From contig OZ244561.1 of NCBI GenBank assembly GCA_965217585.1, positions 3,040,001-3,104,000 of the forward strand: a stretch of 64,000 nt of DNA, written 5' to 3'. Position 1 is the first letter of the stretch. Every line of letters starts with the position of its first letter. The translations under genes were made by a program, and so were the position numbers. This DNA is from Candidatus Latescibacterota bacterium (GTDB taxonomy: Bacteria > Latescibacterota > UBA2968 > UBA8231). The notes below the pieces were generated by a model. It worked only from the letters and a program-made list of their open reading frames with translations, searched no databases and was not told where the DNA came from. Of the stretch, positions 1-64,000 are shown piece after piece.

Positions 1-808
1 TGAGCGTCGGTCTGTTGGCAAGGGGGCCGGTCGGGTTGTAGCCGAGGTTGGGGTACGCGCCGACGGGGCCGGCAAACGCCTCCCGGAGTATGGGGAGACC
101 GACGGAGATGTTTTCCGGGTTGCTGCACATGAGCAGGACGGCATCGACGGGATGGCCTTCGAGGGCGCTGGCGAGATCAATCAGGCTCTCGCCATACTGC
201 ATTGCGCCGTCGTCTTGGATGTGCCGGACTCCGAGGAAGACCGGCACGCCCGCCTCGGCACAGCCGTCGACAGCCTCGACGCAGTCCTCGATGAAGCCGA
301 CGTACTCGGCTAGGATCAGGTCGGCGCCCTCGTCGGCTAGGAGCCTGGCGTGGTCGGCCCACTCCCTGCGGTACGCCTCGAGACCCAAGGCGCAGGCGTC
401 TGAGACCAGGCTGGTAGGTGACATCGCTCCCTGGAGGCTGGGGGCGGCGATACCGCCGGCGACGTACGCCTCCTGGCGCATGGCGTTGCGGGCCTCGACG
501 GCGTTGCGGATCGCGGCGGTTGCATAGGTGCGCCAGGCGTGGCGCTCACCGATAGAGTCGAGCCGGGTAGGCGTCGTCCAGAAGTTGTTGCTGGTGATGA
601 TGTCGGCCCCGACGCGGAGGTAGTCTGAGTGCACCTGCTGGACCACGTCGGCATACTCGAGGTTCGCCGTTGCCGACCACGCCTTGAGTCGGTCTTCGGC
701 ATCTTTGAGGACATCGGCTCCGCGACGCTGCAACTCCGAGCCGGTCCCACCGTCCAGCAGAAGCGCATCGCCGTTGTGGAGCTGCTGAGAGATAGTGTGT
801 GCGGCCAT
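1..808 (-). CDS. homocysteine S-methyltransferase family protein (3' end outside window)
   Basis: Manual translation, absent from ORF track: MAAHTISQQLHNGDALLLDGGTGSELQRRG...VHSDYLRVGADIITSNNF...LLMCS...GAYPN; GAGGAG RBS before ATG at 808. Confidence 0.85.
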   Translation of the reverse strand, partial: MAAHTISQQLHNGDALLLDGGTGSELQRRGADVLKDAEDRLKAWSATANLEYADVVQQVHSDYLRVGADIITSNNFWTTPTRLDSIGERHAWRTYATAAIRNAVEARNAMRQEAYVAGGIAAPSLQGAMSPTSLVSDACALGLEAYRREWADHARLLADEGADLILAEYVGFIEDCVEAVDGCAEAGVPVFLGVRHIQDDGAMQYGESLIDLASALEGHPVDAVLLMCSNPENISVGLPILREAFAGPVGAYPNLGYNPTGPLANRPTL

Positions 809-972
809 TTGGTCTCCTCACTGCTAATTAGCCTTGCCCTGCCATGGGAGGGCAATCGAATACGCGCAGCATAGAAGGTAAATGTCTGCCGGATCGCATC
901 AAGGCAAATGAGATACCTCGGCAGGTGCCGCAGCCAACCCGACCGTCGGAGCCGATTGTTCGGCGGCACTAG

Positions 973-1776
973 TTAGCTCCCCGTAGAGCGGTAGTGCCGC
1001 ACGCCCACTTGCCAGATGTGCAGACAGATGACAAAAAAGAGCAGGCCCACGATCGGGGCTAGCCATTGGAATAACGGGCCTGAACCCAAGGGGTCGGGGC
1101 GCTCCAGAATCCCCAAGGCCGGGTAATAGCTGACGCAGGCGAGGGGGATGACGTAGGTGAAAAAGCGGCGGAACCACGTGCGGTAAATCGCCAGTGGGTA
1201 CTGGGCTGTCTCCACGCCGCCGTAGGTTACGGTGTTGACGATTTCTAGGCTTTCGGTAGTCCAAAAAGCCAGCGTCGCCTGCAGCACTATGAGGCCGTAA
1301 AACAGGCAAGCGCCACCGAGGACGGTGAGCAAGGCGAGGAGTAGCTTGTCCGGCGTCCAGGCCAAGTCTAGGGCATGTGAGGCCCACAGCAGGACGACCA
1401 AGCCCTGGATGAGGCGGCCGATGCGCTTGAGGGTGAGTTCTTGTCCGGCTAGTTGCAAGGCCGTACTGCGGGGGCGCAATAACAGGCGGTCGAAGTCGCC
1501 GCTTTTGACCGTGGAGGCGAACAAGTCAAAGCCGCGCGAGAAGGCGTCGCACAGGGCAAAGGCGATATTGATCAGGCCGTAAAAGAAGGCTACTTCGGGC
1601 AGGCTCCAAGTGTCGAGGGCGGCGAAGCGGTCGAAGAGCACCCAGATGCCCAAGAATTCCAGGCCGGTCATTAGGCCGTGGCCCACGGACAGCATGACAA
1701 AAGAGGCCCGGTACTGCATTTGGCTGCGGAAGGAGATGTCGATATAGCGGCCGTATAGGCGCAGTCCGTCGAGCAC
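973..1776 (-). CDS. ABC-2 family transporter permease (DUF990-like)
   Basis: 267 aa, multi-TM, YRASF and GDFDRLLLRP motifs. Confidence 0.85.
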   Translation of the reverse strand: MLDGLRLYGRYIDISFRSQMQYRASFVMLSVGHGLMTGLEFLGIWVLFDRFAALDTWSLPEVAFFYGLINIAFALCDAFSRGFDLFASTVKSGDFDRLLLRPRSTALQLAGQELTLKRIGRLIQGLVVLLWASHALDLAWTPDKLLLALLTVLGGACLFYGLIVLQATLAFWTTESLEIVNTVTYGGVETAQYPLAIYRTWFRRFFTYVIPLACVSYYPALGILERPDPLGSGPLFQWLAPIVGLLFFVICLHIWQVGVRHYRSTGS

Positions 1777-1780
1777 GGTT

Positions 1781-2575
1781 TCAGCCTCCTTGGACGACCA
1801 AGCGGCGGGTGCCGCGATAGAGGAGGAAGCGGCCCAACCCCACCAGTGCTATAGTCCACGCGAGCTGGTGCCCCACCACCGACCAGACTTGCGACGCGGG
1901 AATGTGCCCCATGTAGAGGCGGAAAGGGGTGTCGGCCAAGCCGCGGAAAGGCATGAAGTCGAGTATGGGTTGGAACGCGTCGGGAAACAGCGGCAAGGGG
2001 ATCACCATGCCCGAAAAAACGTAGATGCATATCCCGAGCATTTGAATGGTGCCCTCTCCGGCGATGGTCCACAACAAGGAGACGTTGACCAAGTTGGACA
2101 GGGCTCCGCCTAGGAGGATAGCGCCCACTGTGGCCAAAGCCCAAGCCGCAGCCGCAGCTGGGGACGCGGGAGCTTGTAGGCCGAAGAAGAGCAAGGCTAG
2201 GCACAACAACGGCAAGGAGCGCAGCAGGGCGGGGGCGATGCGGGTGGCGAGGGCGCGGCTGTACCAAAAGGCGTACAGATCAACGGGCCGCACCAGTTCA
2301 TAGGCCACCGTGCCTGTCCGCACCATAGTGCGCACGTCGTTGTCGGGATTCCAAGGCAAGAGGGCGAACAGGGCCTGACCAAGCCAGACATAATTGACCA
2401 CCTCGGCGTAAGTCATGGGCTGCGCTTGGGTCGCCGTGCGATAGAAGGCTTCGAAGATCATCACCCGAATGAGCCCCCAAAATAACTGTGTGCTCATGCC
2501 GGCGAGGGCCGCGGCCCGGTACTGCAGCAACATGCGGATGCGGGCGCTGAGGACGGCCAGATAGGGCCGCATCAA
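1781..2575 (-). CDS. ABC-2 family transporter permease
   Basis: [16 protein letters not shown] and [11 protein letters not shown] motifs; multi-TM. Confidence 0.85.
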
Positions 2576-3552
2576 GGGCGGTCCCGATAGAGTTGGGCGA
2601 TGACTTCCTCAATGGGTGGGTTTTCCACAAAGAGGTCGCGCACCTCGTGGCGGGCGGTGATGCGGCTGATGAGGGCCGGGGCTGAAATGCGTTCGGGTGC
2701 AAAGCTGAGATGCACCCGGGGGCCGTCGCGCTGCACGACGCGAGCGGCCTCGTCTTCGATGATTGCCGCGGGATCGACCAGATCGACGATGAGGCGGCGC
2801 TCGGACGAGACGCGGGTGCGCAAATCGGCGAGGCTGCCGTCGGAGAGGATGGTGCCGTCGCCGATGACCATGATCCGGTTGCACAGGGCTTCGATATCGT
2901 CCATGTCGTGGGTGGTCAGGATGACGGTGGTGCCCTCTCGGCGGTTGAGTTCTTTGATGAAATCGCGCATCGCCAATTTGGCAACCGCGTCGAGGCCAAT
3001 GGTCGGCTCGTCCAAAAAGAGCAGGCGCGGGCCGTGGAGCAGGGCCGCCACCAGATCGCAGCGCATGCGCTGGCCCAAGCTGAGTTGGCGCACGGGCACG
3101 TCGAGGAAGGAAGAAAGTTCCAACATGGCGATGAGCGCGTCGCGCCGGCGGCGGTAGGCATCGGCGGGGACTTTGTAGATGTCGCGCAGCAGATCGAAGG
3201 ACTCAATGGCCGGCAAGTCCCACCACAACTGGGTGCGCTGGCCGAAGACCACCCCAATGCGGCTGACGTGGCTAATGCGGTCCTGCCAAGGGACGCGACC
3301 TTGGACCTCGCAGCGCCCCGAATCGGGCACGACGATGCCGGAGAGGATTTTGACCGTGGTGGATTTACCAGCGCCATTGGGGCCGATATAGCCGACCAGT
3401 TCGCCGACTTCTAGGGAGAAAGAAATGCCGTCCAACGCCCGAATGGTGCGGTGCGAGCGCTGCACAATGCCCCGGAAGGCACCCCAAAGGCCGGGGCGGC
3501 GCTCGGCAATGCGGTAGGTTTTGACTAGGTTTTCAACGACGATTTGGGGCAT
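2572..3552 (-). CDS. ABC transporter ATP-binding protein
   Basis: Walker A GPNGAGKS, signature LSLGQ, Walker B LLFLDEPT. Confidence 0.95.
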
Positions 3553-3614
3553 GAATACTAAATAACGAGTACTAGTGTAACAGGAGCCATTTGGGGGTTG
3601 CTCCTTTTATCGGA

Positions 3615-4217
3615 CTAGTCGGGAGCGGCCGCGGATTTTTCATAGGGTCGGATAAAGGATTCAGGCTCGACGCCTAAGGCCTCTGCCACGCGGTTTATAT
3701 AGTTGAAATAGCCGATGATTTGGACTGCGTCGTGGATGCCGCGATCGTCAAAGCCGTGCTGACGCAATTGGTCGATGTCCGCAGCGGTTGAGTCCTGGGG
3801 TCGCCGGGTCAGTTTTTCGGCAAAGGCGCATAGGGCTTGGTCGGCCGGGGACAGGTCGGCTTGGCGCCAGTCCGCGGATAATTGATGTACCAGCCGGTCG
3901 GCCGAAGGCCCTTCTTCAACGGCAAAATCGCGAGCGACCTCAGCCCGGAGGTCGTGGGCGTGGGCGCGTATTCAGTACACGCAGTGATTCGTGGCTGAAA
4001 CGACTACGGCCAGCATTTCGCGCTGGCCTCGGCTCAGGGGCGAGGGGCCGTACATGATGGCCCCGTAAAAATCCAGTGAGGTCTTCATAGCCCGGGGGTT
4101 GAGGCTCATGATGGAGACAATGCCCCAAATGCGCCCGGCCCGAGCGAGGGCGGCTTCGTACTGCTTTTTGAGCAGGCCGGTGGCCCGTTTTAGGGGAATG
4201 ATGTCTATATAGGGCAT
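3615..4217 (-). CDS. AhpD-like peroxidase-related selenoprotein, 200 aa, UGA(Sec) at 3972-3974
   Basis: Track ORF stops at ...NHCVY-TGA. The same frame continues IRAHAHDLR...DQALCAFAEKLT...LRQHGFDDRGIHDAVQIIGYFNYINRVAEALGVEPE to TAG at 3615. TGA occupies the second Cys position of the AhpD CxxC motif. Confidence 0.88.
3935..3954 (-). promoter_or_regulatory. putative bacterial SECIS hairpin
   Basis: CGACCUC-CGGGCU-GAGGUCG, perfect 7-bp stem starting 17 nt after the UGA; G at loop position 2. Confidence 0.7.
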
Positions 4218-4375
4218 TTGTTAATCGCCTCTGTGACGGTATAACTGGCTGCCGACGGCAAAATGCGTGACATTGTTGCGAGTTTTTTGCTCTCAACCGG
4301 AGATCACTACCGCGTCGAAAAAGGGACGCAACCCCACCTAGCGCAACAATGCGCCATATAGAAGGAGCCGTTTCC

Positions 4376-5269
4376 ATGCCCATCCGCTTCGTCTTCCTCA
4401 CCGACACTCACCACTACCCCGACGCCCCCGAAGACTACGGCGCGCCCAAGATGCTCACCCGCAGCCAGGAGGTGCACGACGCGATTCCCTCTGCCCTCAA
4501 CGCGCAGGCTTTCGATTTTGTCGTCCACGGCGGCGACTTCCTCTGTGGCGGGTCGTCCTTCGACCTGCCCACCGAGACCTATTTGCGCTCGATTGACGAG
4601 GCGGCTACGGCCTTCGCGCGGATTGAAGCCCCTTTCTACTCAATCCCCGGCAACCACGACTGCGACGCCCAGAGCGGATCCTTCGACGGTTTTGCCGCCC
4701 GCTTTCCCTATCCCGACCCGCTGATCGTCGTCGATGCCGCGCCGCGCCTGCGCTTGGCACTGGCCAATGTCTTCCACGACTGCGATGTCTTTGAGAAAGG
4801 GTCTGGCGTCTGGACCGACGTCTTGGATGAGGCTCTGCGCGCTGCCGCTGCTCAAGCTCTAGCCGATGGCTGTGCCCTGCTGCTCGTTCTCCACACTTGG
4901 GTTCTGCCCGAGTTCTCTTGGGACCACGGCGTGGTCGAAGGCGCGCCTCGTCTGGTCAAAACGCTCGACGAAAGCCCTGCTATCGTCGCTGCCTTCACCG
5001 GCCACCGCCACATCAACCGCATCACCGCCTACCGCGACTATCTAGTCGTCGATACGGCCTGTCTGATCGGCTTCCCCTTGGGGTATCGCAGCGTTGTGCT
5101 CTCTGACGATGGCTTTTTCAAGACGCGCTTCCACACTCTCGACCTGCCCGATCTACTACAAGCTTCCTACGACCGCTCGACGCCCGAGGAGAACCGGGTC
5201 TGGGAAGGTCACATCTTCGACCGGGACGTGGAGATTCTGGTGCCTCGGCTCAGGGCGCTGTGGGGTTGA
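4376..5269 (+). CDS. calcineurin-like metallophosphoesterase
   Basis: DTH, GGD, GNHD, GHRH motifs; AAGGAG RBS. Confidence 0.9.
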   Translation: MPIRFVFLTDTHHYPDAPEDYGAPKMLTRSQEVHDAIPSALNAQAFDFVVHGGDFLCGGSSFDLPTETYLRSIDEAATAFARIEAPFYSIPGNHDCDAQSGSFDGFAARFPYPDPLIVVDAAPRLRLALANVFHDCDVFEKGSGVWTDVLDEALRAAAAQALADGCALLLVLHTWVLPEFSWDHGVVEGAPRLVKTLDESPAIVAAFTGHRHINRITAYRDYLVVDTACLIGFPLGYRSVVLSDDGFFKTRFHTLDLPDLLQASYDRSTPEENRVWEGHIFDRDVEILVPRLRALWG

Positions 5270-5322
5270 ATGGGGCGACTCAGCGACTGCTCTATAAAAC
5301 CTTATCGCAATAGTCTGCTCAT

Positions 5323-6801
5323 TCACTCTCGGCCACCATAGCGGTTTAATAGCTCGGCTGTCTCAGTAGCATTGTGTTCCGTCGCAATGTGTAGTGGTGT
5401 CAGGCCATCGTCGCTCTCAGCGTTGACCTCGGCTCCCTGCTTAAGCAGCAGTTCGGCTGTCGCAGCAGCATCCGTCTCTGCCGCATTGTGCAGTGGCGTC
5501 AGCCCCTTGTCGGTTTTGGCGTTGATGTCGGCCTCTTGCTCGATCAACAATTGGGCTATTTCGGTTGCATTGTGTGCCGCCGCATAATGCAGCGGTGTCC
5601 AGCCCTTGTCGGCTTTGGCGTTGATGTCGGCTCCTTGCTCGATCAACAATTGGGCTATTTCGGTTGCATTGTGTACCGCCGCATGGTGCAGCGGTGTCCA
5701 GCCCTCGTCGGCTTTAGCATTGATGTCGGCTCCTTGCTCGATCAACAATTGGGCTATTTCGGTTGCATTGTGTGCCGCCACATGGTGCAGCGGAGTCAGC
5801 CCCTTGTCGATTTTAGCATTGATGTCGGCCCCTTGCTCGATCAACAATTGGGCTATTTCGATTGCATTGTTTGCCGCCGCATCGTGTAGTGGCGTCGATC
5901 CCCTGTTGCTCTTGGCGTTAACGTCGGCCCCTTGCGTTAGTAAGAGTTGGGCTATTTCGGTTGCATTGTTTGCCGCCGCGTTGTGCAGCGGTGTCCAGCC
6001 CTCGTCGGCTTTGGCGTTTATGTCGGCCCCTTGCTCGATCAACAATTGGGCTATTTCGATTGCATTGTGTACCGCCGCATGGTGCAGCGGTGTCCAGCCC
6101 TCGTCGATTTTAGCATTGATGTCGGCCCCTTGCTCGATCAACAATTGGGCTGTTTCGATTGCATTTTTACACGCTGCATTGTATAGCGGTGTCCAGCCCC
6201 CGTCGATTTTAGCATTGATGTCGGCCCCTTGCGTTAGTAAGAGTTGGGCTGTTTCGGTCGCATTGTTTGCCGCTGCATGGTGCAGCGGTGTCCAGCCCCC
6301 GTCGATTTTAGCATTGATGTCGGCCCCTTGCGTCAGTAAGAGTTGGGCTGTTTCGGTCGCATTTTCCCACGCTGCACTGTGTAGTGGCGTCCATCCCCTG
6401 TTGCTCTTGGCGTTAACGTCGGCTCCTTGCGTTAGTAAGAGTTGGGCTGTTTCGGTTGCATTTTCCCACGCTGCATAGTGCAGCGGTGTCCGGCCATCGT
6501 CGATTTTAGCATTGATGTCGGCCCCTTGCGTCAGTAAGAGTTGGGTTGTTTCAGTCGCATTGTTTGCCGCCGCATGGTGCAGTGGTGTCTCATCCTCGCT
6601 GTTCTTGGCGTTGACGTTAGCTCCCCATGTTATTAACAGTTGGGCCGTTTCAGCCATATTGTTTGCTGCTGCCCAGTGCAGTGGTGTCTTATCGGCCTTG
6701 ATACTGGCGAACAACACGAGGCCAATGACCAAGAGCACCACTATGCCCAAGACCTTGGCCAATCGCCGGGCTTTAGTCTTTTTTGGCGGTCCGTTGCTCA
6801 T
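5323..6801 (-). CDS. membrane-anchored ankyrin repeat protein (14 repeats)
   Basis: Basic N-terminus and TM helix, then 14 TPLHxAA...GADINAK 33-aa repeats. Confidence 0.95.
   Translation of the reverse strand: MSNGPPKKTKARRLAKVLGIVVLLVIGLVLFASIKADKTPLHWAAANNMAETAQLLITWGANVNAKNSEDETPLHHAAANNATETTQLLLTQGADINAKIDDGRTPLHYAAWENATETAQLLLTQGADVNAKSNRGWTPLHSAAWENATETAQLLLTQGADINAKIDGGWTPLHHAAANNATETAQLLLTQGADINAKIDGGWTPLYNAACKNAIETAQLLIEQGADINAKIDEGWTPLHHAAVHNAIEIAQLLIEQGADINAKADEGWTPLHNAAANNATEIAQLLLTQGADVNAKSNRGSTPLHDAAANNAIEIAQLLIEQGADINAKIDKGLTPLHHVAAHNATEIAQLLIEQGADINAKADEGWTPLHHAAVHNATEIAQLLIEQGADINAKADKGWTPLHYAAAHNATEIAQLLIEQEADINAKTDKGLTPLHNAAETDAAATAELLLKQGAEVNAESDDGLTPLHIATEHNATETAELLNRYGGRE
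5326..6690 (-). repeat. 99-bp tandem ankyrin-coding repeat array
   Basis: Near-identical DNA units, e.g. ttagcattgatgtcggccccttgc recurring every 99 bp. Confidence 0.9.
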
Positions 6802-7018
6802 TTCGTTTCTCGCAATTGGGTGGTAGTGTCTAGTGGTATTGGTGTCTGCGTTGGGTTTTTGCTATTGCTCTCTTGAGCCGACATTTGCTTTGCGCGATGG
6901 CTCCCTGATGTCTAAAACATATTATAGTATAGATGTCGGTTGAAGTTCACGGCAAGCGTCGGTGCCGCGTTGCGGAGACTGTAACTTAAAATCACATCTT
7001 TCTCTGAGGAGTAATCCC

Positions 7019-7825
7019 ATGAGCCGCGATCTCCCCCGGACAATTTTAGGCCGCACCAATCTCGAGATTACCCGATTCGGCATCGGCGGCACGTATTGCG
7101 AGTCGGTCGATGGATACAGGGCGGCGCTCGATTGCGGCGTTAACTACGTCGATACGGCACGCAGCTATCAGGGCGGTGAAGACGAGAAGTTGATCGGCCA
7201 AGCGATCGAGGGCCGGCGCCACGATCTCATCATAGCCAGCAAATCCGCGCGGCGCGACGCCGCAGGGGCGCGCGAAGAGTTGCAAACCTCTTTGCGCGCG
7301 CTCAAAACAGACTATCTCGATATTTTCCAGCTCCACCACTTAAACACTGAAGAAGAACGCAACCAAGCGCTGGGCCCCGGCGGAGCATTAGAAGCCGCCC
7401 AACAAGCCCGCGAAGAAGGCCTAGTGCGCTTTATCGGCGTCACCGGACACGATTGGGTGCAAGTGGAACAGGCGGTCCGCACCGGCCACTTTGATACTGT
7501 ACTTTGCTGGTATAATTGCGCGATGAAAGAGCCGGAAGAAACGGTTTTTCCCGCAGCGCAGGCCGCCAAGACGGGCGTGGTGATCATGAACGCCTCGCGC
7601 AACGAGAGGTTGCTAAAAGGCCCCGGCGCGCCCGCCCCTGAACAATTCTATCGCTACGTGCTCAGCCACGACGCCGTGCATACCACGGTCATGGGTTTGC
7701 GCAATGTCGATCTCTTCGCACAAGTTGCCGCTGGTTTGTCGGAGCGCGAGATACTCACGCCCCAAGAGCGGGCTGAGCTTGAGTCCTATGGAGCACAACA
7801 GCGGGCGTCCGGGGTGCTGGAATGA
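7019..7825 (+). CDS. aldo/keto reductase
   Basis: LGRTNL, YVDTARSY, IIASK, LKTDYLDIFQLH, VRFIGVTGH. Confidence 0.9.
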   Translation: MSRDLPRTILGRTNLEITRFGIGGTYCESVDGYRAALDCGVNYVDTARSYQGGEDEKLIGQAIEGRRHDLIIASKSARRDAAGAREELQTSLRALKTDYLDIFQLHHLNTEEERNQALGPGGALEAAQQAREEGLVRFIGVTGHDWVQVEQAVRTGHFDTVLCWYNCAMKEPEETVFPAAQAAKTGVVIMNASRNERLLKGPGAPAPEQFYRYVLSHDAVHTTVMGLRNVDLFAQVAAGLSEREILTPQERAELESYGAQQRASGVLE

Positions 7826-8003
7826 GTGCTAACAGCGAGAACAGGATGGTTAAGCTGTTCACTAGCCAACCTTTTCTCAGAACAGCGGCTCATTATGTAT
7901 GGTTTCCGATTGGACGTTGTGTTCTTTAAAAACGACGTACTTGATGTATAAGAAAAATACAGTAAATTTCTGACAGTCTATCAAAAACGGAAGCGAGAAA
8001 GAT

Positions 8004-8636
8004 GTGAGCGAAATGACTCATATGGCCGACAAGATCATGAAGAGAGTGTCCGCACACGGTAGGGGCAGGTGGGTGTGCACACCGAAGGACTTCCTAGACC
8101 TCGGCAGCCGTGAAGCCGTTGACCAAGCCTTGTCGCGTCTCGTCAAAGCGGATCAGCTACGCCGGGTCGGCCACGGGCTGTACGATATGCCTAGGATGAG
8201 CGACGTCCTGAAGCGGCCCGCGCCAGTCGATCTTGATGCCTCCATAGCAGCGCTCGCAAGAAGGGACGGTGTCCGTATTATGCCCGATGGCTTGGCGGCT
8301 GCGAATCAGCTTGGGCTCACCAACGCGCTACCTGCTAAGGCATCTTACGTGACGGATGGCTCCTCAAGGACGGTCAAGATCGACGGACGAACGGTCCGGT
8401 TCCGCCATGCGGGGCCGAGCGTCATGCAGTGGGCGGGAAAGCCGTCGGCACCGGTGGTGCAAGCGTTGCGCTGGCTTGGCCCAGAGGCTGCTGCCGACGC
8501 GCAGGTCGTTTCGATTTTGAGTCGCCATCTTCCCGACGCGGTGAAGCGCGATCTGTTCCAAAACAGCCGGCACCTGCCCGGTTGGGCGCTGCCGCTGGCA
8601 CGCAGTATCACGGCTGATCAGGCCGTTGCCGTATGA
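8004..8636 (+). CDS. type IV TA antitoxin, AbiEi-like (DUF6088 family)
   Basis: PKDFLDLGSREAVDQALSRL...RVGHGLY...AANQLGLT; ATGA overlap with AbiEii remnant. Confidence 0.8.
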   Translation: MSEMTHMADKIMKRVSAHGRGRWVCTPKDFLDLGSREAVDQALSRLVKADQLRRVGHGLYDMPRMSDVLKRPAPVDLDASIAALARRDGVRIMPDGLAAANQLGLTNALPAKASYVTDGSSRTVKIDGRTVRFRHAGPSVMQWAGKPSAPVVQALRWLGPEAAADAQVVSILSRHLPDAVKRDLFQNSRHLPGWALPLARSITADQAVAV

Positions 8637-9023
8637 GTGGAACCTTCGAGACCTTCCCCACCCTTTCGGAACAAGACAAGCGGGACGTGTTCGAAGCGTC
8701 GGCGAGCCGACTTGATACGTTGCCCAGTTACGTAGAAAACGACTTCTGGGTCTGTCTTGTCCTCGATGTGCTCTACAACCGGCTGCCCGACGGGCATCCG
8801 AAACTGCTTTTCAAGAGCGGGACCTCCCTGTCCAAGGCATTTGGGCTTATTCGGCGGTTCTCTGAAGACATCGATCTCGGTGAGATTGGTTCCACAGGCG
8901 GCTCTGCGCACAGTGATTGAGCGGGATTACGTAGCCATGCAGGGGATGATCCTCGGGGATGTTCCGACTTTCGGATGGGTCGTGGAACAGCTTCAGCGGG
9001 CCGAGGCCACGATCAACGAATGA
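8633..9023 (+). pseudogene. AbiEii nucleotidyltransferase toxin, internally deleted and frameshifted
   Basis: N-terminus ENDFWV...FKSGTSLSKAFGLIRRFSEDIDL jumps near 8880 to the C-terminus RLVPQ...ERDYVAMQGMI in another frame. Confidence 0.85.
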
Positions 9024-9025
9024 AA

Positions 9026-9110
9026 TTGCGCTCGGCTCGCAAACGCCTACGAGAGGAGATGCTGAAGATGGCTAAACGGGAATTGCAGGGATAAGCCCCT
9101 TCGCACGACG
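9026..9110 (+). repeat. 85-bp diverged copy of ECF sigma gene segment 17607-17691
   Basis: Manual alignment, 79/85 identical. Confidence 0.85.
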
Positions 9111-9118
9111 GGTAGCCA

Positions 9119-10654
9119 TCAATGTAGGCTGGCGATAAAGGCATTGAGAAACGGCAAGAGTACACCCACCAAAGCTCCCAGTACCGCCCCCAGCAAATTG
9201 ATATAGCGCAATTGGTCGCTGATGATGTCCTTGATTAGACGCTCCACCCGCAACAGATCGAACTTCATAATTTTGGCGTATACCATGCTTTGGATATCGA
9301 ATCGTTCAATCAGTACGGGTACATTCGCCTCCAGTAGCTTTGTCGCCTTTTCCTGTGTCCACTGAACTAGCGCTTGCTCATCATCTTGTCTCAGGCCGGT
9401 CCACTCCCGCAACGGCGCACGGCTGTGCTGTAGGCGTTCCCGCAAGAAAGTGCTCAACAGCACACTCCAGGGTTCAATCTTATCGCGGGGCAACCGCAAC
9501 GCCTTTGACAAGCGCTGGCGCATGGTGCGTCGCACCCCCTCTGGCACCACCTCGTCGAGTTGACGCTTGCTGTGCTGATGGTACTGGTGGCGCAAAAAGC
9601 TCCCCAGCGCCTCCTGCGCTTCCGTGCTTGAAATCCAAGTCGCGGTAATAGAACCAACGCGCTGGGCCAAAACATGGCGGTGATCTCCTACCACCTCTAC
9701 TACTGGCTTGTGCAATAAGGCGTTGACACTATCGAGTAGCTGTCTAGCGATCTGCTCCCGAACTTCCTCGCTGTGCAAGTACTCCCGGGCCAGTCGGGGA
9801 ATGCGCTGATGCAATGCTTGGGTGATCTCTTCGCGGAAAAAGTGCAATCCCAAATTGGTGATCAGACTCTTGAGCCAATTCGCTTGTCCGGCGTATGCCT
9901 CCAGGGCTTTTAAGATTCGCTCGACCAGAGATTCCACATTCTCGGGATCCCTCAGCCAGCGGGCTATACGCTCCAGTATTTCTGGGATTTCGCGCTGCAA
10001 ACGATCGTGTAATACATCGCGCAATTCCGCAGGGAGGATTTTCTCTATCGGCGTATCCGATCCGAGATAGCCCTCCAATCGCTCCTGCAGGGAATGCGTC
10101 AGGTGCTCTCGCGTTTCCCGCTTGGCCAATACGCCGCTAACCGCTGAGATGAATTCATCGAGTTGCTCTGCCGACAGCACCTGTCCGACTTGCAGCGTGC
10201 CCAAGCGTGCTTCCAGCGCGTCCAAAAGCCACTGCTTTAACTCCAGTCCCGACTCGCTTTCGCTCCAGTCGGCGCTCCATTCGAGCAATCGTCGCGTTGT
10301 TTTATCCAAGCCCTCCTCGCGCCAGTCCGGCGGCAATTGAGCGAAACCAGAAGCCAGACTGGCACTTAATAACCGATCTATCTGAACGGCGACAAAGCGA
10401 TGCAAACTCTCCTGCAAAGTCGCGTTCTGTAGCTGCTCTAACAAATAGTCTCGGGCCAATAAATCGGTCCCTACAACCCTAGAGATGTTGACGGCGAGTT
10501 TCTTCTTATTGCGCGGAATGACCCCTTGCCAGCCTAGGCTGTACCAGCGCGGTCGCAGTGGACGGAACAGCGACTTGATGGCCAGCCAGTTGGTGCCAAA
10601 ACCGATTAGCGCCCCCAGCGCGGCGCTGGCGACGATTTGGCTTGTAGTGATCAA
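9119..10654 (-). CDS. DUF445 family membrane protein
   Basis: GALIGFGTNWLAIKSLFRP...QGVIPR; C-terminal LRYINLLGAVLGALVG. Confidence 0.85.
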   Translation of the reverse strand: MITTSQIVASAALGALIGFGTNWLAIKSLFRPLRPRWYSLGWQGVIPRNKKKLAVNISRVVGTDLLARDYLLEQLQNATLQESLHRFVAVQIDRLLSASLASGFAQLPPDWREEGLDKTTRRLLEWSADWSESESGLELKQWLLDALEARLGTLQVGQVLSAEQLDEFISAVSGVLAKRETREHLTHSLQERLEGYLGSDTPIEKILPAELRDVLHDRLQREIPEILERIARWLRDPENVESLVERILKALEAYAGQANWLKSLITNLGLHFFREEITQALHQRIPRLAREYLHSEEVREQIARQLLDSVNALLHKPVVEVVGDHRHVLAQRVGSITATWISSTEAQEALGSFLRHQYHQHSKRQLDEVVPEGVRRTMRQRLSKALRLPRDKIEPWSVLLSTFLRERLQHSRAPLREWTGLRQDDEQALVQWTQEKATKLLEANVPVLIERFDIQSMVYAKIMKFDLLRVERLIKDIISDQLRYINLLGAVLGALVGVLLPFLNAFIASLH

Positions 10655-10790
10655 TGGGGAACCTCTTATTTACCTCGGTGACAAAAATCGAAATGGTTAA
10701 GCCGTTCACTGGCAAAGCGCAGACAGGCGCGAATATCTTCAGAAGCGTTCTTAAAACTAGGGTTTCGGTCTCTTACTTGGCCCCAAGCAT

Positions 10791-10814
10791 CTGGGAACGA
10801 GGGCGTCTCGCCCT
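10791..10814 (+). repeat. REP-like short palindrome
   Basis: CTGGGAACG followed by AGGGCG-TCT-CGCCCT hairpin; single copy in window. Confidence 0.35.
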
Positions 10815-10933
10815 GCGGCTGGCACTGGCCAACGTCTTTCACGACTGAGATATAACCGGGTCTGGGAAGGGCACATCCCTGACCGGGACGCGGAGATTCT
10901 GCTGCCTCGGCTCAGGGCGCTGTGGGGTTGAAT
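10812..10933 (+). pseudogene. shard of the metallophosphoesterase gene or a close paralog
   Basis: 10812-10851 matches 4747-4786; 10854-10933 matches 5192-5271 including the stop codon; ~400 bp between them missing. Confidence 0.85.
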
Positions 10934-11344
10934 TACCTTCGTCTTCTGAACTCCCGCCATTGCGATACCGCAACTAGGTAGTGTCGAAAAAACAAGTTGA
11001 AAAGTCGTCTTATACAGGCCAGATTTTCACCCCATGTCGCTTCGCAGTCGGACGTTTCTTTTTGGGCCACGGCAATCCGTAACTGGCATCCGAAAGAGAA
11101 CGCTGGAACTCTTTGAACGAGATCGTCAAAGAAACGTTCTCCATCACTTTTTTATAGAGCGTTTCTGCAATTCTCTGCGCAGCAATAGATTCCGAATATG
11201 AAACATTGTGTTCCCCAGTATGTACTAACGCCGAACGAGCACTATAAAGGGAACGGATATCTTTTGCGATTATAGCTCGGTCTTCAGCATCCGGGCTCAA
11301 AATCGTTGCTGCATATCGAGATATTGTTTGAATAACCGGTGCGG

Positions 11345-12610
11345 CAGGGCAATCGCATTATAAGTTGATTTTTACCATGCGGTTATGTTACTTTTGGCCG
11401 TTCTATGGAGATTAGCTTCATGTCCTCCCATTTCCCTCTTGCTCGGAGTGTTTCTTCATGCCCTCATCGTCTTCAGGGTTGCTGGATTATCTGGCCGATA
11501 TCCCCGACCCGCGTATGGAGCGTTGTCGGGCGCATCGCTTGATTGATATTCTCATGATTGCGGTGTGTGGCTCTATCTGCGGGGCCGACAACTGGGTGGC
11601 GATCGCCGAATTTGGCCGGGCTAAAACCGACTGGCTTAAGACGTTCTTGGCTTTGCCCAACGGCATCCCCTCGCATGATACCTTCGGTCGCGTGTTGGCC
11701 CGTATTTCGCCTTGGCATTTCCAAGACTGTTTCACCGCTTGGGTGCAATCGCTGATGCCGAAGTTGGCCGACGAAGGCGAGATCGTGCCGCTGGATGGCA
11801 AGACGCTGCGCCGCTCCTACGATACAGGCTCGGGCCAAGCCGCCATCCACATGGTGCATGCTTGGGCGGTAAAAAATCGGCTGGTCTTGGGACAATTCCA
11901 TGGTGAAGAAGCCTTGGAAGAAATCTCGATTATCCCCGAATTATTACGCGTGTTAGGCCTCAAAGGCTGCCTGGTCACCACCGATGCGTTGGGGTGTCAT
12001 ACGAGCACGGCCGAACAGGTCGTCGAACAAGAGGCCGACTATGTGCTGGCCGTCAAGGCCAATCAACCCAAACTCCACGCCCATCTCCAACAGCTTTTTG
12101 ACCGTTCCGACTCGAAACTCCACGCTGATCCCGCCGTAGATTATTGGGGTACTCAGGACGAAAACCACGGGCGTTGCGAAACGCGGCAGTACTGGACCAC
12201 CGACCAGATCGAGGATTTTGCCGGGCATGCCCTGTGGCCGGGCTTACGCCTGTTTGGTATGGTCGAGGCCACCCGGCGCTGCGGCGATACTGTTTCGGTC
12301 GAACGACGTTACTATATCTCCACGCTGGACAACAACGCCCAACGGTTGGGGCAGGCCGTGCGCGGGCATTGGGCTATTGAGAATGCATTACACTGGATCC
12401 TTGATGTCGTCTTCAACGAAGATCAGTCCCGCATACGCCGGGGGCATGGCCCCGAAAATATGGCCGTTATACGCCACATCGCGCTCAATCTACTCCAGCA
12501 AGACAAAACGACCAAAGCCGGCATGCAAACCAAACGGCTCAAGGCTGGCTGGGACCACAAATATCTGGCTAAACTTTTGTCGCATGGCCATTTATAATGC
12601 GATTGCCCTG
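11345..12610 (+). mobile_element. ISAs1-family IS, copy 1
   Basis: Perfect 19-bp TIR CAGGGCAATCGCATTATAA; 9-bp TSD CCGGTGCGG at 11336-11344 and 12611-12619. Confidence 0.95.
11458..12597 (+). CDS. ISAs1 transposase
   Basis: DPR...H, PSHDTF, DGK, DALGC, VKANQ, HWAIENALHWILDV. Confidence 0.95.
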   Translation: MPSSSSGLLDYLADIPDPRMERCRAHRLIDILMIAVCGSICGADNWVAIAEFGRAKTDWLKTFLALPNGIPSHDTFGRVLARISPWHFQDCFTAWVQSLMPKLADEGEIVPLDGKTLRRSYDTGSGQAAIHMVHAWAVKNRLVLGQFHGEEALEEISIIPELLRVLGLKGCLVTTDALGCHTSTAEQVVEQEADYVLAVKANQPKLHAHLQQLFDRSDSKLHADPAVDYWGTQDENHGRCETRQYWTTDQIEDFAGHALWPGLRLFGMVEATRRCGDTVSVERRYYISTLDNNAQRLGQAVRGHWAIENALHWILDVVFNEDQSRIRRGHGPENMAVIRHIALNLLQQDKTTKAGMQTKRLKAGWDHKYLAKLLSHGHL

Positions 12611-13789
12611 CCGGTGCGGTCTTGTCGTTGCTAGATAACAGAGACTCGATTGCCGTAAAAAAGAAAAGGAATCGTTCCGCACGATCCACTGTCTGGCGTC
12701 CGCGGGTAAGCCAGCCAAGCCCTTGGCTGAAGCGCTTCGCCAAGCTATTCTTGTGAGGGTTAAAGATTACCCTTGCTCTATCCTTGAATTCTTTTTCTTT
12801 AGTTATCGCGGCTACAGCATCATCGACAACATATAATCTAGGGATTGATGAGTTTGTTTTTACATTGTTATTGAGTATGTCGATTATGATGCCTTGATCA
12901 TTTACTTTTGGCTTGATCAGTGGCATTGTCTCAACTTCACCGAATGAAGGAAAAAAATCAACTTTCGATCGTGAATAAGAAAGACGAAGAAAACTGATGG
13001 CGACATTGATCAACCAAGCAGCCTCTTCTCTGACATTTCCCTCGGTTACATCAACAGAGACGTGCCAGCAAATTTGAGGCAGTTGAATCAGCATTCCGTT
13101 CGGACCTAAGAATATAGAAAACTCTGATCCAGACTCGATATTGTAGTTCAAATTGGGTATTAAATCGTCCGATAGAATTGCTTCTACTGGACCAATTTCA
13201 ATTTTTCGTGCCTGTTCATGGAATTTTATTAAGTGATTTGGAGCGACATATTTGAAACTACGCTTCGTATGATTACTGAGTGCGTCCAAGAAGCGCTTCG
13301 TAATGATAGATACCTCTGGAGCTGAATTATTTGCGAGACTTAGCGCGACTTGCTCCCAAGCCAGTTCTTCAACTTCTTTTTCGTTTCCTAAATTTGCTCC
13401 CAATAGCTTAACGCATCGAGCGACAAAATCGTATTGTGCTTTGAGAACATCGTCAGTCACTACGAACAAGAAGCCTTTACTAAGTCTGATATCTTCTTTA
13501 ATAAAATCCTCTTCATTAAGCTGACTACGGTGAGAGGCACATGCAGCCCGAAAAAAGATGTCTGCTTTATTCTTAAGTTCTTGGTCTGATTTGCACTTGT
13601 TAATGACTTGGTTGTCCATAGCTCACTTCTCCTGAGATGCCGGCTTAAAATAGTGTTCGATCTAGCCAGAGCTTGAAAGGATGTAATGCCGTCCGTGTAG
13701 AGATGTTCATGTCGGTGCGAAGATGTAATTCTGACACAGTTTTTGCTTACGGTATTGGTGTTAATTGAGTCTGCCCAGAGACGACCCAC

Positions 13790-13975
13790 ACCACATATCC
13801 TATGGACTGAAGCACGTCTTCTTTTTCGAGTTCTGGGTACGCTCCAAGACTTCTGTGACGGATTTGCCCCCGGCCAGCATTCTGAATATCACGCCTATAG
13901 TGATCCTCATGCCCCAACAGTGGGTCGTCCCAAGCAGGTGCTGGGATCGATAGTTATGCGGTCAAGATCTTTCAA
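13790..13975 (-). pseudogene. degenerate DUF433 antitoxin
   Basis: Pieces across three frameshifts: LDRITIDPSTCLGRPTV / GMRITIGVIFRMLAG / GKSVTEVL / AYPELEKEDVLQSIGY. Confidence 0.75.
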
Positions 13976-13985
13976 TTGATGACTT

Positions 13986-14207
13986 CTATCCGTTACTCTC
14001 CATCGCCGCACCCGAACAGGCAAACCGCAGACAGGCGCGAATATCCTCGGATTCAAGGTCTGGATGCTCGGCCAAAATCTGTTCAGTAGTCAAGTCGGCG
14101 GCGAGCAAATCCAGTACATCCGTGACGCGAATCCGCATCCCCCGAACACAGGGTCGTCCCCCGCATTGCTTGGGATTTACCGTGATGCGATCGGTTAGAA
14201 TAGCCAT
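13986..14207 (-). CDS. DUF433 family antitoxin-like protein
   Basis: RITVNPKQCGGRPCVRGMRIRV...HPDLESEDIRACL. Confidence 0.9.
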   Translation of the reverse strand: MAILTDRITVNPKQCGGRPCVRGMRIRVTDVLDLLAADLTTEQILAEHPDLESEDIRACLRFACSGAAMESNG

Positions 14208-14234
14208 AGCGGTCCTTTCTTACACAGTTCTATT

Positions 14235-16460
14235 TCAAGTTCGAAACCGCCAAGGAATAGTGGCGAAAAAATTTTTGATCTCCTCATAACGTTTCATTCT
14301 CTTTTTGAGGACTTGGAGGTCTTCTTGGCTGTCTTTAAAAGCATCTTTAAGCTCCTTGATATATTTCTTGTGCTGCTTATCAAGGTTATCTGCGCCCTTA
14401 TTGAAAGCAGTCAAAGTTTCCTTCCAGAAGGATTCGGAATCCTTCTCAATGCTTGAAAGTACGTTCTTCTCATCAAACAAGCCTTTGATTTTCTTGGCCA
14501 AACGTAGTTGCCAACTGTCTCCAAAAAGCAATTTAAAAGAAGCTCCTACCGCAATGGCCACTCCGAGTGCTAAGGTAATTGGCCCTCCCAGTGTCGAGAC
14601 AAGTGCAGTGGCACCAGCCGTACCGCCCGCGACAGAGATTCCCGTAGCGGACAGAGCACTAACCCCCTTTGCAACGATCACATATCCGCCAAGGTTGCCC
14701 AAGGTGGCAGCCCAAGCACCAAGGGCACCAAGGGTACCAAGTCCCGCTAATCCCCCGATAAATGCCCCCCTTGCATCAAATGGTGTGGAAAATTCTTCTT
14801 TTATGTTCGCATTGCCGAACTTTCCTATTTGCTCATCGTAGCTTTTTACGAATTTCTCAATGATATTGCGAGTCTCATTTATTAATTTTTCCCGATGACT
14901 CGCCGTCTTGGATTGAATTTCTTTAAGGACATAAGCGGAGGCATACTTCTGAGCGTCTTTCTTATCCTTGTAGCGTCGTTTTATCATCGCCTCCAGTTTC
15001 TCGACTTTCGTTTCCTCTTCAAAAACCGCTCGTATTTTTTTTAAATCTTCTTCCTTGAATGTGGTAATTTTCTTTTTTATTCGCGTCACCTCTTTATCAT
15101 AGTTCTTCTTTCTTTCAGGTTCCTCCATTTCCAATCGTTTATAGTAACTTCTTGCTTCTTTCAGATGTCTCCGAATTTTCTCATATCCGCTGATTGCCTT
15201 CGCGTAAGTGTCTGTTCCCTCCTCCTTAAATTTGAGGATTTCTTGTCCTGCAAGAATCCTCTTAATGGACGGCATTTTCTGCTCCAGCAAGTCTTTTAAT
15301 TCCTTTTCCAGCTTTTCTCGTTTGCGGGGCTCTTCTTGGTAAAAGCTGAAAAAACGAGCGGCAACATCCTTACTCGATATTAGCCGTCCGTGCCTGCTTA
15401 ATTTTTTAAGGAGATTGCCTTCAAGGTGGTTATAGAGTGCCTCGCTCCCCCCTTTTAATATCTCATCCTCAAGCTGGGGTCTTTTTATACCTGGATGGGC
15501 GTGCGAAGCAATGATGAAAAGATTGCCGAGAATGGGAAAGTTCTCATCAATTGCTCTATAAGGTGGGATGCTGCGTAATAAATGGCTAAGATGTGCGAGG
15601 TCTCCACCATCGATAAATCCTTGCGCAGGACAAAGATACAACAAAACCTCTGCACGACGGCCTAGCCGATCAATAACAGAGGCATTTGTCATCTCGTCGT
15701 CGTATCCAGGCAAATCTACTAAGACGCACGAGTGGAGCAATGGAGCTTTGATAAAAGCCAAGACGGCTCCTTCCTCACTCTTATCTTTTCTACCTTCTAG
15801 GTGGCCTTTCGTGCGTAGCGTATCCCAACTCCCGGCCAAGACGCGGTTATCGGTACAGTACTTTTCCTCGTTCCATCTCTCAGGATCAAAATCAGGTCCC
15901 ATGAGCCACAGATCTTCCTTAAACCATTCGGGCTGGTCAGAGGTATGACGAACAAATGTTGGGTACTTTGTTACTGGACGGTAACCAGTGGGAAGTTGAT
16001 CCCCTCCTAAGTAGAAATTGCAGAGATGGGACTTCCCCGCATCAAAATGCCCGGTGAGTACAACCCATGGTTTTTCTTTTAAGGCGGTAACACGGTCACG
16101 GAACTGCTTAACAGTTGGGTTAATTGGTTCATCCCCCATCTTTTCAAGGTGGGGAAATCGGTCAATGTACTGCCGCAGTAGATTTAAGTCTTCTGTAAGA
16201 GACCCATACAGACTGCTATCGAAGTCAAAGATTGTTTCTTCTGACTCTGACGGGAGTGGAAGAAGCTCGTCAAGAAGCTCAAGAAGCTCGTCAATTGTGC
16301 ATCCTATGGCTCTCGCCCACGCTCTTAACAGATTACTAGGAATTTCTCTGTTGGCCTCGTATTTGGATACTTGGGCTTGAGTAATATCAAGGCTTTGAGC
16401 TAGATCAGCTTGGGTCAATCTTGCTTCTTTTCTAAGTGCCGCTAAGTCCTTTACAGACAT
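14235..16460 (-). CDS. XRE-HTH fused dynamin-like (LeoA-type) GTPase
   Basis: N-terminal HTH (LRKEARLTQADLA..ITQAQVSKYE); G1 GHFDAGKS, G2 PVT, G3 DLPG; coiled coil; long Gly/Ala hydrophobic segment near C-terminus. Confidence 0.75.
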   Translation of the reverse strand: MSVKDLAALRKEARLTQADLAQSLDITQAQVSKYEANREIPSNLLRAWARAIGCTIDELLELLDELLPLPSESEETIFDFDSSLYGSLTEDLNLLRQYIDRFPHLEKMGDEPINPTVKQFRDRVTALKEKPWVVLTGHFDAGKSHLCNFYLGGDQLPTGYRPVTKYPTFVRHTSDQPEWFKEDLWLMGPDFDPERWNEEKYCTDNRVLAGSWDTLRTKGHLEGRKDKSEEGAVLAFIKAPLLHSCVLVDLPGYDDEMTNASVIDRLGRRAEVLLYLCPAQGFIDGGDLAHLSHLLRSIPPYRAIDENFPILGNLFIIASHAHPGIKRPQLEDEILKGGSEALYNHLEGNLLKKLSRHGRLISSKDVAARFFSFYQEEPRKREKLEKELKDLLEQKMPSIKRILAGQEILKFKEEGTDTYAKAISGYEKIRRHLKEARSYYKRLEMEEPERKKNYDKEVTRIKKKITTFKEEDLKKIRAVFEEETKVEKLEAMIKRRYKDKKDAQKYASAYVLKEIQSKTASHREKLINETRNIIEKFVKSYDEQIGKFGNANIKEEFSTPFDARGAFIGGLAGLGTLGALGAWAATLGNLGGYVIVAKGVSALSATGISVAGGTAGATALVSTLGGPITLALGVAIAVGASFKLLFGDSWQLRLAKKIKGLFDEKNVLSSIEKDSESFWKETLTAFNKGADNLDKQHKKYIKELKDAFKDSQEDLQVLKKRMKRYEEIKNFFATIPWRFRT

Positions 16461-16518
16461 CAGACAACCTCCTTTATGATTTCTGCGATGTTTTCCACGA
16501 TCGAGCTGTTGAGTTAAG

Positions 16519-16824
16519 TTATCGTTTCGCCAACCCCTTCTGCCGTCCGAGGCGCAGTGTGCGTTTCTGATCCGCTGGCCGTGAGGGATAGGCGGTGACG
16601 ACGCTCTTGCCGCGCATCACGACCTTGCAATTCGCAAGGCGTTCCAGTACTTGGATTTCCCGCTTGCGGATCTCGATTTCGCGGGCGACATCCCGCCTGA
16701 GCGCAATCCAAGCCTCGTCGTCAACCTGCGTTCCCCACTCGATAATGAGGGGAATATCCTTTTCGCGAATGCCCCGCTGCTGCATGCGCGTCTCGGCGTG
16801 GCGGGTATAAGTGATGTCAGTCAT
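16519..16824 (-). CDS. DUF4258-like small protein (putative RNase toxin fold)
   Basis: YTRHAETRMQQRGI...VVMRGKSVVTAY. Confidence 0.7.
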   Translation of the reverse strand: MTDITYTRHAETRMQQRGIREKDIPLIIEWGTQVDDEAWIALRRDVAREIEIRKREIQVLERLANCKVVMRGKSVVTAYPSRPADQKRTLRLGRQKGLAKR

Positions 16825-16909
16825 TGGTCCTCTCCTCCATTTTTCATTTAGGAGTTGGTCCTTCGGGAATCAGCCTCTCACTTACCACTCTTTCTCTAAA
16901 ACTCTGCGT

Positions 16910-16938
16910 AATATATAATCTCAAAATACTCGTGTCAA
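16910..16938 (-). promoter_or_regulatory. sigma70-type promoter of the DUF4258/HTH-dynamin operon
   Basis: TTGACA-17 bp-TATATT; palindrome GAATAT-TT-ATATTC at 16968-16981 is a candidate operator. Confidence 0.65.
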
Positions 16939-17117
16939 GATTTATTTAGTAATTTTATTCCAAATATGAATATTTATATTCGCAGGCCAAGGTGAGAGAG
17001 ATTTCTCATATTTAGAGAACACATGTTCAATAGTTAAGTCGGTGGCAAGCAAATCCAGCACATTTCAAAAAATTTACCAGACCTGTGATGCAGGCGGTGC
17101 TTATGGGTAAATACCTT

Positions 17118-19355
17118 ATGAGCGATACCGATCTTTCATCTCTCGTCATCCGCGCCCAGACCGGCGACCGCGCAGCCTACGACGGCATCGTCCGCCGTTT
17201 CCAGGACATGGCGGTAGGCTACGCCTCTGCGTTGCTGGGCGATTTCCACTTGGCTGAGGATGCGGCTCAGGAGGCCTTTGTCGGGGCCTGGACCGAGTTG
17301 CCGCGCTTGCGGGAACCGGCGGCCTTTCCGGGGTGGTTCAAGCGCATTGTTTTTATGCGCTGTAGCCGCTTTTTGCGCCAACGGCATCCGGCGGCGAGAT
17401 GCGAGATGGAGGAGGTACGGCCGCTGGCGGTGAGGGATCCGGGGGAGGAACTTGAGTCGCGCGACGAGAAGGCCCAGGTCTTGGGTGCGATTGGGCGGCT
17501 GCCCGACCAGGAGCGGATGGCGACGATGCTGTTTTACATTTCGGCCTATTCGCACCAAGAAATCGCCTCGTTTTTGGGCTTGTCTGCGGCGACGGTCAAC
17601 AACCGGTTGCGCTCGGCTCGCAAACACCTACGCAAGGAGATGCTGAAGATGGCTAAACGGGAATTGCAGGGACAGGCCCCTTCGCGCGACGAGCGCTTCG
17701 CGCAGCGGGTCGCGCATCTGCTCCAGCCCGAAGACATGAAGACCGAGCACTACCAATACGGGATCGAGGCCGTGGACGGGCATCCGGCTTGGGCGCTTTT
17801 TTGCGCCAGCGGGGCCGGCGATCTAGCGCGGGTCAGCGCGTTACTCGACCGCGACCCCAAGTTGGTCAATGCCCAGTACTGGTACCAGTTTCCCATTCAC
17901 ATGGCGGTGCGCGAGGGCCATGTCGAGGTGGTCCAGCTATTGTTGCAGGCTGGGGCCGATCCGGGCCAGTCGCGCTATACCTATAATTCGTGGGACAAGC
18001 TACTAGCCATCGCCGAGGAGCGCGACTACGGGGAGGTGCAGGCGCTGTTGGTGGCGGCGATGTGCGAGCGCTTTGGCTACGATCCGGGTTTTGTTGTGCT
18101 GGCCGAGGCGATCAAAGGCCGCGACCGGGCGCGGGTCGAGGCGGTGCTGGCCGAGCATCCCGACTTTATCCGTGCCGCCGACGCGCTGGGCAACGGGCCG
18201 CTGCACTGGGCGGCGCTGACGCGGCAAAACGACTTGGTGGATTTCTTTGTCGCACGGGGTGCCGACCTCGAAGCCCGCCGCGCCGATGGCCAGACTCCGC
18301 TACTGGTCTCGCTCAACGGCGACTACTGGTTTCGGACGCGTGATCTGTCGGCGGAAGCGCCGCAAGATCCGTGGATCGTCACCCGCCACTTGCTCGCTTG
18401 CGGTGCGGAGTACGCTCTCAGCATCGCCTGTGCGGCCGGCGATGAAGACCGCGTCGATGCGGTACTGGCGGCCAATCCGGCCCAAGCCCGTACTCTCGAT
18501 GCTGGATGTCCGCTGTCCTATGCCGCTGGCAACGGTCATACCCGAATCGTCGAAAAACTGCTGGATTGGGGTGCCGACCCCAATCAGTCCGAAGAAAATG
18601 CGCCGCGCGGCGGAGCGCTCTTCGGCGCTTGCGCGGGCAACCACTTGGAGACGGCGAAACTGCTGCTGGAACGCGGTGCCGATCCCAACGCCGGGGTGGA
18701 CTCTTCGGGCTCGTGCTTGACCATTGTCGAGGTCAGGCACGGCAAGAAAGGCCAACAAATGCAGGCGCTGTTGCGCGAACACGGTGCCGTGATGCCGCCC
18801 TTTGCCATGGACGACGCGGCGCTGGAACGGGCGATGCGCGAAGGAGAGGTCGTCGTTGCACACCCACAATTTTTGCACGAGTTGATGGGAAGGGACAATC
18901 CTGCGCTCATTGGCGTCTTCTTGGCAACCACGCCGAATGTAGACGACCTGTTCCAACTGACCGACATCTGGGGCGGCAACTACCCTTCGGATCCCGATAC
19001 AATCCGCACCTTGGCCGACCGCGGCCTCGACCTACACCGCGCCAACTGGATCGGCCGCACCTTTCTGCACGGCTGTGCGGAAAAGGGCGATGTGGCGGCG
19101 GCTCGCGTCTTTTTGGAATTGGGAGCCGATATAGAGGCGATCGAGTTGGAATACGGGGGGACGCCTTTGGCCACTGCGGCGCGCAAGGGGCAGGCGGAGA
19201 TGGTGCGGTTTCTATTGCAACAAGGTGCCGATCCAGCCGTGCCGGCCGAATCGCCTTGGGCGCAGCCGCTTTATTGGGCGGAGAAGGAGGGACATGGGGA
19301 AGTGGCGGTGTTGCTCAAAGAGTGGTTCGACGGGAAAGGCGCTGGCGGCGGTTAG
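17118..19355 (+). CDS. ECF sigma-70 factor with C-terminal ankyrin-repeat extension
   Basis: sigma2 AEDAAQEAF..FPGWFKRI; sigma4 YSHQEIASFLGLSAATVNNRLRSAR; ankyrin motifs PIHMAVREGH, GPLHWAA, GTPLATAARKG. Confidence 0.9.
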   Translation: MSDTDLSSLVIRAQTGDRAAYDGIVRRFQDMAVGYASALLGDFHLAEDAAQEAFVGAWTELPRLREPAAFPGWFKRIVFMRCSRFLRQRHPAARCEMEEVRPLAVRDPGEELESRDEKAQVLGAIGRLPDQERMATMLFYISAYSHQEIASFLGLSAATVNNRLRSARKHLRKEMLKMAKRELQGQAPSRDERFAQRVAHLLQPEDMKTEHYQYGIEAVDGHPAWALFCASGAGDLARVSALLDRDPKLVNAQYWYQFPIHMAVREGHVEVVQLLLQAGADPGQSRYTYNSWDKLLAIAEERDYGEVQALLVAAMCERFGYDPGFVVLAEAIKGRDRARVEAVLAEHPDFIRAADALGNGPLHWAALTRQNDLVDFFVARGADLEARRADGQTPLLVSLNGDYWFRTRDLSAEAPQDPWIVTRHLLACGAEYALSIACAAGDEDRVDAVLAANPAQARTLDAGCPLSYAAGNGHTRIVEKLLDWGADPNQSEENAPRGGALFGACAGNHLETAKLLLERGADPNAGVDSSGSCLTIVEVRHGKKGQQMQALLREHGAVMPPFAMDDAALERAMREGEVVVAHPQFLHELMGRDNPALIGVFLATTPNVDDLFQLTDIWGGNYPSDPDTIRTLADRGLDLHRANWIGRTFLHGCAEKGDVAAARVFLELGADIEAIELEYGGTPLATAARKGQAEMVRFLLQQGADPAVPAESPWAQPLYWAEKEGHGEVAVLLKEWFDGKGAGGG

Positions 19356-20035
19356 AGCGTTATCGTCCACCAGTGGTATTCTCCCTTTAATGCAGCTTGG
19401 TCGAGCAAGGTAGCGTCTATACGGGACGGGTCGGTGATTAGGGCACCGCTGGGGCCACGACCCTCCCGGGCGCAGTAAGCGTGGGCTTGTTGCACGGCAC
19501 GGTGCTGAATTTCCGCACTAGCGTCGGCAAGCCCTTCGAGCCACACGCCGCGATAAGTGATGGTGTCAACCGGCAGCAGACGGACGGGGTCGGTCTTGCC
19601 GTTGGCGGCACTTGCTTGCGGTGGCCAGATATAGAGGCTGTGTGGGCGCTGGTCGGTTGCATAGCCGCAGTGGGTAAAGCAGCGCTGGCTCGGCGCGTTA
19701 TCGGCGCGGATGAGTGCGCGCGATAGGTGAAATCCACGGCGGCGGGCTGTTGTCCAAGTTGATTCGATCAAGTACCGACCGTGGCCGCGGCCTTGGCTTT
19801 GTGGACGGACGGCAAGGCTGTCGACAAACCAGGGGTTGTCCGCTGCGCCGTCTAGGGCGAAGGCGGAGACAAAGCCAGCGACTTCGTTTCCTTCTACAGC
19901 GACGTGGAGGTCAATGGTGGGGGCGGCAATCTGGCGGAGGCAAACTTCCGGTTCGATCTGCTCCGCGAAGGCTGCCTTGCAGACTTGGGCGATGCCGGGG
20001 ATATCGCTTGCGATAGCGGGGCGGATAGTACGCAT
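19352..20035 (-). CDS. GNAT family N-acetyltransferase
   Basis: LAVRPQSQGRGHG motif A; NAPSQRCF; likely start MRTIRPA. Confidence 0.85.
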   Translation of the reverse strand: MRTIRPAIASDIPGIAQVCKAAFAEQIEPEVCLRQIAAPTIDLHVAVEGNEVAGFVSAFALDGAADNPWFVDSLAVRPQSQGRGHGRYLIESTWTTARRRGFHLSRALIRADNAPSQRCFTHCGYATDQRPHSLYIWPPQASAANGKTDPVRLLPVDTITYRGVWLEGLADASAEIQHRAVQQAHAYCAREGRGPSGALITDPSRIDATLLDQAALKGEYHWWTITL

Positions 20036-20183
20036 TAGAAGGTGGCGAAGTTCCCGAAGACGGGAATACACTGGCCGGAGAAGTGGATGATGGAGGTGAG
20101 GTGGATGCCCATGGTGTATTTGTAGTCTTTGCCGCTGCTGTGTGCAAGGGGCCGCTCGCATGTCATCGCTGATAGCGAATATA

Positions 20184-20212
20184 TTGACATTTCGTTATCT
20201 AATGGATATGGT
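20184..20212 (+). promoter_or_regulatory. putative promoter of a former TA operon
   Basis: TTGACA-17 bp-TATGGT; inverted repeat TCGCT-GAT-AGCGA at 20166-20178. Confidence 0.5.
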
Positions 20213-20218
20213 TGTCGC

Positions 20219-20302
20219 ATGTTCACGGTGATGATTGCCAAGGAAGTAAGGCGGCGGCCCCGCACGATGCCAAACAACGTGGAGAAGCATACCGATGACT
20301 AG
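20219..20302 (+). pseudogene. N-terminal remnant of a RelE/ParE-like toxin
   Basis: MFTVMIAKEVRRRPRTMPNNV.. resembles RelE N-termini; lies between promoter and antitoxin. Confidence 0.55.
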
Positions 20303-20663
20303 TGCCCCTCAGATCGTCGTCTTGGCCGGCGAGGAATATGCTATCGTCCCTCGCGCCGAATACGATGCACTGCGCACCGCCGTTGACGAAGACGCTATGG
20401 ATGCCGCCATCATCCAGCGCGTTCTCGATGACCCCGATCAGGAACTCGTGCCCCTCGAACTCACCAAGCGCATCGCCGACGGAGAACATCCGGTCCGGGT
20501 GTGGCGCGAGTATCGCGGCATGAAGGCCAGCGAACTGGCCGCTGCCGCCAATATCGCGGCCTCTTATTTGTCCGATATTGAGCACGGGAAGAAGCCTGGA
20601 TCGCTCAAAGCAATGAAGCGCATCGCGACGACGCTCAACCTCACAGTGGACGATTTGATTTAG
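20295..20663 (+). CDS. XRE-family HTH antitoxin-like protein (orphan)
   Basis: EYAIVPRAEYDAL...HPVRVWREYRGM..SYLSDIEHGKKPGS. Confidence 0.85.
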   Translation: MTSAPQIVVLAGEEYAIVPRAEYDALRTAVDEDAMDAAIIQRVLDDPDQELVPLELTKRIADGEHPVRVWREYRGMKASELAAAANIAASYLSDIEHGKKPGSLKAMKRIATTLNLTVDDLI

Positions 20664-20698
20664 TTTCAATCCGCTCCCCCGCCGAAACGAGGAGAGAC
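20663..20698 (-). CRISPR. solitary CRISPR-like repeat (no array, no cas genes in window)
   Basis: GTCTCTCCTCGTTTCGGCGGGGGAGCGGATTGAAAC: 36 nt, internal hairpin, 3' ATTGAAAC typical of class 1 repeats. Confidence 0.5.
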
Positions 20699-20778
20699 TC
20701 GCAACTGGAGCTGCCAGAACATGATTGCTCTTCTATGTTGGCAGCGCAGGCAACTCCGGCACTTGGACTACCGGCCTC

Positions 20779-21732
20779 CTATTGATGCGCCCGGTTAATC
20801 AGCACTGCACTCAGAATCAACGCCCCCCGCACCACGAGTTGCCAGTACTCGCTGATGTTCATCAGCGTCATGCCGTTGACCAAAATACCCAAGAACACAA
20901 CGCCGATCAGGGTGCCGCGTATCTGACCCTCGCCGCCCATCAAGCTGGTGCCGCCGATGATGACCGCGGCGATCACGTCCAGCTCCCACCCCTTGGCCGT
21001 CGTCGCTGCGCCGGACATGATCTCGGCCGACTGCATGATGCCGGCCAGCGCGGCCAAAAAGGCGACAATTGCCATGACGGCGATCTTGATTTTGCCGACC
21101 TCAATGCCGCTGAGCCGCGCGGCCTCGGCATTGCCGCCCACCGCGTAGATCGAGCGCCCCAGCGTGGTGTAGCCCATCAGGAAATGGGTCGTCACAAAGA
21201 CCAGTGCGAAAATTAGTGCCGGAAAGGGCACCCCGAGGAGATAACCGCCGCCCAGAAAATTGTACCACTCGGGAAAGGGCGTCAGTGGAAATCCCCCGGT
21301 GATGAGTTGCGCCGATCCAGTCAAGACCGTCATCCAAGCCAGGGTGATGATAAAGGTCGGCACCCCGAAGCGCACGCGGATAAACCCGCTCAGGGCACCG
21401 ATACTTAGACCGACTAGCAAGGCTGCTAGCATGGCCCCGGGGACCGCTAGCTCTACCGCCAGCCCAGTCCCGGCCAAGTGCTGAGTCAAATAGGCGGTCA
21501 GGCAGCCGGCAAAAGCCACCGCCGATCCCACGCTCAGGTCGATCTCCCCAGAGATGATAACCATCGTCATGCCAAAGGCGATGATGCCCTGCATGGACAC
21601 GTTGCGCAGCACGTTGAGCAGATTGTTCACCGAGAAAAACCCTTCGGCCTCAAACGCCAAGATCGCGCAGAGGACGAAGAGGATGATCTCCATAATCGAG
21701 CGCTTCACCCACGCCAAAAGCCGTTCACGCAT
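20779..21732 (-). CDS. sugar ABC transporter permease (RbsC-like)
   Basis: GEIDLSVGS, GRSIYAVGGNAEAARLSG, GGTSLMGG. Confidence 0.92.
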   Translation of the reverse strand: MRERLLAWVKRSIMEIILFVLCAILAFEAEGFFSVNNLLNVLRNVSMQGIIAFGMTMVIISGEIDLSVGSAVAFAGCLTAYLTQHLAGTGLAVELAVPGAMLAALLVGLSIGALSGFIRVRFGVPTFIITLAWMTVLTGSAQLITGGFPLTPFPEWYNFLGGGYLLGVPFPALIFALVFVTTHFLMGYTTLGRSIYAVGGNAEAARLSGIEVGKIKIAVMAIVAFLAALAGIMQSAEIMSGAATTAKGWELDVIAAVIIGGTSLMGGEGQIRGTLIGVVFLGILVNGMTLMNISEYWQLVVRGALILSAVLINRAHQ

Positions 21733-23227
21733 TGCGGCCCGCCCCCATGCAGCGCAGCGCTAGCTCGTCGGCGCTGATTTCCCCGGGCCGCACTTGGCCT
21801 TCAATTCTTCCCTCGCGCATGATTAAGATCCGGTGGCAGACTTCGACCAATTCTTCCAACTCGGTCGATACAAAAAGCGAGGCAATGCCCTGGCGGCTCA
21901 AATCCCACATGGCCTCAAAGATCTGCTGCTTGGCCTGCACATCCACGCCGCGCGTCGGTTCGTCGAAGAGCATGACCCGAGGGCGATTGCCCAGCCAATT
22001 GCCCAACACCACCTTTTGCTGATTCCCGCCACTCAGCGCCGAGACCGGAGCTTCGGTGTCGGCGACCTTGATTTCGAGTTGGGTCACCAAGGAGTCCACC
22101 ACGGCCTGCTCTCCCACGCGGGTGATATATCCTCGATGGGCAATTCGGCCCATGCTCGCCAAGCACATATTGGCGCGGATGCTATGCGCTTGGATCAGGG
22201 CCTCTTCCTTGCGGTTTTCAGGGGTAAAGGCCAAGCCCTGCGCCTTCATTTTCGGGGGGGTCGGTGCTTCTACGCGCTGGCCTTGGACCGCGATTTGTCC
22301 GCGGTCGCAGGCGTCTGCGCCGAAGAGGGCGCGCAGCAGTTCGGTGCGTCCCGCGCCCAGCATTCCGGCAATGCCGAGGATTTCGCCTTCGTAGAGCGCG
22401 AAACTCACATCGGCGAAGGCGTCCCCGCGCGACAAGCCCTGCACCTCCAGCACCGGAGTTGCACCCGGTCGCAAATCATCCGGCCGCTCCTGCTGCGCGA
22501 TCTCGCCAAACATCATTTGCACGATCTTTGCGACGCTCGTCTCCCGCATCGCCACCGTGCCGATGTGATGCCCGTCGCGCAGCACCGTGACCTGGTCGGC
22601 GATAGAGCGCAATTCCTGTAAGCGGTGAGAGATGTAGATGATTGCCACGCCGGCTGCCGCCAGCCCTTTGACCACGCGGAAGAGCTGGGCGGTCTCGTGC
22701 GTCGCCAGTGCCGAGGTCGGCTCGTCGAGGATGAGCACGGCCGGGTCAAAGGACATGGCCTTGGCGATCTCGACGATCTGCTGCTGCGCTACCCCTAAAT
22801 CGCCAGCGCGCGCCCGGACATCAATGGCGACTCCCAGCCGCGCGAGCACATCCTCGGCCCGGGTGTAGGTTGCCGCCCAGTCGATGAGTCCGCGCCGTTT
22901 CGGCGTCCGGCCGAGCAGGATATTCTCGGCCACGGTCAACCCTGGCACCAAGCTCAGCTCCTGATAGACCATGGCGATGCCGCAGTCAAAGGCGTCCTGC
23001 GGCGAGCGCAGCGCGACCGGTGCCCCATCGCAGAGGATGCGCCCCCTGCTTGGGGCGACCGATCCGGCTAGGATCTTGACCAGCGTGCTTTTGCCAGCGC
23101 CGTTTTTGCCGATCAGCGCGTGGACCTCGCCGGGGGCAAACCCCACCGAAACCCCGTCGAGCGCCACGGTCCCCGGGTAGTCCTTGCCTAGGTCTTCAAC
23201 TGCTAGTTTGAAAGGGAGTTGGCTCAC
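21725..23227 (-). CDS. sugar ABC transporter ATP-binding protein (RbsA-like, tandem NBD)
   Basis: GKNGAGKS, DEPT twice, LSGGNQQK. Confidence 0.93.
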   Translation of the reverse strand: MSQLPFKLAVEDLGKDYPGTVALDGVSVGFAPGEVHALIGKNGAGKSTLVKILAGSVAPSRGRILCDGAPVALRSPQDAFDCGIAMVYQELSLVPGLTVAENILLGRTPKRRGLIDWAATYTRAEDVLARLGVAIDVRARAGDLGVAQQQIVEIAKAMSFDPAVLILDEPTSALATHETAQLFRVVKGLAAAGVAIIYISHRLQELRSIADQVTVLRDGHHIGTVAMRETSVAKIVQMMFGEIAQQERPDDLRPGATPVLEVQGLSRGDAFADVSFALYEGEILGIAGMLGAGRTELLRALFGADACDRGQIAVQGQRVEAPTPPKMKAQGLAFTPENRKEEALIQAHSIRANMCLASMGRIAHRGYITRVGEQAVVDSLVTQLEIKVADTEAPVSALSGGNQQKVVLGNWLGNRPRVMLFDEPTRGVDVQAKQQIFEAMWDLSRQGIASLFVSTELEELVEVCHRILIMREGRIEGQVRPGEISADELALRCMGAGRNA

Positions 23228-24213
23228 TGGTTACCGCGGGCGATCAAGTCCGCGAGCCGCGTACCAAAAGCCCGCACGCCCGCCGAGTCTTGGTGCGCCA
23301 ACAGCACCCCATCCATCACCACCTTGGTCGCGACCTCTTGCCCCTTGAGTGCCTCGACGGTCAGCTCGATGGCCTTTGCGCCCAGTTCAAAAGGGGTCTG
23401 GGTGGTGAGAGCCTGCAATATGCCGTCATCGGCGAGCATGAACTCGACGAGCTGCTGGCTGGCATCGGTGCCAAAGACGGCTACCTGCCCTTCGCGGCCG
23501 GCGTTTTTGACTGCCATCACCGACCCGACGGTGCCGCCTTCGTTGGCCGACCAGAGGATGTCAATTTCTGGATGGGCCGTGAGAATGTCCCCGGCCTTCT
23601 TAAGCGCCATTTCCGGCAGCCAAGCGTCCTGCTCGGCGACGAATTCCACGCCCGGCAACTGCCCAACCACTTCGACGAACCCATTCCGGCGCGCGTCGCT
23701 CTGCTCGGCGAGCTGCGACTTGAAGGCGAGAGTCGCAATTTTGGCCCGGCCCCCTAGCTGCTCTTCGATATAGCGCCGCGCTACAAGCCCGGTCTGTCGG
23801 CCCAAATCCCCTTGGTCGCTCTCGATATAGGCGGCGGGAATATCCCCTTCCACCGTCGAATTGTACGTCACCACCATGATCCCAGCGTCCTTGGCTCGCT
23901 GCAATGCAGTGGCTGAAGCTTTGGCGCTCAGCGGTGAGATCACAATGGCATCGACGCCGCGCGCGATATAGGTGTTGACTAGCTGAATCTCCTTGTCCGG
24001 CTTATTCGCACTATTGGCCAGCAGCAGTTCGACGCCCGCTTTGTCGGCCGCGTCCTGCATGCCAAACTGGATCAGGCGGAAGAACTGGTCCTCCTGAAAG
24101 ACGATCCCGGCGATCTTGAGTTTTTTCTCTGCCGGCGGTTCTTGCTGATCGCCGCAGCTTAGGGCGACCAGCCCCAAAACGACTGCGACGCAGCGCAACA
24201 TTTGCAATTTCAT
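23224..24213 (-). CDS. sugar ABC substrate-binding lipoprotein (RbsB-like)
   Basis: Lipobox ALSC; GVDAIVISP; periplasmic-binding-protein-like pattern. Confidence 0.9.
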   Translation of the reverse strand: MKLQMLRCVAVVLGLVALSCGDQQEPPAEKKLKIAGIVFQEDQFFRLIQFGMQDAADKAGVELLLANSANKPDKEIQLVNTYIARGVDAIVISPLSAKASATALQRAKDAGIMVVTYNSTVEGDIPAAYIESDQGDLGRQTGLVARRYIEEQLGGRAKIATLAFKSQLAEQSDARRNGFVEVVGQLPGVEFVAEQDAWLPEMALKKAGDILTAHPEIDILWSANEGGTVGSVMAVKNAGREGQVAVFGTDASQQLVEFMLADDGILQALTTQTPFELGAKAIELTVEALKGQEVATKVVMDGVLLAHQDSAGVRAFGTRLADLIARGNQ

Positions 24214-24231
24214 GTGTGCTCTCCTCGCGCG

Positions 24232-26001
24232 TTACCCTTGTACCGGCTGCAAATTGAGCAACACTAACAGCCACACCCGGTGCCAATACGCGCTGTTGAT
24301 GTACGGGCTGTATTCCGAAGGCCAGTTGCGCCAGTAGGTCTGGTTGTGGGGAATGCGGTGATACCACTGCAAGAGCGGGAGCGACGGCAGTTCGGCGAGC
24401 CAGATTTGCATGGCTTGGCGGTACAATTGCACTAGCTGCGGATCGCGCGGCGCGATTGCCGCCATTTGATCGACGATCCGGTCGAATTCCTCGTTCTGCC
24501 AGCGCCAGAAGTACTCGGCGGGCTGGCCGGTTGGCTGCACGAAGCGGCTGTGGTAGAGCCGCAGCGTAAAGTACGGGTCGCGCACGCTGCCGCCGTGCCC
24601 ATTGATAAAGGCGCGGGCCGTGCCGTGCGACATGCGGGTATAGGTATCCGGGGTGTTGCGGAAGTCCGCGTCAAAACCCGCTTTCTCTAGCTGCGCGACT
24701 AGGACCGGCGTGATGTCTTGGAAGATCGAGGAGATGTCGATGACCATCTTAAATGGCTTGCCGTCCTTAGTCCAATAGCCTCCTGCGGGCCGCTGCCAGC
24801 CCATGCTCTGCATCAGGGCTGCGCTCTTGGCCAAATCAAAGACCCCGACCTCGTGTTGCTCTAGCAAATCTTCGACCTCGCTGAAGTAAGGCCGGAGCGC
24901 AGGATATGCGGGAAAGGGCAGGAGCGTCGAGGTGCCCGCTCCCTGCCAGCCGATCTCTACGAGTTGGGCGCGGTTGATGGCGTAGTTGATCGCGCGGCGC
25001 ACGCCCACGTCTGAGAAGGGGGTCTCGAGGTTGTTAAAGCCCAGCGAAATGGGCCAGAAATCCACATAGCCGTACGGCGGCTCCCGCCCGGTCCAAGTCG
25101 TAACGCGGGGGTTGCGGTCGAGTACGGTCAGGATGTTGGGCGGCCGGAGGTCTAGGCAGGTATCCATGTGGTTGGTGATTAGGTTCTGGACGCGCTTGGC
25201 TTCCTCCATGTAAGGCAGGTAAATGATGCGCTCGACTTTGGGTAGGGATTGGAACCCGCTGGTGGCGGCCCACCAATCCGGCCGCAAGTCCCACATGCGC
25301 TGCTGCGGCGTGGAGAGCACCAGCTTGTACGGCCCGGAGAACACGGGCCAGCCTTTTTGCGGATCAAAGTTTGTAAAGGTGTCTGGCGACTGCCCTTCCC
25401 ACACGTGCTTGGGCACGATCGGCACTCCATTGCCAAAGTTGTGGGTGAAGTACGAAAAGACAAAGCGCGGATTGGGCGCGGTCAGCGCGATGCGCGCCGT
25501 CAGGCTATCGACGGCCACGGCCTCTTGGACCCAATTTTGCATGTCGGTTGAATAGGACAAAAGGGGCGCGTGGTCCCGGAGCATGTTGATTGTAAAGACC
25601 AGATCGTGCGCCGTCCACGGCATGCCGTCGCTCCACTGGACCCCCGGGCGAATGGCGATTTCTACTTCGGTATAGGCGTCGTTGAAGTGGTGCTCCGTGG
25701 CGATCCAGGGAATCAGCTTGCCCTTGAAGGCATTGTAAAAGTACAGCGGCTCGAAAACGAAATTGTACCCGGTGCGCGAAGTGGTCTCCGGCAGGTAGGG
25801 GTTGAACGAATTGTAGTCTTGGATCTGCCCGGCACAGGTGCCGCTTGCGGCGCAATCCATAATCAAGGTGCGATTCCGCGGGACCTGTATAAGCGCCGAT
25901 TCCGCGACGTTCGCGGGCTGGCCGGCCGCTTGGTCAGAGGGGGTGTCGCCGCAGCCGCTGAGCAGCCACGCGCTGAGCAATATGCAAATGCTGCGTCTCA
26001 T
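24232..26001 (-). CDS. family-5 ABC substrate-binding lipoprotein
   Basis: Lipobox LSGC; IRPGVQWSDGMPWTAHDLVFT; VRRAINYAINR. Confidence 0.9.
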   Translation of the reverse strand: MRRSICILLSAWLLSGCGDTPSDQAAGQPANVAESALIQVPRNRTLIMDCAASGTCAGQIQDYNSFNPYLPETTSRTGYNFVFEPLYFYNAFKGKLIPWIATEHHFNDAYTEVEIAIRPGVQWSDGMPWTAHDLVFTINMLRDHAPLLSYSTDMQNWVQEAVAVDSLTARIALTAPNPRFVFSYFTHNFGNGVPIVPKHVWEGQSPDTFTNFDPQKGWPVFSGPYKLVLSTPQQRMWDLRPDWWAATSGFQSLPKVERIIYLPYMEEAKRVQNLITNHMDTCLDLRPPNILTVLDRNPRVTTWTGREPPYGYVDFWPISLGFNNLETPFSDVGVRRAINYAINRAQLVEIGWQGAGTSTLLPFPAYPALRPYFSEVEDLLEQHEVGVFDLAKSAALMQSMGWQRPAGGYWTKDGKPFKMVIDISSIFQDITPVLVAQLEKAGFDADFRNTPDTYTRMSHGTARAFINGHGGSVRDPYFTLRLYHSRFVQPTGQPAEYFWRWQNEEFDRIVDQMAAIAPRDPQLVQLYRQAMQIWLAELPSLPLLQWYHRIPHNQTYWRNWPSEYSPYINSAYWHRVWLLVLLNLQPVQG

Positions 26002-27729
26002 TTAGCCTCTTGTTGGTTGTAGGTTCAACAACACCAAAAGCCACGTTCGGTGCCAGTAGGCCGTATTGATATACGGATTGTCCGCCGACGGCCAGTTGGT
26101 CCAGTAGGTTTGGTTGTGTGGCAAGCGGTGGTAAAATTGCAGCAAGGGTACGGCTGGCATCTCGCGCAGCCAAATCGCCAACGCCTCTTTGAACAGGCCC
26201 ACCAAGCGCGGATCGTCGGGTGCGGTCTGTCCCATCTGATCGACGAGTGCGTCATATTCGGGATTTTTCCAGCGCCAGAAGTTCGGCGTCGCCGTGCCCG
26301 TCGGCTGGACGAAGCGACTGTGGTAGAGCCGCAGCGTAAAGTACGGGTCGCGCACCGAGCCGCCGTTGCCAAAGATATAGGTCTTGGCTGCGCCCGTGGT
26401 CATCCGCGTGTAGTTGTCTGAGGTCATCCGCATGTTGGCCGCAAAGCCGGCCCGCTGCAATTGTTCGACTAGGATCGGCCCGATGTCTTGGAAGGTCTGG
26501 CTGATGTCGAGCAGAATCCTAGCCTGTGCCCCGTCCCGCGTCCAGATGCCTTCGGCGTCCCGCTGCCACCCAGACTCCTGCATCAGGGCCGCGCTGCGGG
26601 CCGGATCGAACAGGCCCACCGGATATTGTTCCAGCAAATCCGGGACTTGGGTCGTGTAGTGCCTGAGCCGTGGAAAGTCGGGAAACGGCAACAGGGTTGG
26701 CCGCCCTGCCCCCTGCCAGCCAACCTCTACTAATTGCTCGCGGTTGATGGCGTGGTTTACGGCCCAGCGGAAGGCCGGCTCGTCGTAGGGCGACTCTTGG
26801 GTGTTGAAGCCCAGCGAAATAGGCCACCAGTCCAGATACCCATAGGGCGGCTCTTGGCCACTCCAAGTCGTTACATTGGGGTTTTGGTCTAGAATCGTGC
26901 GGATGTTGGGCGGCAGCATGTCGGCGCACAGGTCCATGGCATTGGTAGCGAGGTTCTGGACCTGTTTGGCCTCCTCCATATAGGGCAGGTAGATCAGCCG
27001 CTCGACTTGCGGCGGCTGGCGGAAGCCGATCTTGGTGGCCCACCAGCCTGCGCGCCGATCCCATATCCGCTGCTCTGGCACGGAGTGCGCCAAGCGGTAC
27101 GGACCGCTTACGACGGGCCAGCCCCGTGCCAGATCGAAGTTGGCGAAGGTCTTGGGGTCTTGGCCCTCCCAGATGTGCCGGGGCACAATTGGCACGCCAT
27201 TGTCGAAGTTATGGGTGAAATACGTGAAGACGAAGCGCGGGTTGGGGGCCGTCAGCGCAATGCGCGCCGTTAGGCTGTCGCTGGCCACGGCCGTTTTTAC
27301 CCAGGTTTGCATATCGACCGCAAAGGTCAGTTCCGGCGCATTGTCTCGGAGCATGTTGATCGTAAAGACCACGTCGTGCGCCGTCCACGGCTGCCCGTCG
27401 CTCCACTCGACCCCGGGCCGAATTTTTATGGTGACTTCGGTATAGTCTGTATTGTACTCGTGTCCGGTGGCGATCCAGGGGATGATCTCGTCGCGATAGG
27501 CGTTGTAAAAGTAGAGCGGCTCGTAGAGGAAGTTATACCCCGTGCGCGAGACTTTGCCGGGCAGGTAGGGGTTAAAGGCGTCGTAGTCCTGGAACTGGCC
27601 GCTGCACGTGCCCTGATCGACGCAGTCAGTGATCAAGGTGCGCTCGCGCGGCACGTGTTGTAGGCTACCTTCGCCGCTACAAGCGGCGCAGACCAAAGCG
27701 AGGATTAGCGAGAAAGTAGGGCGCGTCAA
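26002..27729 (-). CDS. family-5 ABC substrate-binding lipoprotein (paralog of 24232-26001)
   Basis: AGGAGG RBS before TTG at 27729; lipobox AAC; IRPGVEWSDGQPWTAHDVVFT. Confidence 0.88.
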   Translation of the reverse strand: MTRPTFSLILALVCAACSGEGSLQHVPRERTLITDCVDQGTCSGQFQDYDAFNPYLPGKVSRTGYNFLYEPLYFYNAYRDEIIPWIATGHEYNTDYTEVTIKIRPGVEWSDGQPWTAHDVVFTINMLRDNAPELTFAVDMQTWVKTAVASDSLTARIALTAPNPRFVFTYFTHNFDNGVPIVPRHIWEGQDPKTFANFDLARGWPVVSGPYRLAHSVPEQRIWDRRAGWWATKIGFRQPPQVERLIYLPYMEEAKQVQNLATNAMDLCADMLPPNIRTILDQNPNVTTWSGQEPPYGYLDWWPISLGFNTQESPYDEPAFRWAVNHAINREQLVEVGWQGAGRPTLLPFPDFPRLRHYTTQVPDLLEQYPVGLFDPARSAALMQESGWQRDAEGIWTRDGAQARILLDISQTFQDIGPILVEQLQRAGFAANMRMTSDNYTRMTTGAAKTYIFGNGGSVRDPYFTLRLYHSRFVQPTGTATPNFWRWKNPEYDALVDQMGQTAPDDPRLVGLFKEALAIWLREMPAVPLLQFYHRLPHNQTYWTNWPSADNPYINTAYWHRTWLLVLLNLQPTRG

Positions 27730-27964
27730 AACTCCTCCTTTTTGCGGTGGTCGCCAAAACGTATCAACGCGCGTTGGGAGGGTCAACCAACGAAGCTCGA
27801 CTTTATCCATTCACGTATGGGTCGACAGCAACACTTGTTTCGGTTAGGCCGAAACCGAGCCTTCTCCGTGCTTGTGTTTTATATCGACGGCACGGAGGTC
27901 TCAAAAGACGGCGATGTCTCAGAGACCTTCGTGCCGCCGGTTCTGCTTCAGACTTGGGGATTCA

Positions 27965-29950
27965 TCAAGCAGTATTTCGAGCCGGTTCGTCGCGATACCG
28001 TGCGGGAAGGGCTGTACTAAGGCTCATTGACGAAAATACGAAGTGTAAAGGTGGCCGAGCCGTTTGAGGCCGTCGCGGTAAGGCTAGCTGTCTCAGGTAT
28101 TGTGAAACACCTCGGTCAGGAGCCGTCCAACTGAATGAGTGGAGGAATCTTGTCGCTCCAGAAGGCAGTGAATATGAGTAGCTAGTGCTGCCGACTGCAC
28201 CCGTTGGGAAGGGGAACGTGTAGCTTATTGTTTCCCCTACGTCGATATGGCGGGTTGCTGTGTTCGGCTCAAAGCGTATGCCCGTAGACGCTGTCAATGT
28301 ATTGACGACCGTGGCGCTGCCCCAGTTGGACCACGAGCCGCCAGCCGGTCGCGTGCGGCGGATGCGCCACTCGTAGGGTGCCGCCGAGACCGGCGTCTGC
28401 CGCGACGAGGACCAGCCGGAGGGGATCCCGCTGGCGGTGGCGCTAAACGAAGGCGCATTGCTGCCGGACGCACTGATCTGGTAGGCCGACTGCGTCTCGG
28501 GCGGCGACGGGTAGGTGGAGACGACCGTGGCGCTACCCCAGTTGGACCACGAGCCGCCCGCCGACCGCGTGCGGCTAATACGCCATTCGTAGGGTGCCGT
28601 CGAAATAGGCGTCTGCCGCGACGAGGACCAGCCGGAGGGGATCCCGCTGGCAGTCGCGCTAAACGAAGGCGCATTGCTGCCGGACGCACTGATCTGGTAG
28701 GCCGACTGCGTCTCGGGCGGCAGCGTCCCCGCCGTGGCCGACTCGATAAACGAGACCGCCCGCGCCGTCGTCCCCGACAGCGCCCGCACTTGGAACTGGT
28801 AGCTGACCCCATTAGTCAGTTCCGAAACCGTCTGTGGGGTTGTCCTGCTGGTGGATACTTCCTGCCAGTCGCCCCACATGGCGCTGGCTGCCGTCTTATA
28901 GCGATACTGCCACGCCAGCCCAGCGTAATCTGGCTGATCCCACGACAGCGCTACCCAATTCGCGCCCGATTCGGTCTGCGTCCGCAACGGCACCAGGGCT
29001 ATCGCCTCGGATGCCCTACCCGCCACGCCATTCAAATTGACCGCCCGCGTCCGAAACTGATGCACCATCCCACGGTCCAGTCCCCCTACCCGATGCGTCG
29101 TCTGTTCGCCGGAAACCGTCGATGACACCGACGACCACGCCGTCGACGAACCGCTCTTGATCTCAGCCTGCAACCGCAGCGGGGCCACCGACCACACCGA
29201 CGAGGGGGTGCAAAACCCATAGTTGGGACACGTCCAGTTGGCCACCAGTCCCACGGACTCGTCGTCCAACACCAGCCCGGCTAAGCCCGGCGCATCCGCT
29301 TGGACAATCGCCCCGTCCGTCGGGAACTCCTCCGACCACAACCCAGCGCCCGCTACGTTTTGGGCGCGTACCCGGTAGCGGTAGCGATACCCCGGATGCA
29401 AGGGGTAGCCCGCCGCGTCATTGCGGTGGGTGTAGAAGGAGTTTGCGTGGTAGACCGTTGCCTGATCGACGTAATCTGACCACCTCGTGCGCCCGGTCAG
29501 TACCCGCTGGTATTGCACCTGATACTTAGACACCGCCGGCGTGGCCGATACGGAGTCCCAACCAACCGTGATTTGATTTACCCCCGCCATCGCCAACAGT
29601 CCCGCCGTCGGCTTCGGCGGCACCTGCCCTTCCTGCACCGGCGCGGTCCCTGCGCTTTGGGCGTACGGATATACATCGTCTTCCGCTTGGTAGCGCACCG
29701 TCGCCCGGAGCTGCCAGCCCTCATCCCCCTCATCCCCAGAGCCCTCATCCCTGGCCTCTGGCGTGTAGGCCGAGTTCGTCGCCGAAGTAATGTCCGTCCA
29801 CGCCCCGTTATCCCGCCGCCGCTGCCACTGTGCACCTGTTATGGTCACATCCAAGTCCGGCAGCGTCGCCGTTATCTCCTTCCCCGCGTACGGGATCGTC
29901 GGATCCAGCGTTACCCTCGCGCCGCATTTACTCAAAGTGACATTCGTCAT
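27965..29950 (-). CDS. fibronectin type III domain surface protein (probable distal part of a broken gene)
   Basis: FN3 patterns YRYRVRAQNVAGAGLWS and LTNGVSYQFQVRA; Ig-like WQRR..SAYTP; two 72-aa repeats; no signal peptide. Confidence 0.75.
   Translation of the reverse strand: MTNVTLSKCGARVTLDPTIPYAGKEITATLPDLDVTITGAQWQRRRDNGAWTDITSATNSAYTPEARDEGSGDEGDEGWQLRATVRYQAEDDVYPYAQSAGTAPVQEGQVPPKPTAGLLAMAGVNQITVGWDSVSATPAVSKYQVQYQRVLTGRTRWSDYVDQATVYHANSFYTHRNDAAGYPLHPGYRYRYRVRAQNVAGAGLWSEEFPTDGAIVQADAPGLAGLVLDDESVGLVANWTCPNYGFCTPSSVWSVAPLRLQAEIKSGSSTAWSSVSSTVSGEQTTHRVGGLDRGMVHQFRTRAVNLNGVAGRASEAIALVPLRTQTESGANWVALSWDQPDYAGLAWQYRYKTAASAMWGDWQEVSTSRTTPQTVSELTNGVSYQFQVRALSGTTARAVSFIESATAGTLPPETQSAYQISASGSNAPSFSATASGIPSGWSSSRQTPISTAPYEWRISRTRSAGGSWSNWGSATVVSTYPSPPETQSAYQISASGSNAPSFSATASGIPSGWSSSRQTPVSAAPYEWRIRRTRPAGGSWSNWGSATVVNTLTASTGIRFEPNTATRHIDVGETISYTFPFPTGAVGSTSYSYSLPSGATRFLHSFSWTAPDRGVSQYLRQLALPRRPQTARPPLHFVFSSMSLSTALPARYRDEPARNTA
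28304..28721 (-). repeat. two tandem 216-bp (72-aa) repeats
   Basis: PPETQSAYQISASGSNAPSFSATASGIPSGWSSSRQTP..PYEWRI.RTR.AGGSWSNWGSATVV occurs twice. Confidence 0.92.
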
Positions 29951-31267
29951 AGTGACGGTACGATGGTCAACCTCGCCTTGTGCTTTAGCCTGTCTCCTCC
30001 ATTGCCCTTAATGGTCAGGTCGCCAGCGACAGAGACCATGCCTGTATCCCAGGACGGAACCCCGTCCCCCCAGGTCTCCTTCATCCATGTCACCTCTTTA
30101 CCGGGCTGCTCAATATCCCCCGCCCAGTAATTAAGTTGGATGTCTAAGGTCAGCTCGTCATCGTCATTGCCGCGTCGGATGTCGGTCAGGGCCACGCCCA
30201 GGTTGCCCGGATCCAGGTTCCGACCTATGTCCGCATCCCAGTGGACCTCTTGGCGGAGGCCGGTGTCGGCGGTGTGCGCGTACACCGCGTTGACCGTCGG
30301 CTGGGCATAAGAAGGGGAAGTGCTTTCACCATACAGAGGGTACACGTCCGCCGATACAGGGAACGGATCCGAGAGTTGGTCTTGGTATTCGGGCACCTGG
30401 AAATCCGCCTCTTGATCGCGTGCGTTCCGGATGCGACGCCCGTCAGCCACAATCAGCACCGGCCGCTCCGCATGGGTGCGACGCCAGATCAACAGGCCCG
30501 GATCTTGGTCCTCATACTCGTAGAAGGAGATATAGCGACCAAAACTATTATTGCTACGCCGTTCAAGTAAAAGGATGTCATGAGCTATCCTTGGATCCGT
30601 TGGATGAATGCGCGTTCCCGTATCAATCATGTACACCGACCCCAGCGCTAGGGGGTAGTCGTTCTGAGACGCGGTTATCTCGGTCGGATCCAGCCAGCCC
30701 AAGTCCATCCGGTAAGATGGGTTGATCGGCACCGGACAGGAGCTATAGGCCCGGGACAAGCCTCTAGTCGTGTCCGCCTGTTCCGGTCCCTCTCGCCCGC
30801 CCTGCATCAACCCCCAGCCCACAAAATTGGCACCCTCCGCATTGGTCTCCGTCTCCTCTGCCCGTGGCATGTGGGGATTCTCGCCCGTCCACTCGCCATC
30901 ACCATGGTCAAGGCCCAGTAGATGACCGATCTCGTGTACATGAAGGCCGATCCCGGCGAATTCATCAATCGTGTGGTTGTTGTTGCCAAAGCCCTCGCGC
31001 CCCATCACGTAGCGGTAGCCGACGTCAGACTTTTCAGTCGGATTAGCCTCTGTAGTTTTATCCGCCTGCGGATGCAGCAGTGTTGTGGTATTTTCGTCGG
31101 TAAATGTGGCCCCCGAATACAGATAGACCACCTTGCGGCGCACTAGGCGCTGCCAAGAGAAGTTGTCGGAGTTGGGTAGGTCGGCTATGGAGTACCTTTC
31201 TATGTTCGCATTCCAAGACTGCACCGAGTCCCACGCCGCCTTATAGGCTTCGTTCCAGAAGCGGTTT
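29947..31267 (-). pseudogene. M6 (immune inhibitor A)-like zinc metalloprotease, 5'-truncated by IS1595
   Basis: HEIGHLLGLDH, WGLMQGG, LGWLDP; frame stays open up to the IS end at 31268. Confidence 0.75.
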
Positions 31268-31273
31268 GGCTCA

Positions 31274-32220
31274 TTATGGATTGCAGGGAGCTATTCCCAG
31301 AATGCCTTTAATGAGGCCTTCCAGGAGCGCTTTGCCCCTTTTTCTCCTGTTATGAACGAATTCAAAAAAGCCCAGATATAGCGGGAGTTTTTCCTGCGAG
31401 ATCCCTCGGTGCGGTCTCAACCAAGAACGTAACAAAGACCAGAAACCTTCTATGGTATTGACATGCACTTCACAAAAGCCATCTTGATCGTCATCCCGTG
31501 CGAATTCACCCTGGCCATGATGAACCACGGCATGGGCATAGCCCCAAGCTTCCAGCCGTCCGTAGATGTTGTACTCATCGGTATAAATGAGCGTGTCCGG
31601 GATAAGAGCCTTTTTAATCAGCGGCTCCATGGTTTTTTGCTGGACATTCTCCAGCCTCTGAATGCACACATCCCCCCCGCGTTGAATCAGGCCCAAGATC
31701 GGCGGTTTTTCTCTGGCTAAGGTGCCACGTCCTCGACCGCCTTTGAGTCGATTGCGTCGTCCTTTTCGTCCTTTTTTTTCACCGCGGTAGGATACCCCTT
31801 ATGACCGGCCACAATATAGACTTCATCGCACTCGACTTCACCATCAAGCGAAGCGGGCTCCTGCTGGGCGACGAGGCCTTGCCGCAGGTGCGTGGTCATG
31901 TGCTGCGCATCCTCTTTATTCAATCCCAGTTCCTGGGCCATTTGCCGGTTAGACCGATTTAAGCCCATGAAATACAGACCCAGAATCCAAACCCGTAACG
32001 GCTGGTGGTGACCCGCTAACACGGTGCCCGTCAAATCATCAAAGTCCCGAGCACAGCCGTGGCATCGGTCGCGTTGGCGATGGGGCTGCGTGTCCTCAAA
32101 GCCCCGCTTGATAAGCCGAGCCGAACCACCGTGCGGACAGAAAATACCATCGGACCAGCGCACGTCGCGAACCGTTTCAAAGCATTTGGCATCATCGATG
32201 AGATTTTGGATATTGACCAT
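31274..32220 (-). CDS. IS1595 transposase, two ORFs joined by a -1 shift at G-A8-G (31771-31780)
   Basis: Zn ribbon (degenerate CPHG), VECDEVY, then GRGRGT..YTDEY..HVNTIEGFWS in the -1 frame. Confidence 0.8.
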
Positions 32221-32283
32221 TGTGAAAAGCCAGATTGGAAGGCAAGGAAAAAGAGCGCACAGCACCAAGATAAGCCGTTGGGA

Positions 32284-33544
32284 CAGGGCAATCGCACCAA
32301 AAATTGAGATTTGTCATAGGGTTATGTTATATTTTCTGTGTCTTTTTCGATAGCGCTGGTGCGCTGCTTCTCTCCCCTTCTCTTGGAACGTTTCCCCATG
32401 GCACCTTCGGCTGATTCACTGATTGAACATTTTTCCCAGGTACCCGATCCCCGTATCGAGCGCAGCCAAAGGCATCGTCTCATCGATATTGTGGTCATTG
32501 CCGTGTGTGGCGCGATCTGCGGGGCCGACAACTGGGTGCATATCGCTGAGTTTGGGCGATCCAAATACGACTGGCTAAAAACCTTTCTGGCGTTGCCCAA
32601 TGGCATTCCTTCCCATGACACCTTCGGCCGCGTCTTCGCCCGGATCTCGCCCGAGCATTTCCAGGACTGTTTCAGTGCTTGGGTCCAATCCCTCCTCCCC
32701 AAGCTTGAGGAAGAGATTGTGCCTATTGATGGCAAAACGTTGCGCCACTCTTATGACCGAACCTCGGGTAAAGCAGCCGTACATATGGTCAATGCCTGGG
32801 CGGTGAAAAACCGACTGGTGTTAGGCCAGTTCCACTGTGAAGGCGGTCTGGACGAGATCACCCTCATTCCCGAACTGCTGCGTGTGCTGGCGCTCAAAGG
32901 CTGCATCGTCACCGTCGATGCCATCGGCTGCCACAAAAGCGTGGCCGAACAGGTCATCGACCGGCAAGGCGACTACGTACTGGCCGTCAAGGCTAATCAG
33001 CCCAAGCTGTTGCATCATCTGCGTCAGGTCTTCGACCGAGGGGAGCCTCAACTGCATCAGGATCTATCGGTCGACATGTTTGAGACCTACGATGAAAACC
33101 ACGGCCGCATTGAGACCCGCCGGTACTGGACCACCGATCAGGTCGACGCTTTTGCCGATGGGACCGCTTGGAAGGGCTTAGGCTTGTTCGGTATGGTTGA
33201 AGCCCAGCGACAGGTAGGCGATCAAGTCTCCGTGGAACGACGCTACTATATCTCCAGCCTGGACAACGATGCCCAGCGGTTTGGTGAAGCGGTGCGTAGT
33301 CATTGGAGCATTGAAAATTCCTTGCACTGGATACTGGATGTGGTCTTCCGTGAAGATGACTCACGGGTACGCACCGGCCATGCCCCGGAAAATATGGCCC
33401 TCCTGCGACAGATTGCCGTGAGTCTGCTCCAGCAAGAGAAGACGGCCAAGGTCGGCGTCCAGACCAAACGGCTCAAGGCCGGATGGGATAACACCTATTT
33501 GGCTAAAGTATTGTCCGCTGGGCACTTTTGATGCGATTGCCCTG
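32284..33544 (+). mobile_element. ISAs1-family IS, copy 2
   Basis: TIR CAGGGCAATCGCA(C/T)CAAAA; 10-bp TSD GCCGTTGGGA at 32274-32283 and 33545-33554. Confidence 0.95.
32398..33531 (+). CDS. ISAs1 transposase
   Basis: Same motifs as 11458-12597; diverged paralog. Confidence 0.95.
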   Translation: MAPSADSLIEHFSQVPDPRIERSQRHRLIDIVVIAVCGAICGADNWVHIAEFGRSKYDWLKTFLALPNGIPSHDTFGRVFARISPEHFQDCFSAWVQSLLPKLEEEIVPIDGKTLRHSYDRTSGKAAVHMVNAWAVKNRLVLGQFHCEGGLDEITLIPELLRVLALKGCIVTVDAIGCHKSVAEQVIDRQGDYVLAVKANQPKLLHHLRQVFDRGEPQLHQDLSVDMFETYDENHGRIETRRYWTTDQVDAFADGTAWKGLGLFGMVEAQRQVGDQVSVERRYYISSLDNDAQRFGEAVRSHWSIENSLHWILDVVFREDDSRVRTGHAPENMALLRQIAVSLLQQEKTAKVGVQTKRLKAGWDNTYLAKVLSAGHF

Positions 33545-33969
33545 GCCGTTGGGATTACCCTTTCAAGACAACTCCCCGGAATCCATAATGAGCCTAAATA
33601 TTTCCCCCCACCCTATAGCCTTGGGTGTCCACGTCCATTCCTCATCAACATCGTCATCCTCGGCTCTCTGCCCTTCATCATAAAATTCCTCCCTATCGAA
33701 ATTGATCCATGGTAGGGCCACTAATGCGCCACCATTTTTATATCGGAAGATCCCTCCGACAATCCGACCACCATGGCGTGTAACTACAACTGGTCTAAAA
33801 GAATCTGATTCCTCCATATGGACATGATATTCGCTCTCATTGCCGAACTGCTGCCAGTATCCCCTCAGAAGATCTTCACCTGGATGCAGTCTCATCGAGC
33901 CCCCTTTGGATTCAACAATCTTTGTCGAAAACGGGAGCAAGTCATAGTTGGACAGAGGGCACACTCTAT

Positions 33970-35129
33970 TAAGTAGGTGACAAAAAGTTCGTTTACACCA
34001 GGTTTATGACTTCAGCCAGAAATTATCAGCGTAGACGCCGGCTTTTTGCAATCGCTCCTGCGGCCTCAGTTGCCAGATATACTGGCATGCCCTATCGGCG
34101 GACTCATCGATGGAGGCGGTGGGTTGGTTGGCCAACCCGCGTCCTTTCACCCAACGCCATAAATGATCCATCGCATTCAACTCCGGGGTGGCCCGCGGTA
34201 ATAGACGAATTTCCATATTCAGGTCGGCCGCCAACCGCAAACTGCCTTCCGCTTTATGAGGCGAGCCCCGATCTTCAAAGAGGACGATCTGCCATCCGCG
34301 CCAGTGGGCGCGTATGAGACGCAGAAAAATCTGGTGGGTATCTTGCGTCCATTCCTGCGAAATCAGCAGCGCGACCTCGCCACTTTTGATGTTAAGCGCG
34401 CCGTGCAGAATCCGTTTGGCGCGCTGGCCGGTGATCGGCACCTGCACCGGTTGGCCACGGTGCCCATAACAACTATACAACGGCGGCGTTTCGGTGAGAA
34501 TGACTTCATCCAGCATGAGGATTACGGTGCGTTTCCGCGTCGCCAGCCCCTTTTTAACCCGCCTTTGGCTTGCCGCCAAGTCGGCGAGCGCAAGGACAAG
34601 GTATGCCGAGGCCGTTTCCATTTAATATCTAATCGAACCAGCGCTTGGCGGATACTAGACACCGAAACGCAGAGGGTATGCTCTGCGTGTAGATACTGCG
34701 CCAATAACGACGCGGTCCATACCGTTGAATTGAGGCCGAAAAGACGAGGATCGTGATCGATGACTTCGTCTAGCAGGGGCTCAATCACGCCTTTTACTTT
34801 ACCCGGTCGTCCACTGCGGGGGGCGGCTTGAAGGCGCGTCGCCAGATTCGAGATCGACGATTGCTCAAACAGCCGGATCCATTTATAGATGGCTTGACGC
34901 GTAACACACAGGCGTTGAGCAACATGAGTTACCGAATCGCCCGCCGCCACCCAAAGCAGGGCTTGCGCTCGACGTAAGACCATCGCATCCGGGGTTTGGA
35001 CGACCAAAGCCTCCAACAAGCGGCGCTCGCGGCGGGGAAGGGAAAACGGAGTCATAAGCGGCCTCCGGGCATACAACTAAGTTTAGAGGGCAAGGGAAAA
35101 GTGTCAACGGACTTTTTGTTAACTACTTA
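33970..35129 (-). mobile_element. IS630-family IS (coordinates include both TA copies)
   Basis: TIR AGTAG(G/T)T(G/A)ACAAAAAGT(T/C)CGTT(T/G)ACAC; TA duplication. Confidence 0.92.
34004..35055 (-). CDS. IS630 transposase, two ORFs with a -1 shift near TTAAAAAGGGG (~34547-34557)
   Basis: HTH ORF with PRSGRP; DDE ORF with MLDE, EDRGSPH, PELNAMDHLW. Confidence 0.85.
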
Positions 35130-35570
35130 GTAGTTGTGCTGATTAGATCTATGCCAGAATCTTCTTCTCCGCCGGTGTTTACGTAAACTTTTTTACGGTC
35201 ACTCATTATCATGAACACTGTCTTGCCGATTTTTTTAAAATAATTCAACTCCCTACGCCAGTGGTTTATCACTTCTTGGAGCCGAAAGGATGAAGAATCT
35301 GAAAGTCGTGGCTTGCCTTTATACTCTTGACTGGAATGGTAGTATCCAAAGTCTGGACAGAATAGAACAAAGTCAGCGTCTAAAAGCGAAGTCTTTGAAT
35401 TGAACTCGACACATTCTCCGAGTCCTCCTGGAATCTCACAGCCTACTGTCAAAATATTTTTCATTATTCTCAACCTCGTATACACTCAATCCGACGATCA
35501 CCTTTAACGAACCGAAACGGAATGCTATCATCAGCGCAGTTCTTGAAACTCACGAGGTGAAGTAAAGTAA

Positions 35571-38500
35571 TCATGACGCTTCTCCGAATTGAAGCTGCCT
35601 CTGCCTCTGTGCCTGAACACCGCCGCGAGCGGCTACGTGGTTGCTTAGGGCTTCGAGGATGGAGCGTTCGTCGGAGCCGGCGGCGGCTAGTTCGATGAGG
35701 GCTTGGAGGATTTGGTTGAACAGGGCGTTGCGCTGGAGGCCGCGGGTATCTAGGTAGTCGTCCACTTTGACTTGGTCGCCGGCGCGCCAGAGGTGCATGA
35801 GTTTGTGGACTTGGTCGATGAGGGGTACGGGGCGTCCGCCTGGGGCTTCGAGGCCGAGGTTGCGGCCCTGCCGCCGGTTATAGGGTTTGAGTTTGACTTT
35901 GGCACCGCCGCTTGTCTCTTCTGCGTCCTCGGGTGGGTCGTCCTCTTCGGGTTCGTCGCTGGCTCCTCCTTTGCCCGCTTGGGCGAGGAGGTCGTGCTGG
36001 TTGACGAGGGCGGAGTCGGAGAGGTTGCACGATAGGGCGTAGAGGATGCAGCCGCCGACGGGTGCTTCTGCCATGCCGAAGTCGTGGCGATGGAGCAGGT
36101 AGTAGGTGGTTACGTCGTCGAGGCCGGTCGCGGCTTCTTGGTCGCCGTCTTGGGTCAGCACGCGGCCGACGACGAAATCGACGACCATGCGCCGCACTTC
36201 GCGCAGGAAGGCCGAGACGGTCATTAGTTGGTTCGGGTCGTTGGCCTTTTTGACTACGGGGTGCTTGCTGAAGGCTTCGAGGGCCGGGCCGGTTGCGGCC
36301 CACACGAAGTCGGGGCCGCGGATGCCGGCGTCCCAGAAGTCGCGGAGTTGCTGGGTGATGTTGTCGCGCATTTCGTTGAGGACGGTGGTGTCCCAGCCGG
36401 GGCGAGCGGGGGGGCGCTTTTTGCAGACGATCCAGACGGAGGAGGCGAGAGCGGCCGACCCTAGTGAGCGGGTTCTGTTGCTCATCTCGGTCTGGATGGG
36501 CCACGAGCCATCGACGACGAAGCCGGCCCGAATCAGGGCAGCGATCAACGTCTCCCAAGCATTGGGATGCTTGTTGGCAAACACAACCACGAGCCGCCCG
36601 TTTGGCCCCAACGCAGCGTGACAAGAGCGGAACGATCGGGCCATGCCGTCTTCATAGTTCTGCTTGGACCGCTCTCTGTCGCCACCAAATCTACTGGCGT
36701 CGTCTATGAGCTCGCCGTCGCTGGTGCCATGATCCCATTTGGGGCCAAGGGCATCGGAGAAGACCGATTCGACCTTGGCGGACAATCCATGTGTCGATCG
36801 CCTAAGCCAGACATAGAAGAAGTCCATAAGGACGGAATAACCGATTGCATCGTAGTAAGGTGGGTCGGTTAATATCAGATCGACACTATCGGTTGGGCAG
36901 GTGATGGCCGATGCACAAATGCTCTCTCCACTCCTGGCTGAATCGACGCTTTTTTGCAGATGCTCGCAGACCTTAGAAACCCAATCAAGTGCGCCGAGGA
37001 AGTTACCAGAGGAATCTGATAACGGATTGAGTTCGGTATAATCCCAGACGATAGGCAAAGCAAATCGCCCAAAAGTATTTCTAATTACCTCTCTTCCGTT
37101 GTGCCAAGAGCAGATCGCGCTAGAGTAGTCGGCTAGTCGATCATTCACGAGTGCAAGATTTGTAATCAGTGCCTCGCGCCAACTCTCCGGCCAACCGTCA
37201 AGTTCTTGCATCAGTTTCCGAAGGATCAGAACTAACGAGCCAAGCGCCAATAGCTGCCGATTCGTGAACAACTTCCGCCAAGAAGTTTTTCCATATTGGA
37301 CACACCACGTATTTCGTTTCGCGTCCTCAATGATTGGTTCCTCCGGCAACCCAAACGGGATATCCGCATAGAGCGCCTGAAGCTGTTCCTCGGTCACTTC
37401 CGCCACCGACCGCTCATGGTCCATCGGCAAGCGGTATTCCTTACCCTTGCCCTTCGGCCCATCCACCACCACAACCGTCATCACCGCGCCCAACCGCCCA
37501 GCGCGACCTTCAAAACGGATATCCTCCATGGTCGTGATCGCGCCGCAGCACGGGCAGGTTGCGCCGGTGCGCGACATAGTGCCCGCTCCAATGCGCTTGT
37601 CGTGCTCCCGCCGCTGCGCCGCGTTGCCGCCGTTGTGCGGCACATCGCTCTGCACGCCGAACACAACGCCGATCTGGTCGGCCTTCGGCTCCATCGTCAG
37701 CAGCACGCGCTTGCGATCCTTCTTGCACAGCCAGCGCGTCTTGAGCAGCGGCAGCGTGGCGCGGCACTGTTTGCAGGTCACGATCCGCGCCCAGAGATAG
37801 GCCACCGTCGGCTTGGCGATCCAGCGCGGGTTGCGCGGGTTTTTGAGATAGGCGGCGTCGAACTCGACGTTGAGCGGATTGACCTGCGGAACTCCCGCAT
37901 CATCAACCTCTAACAGCCTCATGGGACGCGGCTCGTACTCCTCGTCCGGCTTCAGCGGCTCGAACTCAGCATAAATCGGATAGTACGCAGCCAACTCCGT
38001 GCGCGCCTTGGCCAGCACCCACCGGCCCCAAGCGCGCACGTGCCAAGCGAGATCCGCCTCAAGTATGGGATCGTCCTGTTGCAAGAGATCGAGCTGGATT
38101 TCGCCGCCATCGCCGTGGCCAAGCCGCTCCAAGAAGGTCCGCAAGCTGGCCCCCTTAAACCCCTTCGCTTTCAGGAACGCCTCCATGAATTCGCCGTCCT
38201 CCAGCGCGAACTCGGGCAACGGGCGGGTCTGACCGACGAGCTTCTGCGGATATTCGAGGGTACACTTGAGGATGAACCAAGCCACCGGATTGATGTCCAT
38301 AGCGGTCACGTCGCAGCCGAGGCGCATGGCTTCGAGCGGAATGGCACCGCCACCGGCGAACGGGTCCAGCACCTTGGGTGCCCGCCCGCCGTACGCCTTG
38401 CGAATCTCTTCGCGGAACCACGCCAGATCGGGATCATTCTCGCGCCCCCAATGGAGAATGCCGCCGACCGTCTCCTCCTTCACCTTCTCGACCACACGCC

Positions 38501-38762
38501 CACCCACCCGCTTGCGCTCAATCGTCTCGACGACGCGACCAGCCATGCGCTCCAGAATCTCCTGCCGTTGCTTGGGATCGCCGGGATCGGCAAGCAACGT
38601 CGCAATCAGCGCCGCCCGCGCCGCAGCCAGCGGTCGCCGCGCCGGCCAGATGTGCAGCGTGGAGATGTGCCCGTGCCGCACATTCTTCTCGTGGACAGAG
38701 TCGAGGGAAACCTGCTTCAGGGGGAAGGCGACTTCGATGAGGCGTTTTTGGTCAGACATCAT
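35571..38762 (-). CDS. DUF1156 adenine-specific DNA methyltransferase
   Basis: LHIWPARRPLAA; motif I DPFAGGG; Zn ribbons CKQC and CPCC; motif IV TDPPYY. Confidence 0.92.
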   Translation of the reverse strand: MMSDQKRLIEVAFPLKQVSLDSVHEKNVRHGHISTLHIWPARRPLAAARAALIATLLADPGDPKQRQEILERMAGRVVETIERKRVGGRVVEKVKEETVGGILHWGRENDPDLAWFREEIRKAYGGRAPKVLDPFAGGGAIPLEAMRLGCDVTAMDINPVAWFILKCTLEYPQKLVGQTRPLPEFALEDGEFMEAFLKAKGFKGASLRTFLERLGHGDGGEIQLDLLQQDDPILEADLAWHVRAWGRWVLAKARTELAAYYPIYAEFEPLKPDEEYEPRPMRLLEVDDAGVPQVNPLNVEFDAAYLKNPRNPRWIAKPTVAYLWARIVTCKQCRATLPLLKTRWLCKKDRKRVLLTMEPKADQIGVVFGVQSDVPHNGGNAAQRREHDKRIGAGTMSRTGATCPCCGAITTMEDIRFEGRAGRLGAVMTVVVVDGPKGKGKEYRLPMDHERSVAEVTEEQLQALYADIPFGLPEEPIIEDAKRNTWCVQYGKTSWRKLFTNRQLLALGSLVLILRKLMQELDGWPESWREALITNLALVNDRLADYSSAICSWHNGREVIRNTFGRFALPIVWDYTELNPLSDSSGNFLGALDWVSKVCEHLQKSVDSARSGESICASAITCPTDSVDLILTDPPYYDAIGYSVLMDFFYVWLRRSTHGLSAKVESVFSDALGPKWDHGTSDGELIDDASRFGGDRERSKQNYEDGMARSFRSCHAALGPNGRLVVVFANKHPNAWETLIAALIRAGFVVDGSWPIQTEMSNRTRSLGSAALASSVWIVCKKRPPARPGWDTTVLNEMRDNITQQLRDFWDAGIRGPDFVWAATGPALEAFSKHPVVKKANDPNQLMTVSAFLREVRRMVVDFVVGRVLTQDGDQEAATGLDDVTTYYLLHRHDFGMAEAPVGGCILYALSCNLSDSALVNQHDLLAQAGKGGASDEPEEDDPPEDAEETSGGAKVKLKPYNRRQGRNLGLEAPGGRPVPLIDQVHKLMHLWRAGDQVKVDDYLDTRGLQRNALFNQILQALIELAAAGSDERSILEALSNHVAARGGVQAQRQRQLQFGEAS

Positions 38763-38808
38763 TTTGTGGATTCATCTATTTGCTCTGCGGCGGTTTGATT
38801 GGGGCAGA

Positions 38809-40527
38809 TTACTCTTGATCCTCGGTGATACCTTGGTTAAATGCTCGTTCAATGTGTTCGAGTTCGCTTACGATGTTTCTACAGACATCTTCAAAATGAG
38901 CGGCATAACTGCCGTGTTCCTGTACGGCGCGTTTAGCCAAGGCATCGGCCTCCGTGCCTCGTGCATGAGCACCTACTTTGGAGCGAATGCGTTGTATTGA
39001 ACGCAGACCATTGAGCTTTTGCGTACATCCGTTCTCAGTTTCACCAGACAGGACACGTTCTAAGAGCGACAGGCTCTTCTCGTCACGTTGCCAAGCTATC
39101 CCCAATTCGTCCAACTTCGTGCGGATGGCCTTAATTTCAAAGCCCTCGATGATAAACTGGGCCAAGTTCGTGAATGAGCGTGCCCATTCGTCTCGACTGC
39201 TCGTAAGTGGCGGAGTGACGCGCCCAACGGACGCCGGATCACGAAGCTTCCACCAAGGCACGTCCGATTTTTCCCACTGTGTAAGGATGTGCTTGATCCT
39301 AGCAAGTGGATCGGTATTCTCAACCCATTCGCCTTTGAAATCGCTCTTCAGATCGCGTTCGGATATTCCAGTTTTTGGTTTTTCATTGAAGCTCTTCCAA
39401 TACAGTTGTTCACTATACGGAAGGTTTCCGAGATAACAAATATATGCATAAACCTGTCCTGCTTCGTTCACACCGTAGTTGCGCAATGCCCATGCATCGC
39501 GGCAATCTATAGTTCTATTCTGTTCGTCAATTGAATATTTGTCGTGATCGCTCTTATATTTTGACAGAACTTCTGCATTAAAAAACGCAGGATAAGTTTC
39601 AAATGGAATAGATTTTTTATGCTCTTGGAAATAGTTCGCGGTTTTATTTGGAGCCGTTGATATGTTTGTAATGCAATCATTACGAAAATCATACGCTATA
39701 AATTCGACGTATTGTCTTTCTTGTTCTCCTTTGATCGATGCAAATATCTCGCTATTTGACCTTCTCGGTCGGATAATCTGCACTCCACGGGTATGAGCTG
39801 ATTTTCCAAGATCGAGTTTCTGCCGGAAGAAAATGTGGGTTTTCTTGATAACGTTTTCAGGAGCATAGTGCCAATTCATGTCCGCCAGTCTACCCAACGT
39901 AAAGTCGAACATTTGAACGAGAACGGATTGGGATGCAGCTAGGTACTCCTCAAGAGGTTCTCGTTTGAACGATACGAGCGATACGCCTTGAGACGTATTT
40001 TCGGCGGTAATGGATACAACGTGTTCCAATTCTCCGAGACCATCGAATCGGCAATATGCGTTCTGTTCAGGATTCCAATGAATACCTGTGATGTGCGTAT
40101 ATTCTTGGAGAACCTCGTAATACATAGATTCGTTGTTCTGGAGTTCCGCAAATTCCCGCGCAAAAATTAGCTGACGTGCTGATTCAAGCGTTTTCGTTCT
40201 GTGTATGAGGCCACTTCGTTCAATCCATACATCGTCTCTCTCACTTCCCCAAACAAAGCCTGCACAAAGGGAGCACGGATTACCATTCCAATCTAGCAAG
40301 TCGTCTTGGTCTAGGGGACAAAGATTGTCCTCATTGACGACGACTCCATGGATAAAGATATATTTACCACCTGCATAGATAATCAATTCATCTTCTTCGG
40401 CGTTGTTCTGCAGCAAAGAGAGGTGTGTACCAGCCTTAATCCAATCCGCGTACTCTTCGGGATCATCCGGTAACTTGTTGATCTGTTCTATCCGTTCAAC
40501 TAGCTTTTTATGTTCATAGCTCGGCAT
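38809..40527 (-). CDS. hypothetical defence-associated protein with possible C-terminal HEPN-like domain
   Basis: 572 aa, AT-rich, helical C-terminus with IRSKVGAH (Rx5H). Confidence 0.55.
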   Translation of the reverse strand: MPSYEHKKLVERIEQINKLPDDPEEYADWIKAGTHLSLLQNNAEEDELIIYAGGKYIFIHGVVVNEDNLCPLDQDDLLDWNGNPCSLCAGFVWGSERDDVWIERSGLIHRTKTLESARQLIFAREFAELQNNESMYYEVLQEYTHITGIHWNPEQNAYCRFDGLGELEHVVSITAENTSQGVSLVSFKREPLEEYLAASQSVLVQMFDFTLGRLADMNWHYAPENVIKKTHIFFRQKLDLGKSAHTRGVQIIRPRRSNSEIFASIKGEQERQYVEFIAYDFRNDCITNISTAPNKTANYFQEHKKSIPFETYPAFFNAEVLSKYKSDHDKYSIDEQNRTIDCRDAWALRNYGVNEAGQVYAYICYLGNLPYSEQLYWKSFNEKPKTGISERDLKSDFKGEWVENTDPLARIKHILTQWEKSDVPWWKLRDPASVGRVTPPLTSSRDEWARSFTNLAQFIIEGFEIKAIRTKLDELGIAWQRDEKSLSLLERVLSGETENGCTQKLNGLRSIQRIRSKVGAHARGTEADALAKRAVQEHGSYAAHFEDVCRNIVSELEHIERAFNQGITEDQE

Positions 40528-40614
40528 CTATGGTACCTCCTCGGTGCTGAAACTGGTGTCGATTATAGCCTTGATTCGCTGCACCTTCCCAGCATTATAT
40601 TCCACTACCGGCAT
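40528..40614 (-). pseudogene. retropepsin N-terminal remnant
   Basis: MPVVEYNAGKVQRIKAIIDTSFS; DTS stands at the DTG position. Confidence 0.55.
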
Positions 40615-40870
40615 GTGAGACCCCAAACCGATGTAGCGCACGATGCCCAATACGCACTAACCACGGCTGTGCATCTGGACAACGCGCAAAAAGTTGGTCA
40701 GAGGCGGCAAGTGGATCGTCCGCTACCTCAAACTCGCCCGTCTCAATATCAATCGCCACGATCCTGCCGATATTGCCCTCTTCCACCTGCGGCCTCACCC
40801 GTTGCTCATAGATCGCCTGACCACGCCGGGCGAACTCCTCTTTGCTATAACGCGGCTGTCGTACTCCCAT
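40595..40870 (-). CDS. small retropepsin-associated protein (DUF5678-like)
   Basis: RGQAIYEQRVRP..GRIVAIDIETGEFEV; paralog of 41477-41755. Confidence 0.75.
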   Translation of the reverse strand: MGVRQPRYSKEEFARRGQAIYEQRVRPQVEEGNIGRIVAIDIETGEFEVADDPLAASDQLFARCPDAQPWLVRIGHRALHRFGVSHAGSGI

Positions 40871-40877
40871 GCTGCTC

Positions 40878-41065
40878 CTACGTTCTCGATCTCGTCCGCA
40901 GGCTCTTGAGGCGTACCGCTGGCAGCCTTTTTAGCGTCTCGTTGCGCGGGTCCACTTCGATGCCCATCGACTCGAGGGCGGTCAATCCGAGCAGCGGCTC
41001 GGTGTCTGCGTCCCCGAAAAGAACCGTGCCTCCCACGATTTCCCCCTGAGTTCGATTCGCGCAAC
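40878..41065 (-). pseudogene. clan AA aspartic protease C-terminal fragment
   Basis: GEIVGGTVLFGDADTEPLLGLTALESMGIEVDP; DNA similar to 41795-41957; no DTG. Confidence 0.75.
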
Positions 41066-41103
41066 CGAACGTCGCCCGTGGCGCATGGGCCTTCGACTTC
41101 CCG

Positions 41104-41484
41104 TCACTGGGCTGGTGGAAGCGCTTCAATGATAACCTCTCCGTCGTCCAACGCATCCACAGTAACTCGACTACCCCAGAGCAGAGTCATGCCCAGCAAC
41201 GGAACACTGTCCGACTGCAGCACCAGCACATCACGGAGGCGTCCATGCCAGGACACCATGGCGAGGTAGGCCGCAAACTCAAAGAGTTCCCCATTAGCTA
41301 GCTCAAAGGTCCGTTGACCAATGGAGGTCAGTCCCAATTGACGGATGGATTCCGGAGGCAGTGTCAAATACCCAGTAAACCCGGTGTCTAGGATAACCTC
41401 CAATGACCTCGGGCGGCCTTCACCGTCTATAATGTCTATAGGAAGCAACGCCTGTTGATTCTCGCTAATCTTTCCCTTAATCAT
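41104..41484 (-). CDS. clan AA aspartic protease (retropepsin-like)
   Basis: ILDTGFTG, LANG flap, PLLGMTLL; start overlaps the upstream small gene. Confidence 0.88.
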   Translation of the reverse strand: MIKGKISENQQALLPIDIIDGEGRPRSLEVILDTGFTGYLTLPPESIRQLGLTSIGQRTFELANGELFEFAAYLAMVSWHGRLRDVLVLQSDSVPLLGMTLLWGSRVTVDALDDGEVIIEALPPAQ

Positions 41485-41755
41485 CGTGCTTGGGATTCCG
41501 GAAGCCACCGACGTGGCTGTATGCTGCGCGATGGCCGACGCGCACTCCGTATGTAACGGCCGACGGCCTCCGCTCCAAAAGCCGCCGCGTAGCCACCGCG
41601 TCCCCTGCGTCGATCTCATAGTCTCCGGTCTCAACGTCAATGACTACGAATTTCCCTTTCTCCGTTGGCTCAACTTTAGACTGGATCTGTTCACGATAAA
41701 TGGCTTCCCCCTGGGCTGCTATCTCCCCGGGGCCGTAAGTGCGATCTGTGCCCAT
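41477..41755 (-). CDS. small retropepsin-associated protein (DUF5678-like)
   Basis: GEAIYREQI..GKFVVIDVETGDYEI; AGGAG RBS. Confidence 0.78.
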   Translation of the reverse strand: MGTDRTYGPGEIAAQGEAIYREQIQSKVEPTEKGKFVVIDVETGDYEIDAGDAVATRRLLERRPSAVTYGVRVGHRAAYSHVGGFRNPKHDD

Positions 41756-41786
41756 GCTGTTCTCCTTTCTCCAATCTCGCTCTCCT

Positions 41787-42035
41787 CTACAAGCTCTTGA
41801 GCCGCACGGCCGGCAGCTTCTCCAGTCGCTGGTTGAGCGGATCGACTTCGATACCGAGGGACTCCCGAGCCGTTACCCCGAGCAACGGCTCGGTGTCTGC
41901 GTCTCCAAAAAGAACCGTGCCTCCCACGATTTCCCCCCTGAGTTCGATTCGCGCAACCGCAATGTCCATCTGGACTTCACTGCCATCGGCCAATAGGTAC
42001 GTCCGCGGTGCTTCGGGTTTGAGGCCGATGGCCAC
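41787..42035 (-). pseudogene. clan AA aspartic protease lacking its N-terminal DTG region
   Basis: LADGS flap and PLLGVT..LGIEVDP present; fused upstream to a zeta-toxin-like shard. Confidence 0.72.
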
Positions 42036-42121
42036 CCAGCGTGGAATCGGCGACGAATAACCGGCTCCGGCACATCGTGCCCACCCTCCACTACCCTCTG
42101 CCTGACGCGGGCGATAGCCAT
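42032..42121 (-). pseudogene. zeta-toxin-like P-loop kinase internal shard
   Basis: AIARVRQRVVEGGHDVPEPVIRRRF. Confidence 0.7.
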
Positions 42122-42143
42122 CCTTTTAGAAGCCGTCATCCGC

Positions 42144-43730
42144 TCACATTCCCCACACCTCGACCGGCGCGCCGCCTTCAGTTTCCTCGCGGCGATAGAC
42201 CTTGTCGTCCCACGACTTGCCCTCGCTGCGGTCAAAGAGCACGAGGTGTCCTTCCGCCGTAGCGCAGCGATCCATGTAGGCGCGCGTCTGCTCCAGCCCT
42301 TCGCGCAGCGTCTGCTCCAGCCCTCGACGCAGCACCTTGCACTCAATGACGACCTTCTGCGTCTTGCCGCGATCCCCGCCCACTGGCCATATCAGCAGCA
42401 AGTCGGTGCGCATCCGACCCAAGCCATACTCTCGCTCGATCCGGCCGCCGCTGTTCACGATGCGCTGTAAAAACGCTTGGAGTAGCAACTGCGGCCCCGC
42501 CTCCTTGTACTGGAACCGCTCCATCCAGTGCTCGGAATGCTCGCGGAAAAACTCTTGGAACGCGGCTAGGAGCTTGCCCACCTGCAGGGTGCCGTCTGCA
42601 TCGACGTACCAAGCCGGGTCGTGGTAAAAGCCTGCTTGGGTGGTGTAGGTGAGGTCGCGCGGGATCACCTCGCGGTAGATCGGGTTGGCGATGGCAATGG
42701 GATCGTCGGTACGCACGAGTCCGAGATCGCGCACGTACTGCAGATCGGCGGCAGCAAACGAGCCGGCATCATCGGCTCCTTTCAGCAGCGGCTCGACCAC
42801 CCGCCGCACCCGCTCTTCTTGCAGCTTGTCGGTGAGCTGATCCAGATGCGTCTCGCGGCGCAGGATCAACTGCTCGCGGGCGTCCTGGATGGCGTCGGTG
42901 GTGATGGACCGGCTGCGGTCACGCCCGGCCTTGTTGCCCCAGCAGGCTTCGTAGGCGAGGGCGTTCACGAGCCACGGTTGGCCTTGGGTTAGCTCCCAGA
43001 TGTCGCGTCGTGCCTCCTCGGTGAACGCTTGGCCGGTCTCCTCGGTGTGCTGCGCCAGCAGGGACTCAACCTCGGCGCGCGAGAAGTCCCCGAGGCGCAG
43101 GGATTCGGCGCGGATGTTGAACGCGCTGCCCCCGGCGATGATGGCGTTTTCTGCGGACGAGCGGATGCGGTAGTCGCGCACGTCGCGCACCCCGCACAGA
43201 ATCACGCTCTGGGGAAAGCGGCGCGGGCGCTCTGGGTAGCCAGCGCGCAATTGCCGCAGCACGGCTAGCAGGGTGTCGCCGATCAGGGCGTCAATCTCGT
43301 CGATCATCAGTACCAGCGGCTTTGGATCCGCGGCCGCCCAGCAGGCAAGGGTCTCCCCCAGCGCGTCGTTGGGGCCAGCGTCGTCGAGAATGCCGCGCCA
43401 AATGTCGGTGACAAACAAGTCATCGAGCGTGTGGCGCGCCGCACGAGCCAATGCGCTGAGTATCGCCCGCATAGCCGCGGCCACATCCTCCCGCGCCGTC
43501 TGGCCGACCTCGACGTTGACGTACACACAGCGAAACTCGCCGCTGGCGTTCAGTTCATCGCGCAGCGCTAGGAGCGCGGAGGTCTTGCCGGTCTGGCGCG
43601 GCGCGTGCAGGACGAAGTACTTTTCCTGCCGGATGAGCTGTAGGAAGTCGTCGCAGTCGAGCCGCGCTAGAGGCGATATGTGGTAGTGCATTTCCGCCTT
43701 GATGGGACCGGCGGTGTTGAAGAAACGCAT
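42144..43730 (-). CDS. AAA-like ATPase with C-terminal PD-(D/E)XK nuclease domain
   Basis: MRFFNTAGP, APRQTGKTS, LMIDEID, EY..GRMRTDL..VIECK. Confidence 0.85.
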   Translation of the reverse strand: MRFFNTAGPIKAEMHYHISPLARLDCDDFLQLIRQEKYFVLHAPRQTGKTSALLALRDELNASGEFRCVYVNVEVGQTAREDVAAAMRAILSALARAARHTLDDLFVTDIWRGILDDAGPNDALGETLACWAAADPKPLVLMIDEIDALIGDTLLAVLRQLRAGYPERPRRFPQSVILCGVRDVRDYRIRSSAENAIIAGGSAFNIRAESLRLGDFSRAEVESLLAQHTEETGQAFTEEARRDIWELTQGQPWLVNALAYEACWGNKAGRDRSRSITTDAIQDAREQLILRRETHLDQLTDKLQEERVRRVVEPLLKGADDAGSFAAADLQYVRDLGLVRTDDPIAIANPIYREVIPRDLTYTTQAGFYHDPAWYVDADGTLQVGKLLAAFQEFFREHSEHWMERFQYKEAGPQLLLQAFLQRIVNSGGRIEREYGLGRMRTDLLLIWPVGGDRGKTQKVVIECKVLRRGLEQTLREGLEQTRAYMDRCATAEGHLVLFDRSEGKSWDDKVYRREETEGGAPVEVWGM

Positions 43731-43859
43731 GGTTGTCGTCATCATGGGTTGCGACTCCTCGCTGGTGAGGGTCCTGCCGGCTGTCGGCCAACCTGTGCCG
43801 CCAAGACCGCTTACCTCAAAATTTCCCCTATGGGTTTGATTCATGCAATCGCGTCTGCG

Positions 43860-46800
43860 TTACTCGGCTGCCTCTATAACAGCCCTTGGGTTGATAATGT
43901 AGGCGATAGACTCGCGGCTCCTGACGAGGAGCTTGGCAAACGGATCGCGCACCCGCACCAAACGCGGGTGAGGCGTAGCGCAGTCGAAGACGACGTAGAG
44001 CCAGTATTCGTCGCGGAGATTGCAAGCCTTGGCCCATTCATTATCACTCATTTCAATGCCGCCGGTACCGGCCCGTCCCTTGACTTCTATGGCGCGCCGT
44101 TCCGCTCCGGCACGGCGAGAAAGCAGATCGAAGCCCGGCCAGTCGGTTAGCCCGGCGCGCCGCGCTAGTTCGGGCCGCGAAACATCCTGCACCTCAGCCC
44201 CGAAGCGCTTCTCATAATCGGTAGCCACCTCCACAGCAATGGCTTCGACATCGGCATCGTAGAGCTCAGTCTCCGCGGAATCTTGGACGGGCACCACGAG
44301 GGCGTGAACGAGGAACTCGATCTCACCGGCCTGGATGAGGTTTGGTTCGGCTTGCAGTTCGGCGAGGCGATAGTTGCGGGAAGCCGTCAAGCTCCGCTGC
44401 CGTTCCTTGACCTTGGAGAGTTCCCCTTGGGCGTAGCGATTACCATCGCGGGCCATTTCGCTAAGGCGGGATCGGGCGGCGGCGAGTTCGGCAGCCTGAA
44501 AGTCGAAGCCGCGATTGACGAACTCTAGGCGTTCGGGCAGATCGTCGAGGCGGCGCTGGCGATGGGCTTGCGCGACGCGCTCACTCACGTCCTCGCGGAT
44601 GAACTGGGCAGCATCAGCGACCATGTCGCGAGCTAAGGTAGCCAGTGGCACCCGGCTCGGCGCGAAGCCGTGGGCACCTCTGAGCAGAAGCAGATGCTCG
44701 ACTGGACATTCCTCTACAGTGCCGTTGCTCAATTGGCGCAGCCCAATCAGGCGCGATTCGAGGGGCTGCGGGGCGGTCGGCCCTGCGTTGCCTTGGCTGT
44801 GCTGTTCGACGGAAATGAGTGCGATGTGAAACAGATATGCCTCGGCTGCATAAGGGTCGATGAACACGGCACCCTTGAGCCCGTCGCGTCCGAAGCGACT
44901 CAGGATCGCGCCTGAGAGGGCGTCGAACACCGGCTCGCCGGGGTGCATCCAGACCGCGCTTTCGTGGTCAGTCGGCTTGTACACCGTCAGCCGCTCGCGC
45001 GCTTCCTCGGAATAGACCTCAAGCGCGGGCAACAAGGCATCGGCCGCGCGGGGCCGGTCGGGCACCAGCGCAAACGTGGCTCCTAAGTCGCCCTCGACGC
45101 GCAAGTCGAGCAGCGGCGCAGCTCGCTCCACAAAACGGCGCACGTATCCGGGCAGCAACCGGCGATAGTTCTCCTGCTCTGCCTCGTCGTTGAGATGCGC
45201 GAGTAGCCGACGCACCTCGCCGCCTTCCCCAAAGAGCACGCGCTCTCGCTCCGCAAGAGCTTGGACTTGTTGCTCCGTAAGGTCGCCCTCCAAGCGCTCG
45301 GCAATCCTGTCGGCATCTCCAGTGACCGCCTGCTCCAGATAGTCCCGCATAGACAGCCCCTCAAACAGCCGGCCTACCACGTCGAATACCTTATCAGATT
45401 GAAGCTGGCGACGGATCGCTTCGAGCTTGTCGAGCAGGGTCTTCAGCACCCGACCCTCGCGCGTACCGCCAGCCACCAGATTGACGATGACCACTGGATC
45501 GCGCTGCTGGCCGTAGCGATGGATGCGACCCATCCGCTGTTCGAGCCGCGCTGGATTCCAGGGAACGTCGTAGTTCACCATCAGCCAGCAGAATTGCAGA
45601 TTGATCCCCTCGCCAGCGGCGTCGGTGGCCACTAGGTAATTAGCCCCGCCTTCCGCTGCCGGTTGGCGAAAAAACTCGACTTGGCGCTCGCGCTCCTGGT
45701 AGGGAAGGCCGCCGTGGATCAGAGCAACTTGACCTGTGAAGCCGAGCCCTTCGAGCCGGCGCACCAAAAACTCCGCAGTGTCGCGGTGCTCGGTGAAGAT
45801 GATGAGCTTCTCGTCGAGGTACTGCGGATCGCTGAGCACTTCGCGCAGCTTCTCGAACTTGGATTCCTCACTAGTGTTAAACAGGTTCCGAGTCTTGTCG
45901 AGCAACGCTTCGACTGTGCGACGCTCTACCTCCAGCTCGCTGAGGTTGACCGCGATAGTGCCGCTTAGGGCTTCACCCTCGAACTCCTCGTGTTGCTCGC
46001 CTCCGTCCTCGCTTGCGGCGTCCTCATCGGCGGTCCGCGTTTCAAAGATGTCGTCGAGCTTGTCGAGGCTCCGTTGCTGGCGCACGAGCTGTTCCTCGGT
46101 AAGTCGTCCATTCCGAATGTCGTCAATCAGCCCTGCGAGCTTTTCTTGCCGACGCTCGAAGGAGCGTAAGAGGGCATAGGTGGAACTAGCGAGACGCCGC
46201 TGAAAGACGCTCATCGCCAAGCGGGCAGCGGACTGGTTCAACACTCCGGCGCAGTTGTAGTAATACCCGATGTATTCGGTCGTCTCGTCGTAGAGATTCT
46301 GTTCGCTCTCTGGCCCCTGCGAGAGCTCATAGCTCAGGGTGGCGCAGTTTCGCTGTGGATACAGCGGAGCACCATCGAAGCGGACCATCTCCTCCTTGGT
46401 CCGGCGGATGAAGTGCCTCTGCCGAGAGTCGCGGGGAAAAGTGTCGAACGCGTCGTAGGTCGAGAGCGCGTCCGGCAGCAGCAGACGCCACAGGAAATAG
46501 TAGGGATAATCCTTGCCCATGTGCGGCGTGGCCGTTAGCAACAGCAGGTGTTGGGCCGACCAAGGAAGCTCCCAGCGCTCCTCCTCTACCTCGGCACCGG
46601 CTAGGGCTTCCGCCAACTTGTACTGATCCGTCTTGCGCACCCGGAAATCTGGTTGACGATCCGCGGATAGCTTGTGCGCTTCGTCGAAGACGACGAGGTC
46701 GTAGGCGTCGGTTTGCGAGTCTTTGAGGTGGCCAAACATGCGTTCCCCGGCCAAGGTGTCGATGCTGACGATTACTTGGTCGCTCTCCGGGTCGAGGAAG

Positions 46801-47204
46801 GGATTGCCGGTGCGTGCGTCTGCGCCGCTGACGATGCGGAATGACAGGCGAAACAGGGTGCGCATTTCCCGCTCCCAGTTGCCGACCAAGCCAGCCGGCG
46901 GGACGATGAGCACGCGACGGATGAGGCGGCGGGACAGCATCTCGCGCACGTATAGGCCCGTCATGATCGTTTTGCCGGCCCCTGCGTCGTCGGCTAGCAA
47001 GAATCGCAGGGCCCCCTGTTGCAGCATCTGCTCGTACACGGCAATGCGCTGATGCGGGAGCGGGTCGATCAGCGACGTTTCTGCGGCGAACGCGGAATTA
47101 AAAAGGTGTCCATAGGCGAGACGGTGCGCCTCGGCGACGGCCGAGACAGCATCTGGGTTGGCAGCGAAGTCCATGGGCAAATCGGCTAACATAAGGGATG
47201 ACAT
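43860..47204 (-). CDS. SNF2-family helicase with C-terminal DUF3883 nuclease-like domain
   Basis: LADDAGAGKT, DEAH, TATPH, TDAAGEGINLQ, QRMGRIHR; GFDLLS..IEVKG..SDNEW. Confidence 0.92.
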   Translation of the reverse strand: MSSLMLADLPMDFAANPDAVSAVAEAHRLAYGHLFNSAFAAETSLIDPLPHQRIAVYEQMLQQGALRFLLADDAGAGKTIMTGLYVREMLSRRLIRRVLIVPPAGLVGNWEREMRTLFRLSFRIVSGADARTGNPFLDPESDQVIVSIDTLAGERMFGHLKDSQTDAYDLVVFDEAHKLSADRQPDFRVRKTDQYKLAEALAGAEVEEERWELPWSAQHLLLLTATPHMGKDYPYYFLWRLLLPDALSTYDAFDTFPRDSRQRHFIRRTKEEMVRFDGAPLYPQRNCATLSYELSQGPESEQNLYDETTEYIGYYYNCAGVLNQSAARLAMSVFQRRLASSTYALLRSFERRQEKLAGLIDDIRNGRLTEEQLVRQQRSLDKLDDIFETRTADEDAASEDGGEQHEEFEGEALSGTIAVNLSELEVERRTVEALLDKTRNLFNTSEESKFEKLREVLSDPQYLDEKLIIFTEHRDTAEFLVRRLEGLGFTGQVALIHGGLPYQERERQVEFFRQPAAEGGANYLVATDAAGEGINLQFCWLMVNYDVPWNPARLEQRMGRIHRYGQQRDPVVIVNLVAGGTREGRVLKTLLDKLEAIRRQLQSDKVFDVVGRLFEGLSMRDYLEQAVTGDADRIAERLEGDLTEQQVQALAERERVLFGEGGEVRRLLAHLNDEAEQENYRRLLPGYVRRFVERAAPLLDLRVEGDLGATFALVPDRPRAADALLPALEVYSEEARERLTVYKPTDHESAVWMHPGEPVFDALSGAILSRFGRDGLKGAVFIDPYAAEAYLFHIALISVEQHSQGNAGPTAPQPLESRLIGLRQLSNGTVEECPVEHLLLLRGAHGFAPSRVPLATLARDMVADAAQFIREDVSERVAQAHRQRRLDDLPERLEFVNRGFDFQAAELAAARSRLSEMARDGNRYAQGELSKVKERQRSLTASRNYRLAELQAEPNLIQAGEIEFLVHALVVPVQDSAETELYDADVEAIAVEVATDYEKRFGAEVQDVSRPELARRAGLTDWPGFDLLSRRAGAERRAIEVKGRAGTGGIEMSDNEWAKACNLRDEYWLYVVFDCATPHPRLVRVRDPFAKLLVRSRESIAYIINPRAVIEAAE

Positions 47205-47249
47205 GCGCCTTGCTATCTCCTCACTCAGATGCCGAAGATGACGACCCCG

Positions 47250-48065
47250 CTATTCCTTCACGGCACCAGCCGTCAGCCCCTGCGTGAAAAATCGCTGGGT
47301 GAAGAGAAAGAACAGCACCGTCGGCACCAAGGCGATGATAGAGGCCGCCGAGATGTAGCGCCAGTTGACCCCAAAGACGCCTTGGAGGCTGGCCAGTCCC
47401 AATTGCAGGGTGTACAGCTCGCGGCTTTTGAGCACCACCAGCGGCCACAGAAAATCGTTCCACTGGGCCACGAACGTGAAGGCTGCCTGCGCGGCGAGGG
47501 CTGGTTTGACTAGGGGCATCATAATGCGCGCATAGATGGTCCACGGGCCGCAGCCGTCGATGCGCGCGGCGTCCTCTAAGTCGGTGGGAATGGTGGTGAA
47601 GGCTTGGCGCAGGAGAAAGATGCCAAAGGCGTTGACCGCCACTGGCAAAATGACGCCGGCGTATGAATCCACGAGGCCCAGCTTTAAGGTGACGATAAAG
47701 AGCGGGATTAAGAGGACTTGGAACGGCACCATGGTCGTGGCCAATATGCAGTAGAAGATGGCTTGGCGTCCGCGAAATTGCATGCGGGCGAGGGCGTAGC
47801 CAGCCAGCGAACAACACGCCAAGTTGAGCAGGACCGTGGCGATGGCAATGTAGAAGGTATTAAAGAGGTAGCGCACAAACGGGAGGATGTTCCAAGCCTT
47901 GGCGAAGTTGCCCCAGACGATGGGGTCGGGAATCCACTGCGGAGGATGGGCGAACAGATCGGCCGACTCGGGTTTGAGCGCGGTGGATAGTAGCCAGGCG
48001 AAAGGAACCAGCAAGATCGCGCCAACCGCGCACAGGATCGCGTAGAGCAGAATGCGCTTGGCCAT
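47250..48065 (-). CDS. carbohydrate ABC transporter permease
   Basis: EDAARIDG loop; WNDFLWPL; C-terminal GAVK. Confidence 0.92.
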   Translation of the reverse strand: MAKRILLYAILCAVGAILLVPFAWLLSTALKPESADLFAHPPQWIPDPIVWGNFAKAWNILPFVRYLFNTFYIAIATVLLNLACCSLAGYALARMQFRGRQAIFYCILATTMVPFQVLLIPLFIVTLKLGLVDSYAGVILPVAVNAFGIFLLRQAFTTIPTDLEDAARIDGCGPWTIYARIMMPLVKPALAAQAAFTFVAQWNDFLWPLVVLKSRELYTLQLGLASLQGVFGVNWRYISAASIIALVPTVLFFLFTQRFFTQGLTAGAVKE

Positions 48066-48066
48066 C

Positions 48067-49026
48067 TCAATCTCCTCGGCCGGCGAGGCGAAAGTTGAGC
48101 AGGGCAAAGATCAATATGACGACCAGCAAGCACAGCGAGACGGCCGCGGCGTACCCTACTTCGAGATATTTGAACCCGAGCGTATAGATGTAATAGGCCA
48201 ATAGGTTGGTGCGGTGGAAGGGGCCGCCGCCGGTCATTACATACACTTCGCCGAAGGTGCGCAAGGCGGCGATGGTGGCGATGATGGAGACCACGAGCGT
48301 GTAGGGCTTGATCGTCGGGATGATGACGTGGCGCACGACCTGCCACCAACCGGCTCCATCGACGCGGGCGGCTTCTTTGAGTTGGGCTGGGATGCCCTGC
48401 AAGCCGGCCAGATAGATGATCATGTAGTACGGCGCGGCCTTCCACACGGTGACCATGGCCACGGCAGACAGGGCGATCGCCGGCTCGGTCAACCACGCGG
48501 ACTGGGTCTCCACGCCTAACAGGCCCAAGAACGCCTCGGGGACGCCGCGCACATCGGCCAGCCACGACGGGCCGCTGACGCCCAGCCCCTTGAGGAAGGC
48601 GTTGAGCAGGCCGTCGGCATTGTAGAGCCACTTCCAGACGATGCCAGCGACGACGATGGAGGTGACGACCGGAATGTAGTACAGGGTGCGAAACACCTTG
48701 ATCAGCCGCAGCGAGTTGTCGAGCAGGAGGGCCATAAAAAACGAGAGCACGACGAGCGCGGGCACGACGATGATCGCGTAGAGCAGGGTATTGGCCAAGA
48801 CCCGCCAAAACAGCTCGTCGCCCCAAGTGCGGCGAAAGTTGTCGAGGCCGACAAAGGTTGGCGGCGAGAAGATGTTGTAGCGGTGCAGGCTGAGATAGAG
48901 CGTGTCGAGCAAGGGATAGGCGAAGAACACGACTAGGAGTAACAGCCCGGGGGCAAGAAAAAAATAAGGTGCGTAGCGTCCGTACATGGCGTTTGGTCTC
49001 AATGGAAGCGCGACAGGTGGTTCCAC
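48067..49026 (-). CDS. carbohydrate ABC transporter permease
   Basis: FVGLDNF, LAGLQGIP..EAARVDGA. Confidence 0.92.
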   Translation of the reverse strand: MEPPVALPLRPNAMYGRYAPYFFLAPGLLLLVVFFAYPLLDTLYLSLHRYNIFSPPTFVGLDNFRRTWGDELFWRVLANTLLYAIIVVPALVVLSFFMALLLDNSLRLIKVFRTLYYIPVVTSIVVAGIVWKWLYNADGLLNAFLKGLGVSGPSWLADVRGVPEAFLGLLGVETQSAWLTEPAIALSAVAMVTVWKAAPYYMIIYLAGLQGIPAQLKEAARVDGAGWWQVVRHVIIPTIKPYTLVVSIIATIAALRTFGEVYVMTGGGPFHRTNLLAYYIYTLGFKYLEVGYAAAVSLCLLVVILIFALLNFRLAGRGD

Positions 49027-50252
49027 TTGGATTCGATGCGGCTCAGGGCCGCGTCCGCGCTCTGCTGGCCGGCCAATGCTTTGGCGAATTCCTCGTGGAG
49101 GATGTCCTCCATCCGGCTCCAGCTTTTGACGTCGGGCGGGGCCATGACAAAGGAGTGGGCGATGTCGGCCGCGGAAAACTGGTTGGCGGCGTCGGCCAGC
49201 GTGGCGGGCGGGCGGCGAAAATAGGGGTCGGCGGCCGCTTGGACGGTCGAGGGCAAAATGGCGACGCGGCGGCAGAATTCGAGTTGGTTGGCGTCGTTGG
49301 TGACAAACAGCCCGAAGTCAACGGCTTGCTCTACGTGGGGCGAGGCTTTGGGCACGACCAAGACTTGGTTGGTGGCCGGCACTTGGCCGAGGCGGCCGCG
49401 CGGCATGGGTGCTGGTACTGCCTTTTTGGCAAAGGAGTCGTCGAAGTAGCGGGTGATCCATCCGCCGGAAAAGGGCAGCATGGCCGCGCGGCCTTCGATG
49501 AACCAATTGACCTCGTCGCGGTGGGAGGCGGCGAGGGCCTCGGGCGGAATGATCTCTTGCTGATAGGCGTCGATCCACTTCTGTAATATGGCCTTGGCCT
49601 CGGGGTGGTTGATGCGGGTGCGGCGGGCATTGGGAACGAAGAGCGGCCAGAATCCGTCTAGACGCAACAGCGCCCAAGGCGGAGCCACGAGCGAGGGATG
49701 CAGCCGCCAAGAGACGCCGTATTTGCCGGTGCGCTCGCGGATTTGGCGGCCCATGGCGAGCATTTCGTCGATGGTGGCTGGCGGGTGCTCGGGGTCGAGG
49801 CCGGCTTGGGCGAAGAGGTCCTTGTTGTACCAGAGCATGGAGACGCCGACGTACCAAGGGATGGCGTAGTTGCTGCCTTGGAAGTAGCCGACGCCGTGCC
49901 AGAAGTTGGCGAGCCGTTTGGCCTTTGCGGCGGGCGCGACCGCCTCGTCCATGTTGACGAGGATGTCGTATTGCAGGAAGCGGGGCAGGTCGTAGATGTT
50001 GGCCAAGTCTGGGGGCGCGTCGCCGACCAAGGCGGCGAGGAACTTCTCGGCCACTTCGCCGCCGCTGACATCGACCCACTTGACTTTTACGCCGGGATGC
50101 GCCTGCTCGTACTCGGCGATCATGCCCAAGATGTAGTCGGCGAATGCATCGCCGAGGGCAATGGTCCAGAACTCGAGGGTGACGGTGGCGTCTTGGCGCG
50201 GCTCAGGGCTGCAGGATGAAAGGACGAGGAGGAGCGAAAGGGCTAATGGCAT
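48999..50252 (-). CDS. family-1 sugar ABC substrate-binding lipoprotein
   Basis: Lipobox LSSC; YAIPWY..WYNKDLFAQAGLDP. Confidence 0.9.
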   Translation of the reverse strand: MPLALSLLLVLSSCSPEPRQDATVTLEFWTIALGDAFADYILGMIAEYEQAHPGVKVKWVDVSGGEVAEKFLAALVGDAPPDLANIYDLPRFLQYDILVNMDEAVAPAAKAKRLANFWHGVGYFQGSNYAIPWYVGVSMLWYNKDLFAQAGLDPEHPPATIDEMLAMGRQIRERTGKYGVSWRLHPSLVAPPWALLRLDGFWPLFVPNARRTRINHPEAKAILQKWIDAYQQEIIPPEALAASHRDEVNWFIEGRAAMLPFSGGWITRYFDDSFAKKAVPAPMPRGRLGQVPATNQVLVVPKASPHVEQAVDFGLFVTNDANQLEFCRRVAILPSTVQAAADPYFRRPPATLADAANQFSAADIAHSFVMAPPDVKSWSRMEDILHEEFAKALAGQQSADAALSRIESKWNHLSRFH

Positions 50253-50374
50253 GAAGGGGGTACGGGGCCTTGTCCACAGAATTAGAATTGGGCATTATCG
50301 CACGGCGCGGTCTGCTGACAAACTACGTTTGGGCGCATCTGCAAGCAATGCGCCAACCCCGAAAGGAGCTTTTC

Positions 50375-51568
50375 ATGCGTCTGTTTTTCTCCGTCCTGCT
50401 AGGCGCGGTCTTTTTCGCCTGCGCGGATAATCCGCTCGCGGAGCGAGTGGATGAATTAGAGCAGCGTCTTTCCTCAGTTGAAGCTGCTCAAGAGGAGGAC
50501 CGGCTGAGCCTGTTGGCGCGGCTCGATGCCCTCGCGGTGACGGCGGACAATGCCGAGGAGATCGGACAAGTCCGCGCCAAGCTGAATCAGACGAGTATTA
50601 CGCGGCGAGAATTTGAGGACCTGCAAGAGCGCGTGGACGAGTTGGAAGGCCAAATTGGGGATTGGAGCGGGATCGTCCATTCTTTGCAGTACTCCGTGTA
50701 CGCCGTGCTCCACGGTGTGTACAACGGCAACATAGAGGATGTGACTATCACATTCATCGGCACAAGCTTTGCCGTGGAAAGCGGTACGCTTGTCACCAAT
50801 GGACACATCATAGATGGACTGCTTGAATTGGACGGTCAAGTAGCGGCATTCAATGACAGGTATGGAACTGATCTACAGGGTACGTGGATCGTGGTGCAAA
50901 ACCTGACGACCGACCTCTCATACCAAGGAAATTTTTTCTTTATTGATACTTACTGGGCCCACCCGCAATGGGACCCTGACAATCTGAGTTCACCCGACGT
51001 AGGTACGCTGCACATCTCCGAAGGCTTCATTGGGCGGCGCGTCTCCTTGGCGACGAGCAGGGAGGTTTATCGATTGAGGGCCGGTGCCCCGATAGCGACT
51101 GTAGGATTTCCCGGGGAACTCCAAGGCGGCGAGCTGTCCCACCTTTTCCCGATTGCCACCTTTAAGAATGGCACGATCAGTGCTTTGCGTCCGCCTTTCC
51201 AAGGAGAGTCGTACACCGCGTCCGACACCTACGTCGTCCAGCACAATCTCGACCTTTCTGGCGGCACCAGCGGCAGCCCAATTTTCAATGCCTCGGGTCA
51301 AGTGGTGGCCATCAACAACGCGGGTATTGAGAATCTGGTTCTCAGCATAGGTGGCGCACCTACGCGCGTCCCACAAACCGCCTTGGGATTCGGCATTCGC
51401 GCCGACAAAATTCACGAACTGCTCGACGATGTGGGCGTAGTGGCCAAGCCGACGACGCCCGCCGATCCGAGCGGATTAGCCAGCAGCTTGGACGGACGGG
51501 ACATTAGCTCCCTCGACATTGGGACGACGCAGGAGGACTTGGCGGAGCGACTGGCCGGGATGCAGTAG
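50375..51568 (+). CDS. trypsin-like (S1) serine protease lipoprotein with coiled-coil stalk
   Basis: Lipobox FFAC; heptad region; VTNGH, PDVG, GGTSGSP triad motifs. Confidence 0.85.
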   Translation: MRLFFSVLLGAVFFACADNPLAERVDELEQRLSSVEAAQEEDRLSLLARLDALAVTADNAEEIGQVRAKLNQTSITRREFEDLQERVDELEGQIGDWSGIVHSLQYSVYAVLHGVYNGNIEDVTITFIGTSFAVESGTLVTNGHIIDGLLELDGQVAAFNDRYGTDLQGTWIVVQNLTTDLSYQGNFFFIDTYWAHPQWDPDNLSSPDVGTLHISEGFIGRRVSLATSREVYRLRAGAPIATVGFPGELQGGELSHLFPIATFKNGTISALRPPFQGESYTASDTYVVQHNLDLSGGTSGSPIFNASGQVVAINNAGIENLVLSIGGAPTRVPQTALGFGIRADKIHELLDDVGVVAKPTTPADPSGLASSLDGRDISSLDIGTTQEDLAERLAGMQ

Positions 51569-51586
51569 GGTCAACCGGACGCCGGA

Positions 51587-52450
51587 TCAATCGGTCTGGA
51601 TCTTGAACGACTGTACCTCGATATGCTCGTGATCCGATGTCCGCGCTTGCTTTAGGGCGTGCTCGGTCAGCGGCAGGTAGTAATGGGTCTCGGCGTTGGC
51701 TTTGATAAAGCCCTCGGCGTAAGCGCACCCGGCGGCTGTGCCGAAGGCTCCGTCGCTGGTCTCGATCCGCTTGCGCGCATACGCCCCGCCGTAGCCTTGG
51801 CTTTCTAGGCAATCCAGCGCCGCCAGCTTCTTGGCGACCACATCGGTGATGTCGATAAAGACATCGTTGTAGTAGCCGCCCTCCGAATCCCAGACACTGC
51901 GCGGAATCGCCGCAGCCCCGGTGCCGAAATAGAAAACTTGGGCGACCCGATGCGGCGGACGGTTGTCGCCGGGATCCACCCCATTGGCCAGCGCGAGCGC
52001 GTGGAGGACGATTTGACCGCAGATGGCATGGGCGTTGGTCAGCCCGTCGCCCTCCTTGGGAAAGTGAGTCAGCACCACATCTGGCCGCAGTTGGCGCACC
52101 AGCCGCGCTAGGCGGCGCACGGCTTCTTCGGTAACTTGCAACACCGCGTCGTCGGCTCCAAAAAAGTGGATTTCCTCGACGCCGAGTAGGGCACAGGCCC
52201 GCCGCACCTCGTCGGCTTTGACGTCGGCGCGCTCGGCCATCAGCGCCGTTAGTTGGTCGGCTTGCGGGACTTCGGCCCGGTGGAACATCTCGTCGCTGAT
52301 CACCTTGTCGTGGACCCTCGCGCCGTGCGTGAGCACCACGCAGCCGACCCAGTCGCCACGGGCGACGTGATGGGCCATGGTGCCGCCCGACTGGTCGAAG
52401 ATGTCGGCTGGATGTGCGCCGATGGACAATAACCGCAGATTATCGCTCAT
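51587..52450 (-). CDS. PIG-L/LmbE family deacetylase
   Basis: GAHPAD..GGT, LTHG, RPDVVLTH, YAEGF. Confidence 0.85.
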   Translation of the reverse strand: MSDNLRLLSIGAHPADIFDQSGGTMAHHVARGDWVGCVVLTHGARVHDKVISDEMFHRAEVPQADQLTALMAERADVKADEVRRACALLGVEEIHFFGADDAVLQVTEEAVRRLARLVRQLRPDVVLTHFPKEGDGLTNAHAICGQIVLHALALANGVDPGDNRPPHRVAQVFYFGTGAAAIPRSVWDSEGGYYNDVFIDITDVVAKKLAALDCLESQGYGGAYARKRIETSDGAFGTAAGCAYAEGFIKANAETHYYLPLTEHALKQARTSDHEHIEVQSFKIQTD

Positions 52451-52479
52451 AAAGAAGTTCTCCTTTCGTAGGGATGTCC

Positions 52480-53127
52480 CTATTTGAACAGGCTCTTGCG
52501 GCCTATCCTGCTGCACAAAGGGCACTCGGCCGGCTGGTGCCCGCGCGCCGGGCAATGCTCGCGGCCAAAGTAGATGATTTGTAGGTGCAGGTCGTTCCAA
52601 CTCGCCTGGGGGAAGAGGCGCTTGCAGTCCCGTTCCGTTTGCTCGACGCTCTTGCCGTTGGATAGCCCCCAGCGGTAGATCAGCCGATGGATGTGGGTAT
52701 CCACTGGAAAGGTCGGCACGCCGAAATTCTGCGCGAGAACTACTTGCGCGGTTTTGTGCCCCACCCCAGGCAGGCGCTCGAGTGCGGCCAGATCGGGCGG
52801 GACTTGGCCGCCGTGTTCGGCGAGCAGGATTTGCGACAGCTCCCAGATGGCCTTGGACTTGCGCGGGGCCAGTCCGCAAGGGTGAATGATCTGTTCGATC
52901 TCTTCCACGGCTAGCTCGACCATGCGCTCGGGCCGGTCGGCGCGGGCAAAGAGCGCGGGCGTTACTTGGTTGACGCGCGCATCCGTGCATTGCGCCGAAA
53001 GCAACACGGCAATGAGATGCGTGTAAGGGTCTCGACGCTTGAGCGGGACTGCGGGATTGGGATAGAGCCGCTGGAGTACGTCGAGGACGATCGGAACTTT
53101 GGCCGTGGTTGTTAGTGTCGCACTCAC
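52480..53127 (-). CDS. nth: endonuclease III
   Basis: LSAQCTD; HhH LPGVGHKTA; VDTHIHR; C-x6-(H)..C-x2-C remnant. Confidence 0.92.
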   Translation of the reverse strand: MSATLTTTAKVPIVLDVLQRLYPNPAVPLKRRDPYTHLIAVLLSAQCTDARVNQVTPALFARADRPERMVELAVEEIEQIIHPCGLAPRKSKAIWELSQILLAEHGGQVPPDLAALERLPGVGHKTAQVVLAQNFGVPTFPVDTHIHRLIYRWGLSNGKSVEQTERDCKRLFPQASWNDLHLQIIYFGREHCPARGHQPAECPLCSRIGRKSLFK

Positions 53128-54251
53128 TGGTCTCTGGCCGCCCACTGCTTTTTCATCTGCTCCATTTCCGCGTTGGGGCGAATTTTCCTACTGGTGATTT
53201 GATTCTCCGAATCGTAGAGCCAGCGGCCTTGGTCGTCGCGGAGGACGGGCATGCGCTGGGCAACGGCGGGAGGTGTGGCCACGCGGGTGGGTTCGGCCGC
53301 GTACCAGTAGGCGACGCTGCTCATCTCGTTGCAGAGGTGATTGCCGTGGCCGTGTTCGATGGTGGCCTTGATTTCCCGCTGGAAATGGACGGGGTTTTCG
53401 AGGTGGTGGACGTACGAGGTCTGGTAGCCGTTGGTGTTGTTTTCGTGGATGGAGGAGCCGTTGCGCAAAAAGGCGTTGTCCTGCATACCCCACGCTTGGT
53501 TGAGATAATCTTCACTGCCGGTGCCGTGCAGTTCGGGGGGCCACTTGTAGCCATCGACCCAGATCATGTCGTCGCCCTCGCCCCACCAAGTGCCCTGGAA
53601 ATTGGTGACGCTGATGTTGCAGCCGATGTAATGGCCGCGGCCTTGGGTCTCCAAGATGACGTAGTTGTTGTCCCAAGCAGTCTGTTCCTTGTTGACGATG
53701 TTGGCCTCCGGCGCGTTGACGCGGATCTCGTGGCCCCAGCCGCCAAAGGGGTTTTCGCGGCGGAACTCCGCGTGGAAATATCCGGCCTCGCTCGGCACGT
53801 CGCTGGTCTCGTAATCGACGTAGAAGTACTGGCGGTGCCGTTCGCTGCTCTCGTTGACCAGCTCGACGACGGCCCGCTGGCGGAAGGGCATTTGCGCGTA
53901 GGCGTTGAGGGCGCAGCCGGTATTAAAAACATTGTTGCTGCGCGTCGAGGCGGAAAAGAGCAGGGACTGGTAGGAGTTGACGATGCCGTGGCCGAGGCCG
54001 AAGAAATCGCCCAAAGGGCAGACCACGCTGGGGAAATCTGCGTCGTCGTAGGTGATTTTGAGCAAGCACTCTCGGTAGTGGTTGGCCTGGGTCAGCCAGA
54101 GGTGGGTGATGCGGCCGGGGCCTTTGAGGTCGGCGAGGATTGCGCTCTCGCCGGGTTCGATCCACCAAGCGTCGCTGTTGCGGCCGGTTTCGTCCCAGGA
54201 CGAGGCGCGCCCGGTCTGGGCGTTGCGGATATAGGCGAGTTGGTCGAGCAT
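53124..54251 (-). CDS. DUF2961 / GH172-family glycoside hydrolase
   Basis: GPGRITHLW, PLGDFFG, WWGEGD, GTGSEDY, IEHG. Confidence 0.88.
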   Translation of the reverse strand: MLDQLAYIRNAQTGRASSWDETGRNSDAWWIEPGESAILADLKGPGRITHLWLTQANHYRECLLKITYDDADFPSVVCPLGDFFGLGHGIVNSYQSLLFSASTRSNNVFNTGCALNAYAQMPFRQRAVVELVNESSERHRQYFYVDYETSDVPSEAGYFHAEFRRENPFGGWGHEIRVNAPEANIVNKEQTAWDNNYVILETQGRGHYIGCNISVTNFQGTWWGEGDDMIWVDGYKWPPELHGTGSEDYLNQAWGMQDNAFLRNGSSIHENNTNGYQTSYVHHLENPVHFQREIKATIEHGHGNHLCNEMSSVAYWYAAEPTRVATPPAVAQRMPVLRDDQGRWLYDSENQITSRKIRPNAEMEQMKKQWAARDQ

Positions 54252-54326
54252 GGCGTTCTCCTGAATGTACGTGTATTGGTGAGTTATCCGCAGATGGGCG
54301 CAGATGTAAAATTTTAAGAGGGTCTC

Positions 54327-55541
54327 TTAGGCTTTTACTTTTCCGGCTTGTTGCACCTGTTCATAAATCCGCGCGAATTCTTCCGAGCCGTCGTCGTTCC
54401 AGACCTCGGTGCGCACGCCGCGCACATTGCCCTCGACAAATCCGGTCAGCCGCTCGACCCCCGGGATGCTCGGGGTGTAGTACGTGGTGCCGCCGGGCAG
54501 GTGCAAGACGCCGACGTGGCGCGGCAGCTCGCTCTTGGGCCGCGCGGCTAGTTCTGCCAATATCTGCTCATCTACTTCCACGCCCAGCCCTGGTCCTTCG
54601 GGTACCGGCGTGCTGCCCTCGCTGACTTCGAGGCGGCCTCCGGTTACATCCTCTGCGTACTGGTCGTCGAGGTTGGTCGAATGCGAGACATTGGGAATGA
54701 CCGCGCCCAAGTGCATGGCCATGGCTTTGCACAGGGTGCCGCCGGTGAGCTGGACCACGGTTGAAAGGCCGGCGGCCGCCGCGGCCAAGCCCCGGCGAAT
54801 GGAGTGGCCAATGCCCATTTCGCCGATCATGTAGAGATCGGCCACATCCCGCTGAATCTCCGGTCCGCCCCCAAGCTGCGGCACATGCATCAAGAGTGGT
54901 AGGCAGGTCTTTGAACGCAACAGACGCCAGCCCTCGATGTCATAGGGATAGAGCGGATCTTCCAAGAAGCCGACGACCGGAAATTTTTCCAGCTCATCGA
55001 CGATGCGCAGCACGGCCGTAGAGGGCCGATTGTGGTTGAAGTCCCAGTGGACCTTAAAGCCGGGCGGGGCGACCTCTTGGGCGGCGCGCGTCTGTTCGAT
55101 CACGTCGTGCTGTTCGGCTGAATGCATCTTGAAGAGGGTGTAGCCCTCTTGGGCGGCGCGCTGGATTTCGCGGGCAAAGTCCTCGGGGGCCGCCGGCCGG
55201 GTCCACGCCGCCACTGGCACGCGGTCGCGGACCTTTTGGCCCAACAGCTTGTACGCCGGCTCTTCGATGGCCTTGCCCATAGCGTCGTACAGCGCGCCCA
55301 TCAGGCCGGTGCTAAGCGCACCAGCTACATAGTTGAACGGCGATTGATCGATCATGCCCGCGATTTGCCCTTCGGAGAGCGAGGTGTGGCCGCGCTCGTC
55401 GCCGTAGCCGACGACGCCGTTGTCGAGGGTTACGCGGAAGACGGTCTGGGTGTCGATGCCGGAGAAGCGGACCTCGTGACCCTGATAGCGGTCACAGAGG
55501 CGCGGGTTGAGGTGGAAGAATTCGACGTTGGTGATTTTCAT
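54327..55541 (-). CDS. mandelate racemase / enolase superfamily protein
   Basis: ALYDAMGKA..LLG; GYTLFKMH; DFN; LEDP; PGLGVEVD. Confidence 0.88.
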   Translation of the reverse strand: MKITNVEFFHLNPRLCDRYQGHEVRFSGIDTQTVFRVTLDNGVVGYGDERGHTSLSEGQIAGMIDQSPFNYVAGALSTGLMGALYDAMGKAIEEPAYKLLGQKVRDRVPVAAWTRPAAPEDFAREIQRAAQEGYTLFKMHSAEQHDVIEQTRAAQEVAPPGFKVHWDFNHNRPSTAVLRIVDELEKFPVVGFLEDPLYPYDIEGWRLLRSKTCLPLLMHVPQLGGGPEIQRDVADLYMIGEMGIGHSIRRGLAAAAAGLSTVVQLTGGTLCKAMAMHLGAVIPNVSHSTNLDDQYAEDVTGGRLEVSEGSTPVPEGPGLGVEVDEQILAELAARPKSELPRHVGVLHLPGGTTYYTPSIPGVERLTGFVEGNVRGVRTEVWNDDGSEEFARIYEQVQQAGKVKA

Positions 55542-55574
55542 GGCGATCTCTCTAAGTTGAGGGGGATGGGGGTC

Positions 55575-56957
55575 TCAGATGCGCAGGACTTTACCGGGGT
55601 TCATAAGGTGGTCTGGGTCGAGTGCTTTTTTGATGCGGCGCATGATCTCGACGCCTGGGCCGCACTCGGCTTCAAGCGCGTCGAGCTTGCCCAAGCCGAT
55701 GCCGTGTTCGCCGGTGCAGGTTCCCCCGGCTTGGAGTGCCCACTCGACGATCTGCTCGCCCAGCCGCTGCACCTGCGCTAGTTCCTCGGCGTTGCCTGGC
55801 TCGATGAGGCAGACGACGTGGAAGTTGCCGTCGCCGACATGGCCGAAGAGCGGAGCGGGAAAGTCGAGGCCGGCCAGCGCGGCTCTCGTCTGGTGGATGC
55901 AGCGAGCGAGGGCCGTAATCGGCACGCAGACATCGGTTACATAGCCCACCGAGCCGGGGCGGAGCGCACGCGAGGCGTAATAGGCATCGTAGCGCGCCTG
56001 CCACAAGCGGTCGCGCTCACCCGCGGCGGTGGCCCAGCGGAAGGGACCGCCGCCCCGCCGGGCCACGGCCGCTCCGGCGGTTTCAGCTTGTTCGACAACC
56101 CCTTTTCCCGAGCCGTGAAATTCAAAAAAGAGCGTTGGTGCCACTTCGTAGTCAAGGCCCGCGTATTGGTTGCAGGCCTGCATTTGCACTTCGTCGAGCA
56201 ATTCGAGCCGCGCGACGGGGATCCCCGCGCTCAAGACGTCGATGGCCGCGGCGACGGCCGTGTCGAGGTCGGCAAAGGGGCAGACTGCCGCGGAGATGGC
56301 CGCCGGTAGCTTGGCTAGGCGCAAGGTCACTTCGGTGATGAGGGCCAGCGTGCCTTCGGTGCCGACTAGCAGGGCGGTCAGGTCGTAGCCTGCCGAGGAT
56401 TTGCGTGCCCGACCCCCGACTTCGACGACTGTGCCGTCGGCGAAGACGGCCTTGAGGCCCAAGACATTGTCGCGCATGGTGCCATAGCCAACTGCGGCGC
56501 TACCAGAGGCGCGGGTGGCGGCCATGCCGCCCAAGGAGGCGTTGGCTCCGGGATCAACCGGGAAGTGCAGGCCGGTGTCTTGTGCCCGGAGATGTTCGTT
56601 GAGCTGCTGGCGAGTGACGCCGGCTTCGACCGTGGCGTCCATGTCGGCCGCACTGACGCGGAGGATGCGGTTCATGCGCGAGAGATCGACGCAAAGGCCG
56701 CCGCGCACGGCAACGATGCCGCCTTCGACGGCCGTGCCGGTGCCAAAGGGCACGATCGGCACTTGGTGCGCGGTGCATATCCGGGCGATGTGGGCTACTT
56801 CTTCGACGCTTGCGGGAAAGGCTACGGCCTGTGGCGGTTGCGGGGCGTGGTAGGAAGCGTCGGCGGCGTGTGCGCGGCGCACCTCAGAGGTTGCATTCAG
56901 GCGTGGGCCGAGGAGAGCGGCCAGTGCCGACAGGGCTTGGGGGGCTATGGAGTTCAT
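55575..56957 (-). CDS. FAD-linked oxidase (D-lactate dehydrogenase / GlcD-like)
   Basis: VDPGANASLGG, GYDL, GTEGTL, GHVGDGNFH, GEHGIG. Confidence 0.9.
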   Translation of the reverse strand: MNSIAPQALSALAALLGPRLNATSEVRRAHAADASYHAPQPPQAVAFPASVEEVAHIARICTAHQVPIVPFGTGTAVEGGIVAVRGGLCVDLSRMNRILRVSAADMDATVEAGVTRQQLNEHLRAQDTGLHFPVDPGANASLGGMAATRASGSAAVGYGTMRDNVLGLKAVFADGTVVEVGGRARKSSAGYDLTALLVGTEGTLALITEVTLRLAKLPAAISAAVCPFADLDTAVAAAIDVLSAGIPVARLELLDEVQMQACNQYAGLDYEVAPTLFFEFHGSGKGVVEQAETAGAAVARRGGGPFRWATAAGERDRLWQARYDAYYASRALRPGSVGYVTDVCVPITALARCIHQTRAALAGLDFPAPLFGHVGDGNFHVVCLIEPGNAEELAQVQRLGEQIVEWALQAGGTCTGEHGIGLGKLDALEAECGPGVEIMRRIKKALDPDHLMNPGKVLRI

Positions 56958-57079
56958 GGGCGGGTAATATGTCCAATGGCTAGAAGGTCGTCAAAGAAGT
57001 CGATCATCAAATACTCAGGTGAGTGAGACGCATCGACTATGGGCAGAAGAATAGCTCTTGACAAACTGTTCACTATTTG

Positions 57080-57112
57080 CGAATTCGGCATAGGAGGGAA
57101 GTCTATGGCTGA
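57080..57112 (+). pseudogene. C-terminal remnant of a RelE toxin
   Basis: CGA ATT CGG CAT AGG AGG GAA GTC TAT GGC TGA = RIRHRREVYG*, overlapping the antitoxin start. Confidence 0.65.
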
Positions 57113-57443
57113 CACTGGAACCATTATCTTGCCGCGGGCGGAATACGATGCCCTGATCGCCCGCAATGAAGAGCTTGAAGACAGGCTGGCTGCTATCGAT
57201 GCGGACGACGGCAGCCGCATCCCCCACGACGTGGCTCTTGCCATCATGCGCGGCGGGAATCCTGTGGCCGCATTTCGCAATCATCTCGGCGTTACGCTGC
57301 GCGACTTGGCCGGAAGGACGGGGGTCACCGCGAGCTACCTGTCCGAGATCGAGCGCGGGCTCAAGCCAGGCTCTGCGGCAACGCTGTCTCGGATCGCCCA
57401 TGCGCTTGGCACGACGATCGATACTTTGGTGGCCGAGCCGTGA
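57105..57443 (+). CDS. XRE-family HTH antitoxin-like protein (orphan)
   Basis: ILPRAEYDAL..NPVAAFR..SYLSEIERGLKPGS; homolog of 20295-20663. Confidence 0.85.
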   Translation: MADTGTIILPRAEYDALIARNEELEDRLAAIDADDGSRIPHDVALAIMRGGNPVAAFRNHLGVTLRDLAGRTGVTASYLSEIERGLKPGSAATLSRIAHALGTTIDTLVAEP

Positions 57444-57488
57444 TCTACTGCGACAATACCCACTCATAGTCCCTCTAGGAGGAATCTT

Positions 57489-57566
57489 GTGAAAGTCGTC
57501 GATGTCGGACGCATACTGGTCGAAGTGCCCTTCACGCTATCGTTTCCTTCTGTAGCTCACCTCTAA
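57489..57566 (+). pseudogene. enolase-superfamily N-terminal shard
   Basis: Strong AGGAGG RBS, then MKVVDVGRILVEVPFT, then unrelated sequence. Confidence 0.4.
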
Positions 57567-57582
57567 CCGGAGCCTAAACCAC

Positions 57583-57957
57583 ATGTCGCATCCTCTTCTC
57601 AGCGCCGCCGAGAGTCGCCAGAACCGCGTAGATGAATCGTGGGGTCATCTGACTTGGTTGGCGGGTCGTCCGCAGGGCAATGTCGAGGGTCTCACCTTGG
57701 GCCGCGTCGTCCTCAAAGCCGGCCACGCCAACCCGCGCCACGCCCACCCCAATTGCGAAGAAGTGCTCTATCTGCTCGCTGGCCGCGTAGAGCACAGCCT
57801 AGGCGACCAGTCTTTCACTTTAGAAGCTGGCGATACCCTCGCCATCCCGGCCGGCGTCTTTCACAATGGCATTAGCCTCGGCCCCGAGGACGCGGATATG
57901 ATCGTAGCCTACTCGGAAGGGGACCGCCAATTCGTCTTGGAAGGGGACCGCTCGTGA
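57583..57957 (+). CDS. cupin domain protein
   Basis: HAHPNCEEVLY..GDTLAIPAGVFH. Confidence 0.9.
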   Translation: MSHPLLSAAESRQNRVDESWGHLTWLAGRPQGNVEGLTLGRVVLKAGHANPRHAHPNCEEVLYLLAGRVEHSLGDQSFTLEAGDTLAIPAGVFHNGISLGPEDADMIVAYSEGDRQFVLEGDRS

Positions 57958-59948
57958 CCCGCAATGGCTATCAGCACATGGTGCTCGAATACTACGTCGG
58001 TCGCCTGCGGGAGCTACGCGCGGACCGTCGCCAGCGCCTCACCGATATCCGCACTCGCGGCCAAGCTATCGAGTATCAACGTCACGTGCGCCAGACCATT
58101 GCCAAAGCCTTCCGTCCCCGTCCTCGCCGCACGCTCCTCAACGTTCAGATTACTGGCACGGTGCAGCAGCAGGGGTATCGCATTGAAAAGCTCCTCTACG
58201 CCAGCCGGCCCGGATGCTTGGTCACGGGACATCTCTACATACCCGATAAGTTGACCGGCCCGGCTCCCGGCGTCATTGGTACCTGCGGCCACAGCGACAA
58301 CGGCAAAAACGACGAACTTTATCAGGCTTTTTGCCAACGCCTCGCCCGGGCTGGTTTTGTGGTGCTGATTTACGATCCTTTCAACCAAGGCGAACGCGAC
58401 CAATACTGGAAGCTGAGCGACAAAAGCGCCGTGGCCAACTGCTGCCACGCCCACAATATGATGGGCAAACAGCTCGAATTGGTGGGTGAGTGGTTCGGCG
58501 CTTGGCGCGCTTGGGACGGCATCCGCGCCCTCGACTACCTGCTCAGCCGCCCGGAAGTCGATTCCGCCCGCGTCGGACTGACGGGCAATTCGGGCGGTGG
58601 CACCATGACCACTTGGCTGTGGGCGATAGAAAATCGCTTCACCATGGCCGCCCCGAGTTGCTTTGTAACGACCTTCCTGTCCAACCTCGAAAACGAATTG
58701 CCGGCCGACTGCGAGCAATATCCCCCCGGCGTCATCGGCGCTGGTTTGGAACTGGCCGACTTTTGCATCGCCCGCGCCCCCGAGCCGGTTCTGTTGCTGG
58801 GACAGAACTACGATTTCTTCGACCGGCGGGGTTTGCGGGAGGCCCACGAGGAAGTGCGCCGCTTTTACGACCTGTTGGGTGCGCCCCAAGAAGACGCCCA
58901 GCTCTTCATCGGCCCGGAGGGACACGGTTTTTCGCGGCACAACCAAGAAGCCATGGTGGACTTTTTCGCCCAACACGCTGGTTTGCCGCAGCCGCGCAAA
59001 ATTCGCCGTCCTGCTGCCTTGACCGAAGATCAGCTCAATGTCACGCCTCGCGGCAATACGGTCGCTGCTGGCGCGGTTCCCATCTACGATCTGACCGCGG
59101 CTACGGCCTGCCGCTTGGAGCAAAAGCGCACCAAGTTGGACAAAGCCCGGCTGGTGCAGCGCCTAACCGCCCGCCTCCAGTTGTCCCGTAAGCGCTCTCT
59201 GCCTCATTACCGGGTGCTGCGCCCCGCTCACTTGGACGGCCAAACGCTAGCTCGGTACGGGGTCGAGACCGAAGACGGCATCCAGGCTCTACTCTACAAA
59301 TGCCTAGCCGCTCCGCCGCGTCCCTACAGCCTCGACGTGGAAGGGGAAGTGCATCTCTACTTGCCTCACGTGGCTGTGGAGGACGACTTGCAGGACGATG
59401 ACTTGACCATTGCTCTGCGCCGACAGCACCCGCTCTACGCTCTCGATGTACGCGGCCTAGGCGAATCGATTCCTACTCCCGCAAAAGAGGCTTTTTTCCA
59501 TCCCTACGGCATGGACTACATGTTCCACGGCCACGGTCTTTTGCTGGGGCAGAGCTATCTGGGTCGTCGCCTGCACGACGTATTGAGTGTGCTCGATCTG
59601 CTCGTCGCGGCCGGTGCCCGCCGGGTGCGTCTATACGGTCGCGGGCAAGGTGCCTTGCTCGCCCTGTACGCGGCTTTGTTGCACGATAACGTCGCCTCGA
59701 CGACCCTGAAGAACGCCCCGCTTTCCTACCAAGAGTGGACTCAGGCGCCGCTGGTGGCATGGCCGGCCGCTTGCTTCATCCCCGGCGTGCTGGCCGATTT
59801 CGACCTGCCCGACTGCCTGCGCGCCTTGGGCAGCAAAGTTCGTTTAGTACAGCCGTGGGGCCCCGACATGCAGCCCGTACCGAGTCACCGTCTGCGTGCC
59901 CAACTGAAAGAATTGGGGTTGACCAAAATACGTCTGGACAAAGCCTAA
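57954..59948 (+). CDS. two-domain alpha/beta hydrolase (acetyl xylan esterase-like)
   Basis: DGIRALDYL..TGNSGGG; second degenerate domain with DVRGLGE and GRGQG. Confidence 0.85.
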   Translation: MTRNGYQHMVLEYYVGRLRELRADRRQRLTDIRTRGQAIEYQRHVRQTIAKAFRPRPRRTLLNVQITGTVQQQGYRIEKLLYASRPGCLVTGHLYIPDKLTGPAPGVIGTCGHSDNGKNDELYQAFCQRLARAGFVVLIYDPFNQGERDQYWKLSDKSAVANCCHAHNMMGKQLELVGEWFGAWRAWDGIRALDYLLSRPEVDSARVGLTGNSGGGTMTTWLWAIENRFTMAAPSCFVTTFLSNLENELPADCEQYPPGVIGAGLELADFCIARAPEPVLLLGQNYDFFDRRGLREAHEEVRRFYDLLGAPQEDAQLFIGPEGHGFSRHNQEAMVDFFAQHAGLPQPRKIRRPAALTEDQLNVTPRGNTVAAGAVPIYDLTAATACRLEQKRTKLDKARLVQRLTARLQLSRKRSLPHYRVLRPAHLDGQTLARYGVETEDGIQALLYKCLAAPPRPYSLDVEGEVHLYLPHVAVEDDLQDDDLTIALRRQHPLYALDVRGLGESIPTPAKEAFFHPYGMDYMFHGHGLLLGQSYLGRRLHDVLSVLDLLVAAGARRVRLYGRGQGALLALYAALLHDNVASTTLKNAPLSYQEWTQAPLVAWPAACFIPGVLADFDLPDCLRALGSKVRLVQPWGPDMQPVPSHRLRAQLKELGLTKIRLDKA

Positions 59949-59960
59949 CTGCGCACTGCG

Positions 59961-60683
59961 ATGGACGCCTACACCCAAGCCGACCTACAGCGCCATTTAG
60001 AAACCCTCGGCGTCGAAGCGGGGGATACGCTCTTTATTCATTCCTCGTTCAAAAGCTTGGGGGCTGTCGCTGAAGGAGCGCAGACTGTGGTTGATGCCCT
60101 CCAAGCGGCGGTCGGCCCCGACGGGCTTATCCTGATGCCCTCGTTTCATCTGATAGAGCGGAGCGAACGAGCGTGCCGCTGGGACTGGGCCACTACTCCC
60201 TCGACCGTGGGCTGGCTGAGCGAATTCTTTCGCCGCCTACCCGACACCTACCGTTCGGACCACTACTCCCACGCGGTGGCGGCCCGAGGGCGAGGGGCCG
60301 AGGATTTTGTCGCGGATCACCTACGCCAGGAAGGTCATACTTCGCCGTGGGATTTGGCTCCTTGGGGACGGACCTACGGCACCCACTCGCCCATGTTCCG
60401 CGCCTATCGACGCGGCGGCAAAATCCTAATGCTGGGCGTTGATTACCAAACGTCCACCTATATCCATCTGGTCGAAGTGCTCTACTGGCATCACCTGCGT
60501 CGAACCGATCTCCATGCTTATCCCGCCCTGGACCGTCCGCGTCTGGGCACCTATTGGGACGCTACCGGTCCGCTGACACGGGGGCTCGTCGGTGCATCCC
60601 CGTGCCGGCTTTTTGCCATAGACGCCTATGTCGATACCCTGCTGGCCGAGGTCGTGGCAAACCCCGAGCGCTACTTGGCCTGA
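59961..60683 (+). CDS. AAC(3)-family N-acetyltransferase
   Basis: LFIHSSFKSLG, LILMPSF, RSDH, ILMLGV..TYIHLVE. Confidence 0.88.
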   Translation: MDAYTQADLQRHLETLGVEAGDTLFIHSSFKSLGAVAEGAQTVVDALQAAVGPDGLILMPSFHLIERSERACRWDWATTPSTVGWLSEFFRRLPDTYRSDHYSHAVAARGRGAEDFVADHLRQEGHTSPWDLAPWGRTYGTHSPMFRAYRRGGKILMLGVDYQTSTYIHLVEVLYWHHLRRTDLHAYPALDRPRLGTYWDATGPLTRGLVGASPCRLFAIDAYVDTLLAEVVANPERYLA

Positions 60684-60698
60684 TTCTAACCGCCGCGA

Positions 60699-61490
60699 TC
60701 AGACCCGCATCCGCAGCATGGGTCGGCCAAAAGATACTTCGAGGAATTGCCCGGTGTGCGCCGAGCGCGTGCCAGGGGGCATGAAGTGGATGACAAAGGC
60801 GCGGCGCTGGTGATCGGTTTGGTTTGGTGGGGTGTAGTGGAGGGTTTGGCAGTGGTGGAAGAGCGCGCCGCCCGCGGGCAGGTCTATGACCGCGGCTTGG
60901 GTTGCATCGACTTGGTCGCCGTAGTCGAGCAAGGCACTGGTCTGCTCTGAGCGCTCGTGCCCCACGGGTGTCAGGTGCGAGCTGGGCAGCAGGTGCATGG
61001 CACCGTTGGTCACATCGACGTCGTCGAGCGTCATCCAGCAGCTAACCAAATTGGCTGGCATACATTTCCAATAGGCGTTGTCTTGGTGCCAAAAGACGGG
61101 GCCGCCGTGGTGAGCGGGTTTGTAGAGGGCTTGGTCGTGGAAGAGCTGGATGTTAGGGCCGATGAGGTCTTCGGCAATGTCGAGGATGCGGGTGTCGTAG
61201 AGCAGTTGCCGGAAGTGAATGCTGCGCTCGCACATCTGCATGATCTGCAACATCTGCTCGTCGGCGCTGTTCTTTTCGTCGAGGTCGTCGGTGTTGCTGA
61301 TGGACAGGTTGCGGAAGCGCCCGTTCTGGCGCGCCTCGGCAAAGAGCCGGTCGTATTCATCGCGCAGCACGGCGACGAGGTCGTCGTCTAGCAGCTTGCC
61401 GATGATGATGAAGCCGCGGCGACGGAATTGGTCGATTTGCTCTTGGTCCAGTGCTTTGTGGAGCTGGGTAACGGACGGGGCTGTGGTCAT
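60699..61490 (-). CDS. phytanoyl-CoA dioxygenase (PhyH) family protein
   Basis: WHQD, NGAM..SH, TLH..PN..RR. Confidence 0.92.
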   Translation of the reverse strand: MTTAPSVTQLHKALDQEQIDQFRRRGFIIIGKLLDDDLVAVLRDEYDRLFAEARQNGRFRNLSISNTDDLDEKNSADEQMLQIMQMCERSIHFRQLLYDTRILDIAEDLIGPNIQLFHDQALYKPAHHGGPVFWHQDNAYWKCMPANLVSCWMTLDDVDVTNGAMHLLPSSHLTPVGHERSEQTSALLDYGDQVDATQAAVIDLPAGGALFHHCQTLHYTPPNQTDHQRRAFVIHFMPPGTRSAHTGQFLEVSFGRPMLRMRV

Positions 61491-61572
61491 GTTTATCCTC
61501 CTAGTGAGGCGTGCAAATTAACAAGGGTAGCGACGGATCACAATCGGCTAATAGACCGTTCCGCAACTAGCC

Positions 61573-61932
61573 TCACTCTACGTACACGACCACTTCCTCC
61601 CCTTCGCGTCTTGCCGCGTACGTCTTCACCCGCATGGCCTCGTCGTACAGCGCCTGCCCGGTGGCCAAGTCGAATTCCCACTGATGCCAAGGGCACTTGA
61701 GCACCAAGTCCTCTTGCCGATAGTCGATCTGGTACACGCCCGGCGACACGACCAAGGGCCGCAACCGGCCTTGGCACAAGGGTCCGCTTTTGTGCGGACA
61801 GCTATTGCGCAGGGCGTAGTAGCGGCCCCCGATATTGAAGACGCCGATTTCTCTGTTGCCCACGCTGAGGATCTTGCGCGCTCCATCGGGCAGTTCCTCG
61901 GCCCAGGCGACCACATAGCGCTTAGAAGCCAT
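61573..61932 (-). CDS. Rieske [2Fe-2S] ferredoxin
   Basis: CPH...CPWH. Confidence 0.92.
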   Translation of the reverse strand: MASKRYVVAWAEELPDGARKILSVGNREIGVFNIGGRYYALRNSCPHKSGPLCQGRLRPLVVSPGVYQIDYRQEDLVLKCPWHQWEFDLATGQALYDEAMRVKTYAARREGEEVVVYVE

Positions 61933-63025
61933 AGAGTTCCGTCGCGTTTTGTGCCATGATGCGGTGGCGGTAGTCCGCGTCAAAATCGGCGAGGAAACCC
62001 GTTGGCTCGTCCCAGTCCCAGTGCGGGTAGTCGCTGGCGAAAACCATGACCTCATCGGCGTGCAGCCACTCCAAAAAGCGCTTCATGTCGTCGCGCGTGG
62101 GCGGCTGGATCATGGGCTGGGTGCCAAAGCGGATGTGCTGCCGCAAGTACTCGCTAGGCAGGCGCTTGACCCACGGCGTATAATCGCGCAGGCCCTTCCA
62201 ATCGGAATCCATATGCCACATCAATCCCGGAACCCAAAACACGTCGTGCTCGATGAAGAGGACGCGGAAGTCGGGGAATTTTTCAAAGACGCCCTCGCAG
62301 ATGAAGCTGACCGTATGCGCCATGGCGATCTGCGGCCGGGCCATGCGCATCTCCAGATAATGCGAGGGATACCCCGCGGCCGTGGGCGGCGCGGCAATGC
62401 CGGCTCCTTCGGCCCCAAAGTGGATGCTCAGCGGCAGGCCGTGGCGCTGGCAGGCCTCGTAGATGGGGTGGTAAAAGCGGTGGCCAAAAGGCTGGCGCGA
62501 ACCGGCTGGCATCATCACTTGGACGCACTCGGGCTTGGGGCCTAGGCGGTCTATTTCCGCTACGGCCAACTGCGGGTCCTGGGGGGCGATGTGGATGGAG
62601 GATCTAAAGCGCGAGTCCGCGCCCACCCAGTGCTCTAGGGTCCAATCGTTGAAGGCCCGGCAATAGGCCGCCGCATAATCGCAATCGGAATGCACGGCCG
62701 CGCTGTACGGCCCGCCCGTCAACACGGCCACGTCGATAGCGTATTCGTCGAGATGCCTTTGGCGCGCTACTTCGACGTTGGCCGCTGGATTGGTTTCTTG
62801 GTCCTCCCACAATTCCTGGCGGTTGCCCTTGTTGGGCATATTGGTATGGCCCAACTGCGGCATCATGGAGCCGAAGTCCTCAATGCGCTCGACATAGTGG
62901 CGCGGCAAGTAGGGAAAGAGGACTTTGTCGTTGGGCAGGGTGTGATGCACGTCGCAGTCGATGAGGCGGAATTGGGTGGCTGTGTGGCCGTTTGTGGCTG
63001 GGACGGCTTGGGCATTGGCAGTCAT
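61922..63025 (-). CDS. amidohydrolase-2 fold protein (possible dinuclear oxygenase)
   Basis: IDCDVH, PLSIH, EGVFEKFP..IEH, ASDYPHWD; overlaps the Rieske gene. Confidence 0.85.
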   Translation of the reverse strand: MTANAQAVPATNGHTATQFRLIDCDVHHTLPNDKVLFPYLPRHYVERIEDFGSMMPQLGHTNMPNKGNRQELWEDQETNPAANVEVARQRHLDEYAIDVAVLTGGPYSAAVHSDCDYAAAYCRAFNDWTLEHWVGADSRFRSSIHIAPQDPQLAVAEIDRLGPKPECVQVMMPAGSRQPFGHRFYHPIYEACQRHGLPLSIHFGAEGAGIAAPPTAAGYPSHYLEMRMARPQIAMAHTVSFICEGVFEKFPDFRVLFIEHDVFWVPGLMWHMDSDWKGLRDYTPWVKRLPSEYLRQHIRFGTQPMIQPPTRDDMKRFLEWLHADEVMVFASDYPHWDWDEPTGFLADFDADYRHRIMAQNATELYGF

Positions 63026-63124
63026 GGAGCATCTCCAGGGATGGGCGCGGAAGGATAGTTGGATAAACAGTGTCATTAGTAGTGTGTCAAGGGGATAATT
63101 GTCGTCGGAGGATTAAAAGCGGCT

Positions 63125-64000
63125 TCATGCGGACGCGGCCTTGCTCAGGGTGAGTAGGGCGATTTCGGAAGGGGCACCGAGCCGCAGCGGCGGACCCCAG
63201 TAGCCGGTGCCTCGGTGGACGTAGATCCAAGTGTCGCGAAATTTGTGCAGGCCCGCGACATAGGGCTGTTGGAGGGAGATTACGTACTTCCACGGCACGA
63301 ACTGGCCGCCGTGGGTGTGGCCCGACAGTTGTAGGTGGCAAGCGGCTTGGCTGGCGGCCTCTATGCTGCGCGGCTGGTGCGCGAGCAGGATGCTCACATC
63401 GGCTCCGTCGCTCGCGGCAAGGGCCTTGGCCGGGTCCGATGCGTGGTCGGGGACTAGCTCGCCGGCGCTGAAGTCGGTCGTACCGGCTAGGGAGATCCGC
63501 CCGCCGCCGCAGTCGATCTGGCGTCCCTCGTTGACCAAGACGTCGAAGCCGAGGCGGCGCGCCTGTTCGGTCCAGCTCTCCACGCCCGAGTAGTATTCGT
63601 GGTTACCAGTGCAGAAATAAAGCCCGAGTGGGGCGGTGAGTTCGGCTAGGGCGGCCGTGTGAGGGGCGAGTCGGTCAACAGTCCCGTCGGCGAGGTCGCC
63701 GGTGAAAGCGATTAGGTCCGGTTGCAATTCGTTGACGCGGGCGACAACGCGCTCCACAAAAGGGGCCTTGATGGTCGGGCCGACGTGGAGATCGCTGATC
63801 TGGACGATGCGCAGCCCAACTAGCGCGGGCGGGAGATTTGAGATGGGGACATCGACTTGGCGGACCGCTGGCGTACGGCGGGCTTGGTAGTAGCCATAGA
63901 CCGCCGCGACCAGAGCTAGGGCAAAGGTCGCCAAGTCGATGCTGGCATTGAGCGCTGCGTCGATGGGATATACTAGGCCCGAAAGTAGGCCTCCTATATC
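63125..64000 (-). CDS. membrane-bound metallophosphoesterase (YkuE-like), 5' end outside window
   Basis: SDLH, TGD, GNHE, AHQP, SGHTHGGQ. Confidence 0.9.
   Translation of the reverse strand, partial: DIGGLLSGLVYPIDAALNASIDLATFALALVAAVYGYYQARRTPAVRQVDVPISNLPPALVGLRIVQISDLHVGPTIKAPFVERVVARVNELQPDLIAFTGDLADGTVDRLAPHTAALAELTAPLGLYFCTGNHEYYSGVESWTEQARRLGFDVLVNEGRQIDCGGGRISLAGTTDFSAGELVPDHASDPAKALAASDGADVSILLAHQPRSIEAASQAACHLQLSGHTHGGQFVPWKYVISLQQPYVAGLHKFRDTWIYVHRGTGYWGPPLRLGAPSEIALLTLSKAASA

Follow-up and report, generated by a model that had tools for sequence, protein, structure and literature searches.

Closest described systems and the locus

Dynamin-like proteins of bacteria are known as factors of membrane repair, fusion and anti-phage defence, and those of the BDLP/mitofusin class (Nostoc BDLP, 2j68/2j69; Campylobacter DLP1/2, 5owv/5oxf; IniA, 6j72) combine a GTPase domain with a long stalk of helices and a tip that inserts into the membrane. 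[quoted passage not shown] Type II HigBA modules consist of a small toxin-like gene followed by a gene for a small dedicated XRE-HTH antitoxin, always present with the toxin, behind a promoter with a palindrome. The domain DUF4258 (PF14076), which is of relevance for what follows, is reported to overlap with Ntox49. According to the sections of the source used here, the DUF4258 family belongs to the RelE/ParE BECR toxin superfamily, is fused to the HTH-containing antitoxin MqsA in 17 reported cases, is encoded with the antitoxin gene first and was never experimentally tested (PMC11980606).

The locus described here (Table 1) lies in a window of 64,000 nucleotides, by which we mean the whole stretch of DNA analysed, from a Latescibacterota genome, and comprises a small borderline DUF4258-like gene (gene 1) followed by gene 2, which encodes an XRE-HTH joined to a dynamin-like GTPase. 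The best fold matches of gene 2 to the BDLP class range from 1.8e-10 to 2.8e-8; unlike the members of this class, gene 2 adds an N-terminal XRE-HTH and a conserved linker, carries ASHAH in place of N/TKxD, has a far longer Gly/Ala hydrophobic stretch (~80 aa), and is usually a single gene and not part of a DLP pair. The likeness to Eleos consists in a match of the PADLOC LeoBC model to residues 397-725 of gene 2 (7.8e-10), the GTPase half giving no LeoBC match, and in the defence-island-like surroundings of several relatives. In contrast to Eleos, there is no adjacent pair of LeoA and LeoBC genes here, and neither LeoA nor any other PADLOC model matched the three neighbours scanned (gene 1, the DUF433 gene and a 398-aa ORF). 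The first-pass annotation had knowledge of no described system with such architecture, and indeed no defined PADLOC system fits, LeoBC being matched only in part. A LeoA/LeoBC-like gene is present in the same genome, 337 kb from the locus.

As that annotation described it, and as in HigBA, a promoter with a palindrome precedes first a toxin-like gene and then one with an XRE-HTH. However, in place of a small antitoxin that always goes with its toxin we find a 741-aa predicted membrane GTPase, Pfam does not assign the toxin-like gene to HigB/RelE, and the linkage of the two is optional, a DUF4258-like neighbour occurring at 8 of 71 related loci and lacking at the other 63. With the DUF4258 family gene 1 shares the N-terminal motif and the XRE-HTH partners, but it covers only 27 of the 71 profile positions (1-27), and its model shows just two strands beside a long helix (36-64).

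Table 1. Features of the locus in positions of the window
Feature	Position	Strand	Basis or state
gene 2, XRE-HTH::dynamin-like GTPase, 741 aa	14235-16460	(-)	open frame
gene 1, DUF4258-like small protein, 101 aa, basic C-terminal tail	16519-16824	(-)	open frame
spacer, 58 nt, with gene 2 ribosome-binding site AAGGAGG	16461-16518	(-)	
sigma-70-type promoter TTGACA-17-TATATT	16910-16938	(-)	11/12 matches
AT-rich palindrome AAATAT-NN-ATATTT, candidate XRE-HTH operator	16962-16980	(-)	predicted
Cro/C1-type HTH, gene 2 residues 6-59	16284-16445	(-)	Pfam HTH_3 2.6e-11
dynamin-type GTPase domain, gene 2 residues ~130-375	15336-16073	(-)	G1 GHFDAGKS, G2 T164, G3 DLPG; ASHAH at G4
Gly/Ala-rich hydrophobic hairpin ('paddle'), gene 2 residues 568-650	14511-14759	(-)	hydropathy, composition, family alignment
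DUF433 gene	13986-14207	(-)	Pfam DUF433 2.5e-24

Both frames are intact, as was seen at first reading, and the spacing and the ribosome-binding site agree with the operon-like pair that had been proposed; the spacer is near-identical in the related loci L081, L001 and L002. The description of the operon as AT-rich holds for gene 2 (45.0% GC) and for the leader (35%) and fails for gene 1, whose 59.7% GC (GC3 71%) resembles the 58.5% of the window. The near-consensus promoter is the best site in the region, in which 2 promoter-like sites were found against 4.2 expected, so that their number is not enriched. The upstream palindrome, also reported before, is real: it precedes the -35 box by ~25 nt, with its arms at 16963-16974 and 16969-16980, and for AAATATGAATATTT (16962-16975) one occurrence is seen in the window where 0.02 are expected. 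A similar AT-rich element is located 5' of the promoter in L081 and in L001, L002, L003, L004 and L005. The exact palindrome AAATATNNATATTT was seen only in loci from the window's own genome, and hence there is no conserved exact operator.

The DUF433 gene starts 27 nt past the stop of gene 2, no terminator-like site was found on the minus strand between the two, and L001, L002 and L081 have the same gene after the dynamin; possibly it is a third cistron. Two studies provide RNA-library contigs that span the junction of genes 1 and 2, one from X18 covering 16354-16562 with 1 mismatch and one from X21 covering 15411-16890 at ~92% identity, with an end in adapter sequence ~20 nt downstream of the -10 box. 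An 11-kb contig also comes from X21, which makes DNA carry-over in the RNA libraries possible; positions 16928-17100 and parts of the genes are uncovered in some runs, and absence is not to be read from these contigs. The contigs bridging the junction give a slight indication that the two genes are co-transcribed.

The HTH-dynamin protein and its family

Besides the HTH (Table 1), Pfam finds Dynamin_N at residues 133-283 of gene 2 (1.1e-11), and the composition of the protein proposed at first reading is thus upheld. Its P-loop and DLPG are intact, as claimed; among 26 family members G137, D140, G142, K143, T164 and D249-L-P251-G252 are invariant and S144 of the P-loop GHFDAGKS is at least 90% conserved. 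The G4 region had been called atypical, and N/TKxD is absent from the GTPase domain, the sole [NT][KR]x[DE] in gene 2 being TKVE at residue 484, in the stalk. At the G4 position, after the expected strand, the whole family has A-S/T-H/Q-A-H/N, and because this G4 is non-canonical, the specificity for GTP is uncertain. The paddle, too, was correctly recognised: it has 19 Gly and 16 Ala among its 83 residues, its Kyte-Doolittle hydropathy peaks at 2.06, and the hydrophobic hairpin is conserved in the family alignment.

The AF2 model of gene 2 (mean pLDDT 75.6, with low confidence at 573-646) has a five-helix N-terminal domain and helices at 378-546 and 650-733. Foldseek relates this model with probability 1.00 to 2j69, 5oxf, 5owv, mitofusins and IniA, the E-values being 1.8e-10 for BDLP (2j69) and 4.8e-7 for LeoA (4aur). 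In the comparison of the family profile with PDB sequences the HTH matches the 434 repressor (2.3e-6), HipB, PezA, HigA2 and HigA3, and the region around the P-loop matches 5owv_C (1.6e-9). From these matches and the model, gene 2 is an XRE-HTH fused to a dynamin-like GTPase of the BDLP/mitofusin class, with predicted membrane and GTPase activity.

It had to be considered that the fusion might be unique to this assembly, and it is not. At E<=1e-3 the family counts 749 representatives; the stricter limit of E<=1e-30 leaves 373 clusters at 50% identity, and 85 clusters were seen at 90% identity. In 122 of the 150 matches listed the alignment starts at query residue 26 or before, which means that the HTH is included in those matches. 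Among 47 loci in GTDB species genomes 30 are cyanobacterial, five belong to Latescibacterota, three to Binatia, three to Acetobacteraceae and six to others; within the phylum the distribution is patchy, with the HTH-dynamin present in 7 of 168 genomes. At most loci the dynamin stands alone behind its own TTGACA-17-TATATT promoter. The window's genome has a separate classical dynamin-like gene besides gene 2.

We scanned 116 same-strand flanking ORFs of the related loci, chosen among 146 listed (at least 60 aa) without overlapping frames and duplicate loci, and their commonest Pfam domains are AbiJ_NTD4 (4), Phage_integrase (3), DUF433 (3), KAP_NTPase (2) and DUF4258 (2). Integrases, a Tn3 transposase, AbiJ/PDC-S32, KAP NTPases and SIR2 are met beside the dynamins of relatives, the AbiJ-like neighbour matching the PADLOC candidate PDC-S32 at 7.7e-53. 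BLAST clustering of the neighbours at the 47 genome loci revealed no neighbour common to more than three loci, and the 22 pattern matches in viral contigs contained no relative of the dynamin. Among the open-access papers and bioRxiv preprints searched, none joins dynamin-like proteins with HTH, XRE or AbiJ. The XRE-HTH::dynamin fusion is a large uncharacterised bacterial family, mostly stand-alone and residing amid mobile and defence genes.

Gene 1 and its place in the dynamin leader

The DUF4258-like nature ascribed to gene 1 is borderline, the Pfam score being 25.5 bits against a cut-off of 25. The N-terminus has an H-x3-R-x3-QRG-type motif, and 21 of the 30 nearest clusters in the ESM Atlas are listed in a set that has a DUF4258 cluster at its head (score 0.91). 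We regard gene 1, by its sequence, as a borderline DUF4258 relative. The model (pLDDT 76.7) has two N-terminal helices before the long one, a beta-hairpin and a C-terminal helix; Foldseek against PDB gave nothing at E<=0.001, a wide VIA-align search reached a best Z of 4.0 with long-helix look-alikes throughout, and the gene 1 family profile had no match among PDB sequences at E<=10. The fold searches gave no match of RelE/BECR type.

Nor is the pair a conserved unit. At 29 gene 1 loci of the phylum, an XRE-HTH protein of 330-435 aa is directly upstream in 25, the dynamin is downstream in two, and truncated copies without either partner are seen in two. An XRE-HTH and gene 1-type module is also found in the window's own genome, at C1:1358115. 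Residues 1-130 of the dynamin have no specific similarity to this usual partner (best E 3.5), and its C-terminal part reached a best ESM Atlas score of 0.76, which is a lead only. Prediction of the complex of genes 1 and 2 (full length, own alignments) reached a score of 0.04 against a mark of 0.32, which speaks neither for nor against contact.

The promoter and the AT-rich element 5' of gene 1 align with promoters located immediately 5' of the dynamin ORF in L004, L005, L082 and L007. Together with the contrast in GC this argues that, as far as sequence comparison can tell, GC-rich gene 1 is an insert that separates the dynamin ORF from its AT-rich promoter. Dynamin-linked gene 1 occurs in 3 of 31 genus genomes searched (the window's own counted) and in metagenomic relatives, and the window, L001 and L002 share conserved junctions around it. 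In L081, with the same flanks and a dynamin 88% identical, gene 1 has decayed by a 193-nt internal deletion and the dynamin is intact (733 aa). The ratio dN/dS of the window versus L001, L002 and L081 is 0.39-0.48 for gene 2 and 0.42-0.53 for gene 1, which speaks for purifying selection on both; for gene 1 in the window, L001 and L002 the range is 0.09-0.53.

Co-occurrence of the two genes was confirmed in part: the majority of related loci have no DUF4258-like gene, but such genes do recur by distant dynamin homologues, in two further lineages and thus in three in total. They are found in the Acetobacteraceae loci L038, L040 and L041 (hhalign probability 86%, E 4.7e-6; hmmsearch E 3e-4 to 7.5e-3), where only a few nt separate them from the dynamin start, in L082 and L083 (9.4e-8) and in L007 (1.3e-4). 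In L006 the slot of gene 1 is taken by a small GIY-YIG gene, a remnant of which is seen in L003.

Explanations of the pair

From the above, the locus is best described as an HTH-dynamin cassette that is autonomous and in which a small toxin-like gene is an optional, exchangeable part. The core would be a horizontally moving unit of an AT-rich promoter, an operator-like palindrome and one XRE-HTH::dynamin gene, and a DUF4258-like gene of host composition, normally placed 3' of another XRE-HTH protein, would have been put between promoter and dynamin ORF, so that both genes come to be co-transcribed. The HTH may repress its own promoter while the body of the dynamin is in or on the membrane; a membrane disturbance or GTP-driven assembly may then pull the protein off the operator, and its release would lead to more dynamin and to expression of the accessory toxin-like gene 1. 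The anatomy of the locus, the size of the family, the variable linkage, the place of gene 1 and its decay in L081 are observed. We infer in this picture the repression and the membrane sensing, as also the toxicity of gene 1 and, for the reading discussed below, its contact with gene 2 and an antitoxin activity of the dynamin. For the full scheme, with a mobile cassette, gene 1 inserted in the leader and membrane-responsive self-repression, we see about an even chance. Against it count the lack of conservation of the exact palindrome beyond the window's own genome, the possible DNA in the RNA libraries, the non-canonical G4, and the DUF4258-like and GIY-YIG genes met beside dynamins of other lineages.

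It is tempting, if doubtful, to suggest something broader, namely that modular conflict systems of a new class are built on the HTH-dynamin as their conserved core. In them a membrane-anchored dynamin-like GTPase would double as the XRE regulator that represses its operon, effectors that are small and nuclease-like would be swapped in the leader or just downstream (three lineages having DUF4258/BECR-like ones and a fourth GIY-YIG), and membrane disturbance by a phage would cause expression or release of the toxin. A large family of dynamins with a repressor-type HTH would link the state of the membrane directly to transcription in one polypeptide, and the optional small nuclease-like genes in the operon point to a way in which a protein that surveys the membrane could gain effectors.

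The initial idea of a HigBA-style toxin-antitoxin or abortive-infection pair, with gene 1 as a BECR-type toxin and the HTH-dynamin as a repressor that neutralises it by contact and lets it go upon membrane damage or phage entry, appears to us unlikely. It agrees with the gene order behind one promoter with a palindrome, with the superfamily placement of DUF4258 and its 17 MqsA fusions (PMC11980606, in the part used), with the XRE-HTH nature of the usual gene 1 partner, with the DUF4258-like genes at distant dynamins and with the state of L081, loss of a toxin with survival of its partner being what toxin-antitoxin decay predicts. However, the 63 loci without a DUF4258-like neighbour imply a function of the dynamin that does not depend on such a gene, gene 1 covers a minor part of the DUF4258 profile and its model matches no RelE/BECR fold, the N-terminus of the dynamin does not resemble the usual partner, and the same source places the antitoxin first. 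One may go to the other extreme and take gene 1 for an orphan passenger, a copy of the host's own p435-gene 1 module that was moved here and is functionally unconnected with the dynamin, its product being harmless or checked in trans by the paralogous XRE-HTH partner. Gene 1 is indeed 81-84% identical to partner-linked copies in sister genomes and 71% to the copy of its own genome, its GC is host-like, it was lost in L081 where the dynamin was kept, and in a poorly resolved tree, too short to tell whether the dynamin-linked copies form one clade, these are interspersed with partner-linked copies from the same bacterial family. Yet the conserved junctions and the purifying selection are against it, and the independent appearance of DUF4258-like genes beside dynamins in two other lineages, in Acetobacteraceae at a gap of a few nt, speaks for a role of gene 1 beyond that of a passenger; the GIY-YIG gene in the same slot fits a toxin-plus-regulator design better than an accident. 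We consider the passenger reading rather improbable.

RodZ has an XRE-type HTH that binds MreB, and by this analogy the HTH of gene 2 could be a module of protein contact and not a DNA-binding repressor, the protein being then a housekeeping dynamin of membrane remodelling unrelated to conflict. The hydrophobic hairpin is in favour of it, since it suggests permanent membrane anchoring, which is awkward for a soluble repressor. We find such a role very unlikely, in view of the patchy spread, the foreign AT-rich composition, the integrases, transposase and defence genes in the neighbourhood and the separate classical dynamin-like gene in the genome; moreover, the profile of the HTH matches bona fide repressors and antitoxins.

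Anatomy of the operon

Both ORFs of the first-pass annotation, the DUF4258-like gene 1 and the HTH-dynamin gene 2, are present as claimed, together with the near-consensus promoter and the palindrome upstream of it (see the table). The operon described there as AT-rich is rather a mosaic: the description holds for gene 2 (45.0% GC) and for the leader (35%), and fails for gene 1, whose GC content (59.7%, GC3 71%) resembles that of the whole window (58.5%). No terminator-like site was found on the minus strand between gene 2 and the DUF433 gene, which is possibly part of this lineage's operon. A DUF433 gene also lies about 30 nt 3' of the dynamin gene in the related loci L001, L002 and L081, and in L003 a homologue is located some 750 nt 5' of the dynamin. 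RNA-library contigs from two studies span the gene 1/gene 2 junction, one near-identical to the window and the second about 92% identical, stopping with adapter sequence some 20 nt 3' of the -10 box; as such libraries may include DNA carry-over, these contigs hint only weakly at co-transcription of the two genes from the predicted promoter.

Features of the window, of its own genome (G000, contig C1) and of related loci
Feature	Position	Strand	Remark
Gene 2	14235-16460	-	741-aa ORF
Gene 1	16519-16824	-	101-aa ORF
Spacer gene 1/gene 2	58 nt	-	contains AAGGAGG
Promoter TTGACA-17-TATATT	16938-16910	-	11/12 matches
Palindrome	16962-16980		a short way upstream of promoter
DUF433 gene	13986-14207	-	begins 27 nt past gene 2 stop
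398-aa ORF	12423-13619	-	no Pfam family
IS4-type DDE transposase gene	11458-12597	+	overlaps end of 398-aa ORF
DUF6088/AbiEi-like gene	8004-8636	+	
492-aa ankyrin-repeat protein	5323-6801	-	
ECF-type sigma factor fused to ankyrin repeats	17085-19355	+	divergent from operon
Paralogous module (L049)	G000:C1:1356811-1359100		435-aa XRE-HTH, 100-aa gene 1 paralogue (71% identical), 208-aa EcsC-like
Separate classical dynamin-like gene (L051)	G000:C1:2717039 onward		open frame ~740 aa
AbiJ_NTD4 genes	L011:8324-9265, L046:8324-9274, L091:4686-5633, L092:7317-8258		
Direct repeat copies	L082:4708-4804 and 7294-7390		cover ribosome-binding site and first 87 nt of DUF4258-like gene
GIY-YIG-like ORF, 102 aa	L006:5639-5944	+	Pfam 5.5e-5; 60 nt upstream of dynamin homologue

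The HTH-dynamin family

Pfam places HTH_3 on residues 6-59 of gene 2 and Dynamin_N on 133-283. Across 26 aligned family members there is no variation in the P-loop, T164 or DxPG, and the G4 position is occupied by ASHAH or near variants in all of them, the sole N/TKxD-like string of gene 2 falling in the stalk. The AF2 model (mean pLDDT 75.6) consists of a five-helix N-terminal domain, the GTPase core, very long stalk helices and C-terminal helices, with low confidence over the hydrophobic region 573-646, and Foldseek groups it with BDLP, Campylobacter DLP1/2, mitofusins, IniA and LeoA. The hydrophobic stretch holds 19 Gly and 16 Ala among its 83 residues. In the linker past the HTH (residues ~60-66, window ~16260-16280) gene 2 carries a 7-residue in-frame insertion, an ELLELLD-type repeat, absent from the aligned homologues; an RNA-library contig of a relative also lacks it (21 nt missing at 16260).

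The HTH fusion is not unique to this assembly; it was uniqueness that the first-pass annotation had named as counting against its proposal. The family comprises 85 clusters at 90% identity and 373 representatives at 50% identity (E<=1e-30), and the alignment starts from the HTH in 122 of the 150 matches listed. Species-representative genomes contain 47 dynamin loci (30 cyanobacterial, 5 Latescibacterota, 3 Binatia, 3 Acetobacteraceae, 2 uncultured proteobacterium, and one each in Poribacteria, Myxococcales, Nitrospirota and Chromatiales), and metagenomes add 24, with no relatives in the viral contigs searched. No more than 7 among the 168 genomes from the window's phylum have the gene. No family is common to the same-strand neighbours, which include many genes of mobility and defence (AbiJ_NTD4/PDC-S32, integrases, KAP NTPases, Tn3 transposase, D12 methylase, SIR2). 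The promoter and the gene together look like an autonomous unit, because in L004, L005, L082 and L007 the dynamin ORF immediately follows a TTGACA-17-TATAT[T/C] promoter, itself preceded by an AT-rich element. An AbiJ_NTD4 protein of 314-317 aa, encoded ~75-85 nt past the dynamin homologue in four cyanobacterial or metagenome loci, is possibly a second kind of partner; the one scanned, that of L011, matches the PADLOC candidate PDC-S32 (7.7e-53).

Small genes beside the dynamin

Gene 1 is a borderline DUF4258 match (25.5 bits against a cut-off of 25, the N-terminal motif alone being covered); ESM Atlas places it near DUF4258 clusters (score 0.91), and fold searches with its AF2 model (pLDDT 76.7) returned nothing recognisable. 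One paper lists DUF4258 among BECR-fold RelE/ParE toxins, with the antitoxin gene first and 17 fusions to MqsA, and reports no experimental work on it (PMC11980606); another groups DUF4258 with colicin-like BECR domains and reports that it overlaps Ntox49 (bioRxiv 10.64898/2026.08.28.747851). Of the phylum's 168 genomes, 35 carry the gene 1 family. Among 29 loci fetched from other genomes, an XRE-HTH protein of 330-435 aa is encoded immediately upstream in 25, the dynamin lies downstream in 2, and truncated copies with neither neighbour make up the remaining 2. In the paralogous module L049 the partner gene overlaps the gene 1 paralogue by 4 nt, and a large C-terminal part of the partner matches no known family.

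The promoter sequence in front of gene 1 is homologous to the one that serves the dynamin itself in relatives devoid of gene 1, which makes gene 1 an insertion into the dynamin leader; both its junctions are common to the window, L001 and L002. It can also be lost. The L081 dynamin is 88% identical to that of the window, with matching flanks (sigma/ankyrin gene, DUF433, 456-aa ORF), and what remains of gene 1 in L081 is 20 nt at the start and about 110 nt at the end; the 193-nt internal deletion causes a frameshift, and the L081 dynamin is intact (733 aa).

The gene 1 family profile was compared with small ORFs adjoining distant dynamin homologues. In Acetobacteraceae (L038, L040, L041) an upstream DUF4258-like ORF (hhalign probability 86%, E 4.7e-6) ends within a few nt of the dynamin start, and in Binatia (L007) a gene 1-like ORF lies 590 nt downstream. 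L082 and L083, perhaps two samplings of a single organism, have a truncated 5' copy upstream and, 77 nt downstream, an intact one of 89 aa, and a 97-nt direct repeat (92% identical) flanks their promoter and dynamin unit; insertion and unequal recombination are two conceivable origins of this arrangement. Altogether, a DUF4258-like neighbour is found in at least 8 of 71 related dynamin loci besides the L081 remnant, a floor because many metagenome loci have short flanks. The upstream slot of gene 1 is occupied in L006 by a GIY-YIG-like gene, of which L003 (5860-5975) retains the last ~45 nt and the same spacer behind a window-like AT-rich promoter element; the pair parallels gene 1 of the window and its L081 remnant. 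By these gene 1-like and GIY-YIG cases and remnants, small nuclease-like genes come into and out of the operon again and again.

Interpretation and other features

The best-supported reading is an autonomous, mobile HTH-dynamin cassette, probably conflict-related in function, whose promoter also drives gene 1, an accessory gene specific to the lineage. Reasoning from the domains and from the conservation of the promoter architecture, we propose that the HTH would repress its own promoter and that recruitment to the membrane would release this repression. It is possible that gene 1 and the HTH-dynamin form a strict toxin-antitoxin pair. Alternatively, gene 1 may be a pure passenger. Both genes are still under purifying selection, and the DUF4258-like genes beside distant homologues and the GIY-YIG gene in the slot argue for a link with the dynamin beyond chance.

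Eleos was rejected, since none of the scanned neighbours of gene 2 matched LeoA; gene 2 itself has a partial PADLOC LeoBC match (residues 397-725). Nor does the locus belong to the HigBA modules. No description of an HTH-dynamin locus was found in open-access literature text, and gene 2 is, as far as that text shows, a previously undescribed form of bacterial dynamin-like proteins.

The classical dynamin-like gene of the same genome (L051) matches Dynamin_N (7.7e-18), PADLOC LeoA (5.8e-16) and LeoBC (7.9e-15) and has no HTH. The 398-aa ORF is a 3'-truncated copy of the 456-aa ORF, intact at L081:6652-8022, and was probably cut by the insertion sequence whose transposase gene overlaps its end. 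In L081 the sigma-ankyrin homologue is broken up into two ORFs.
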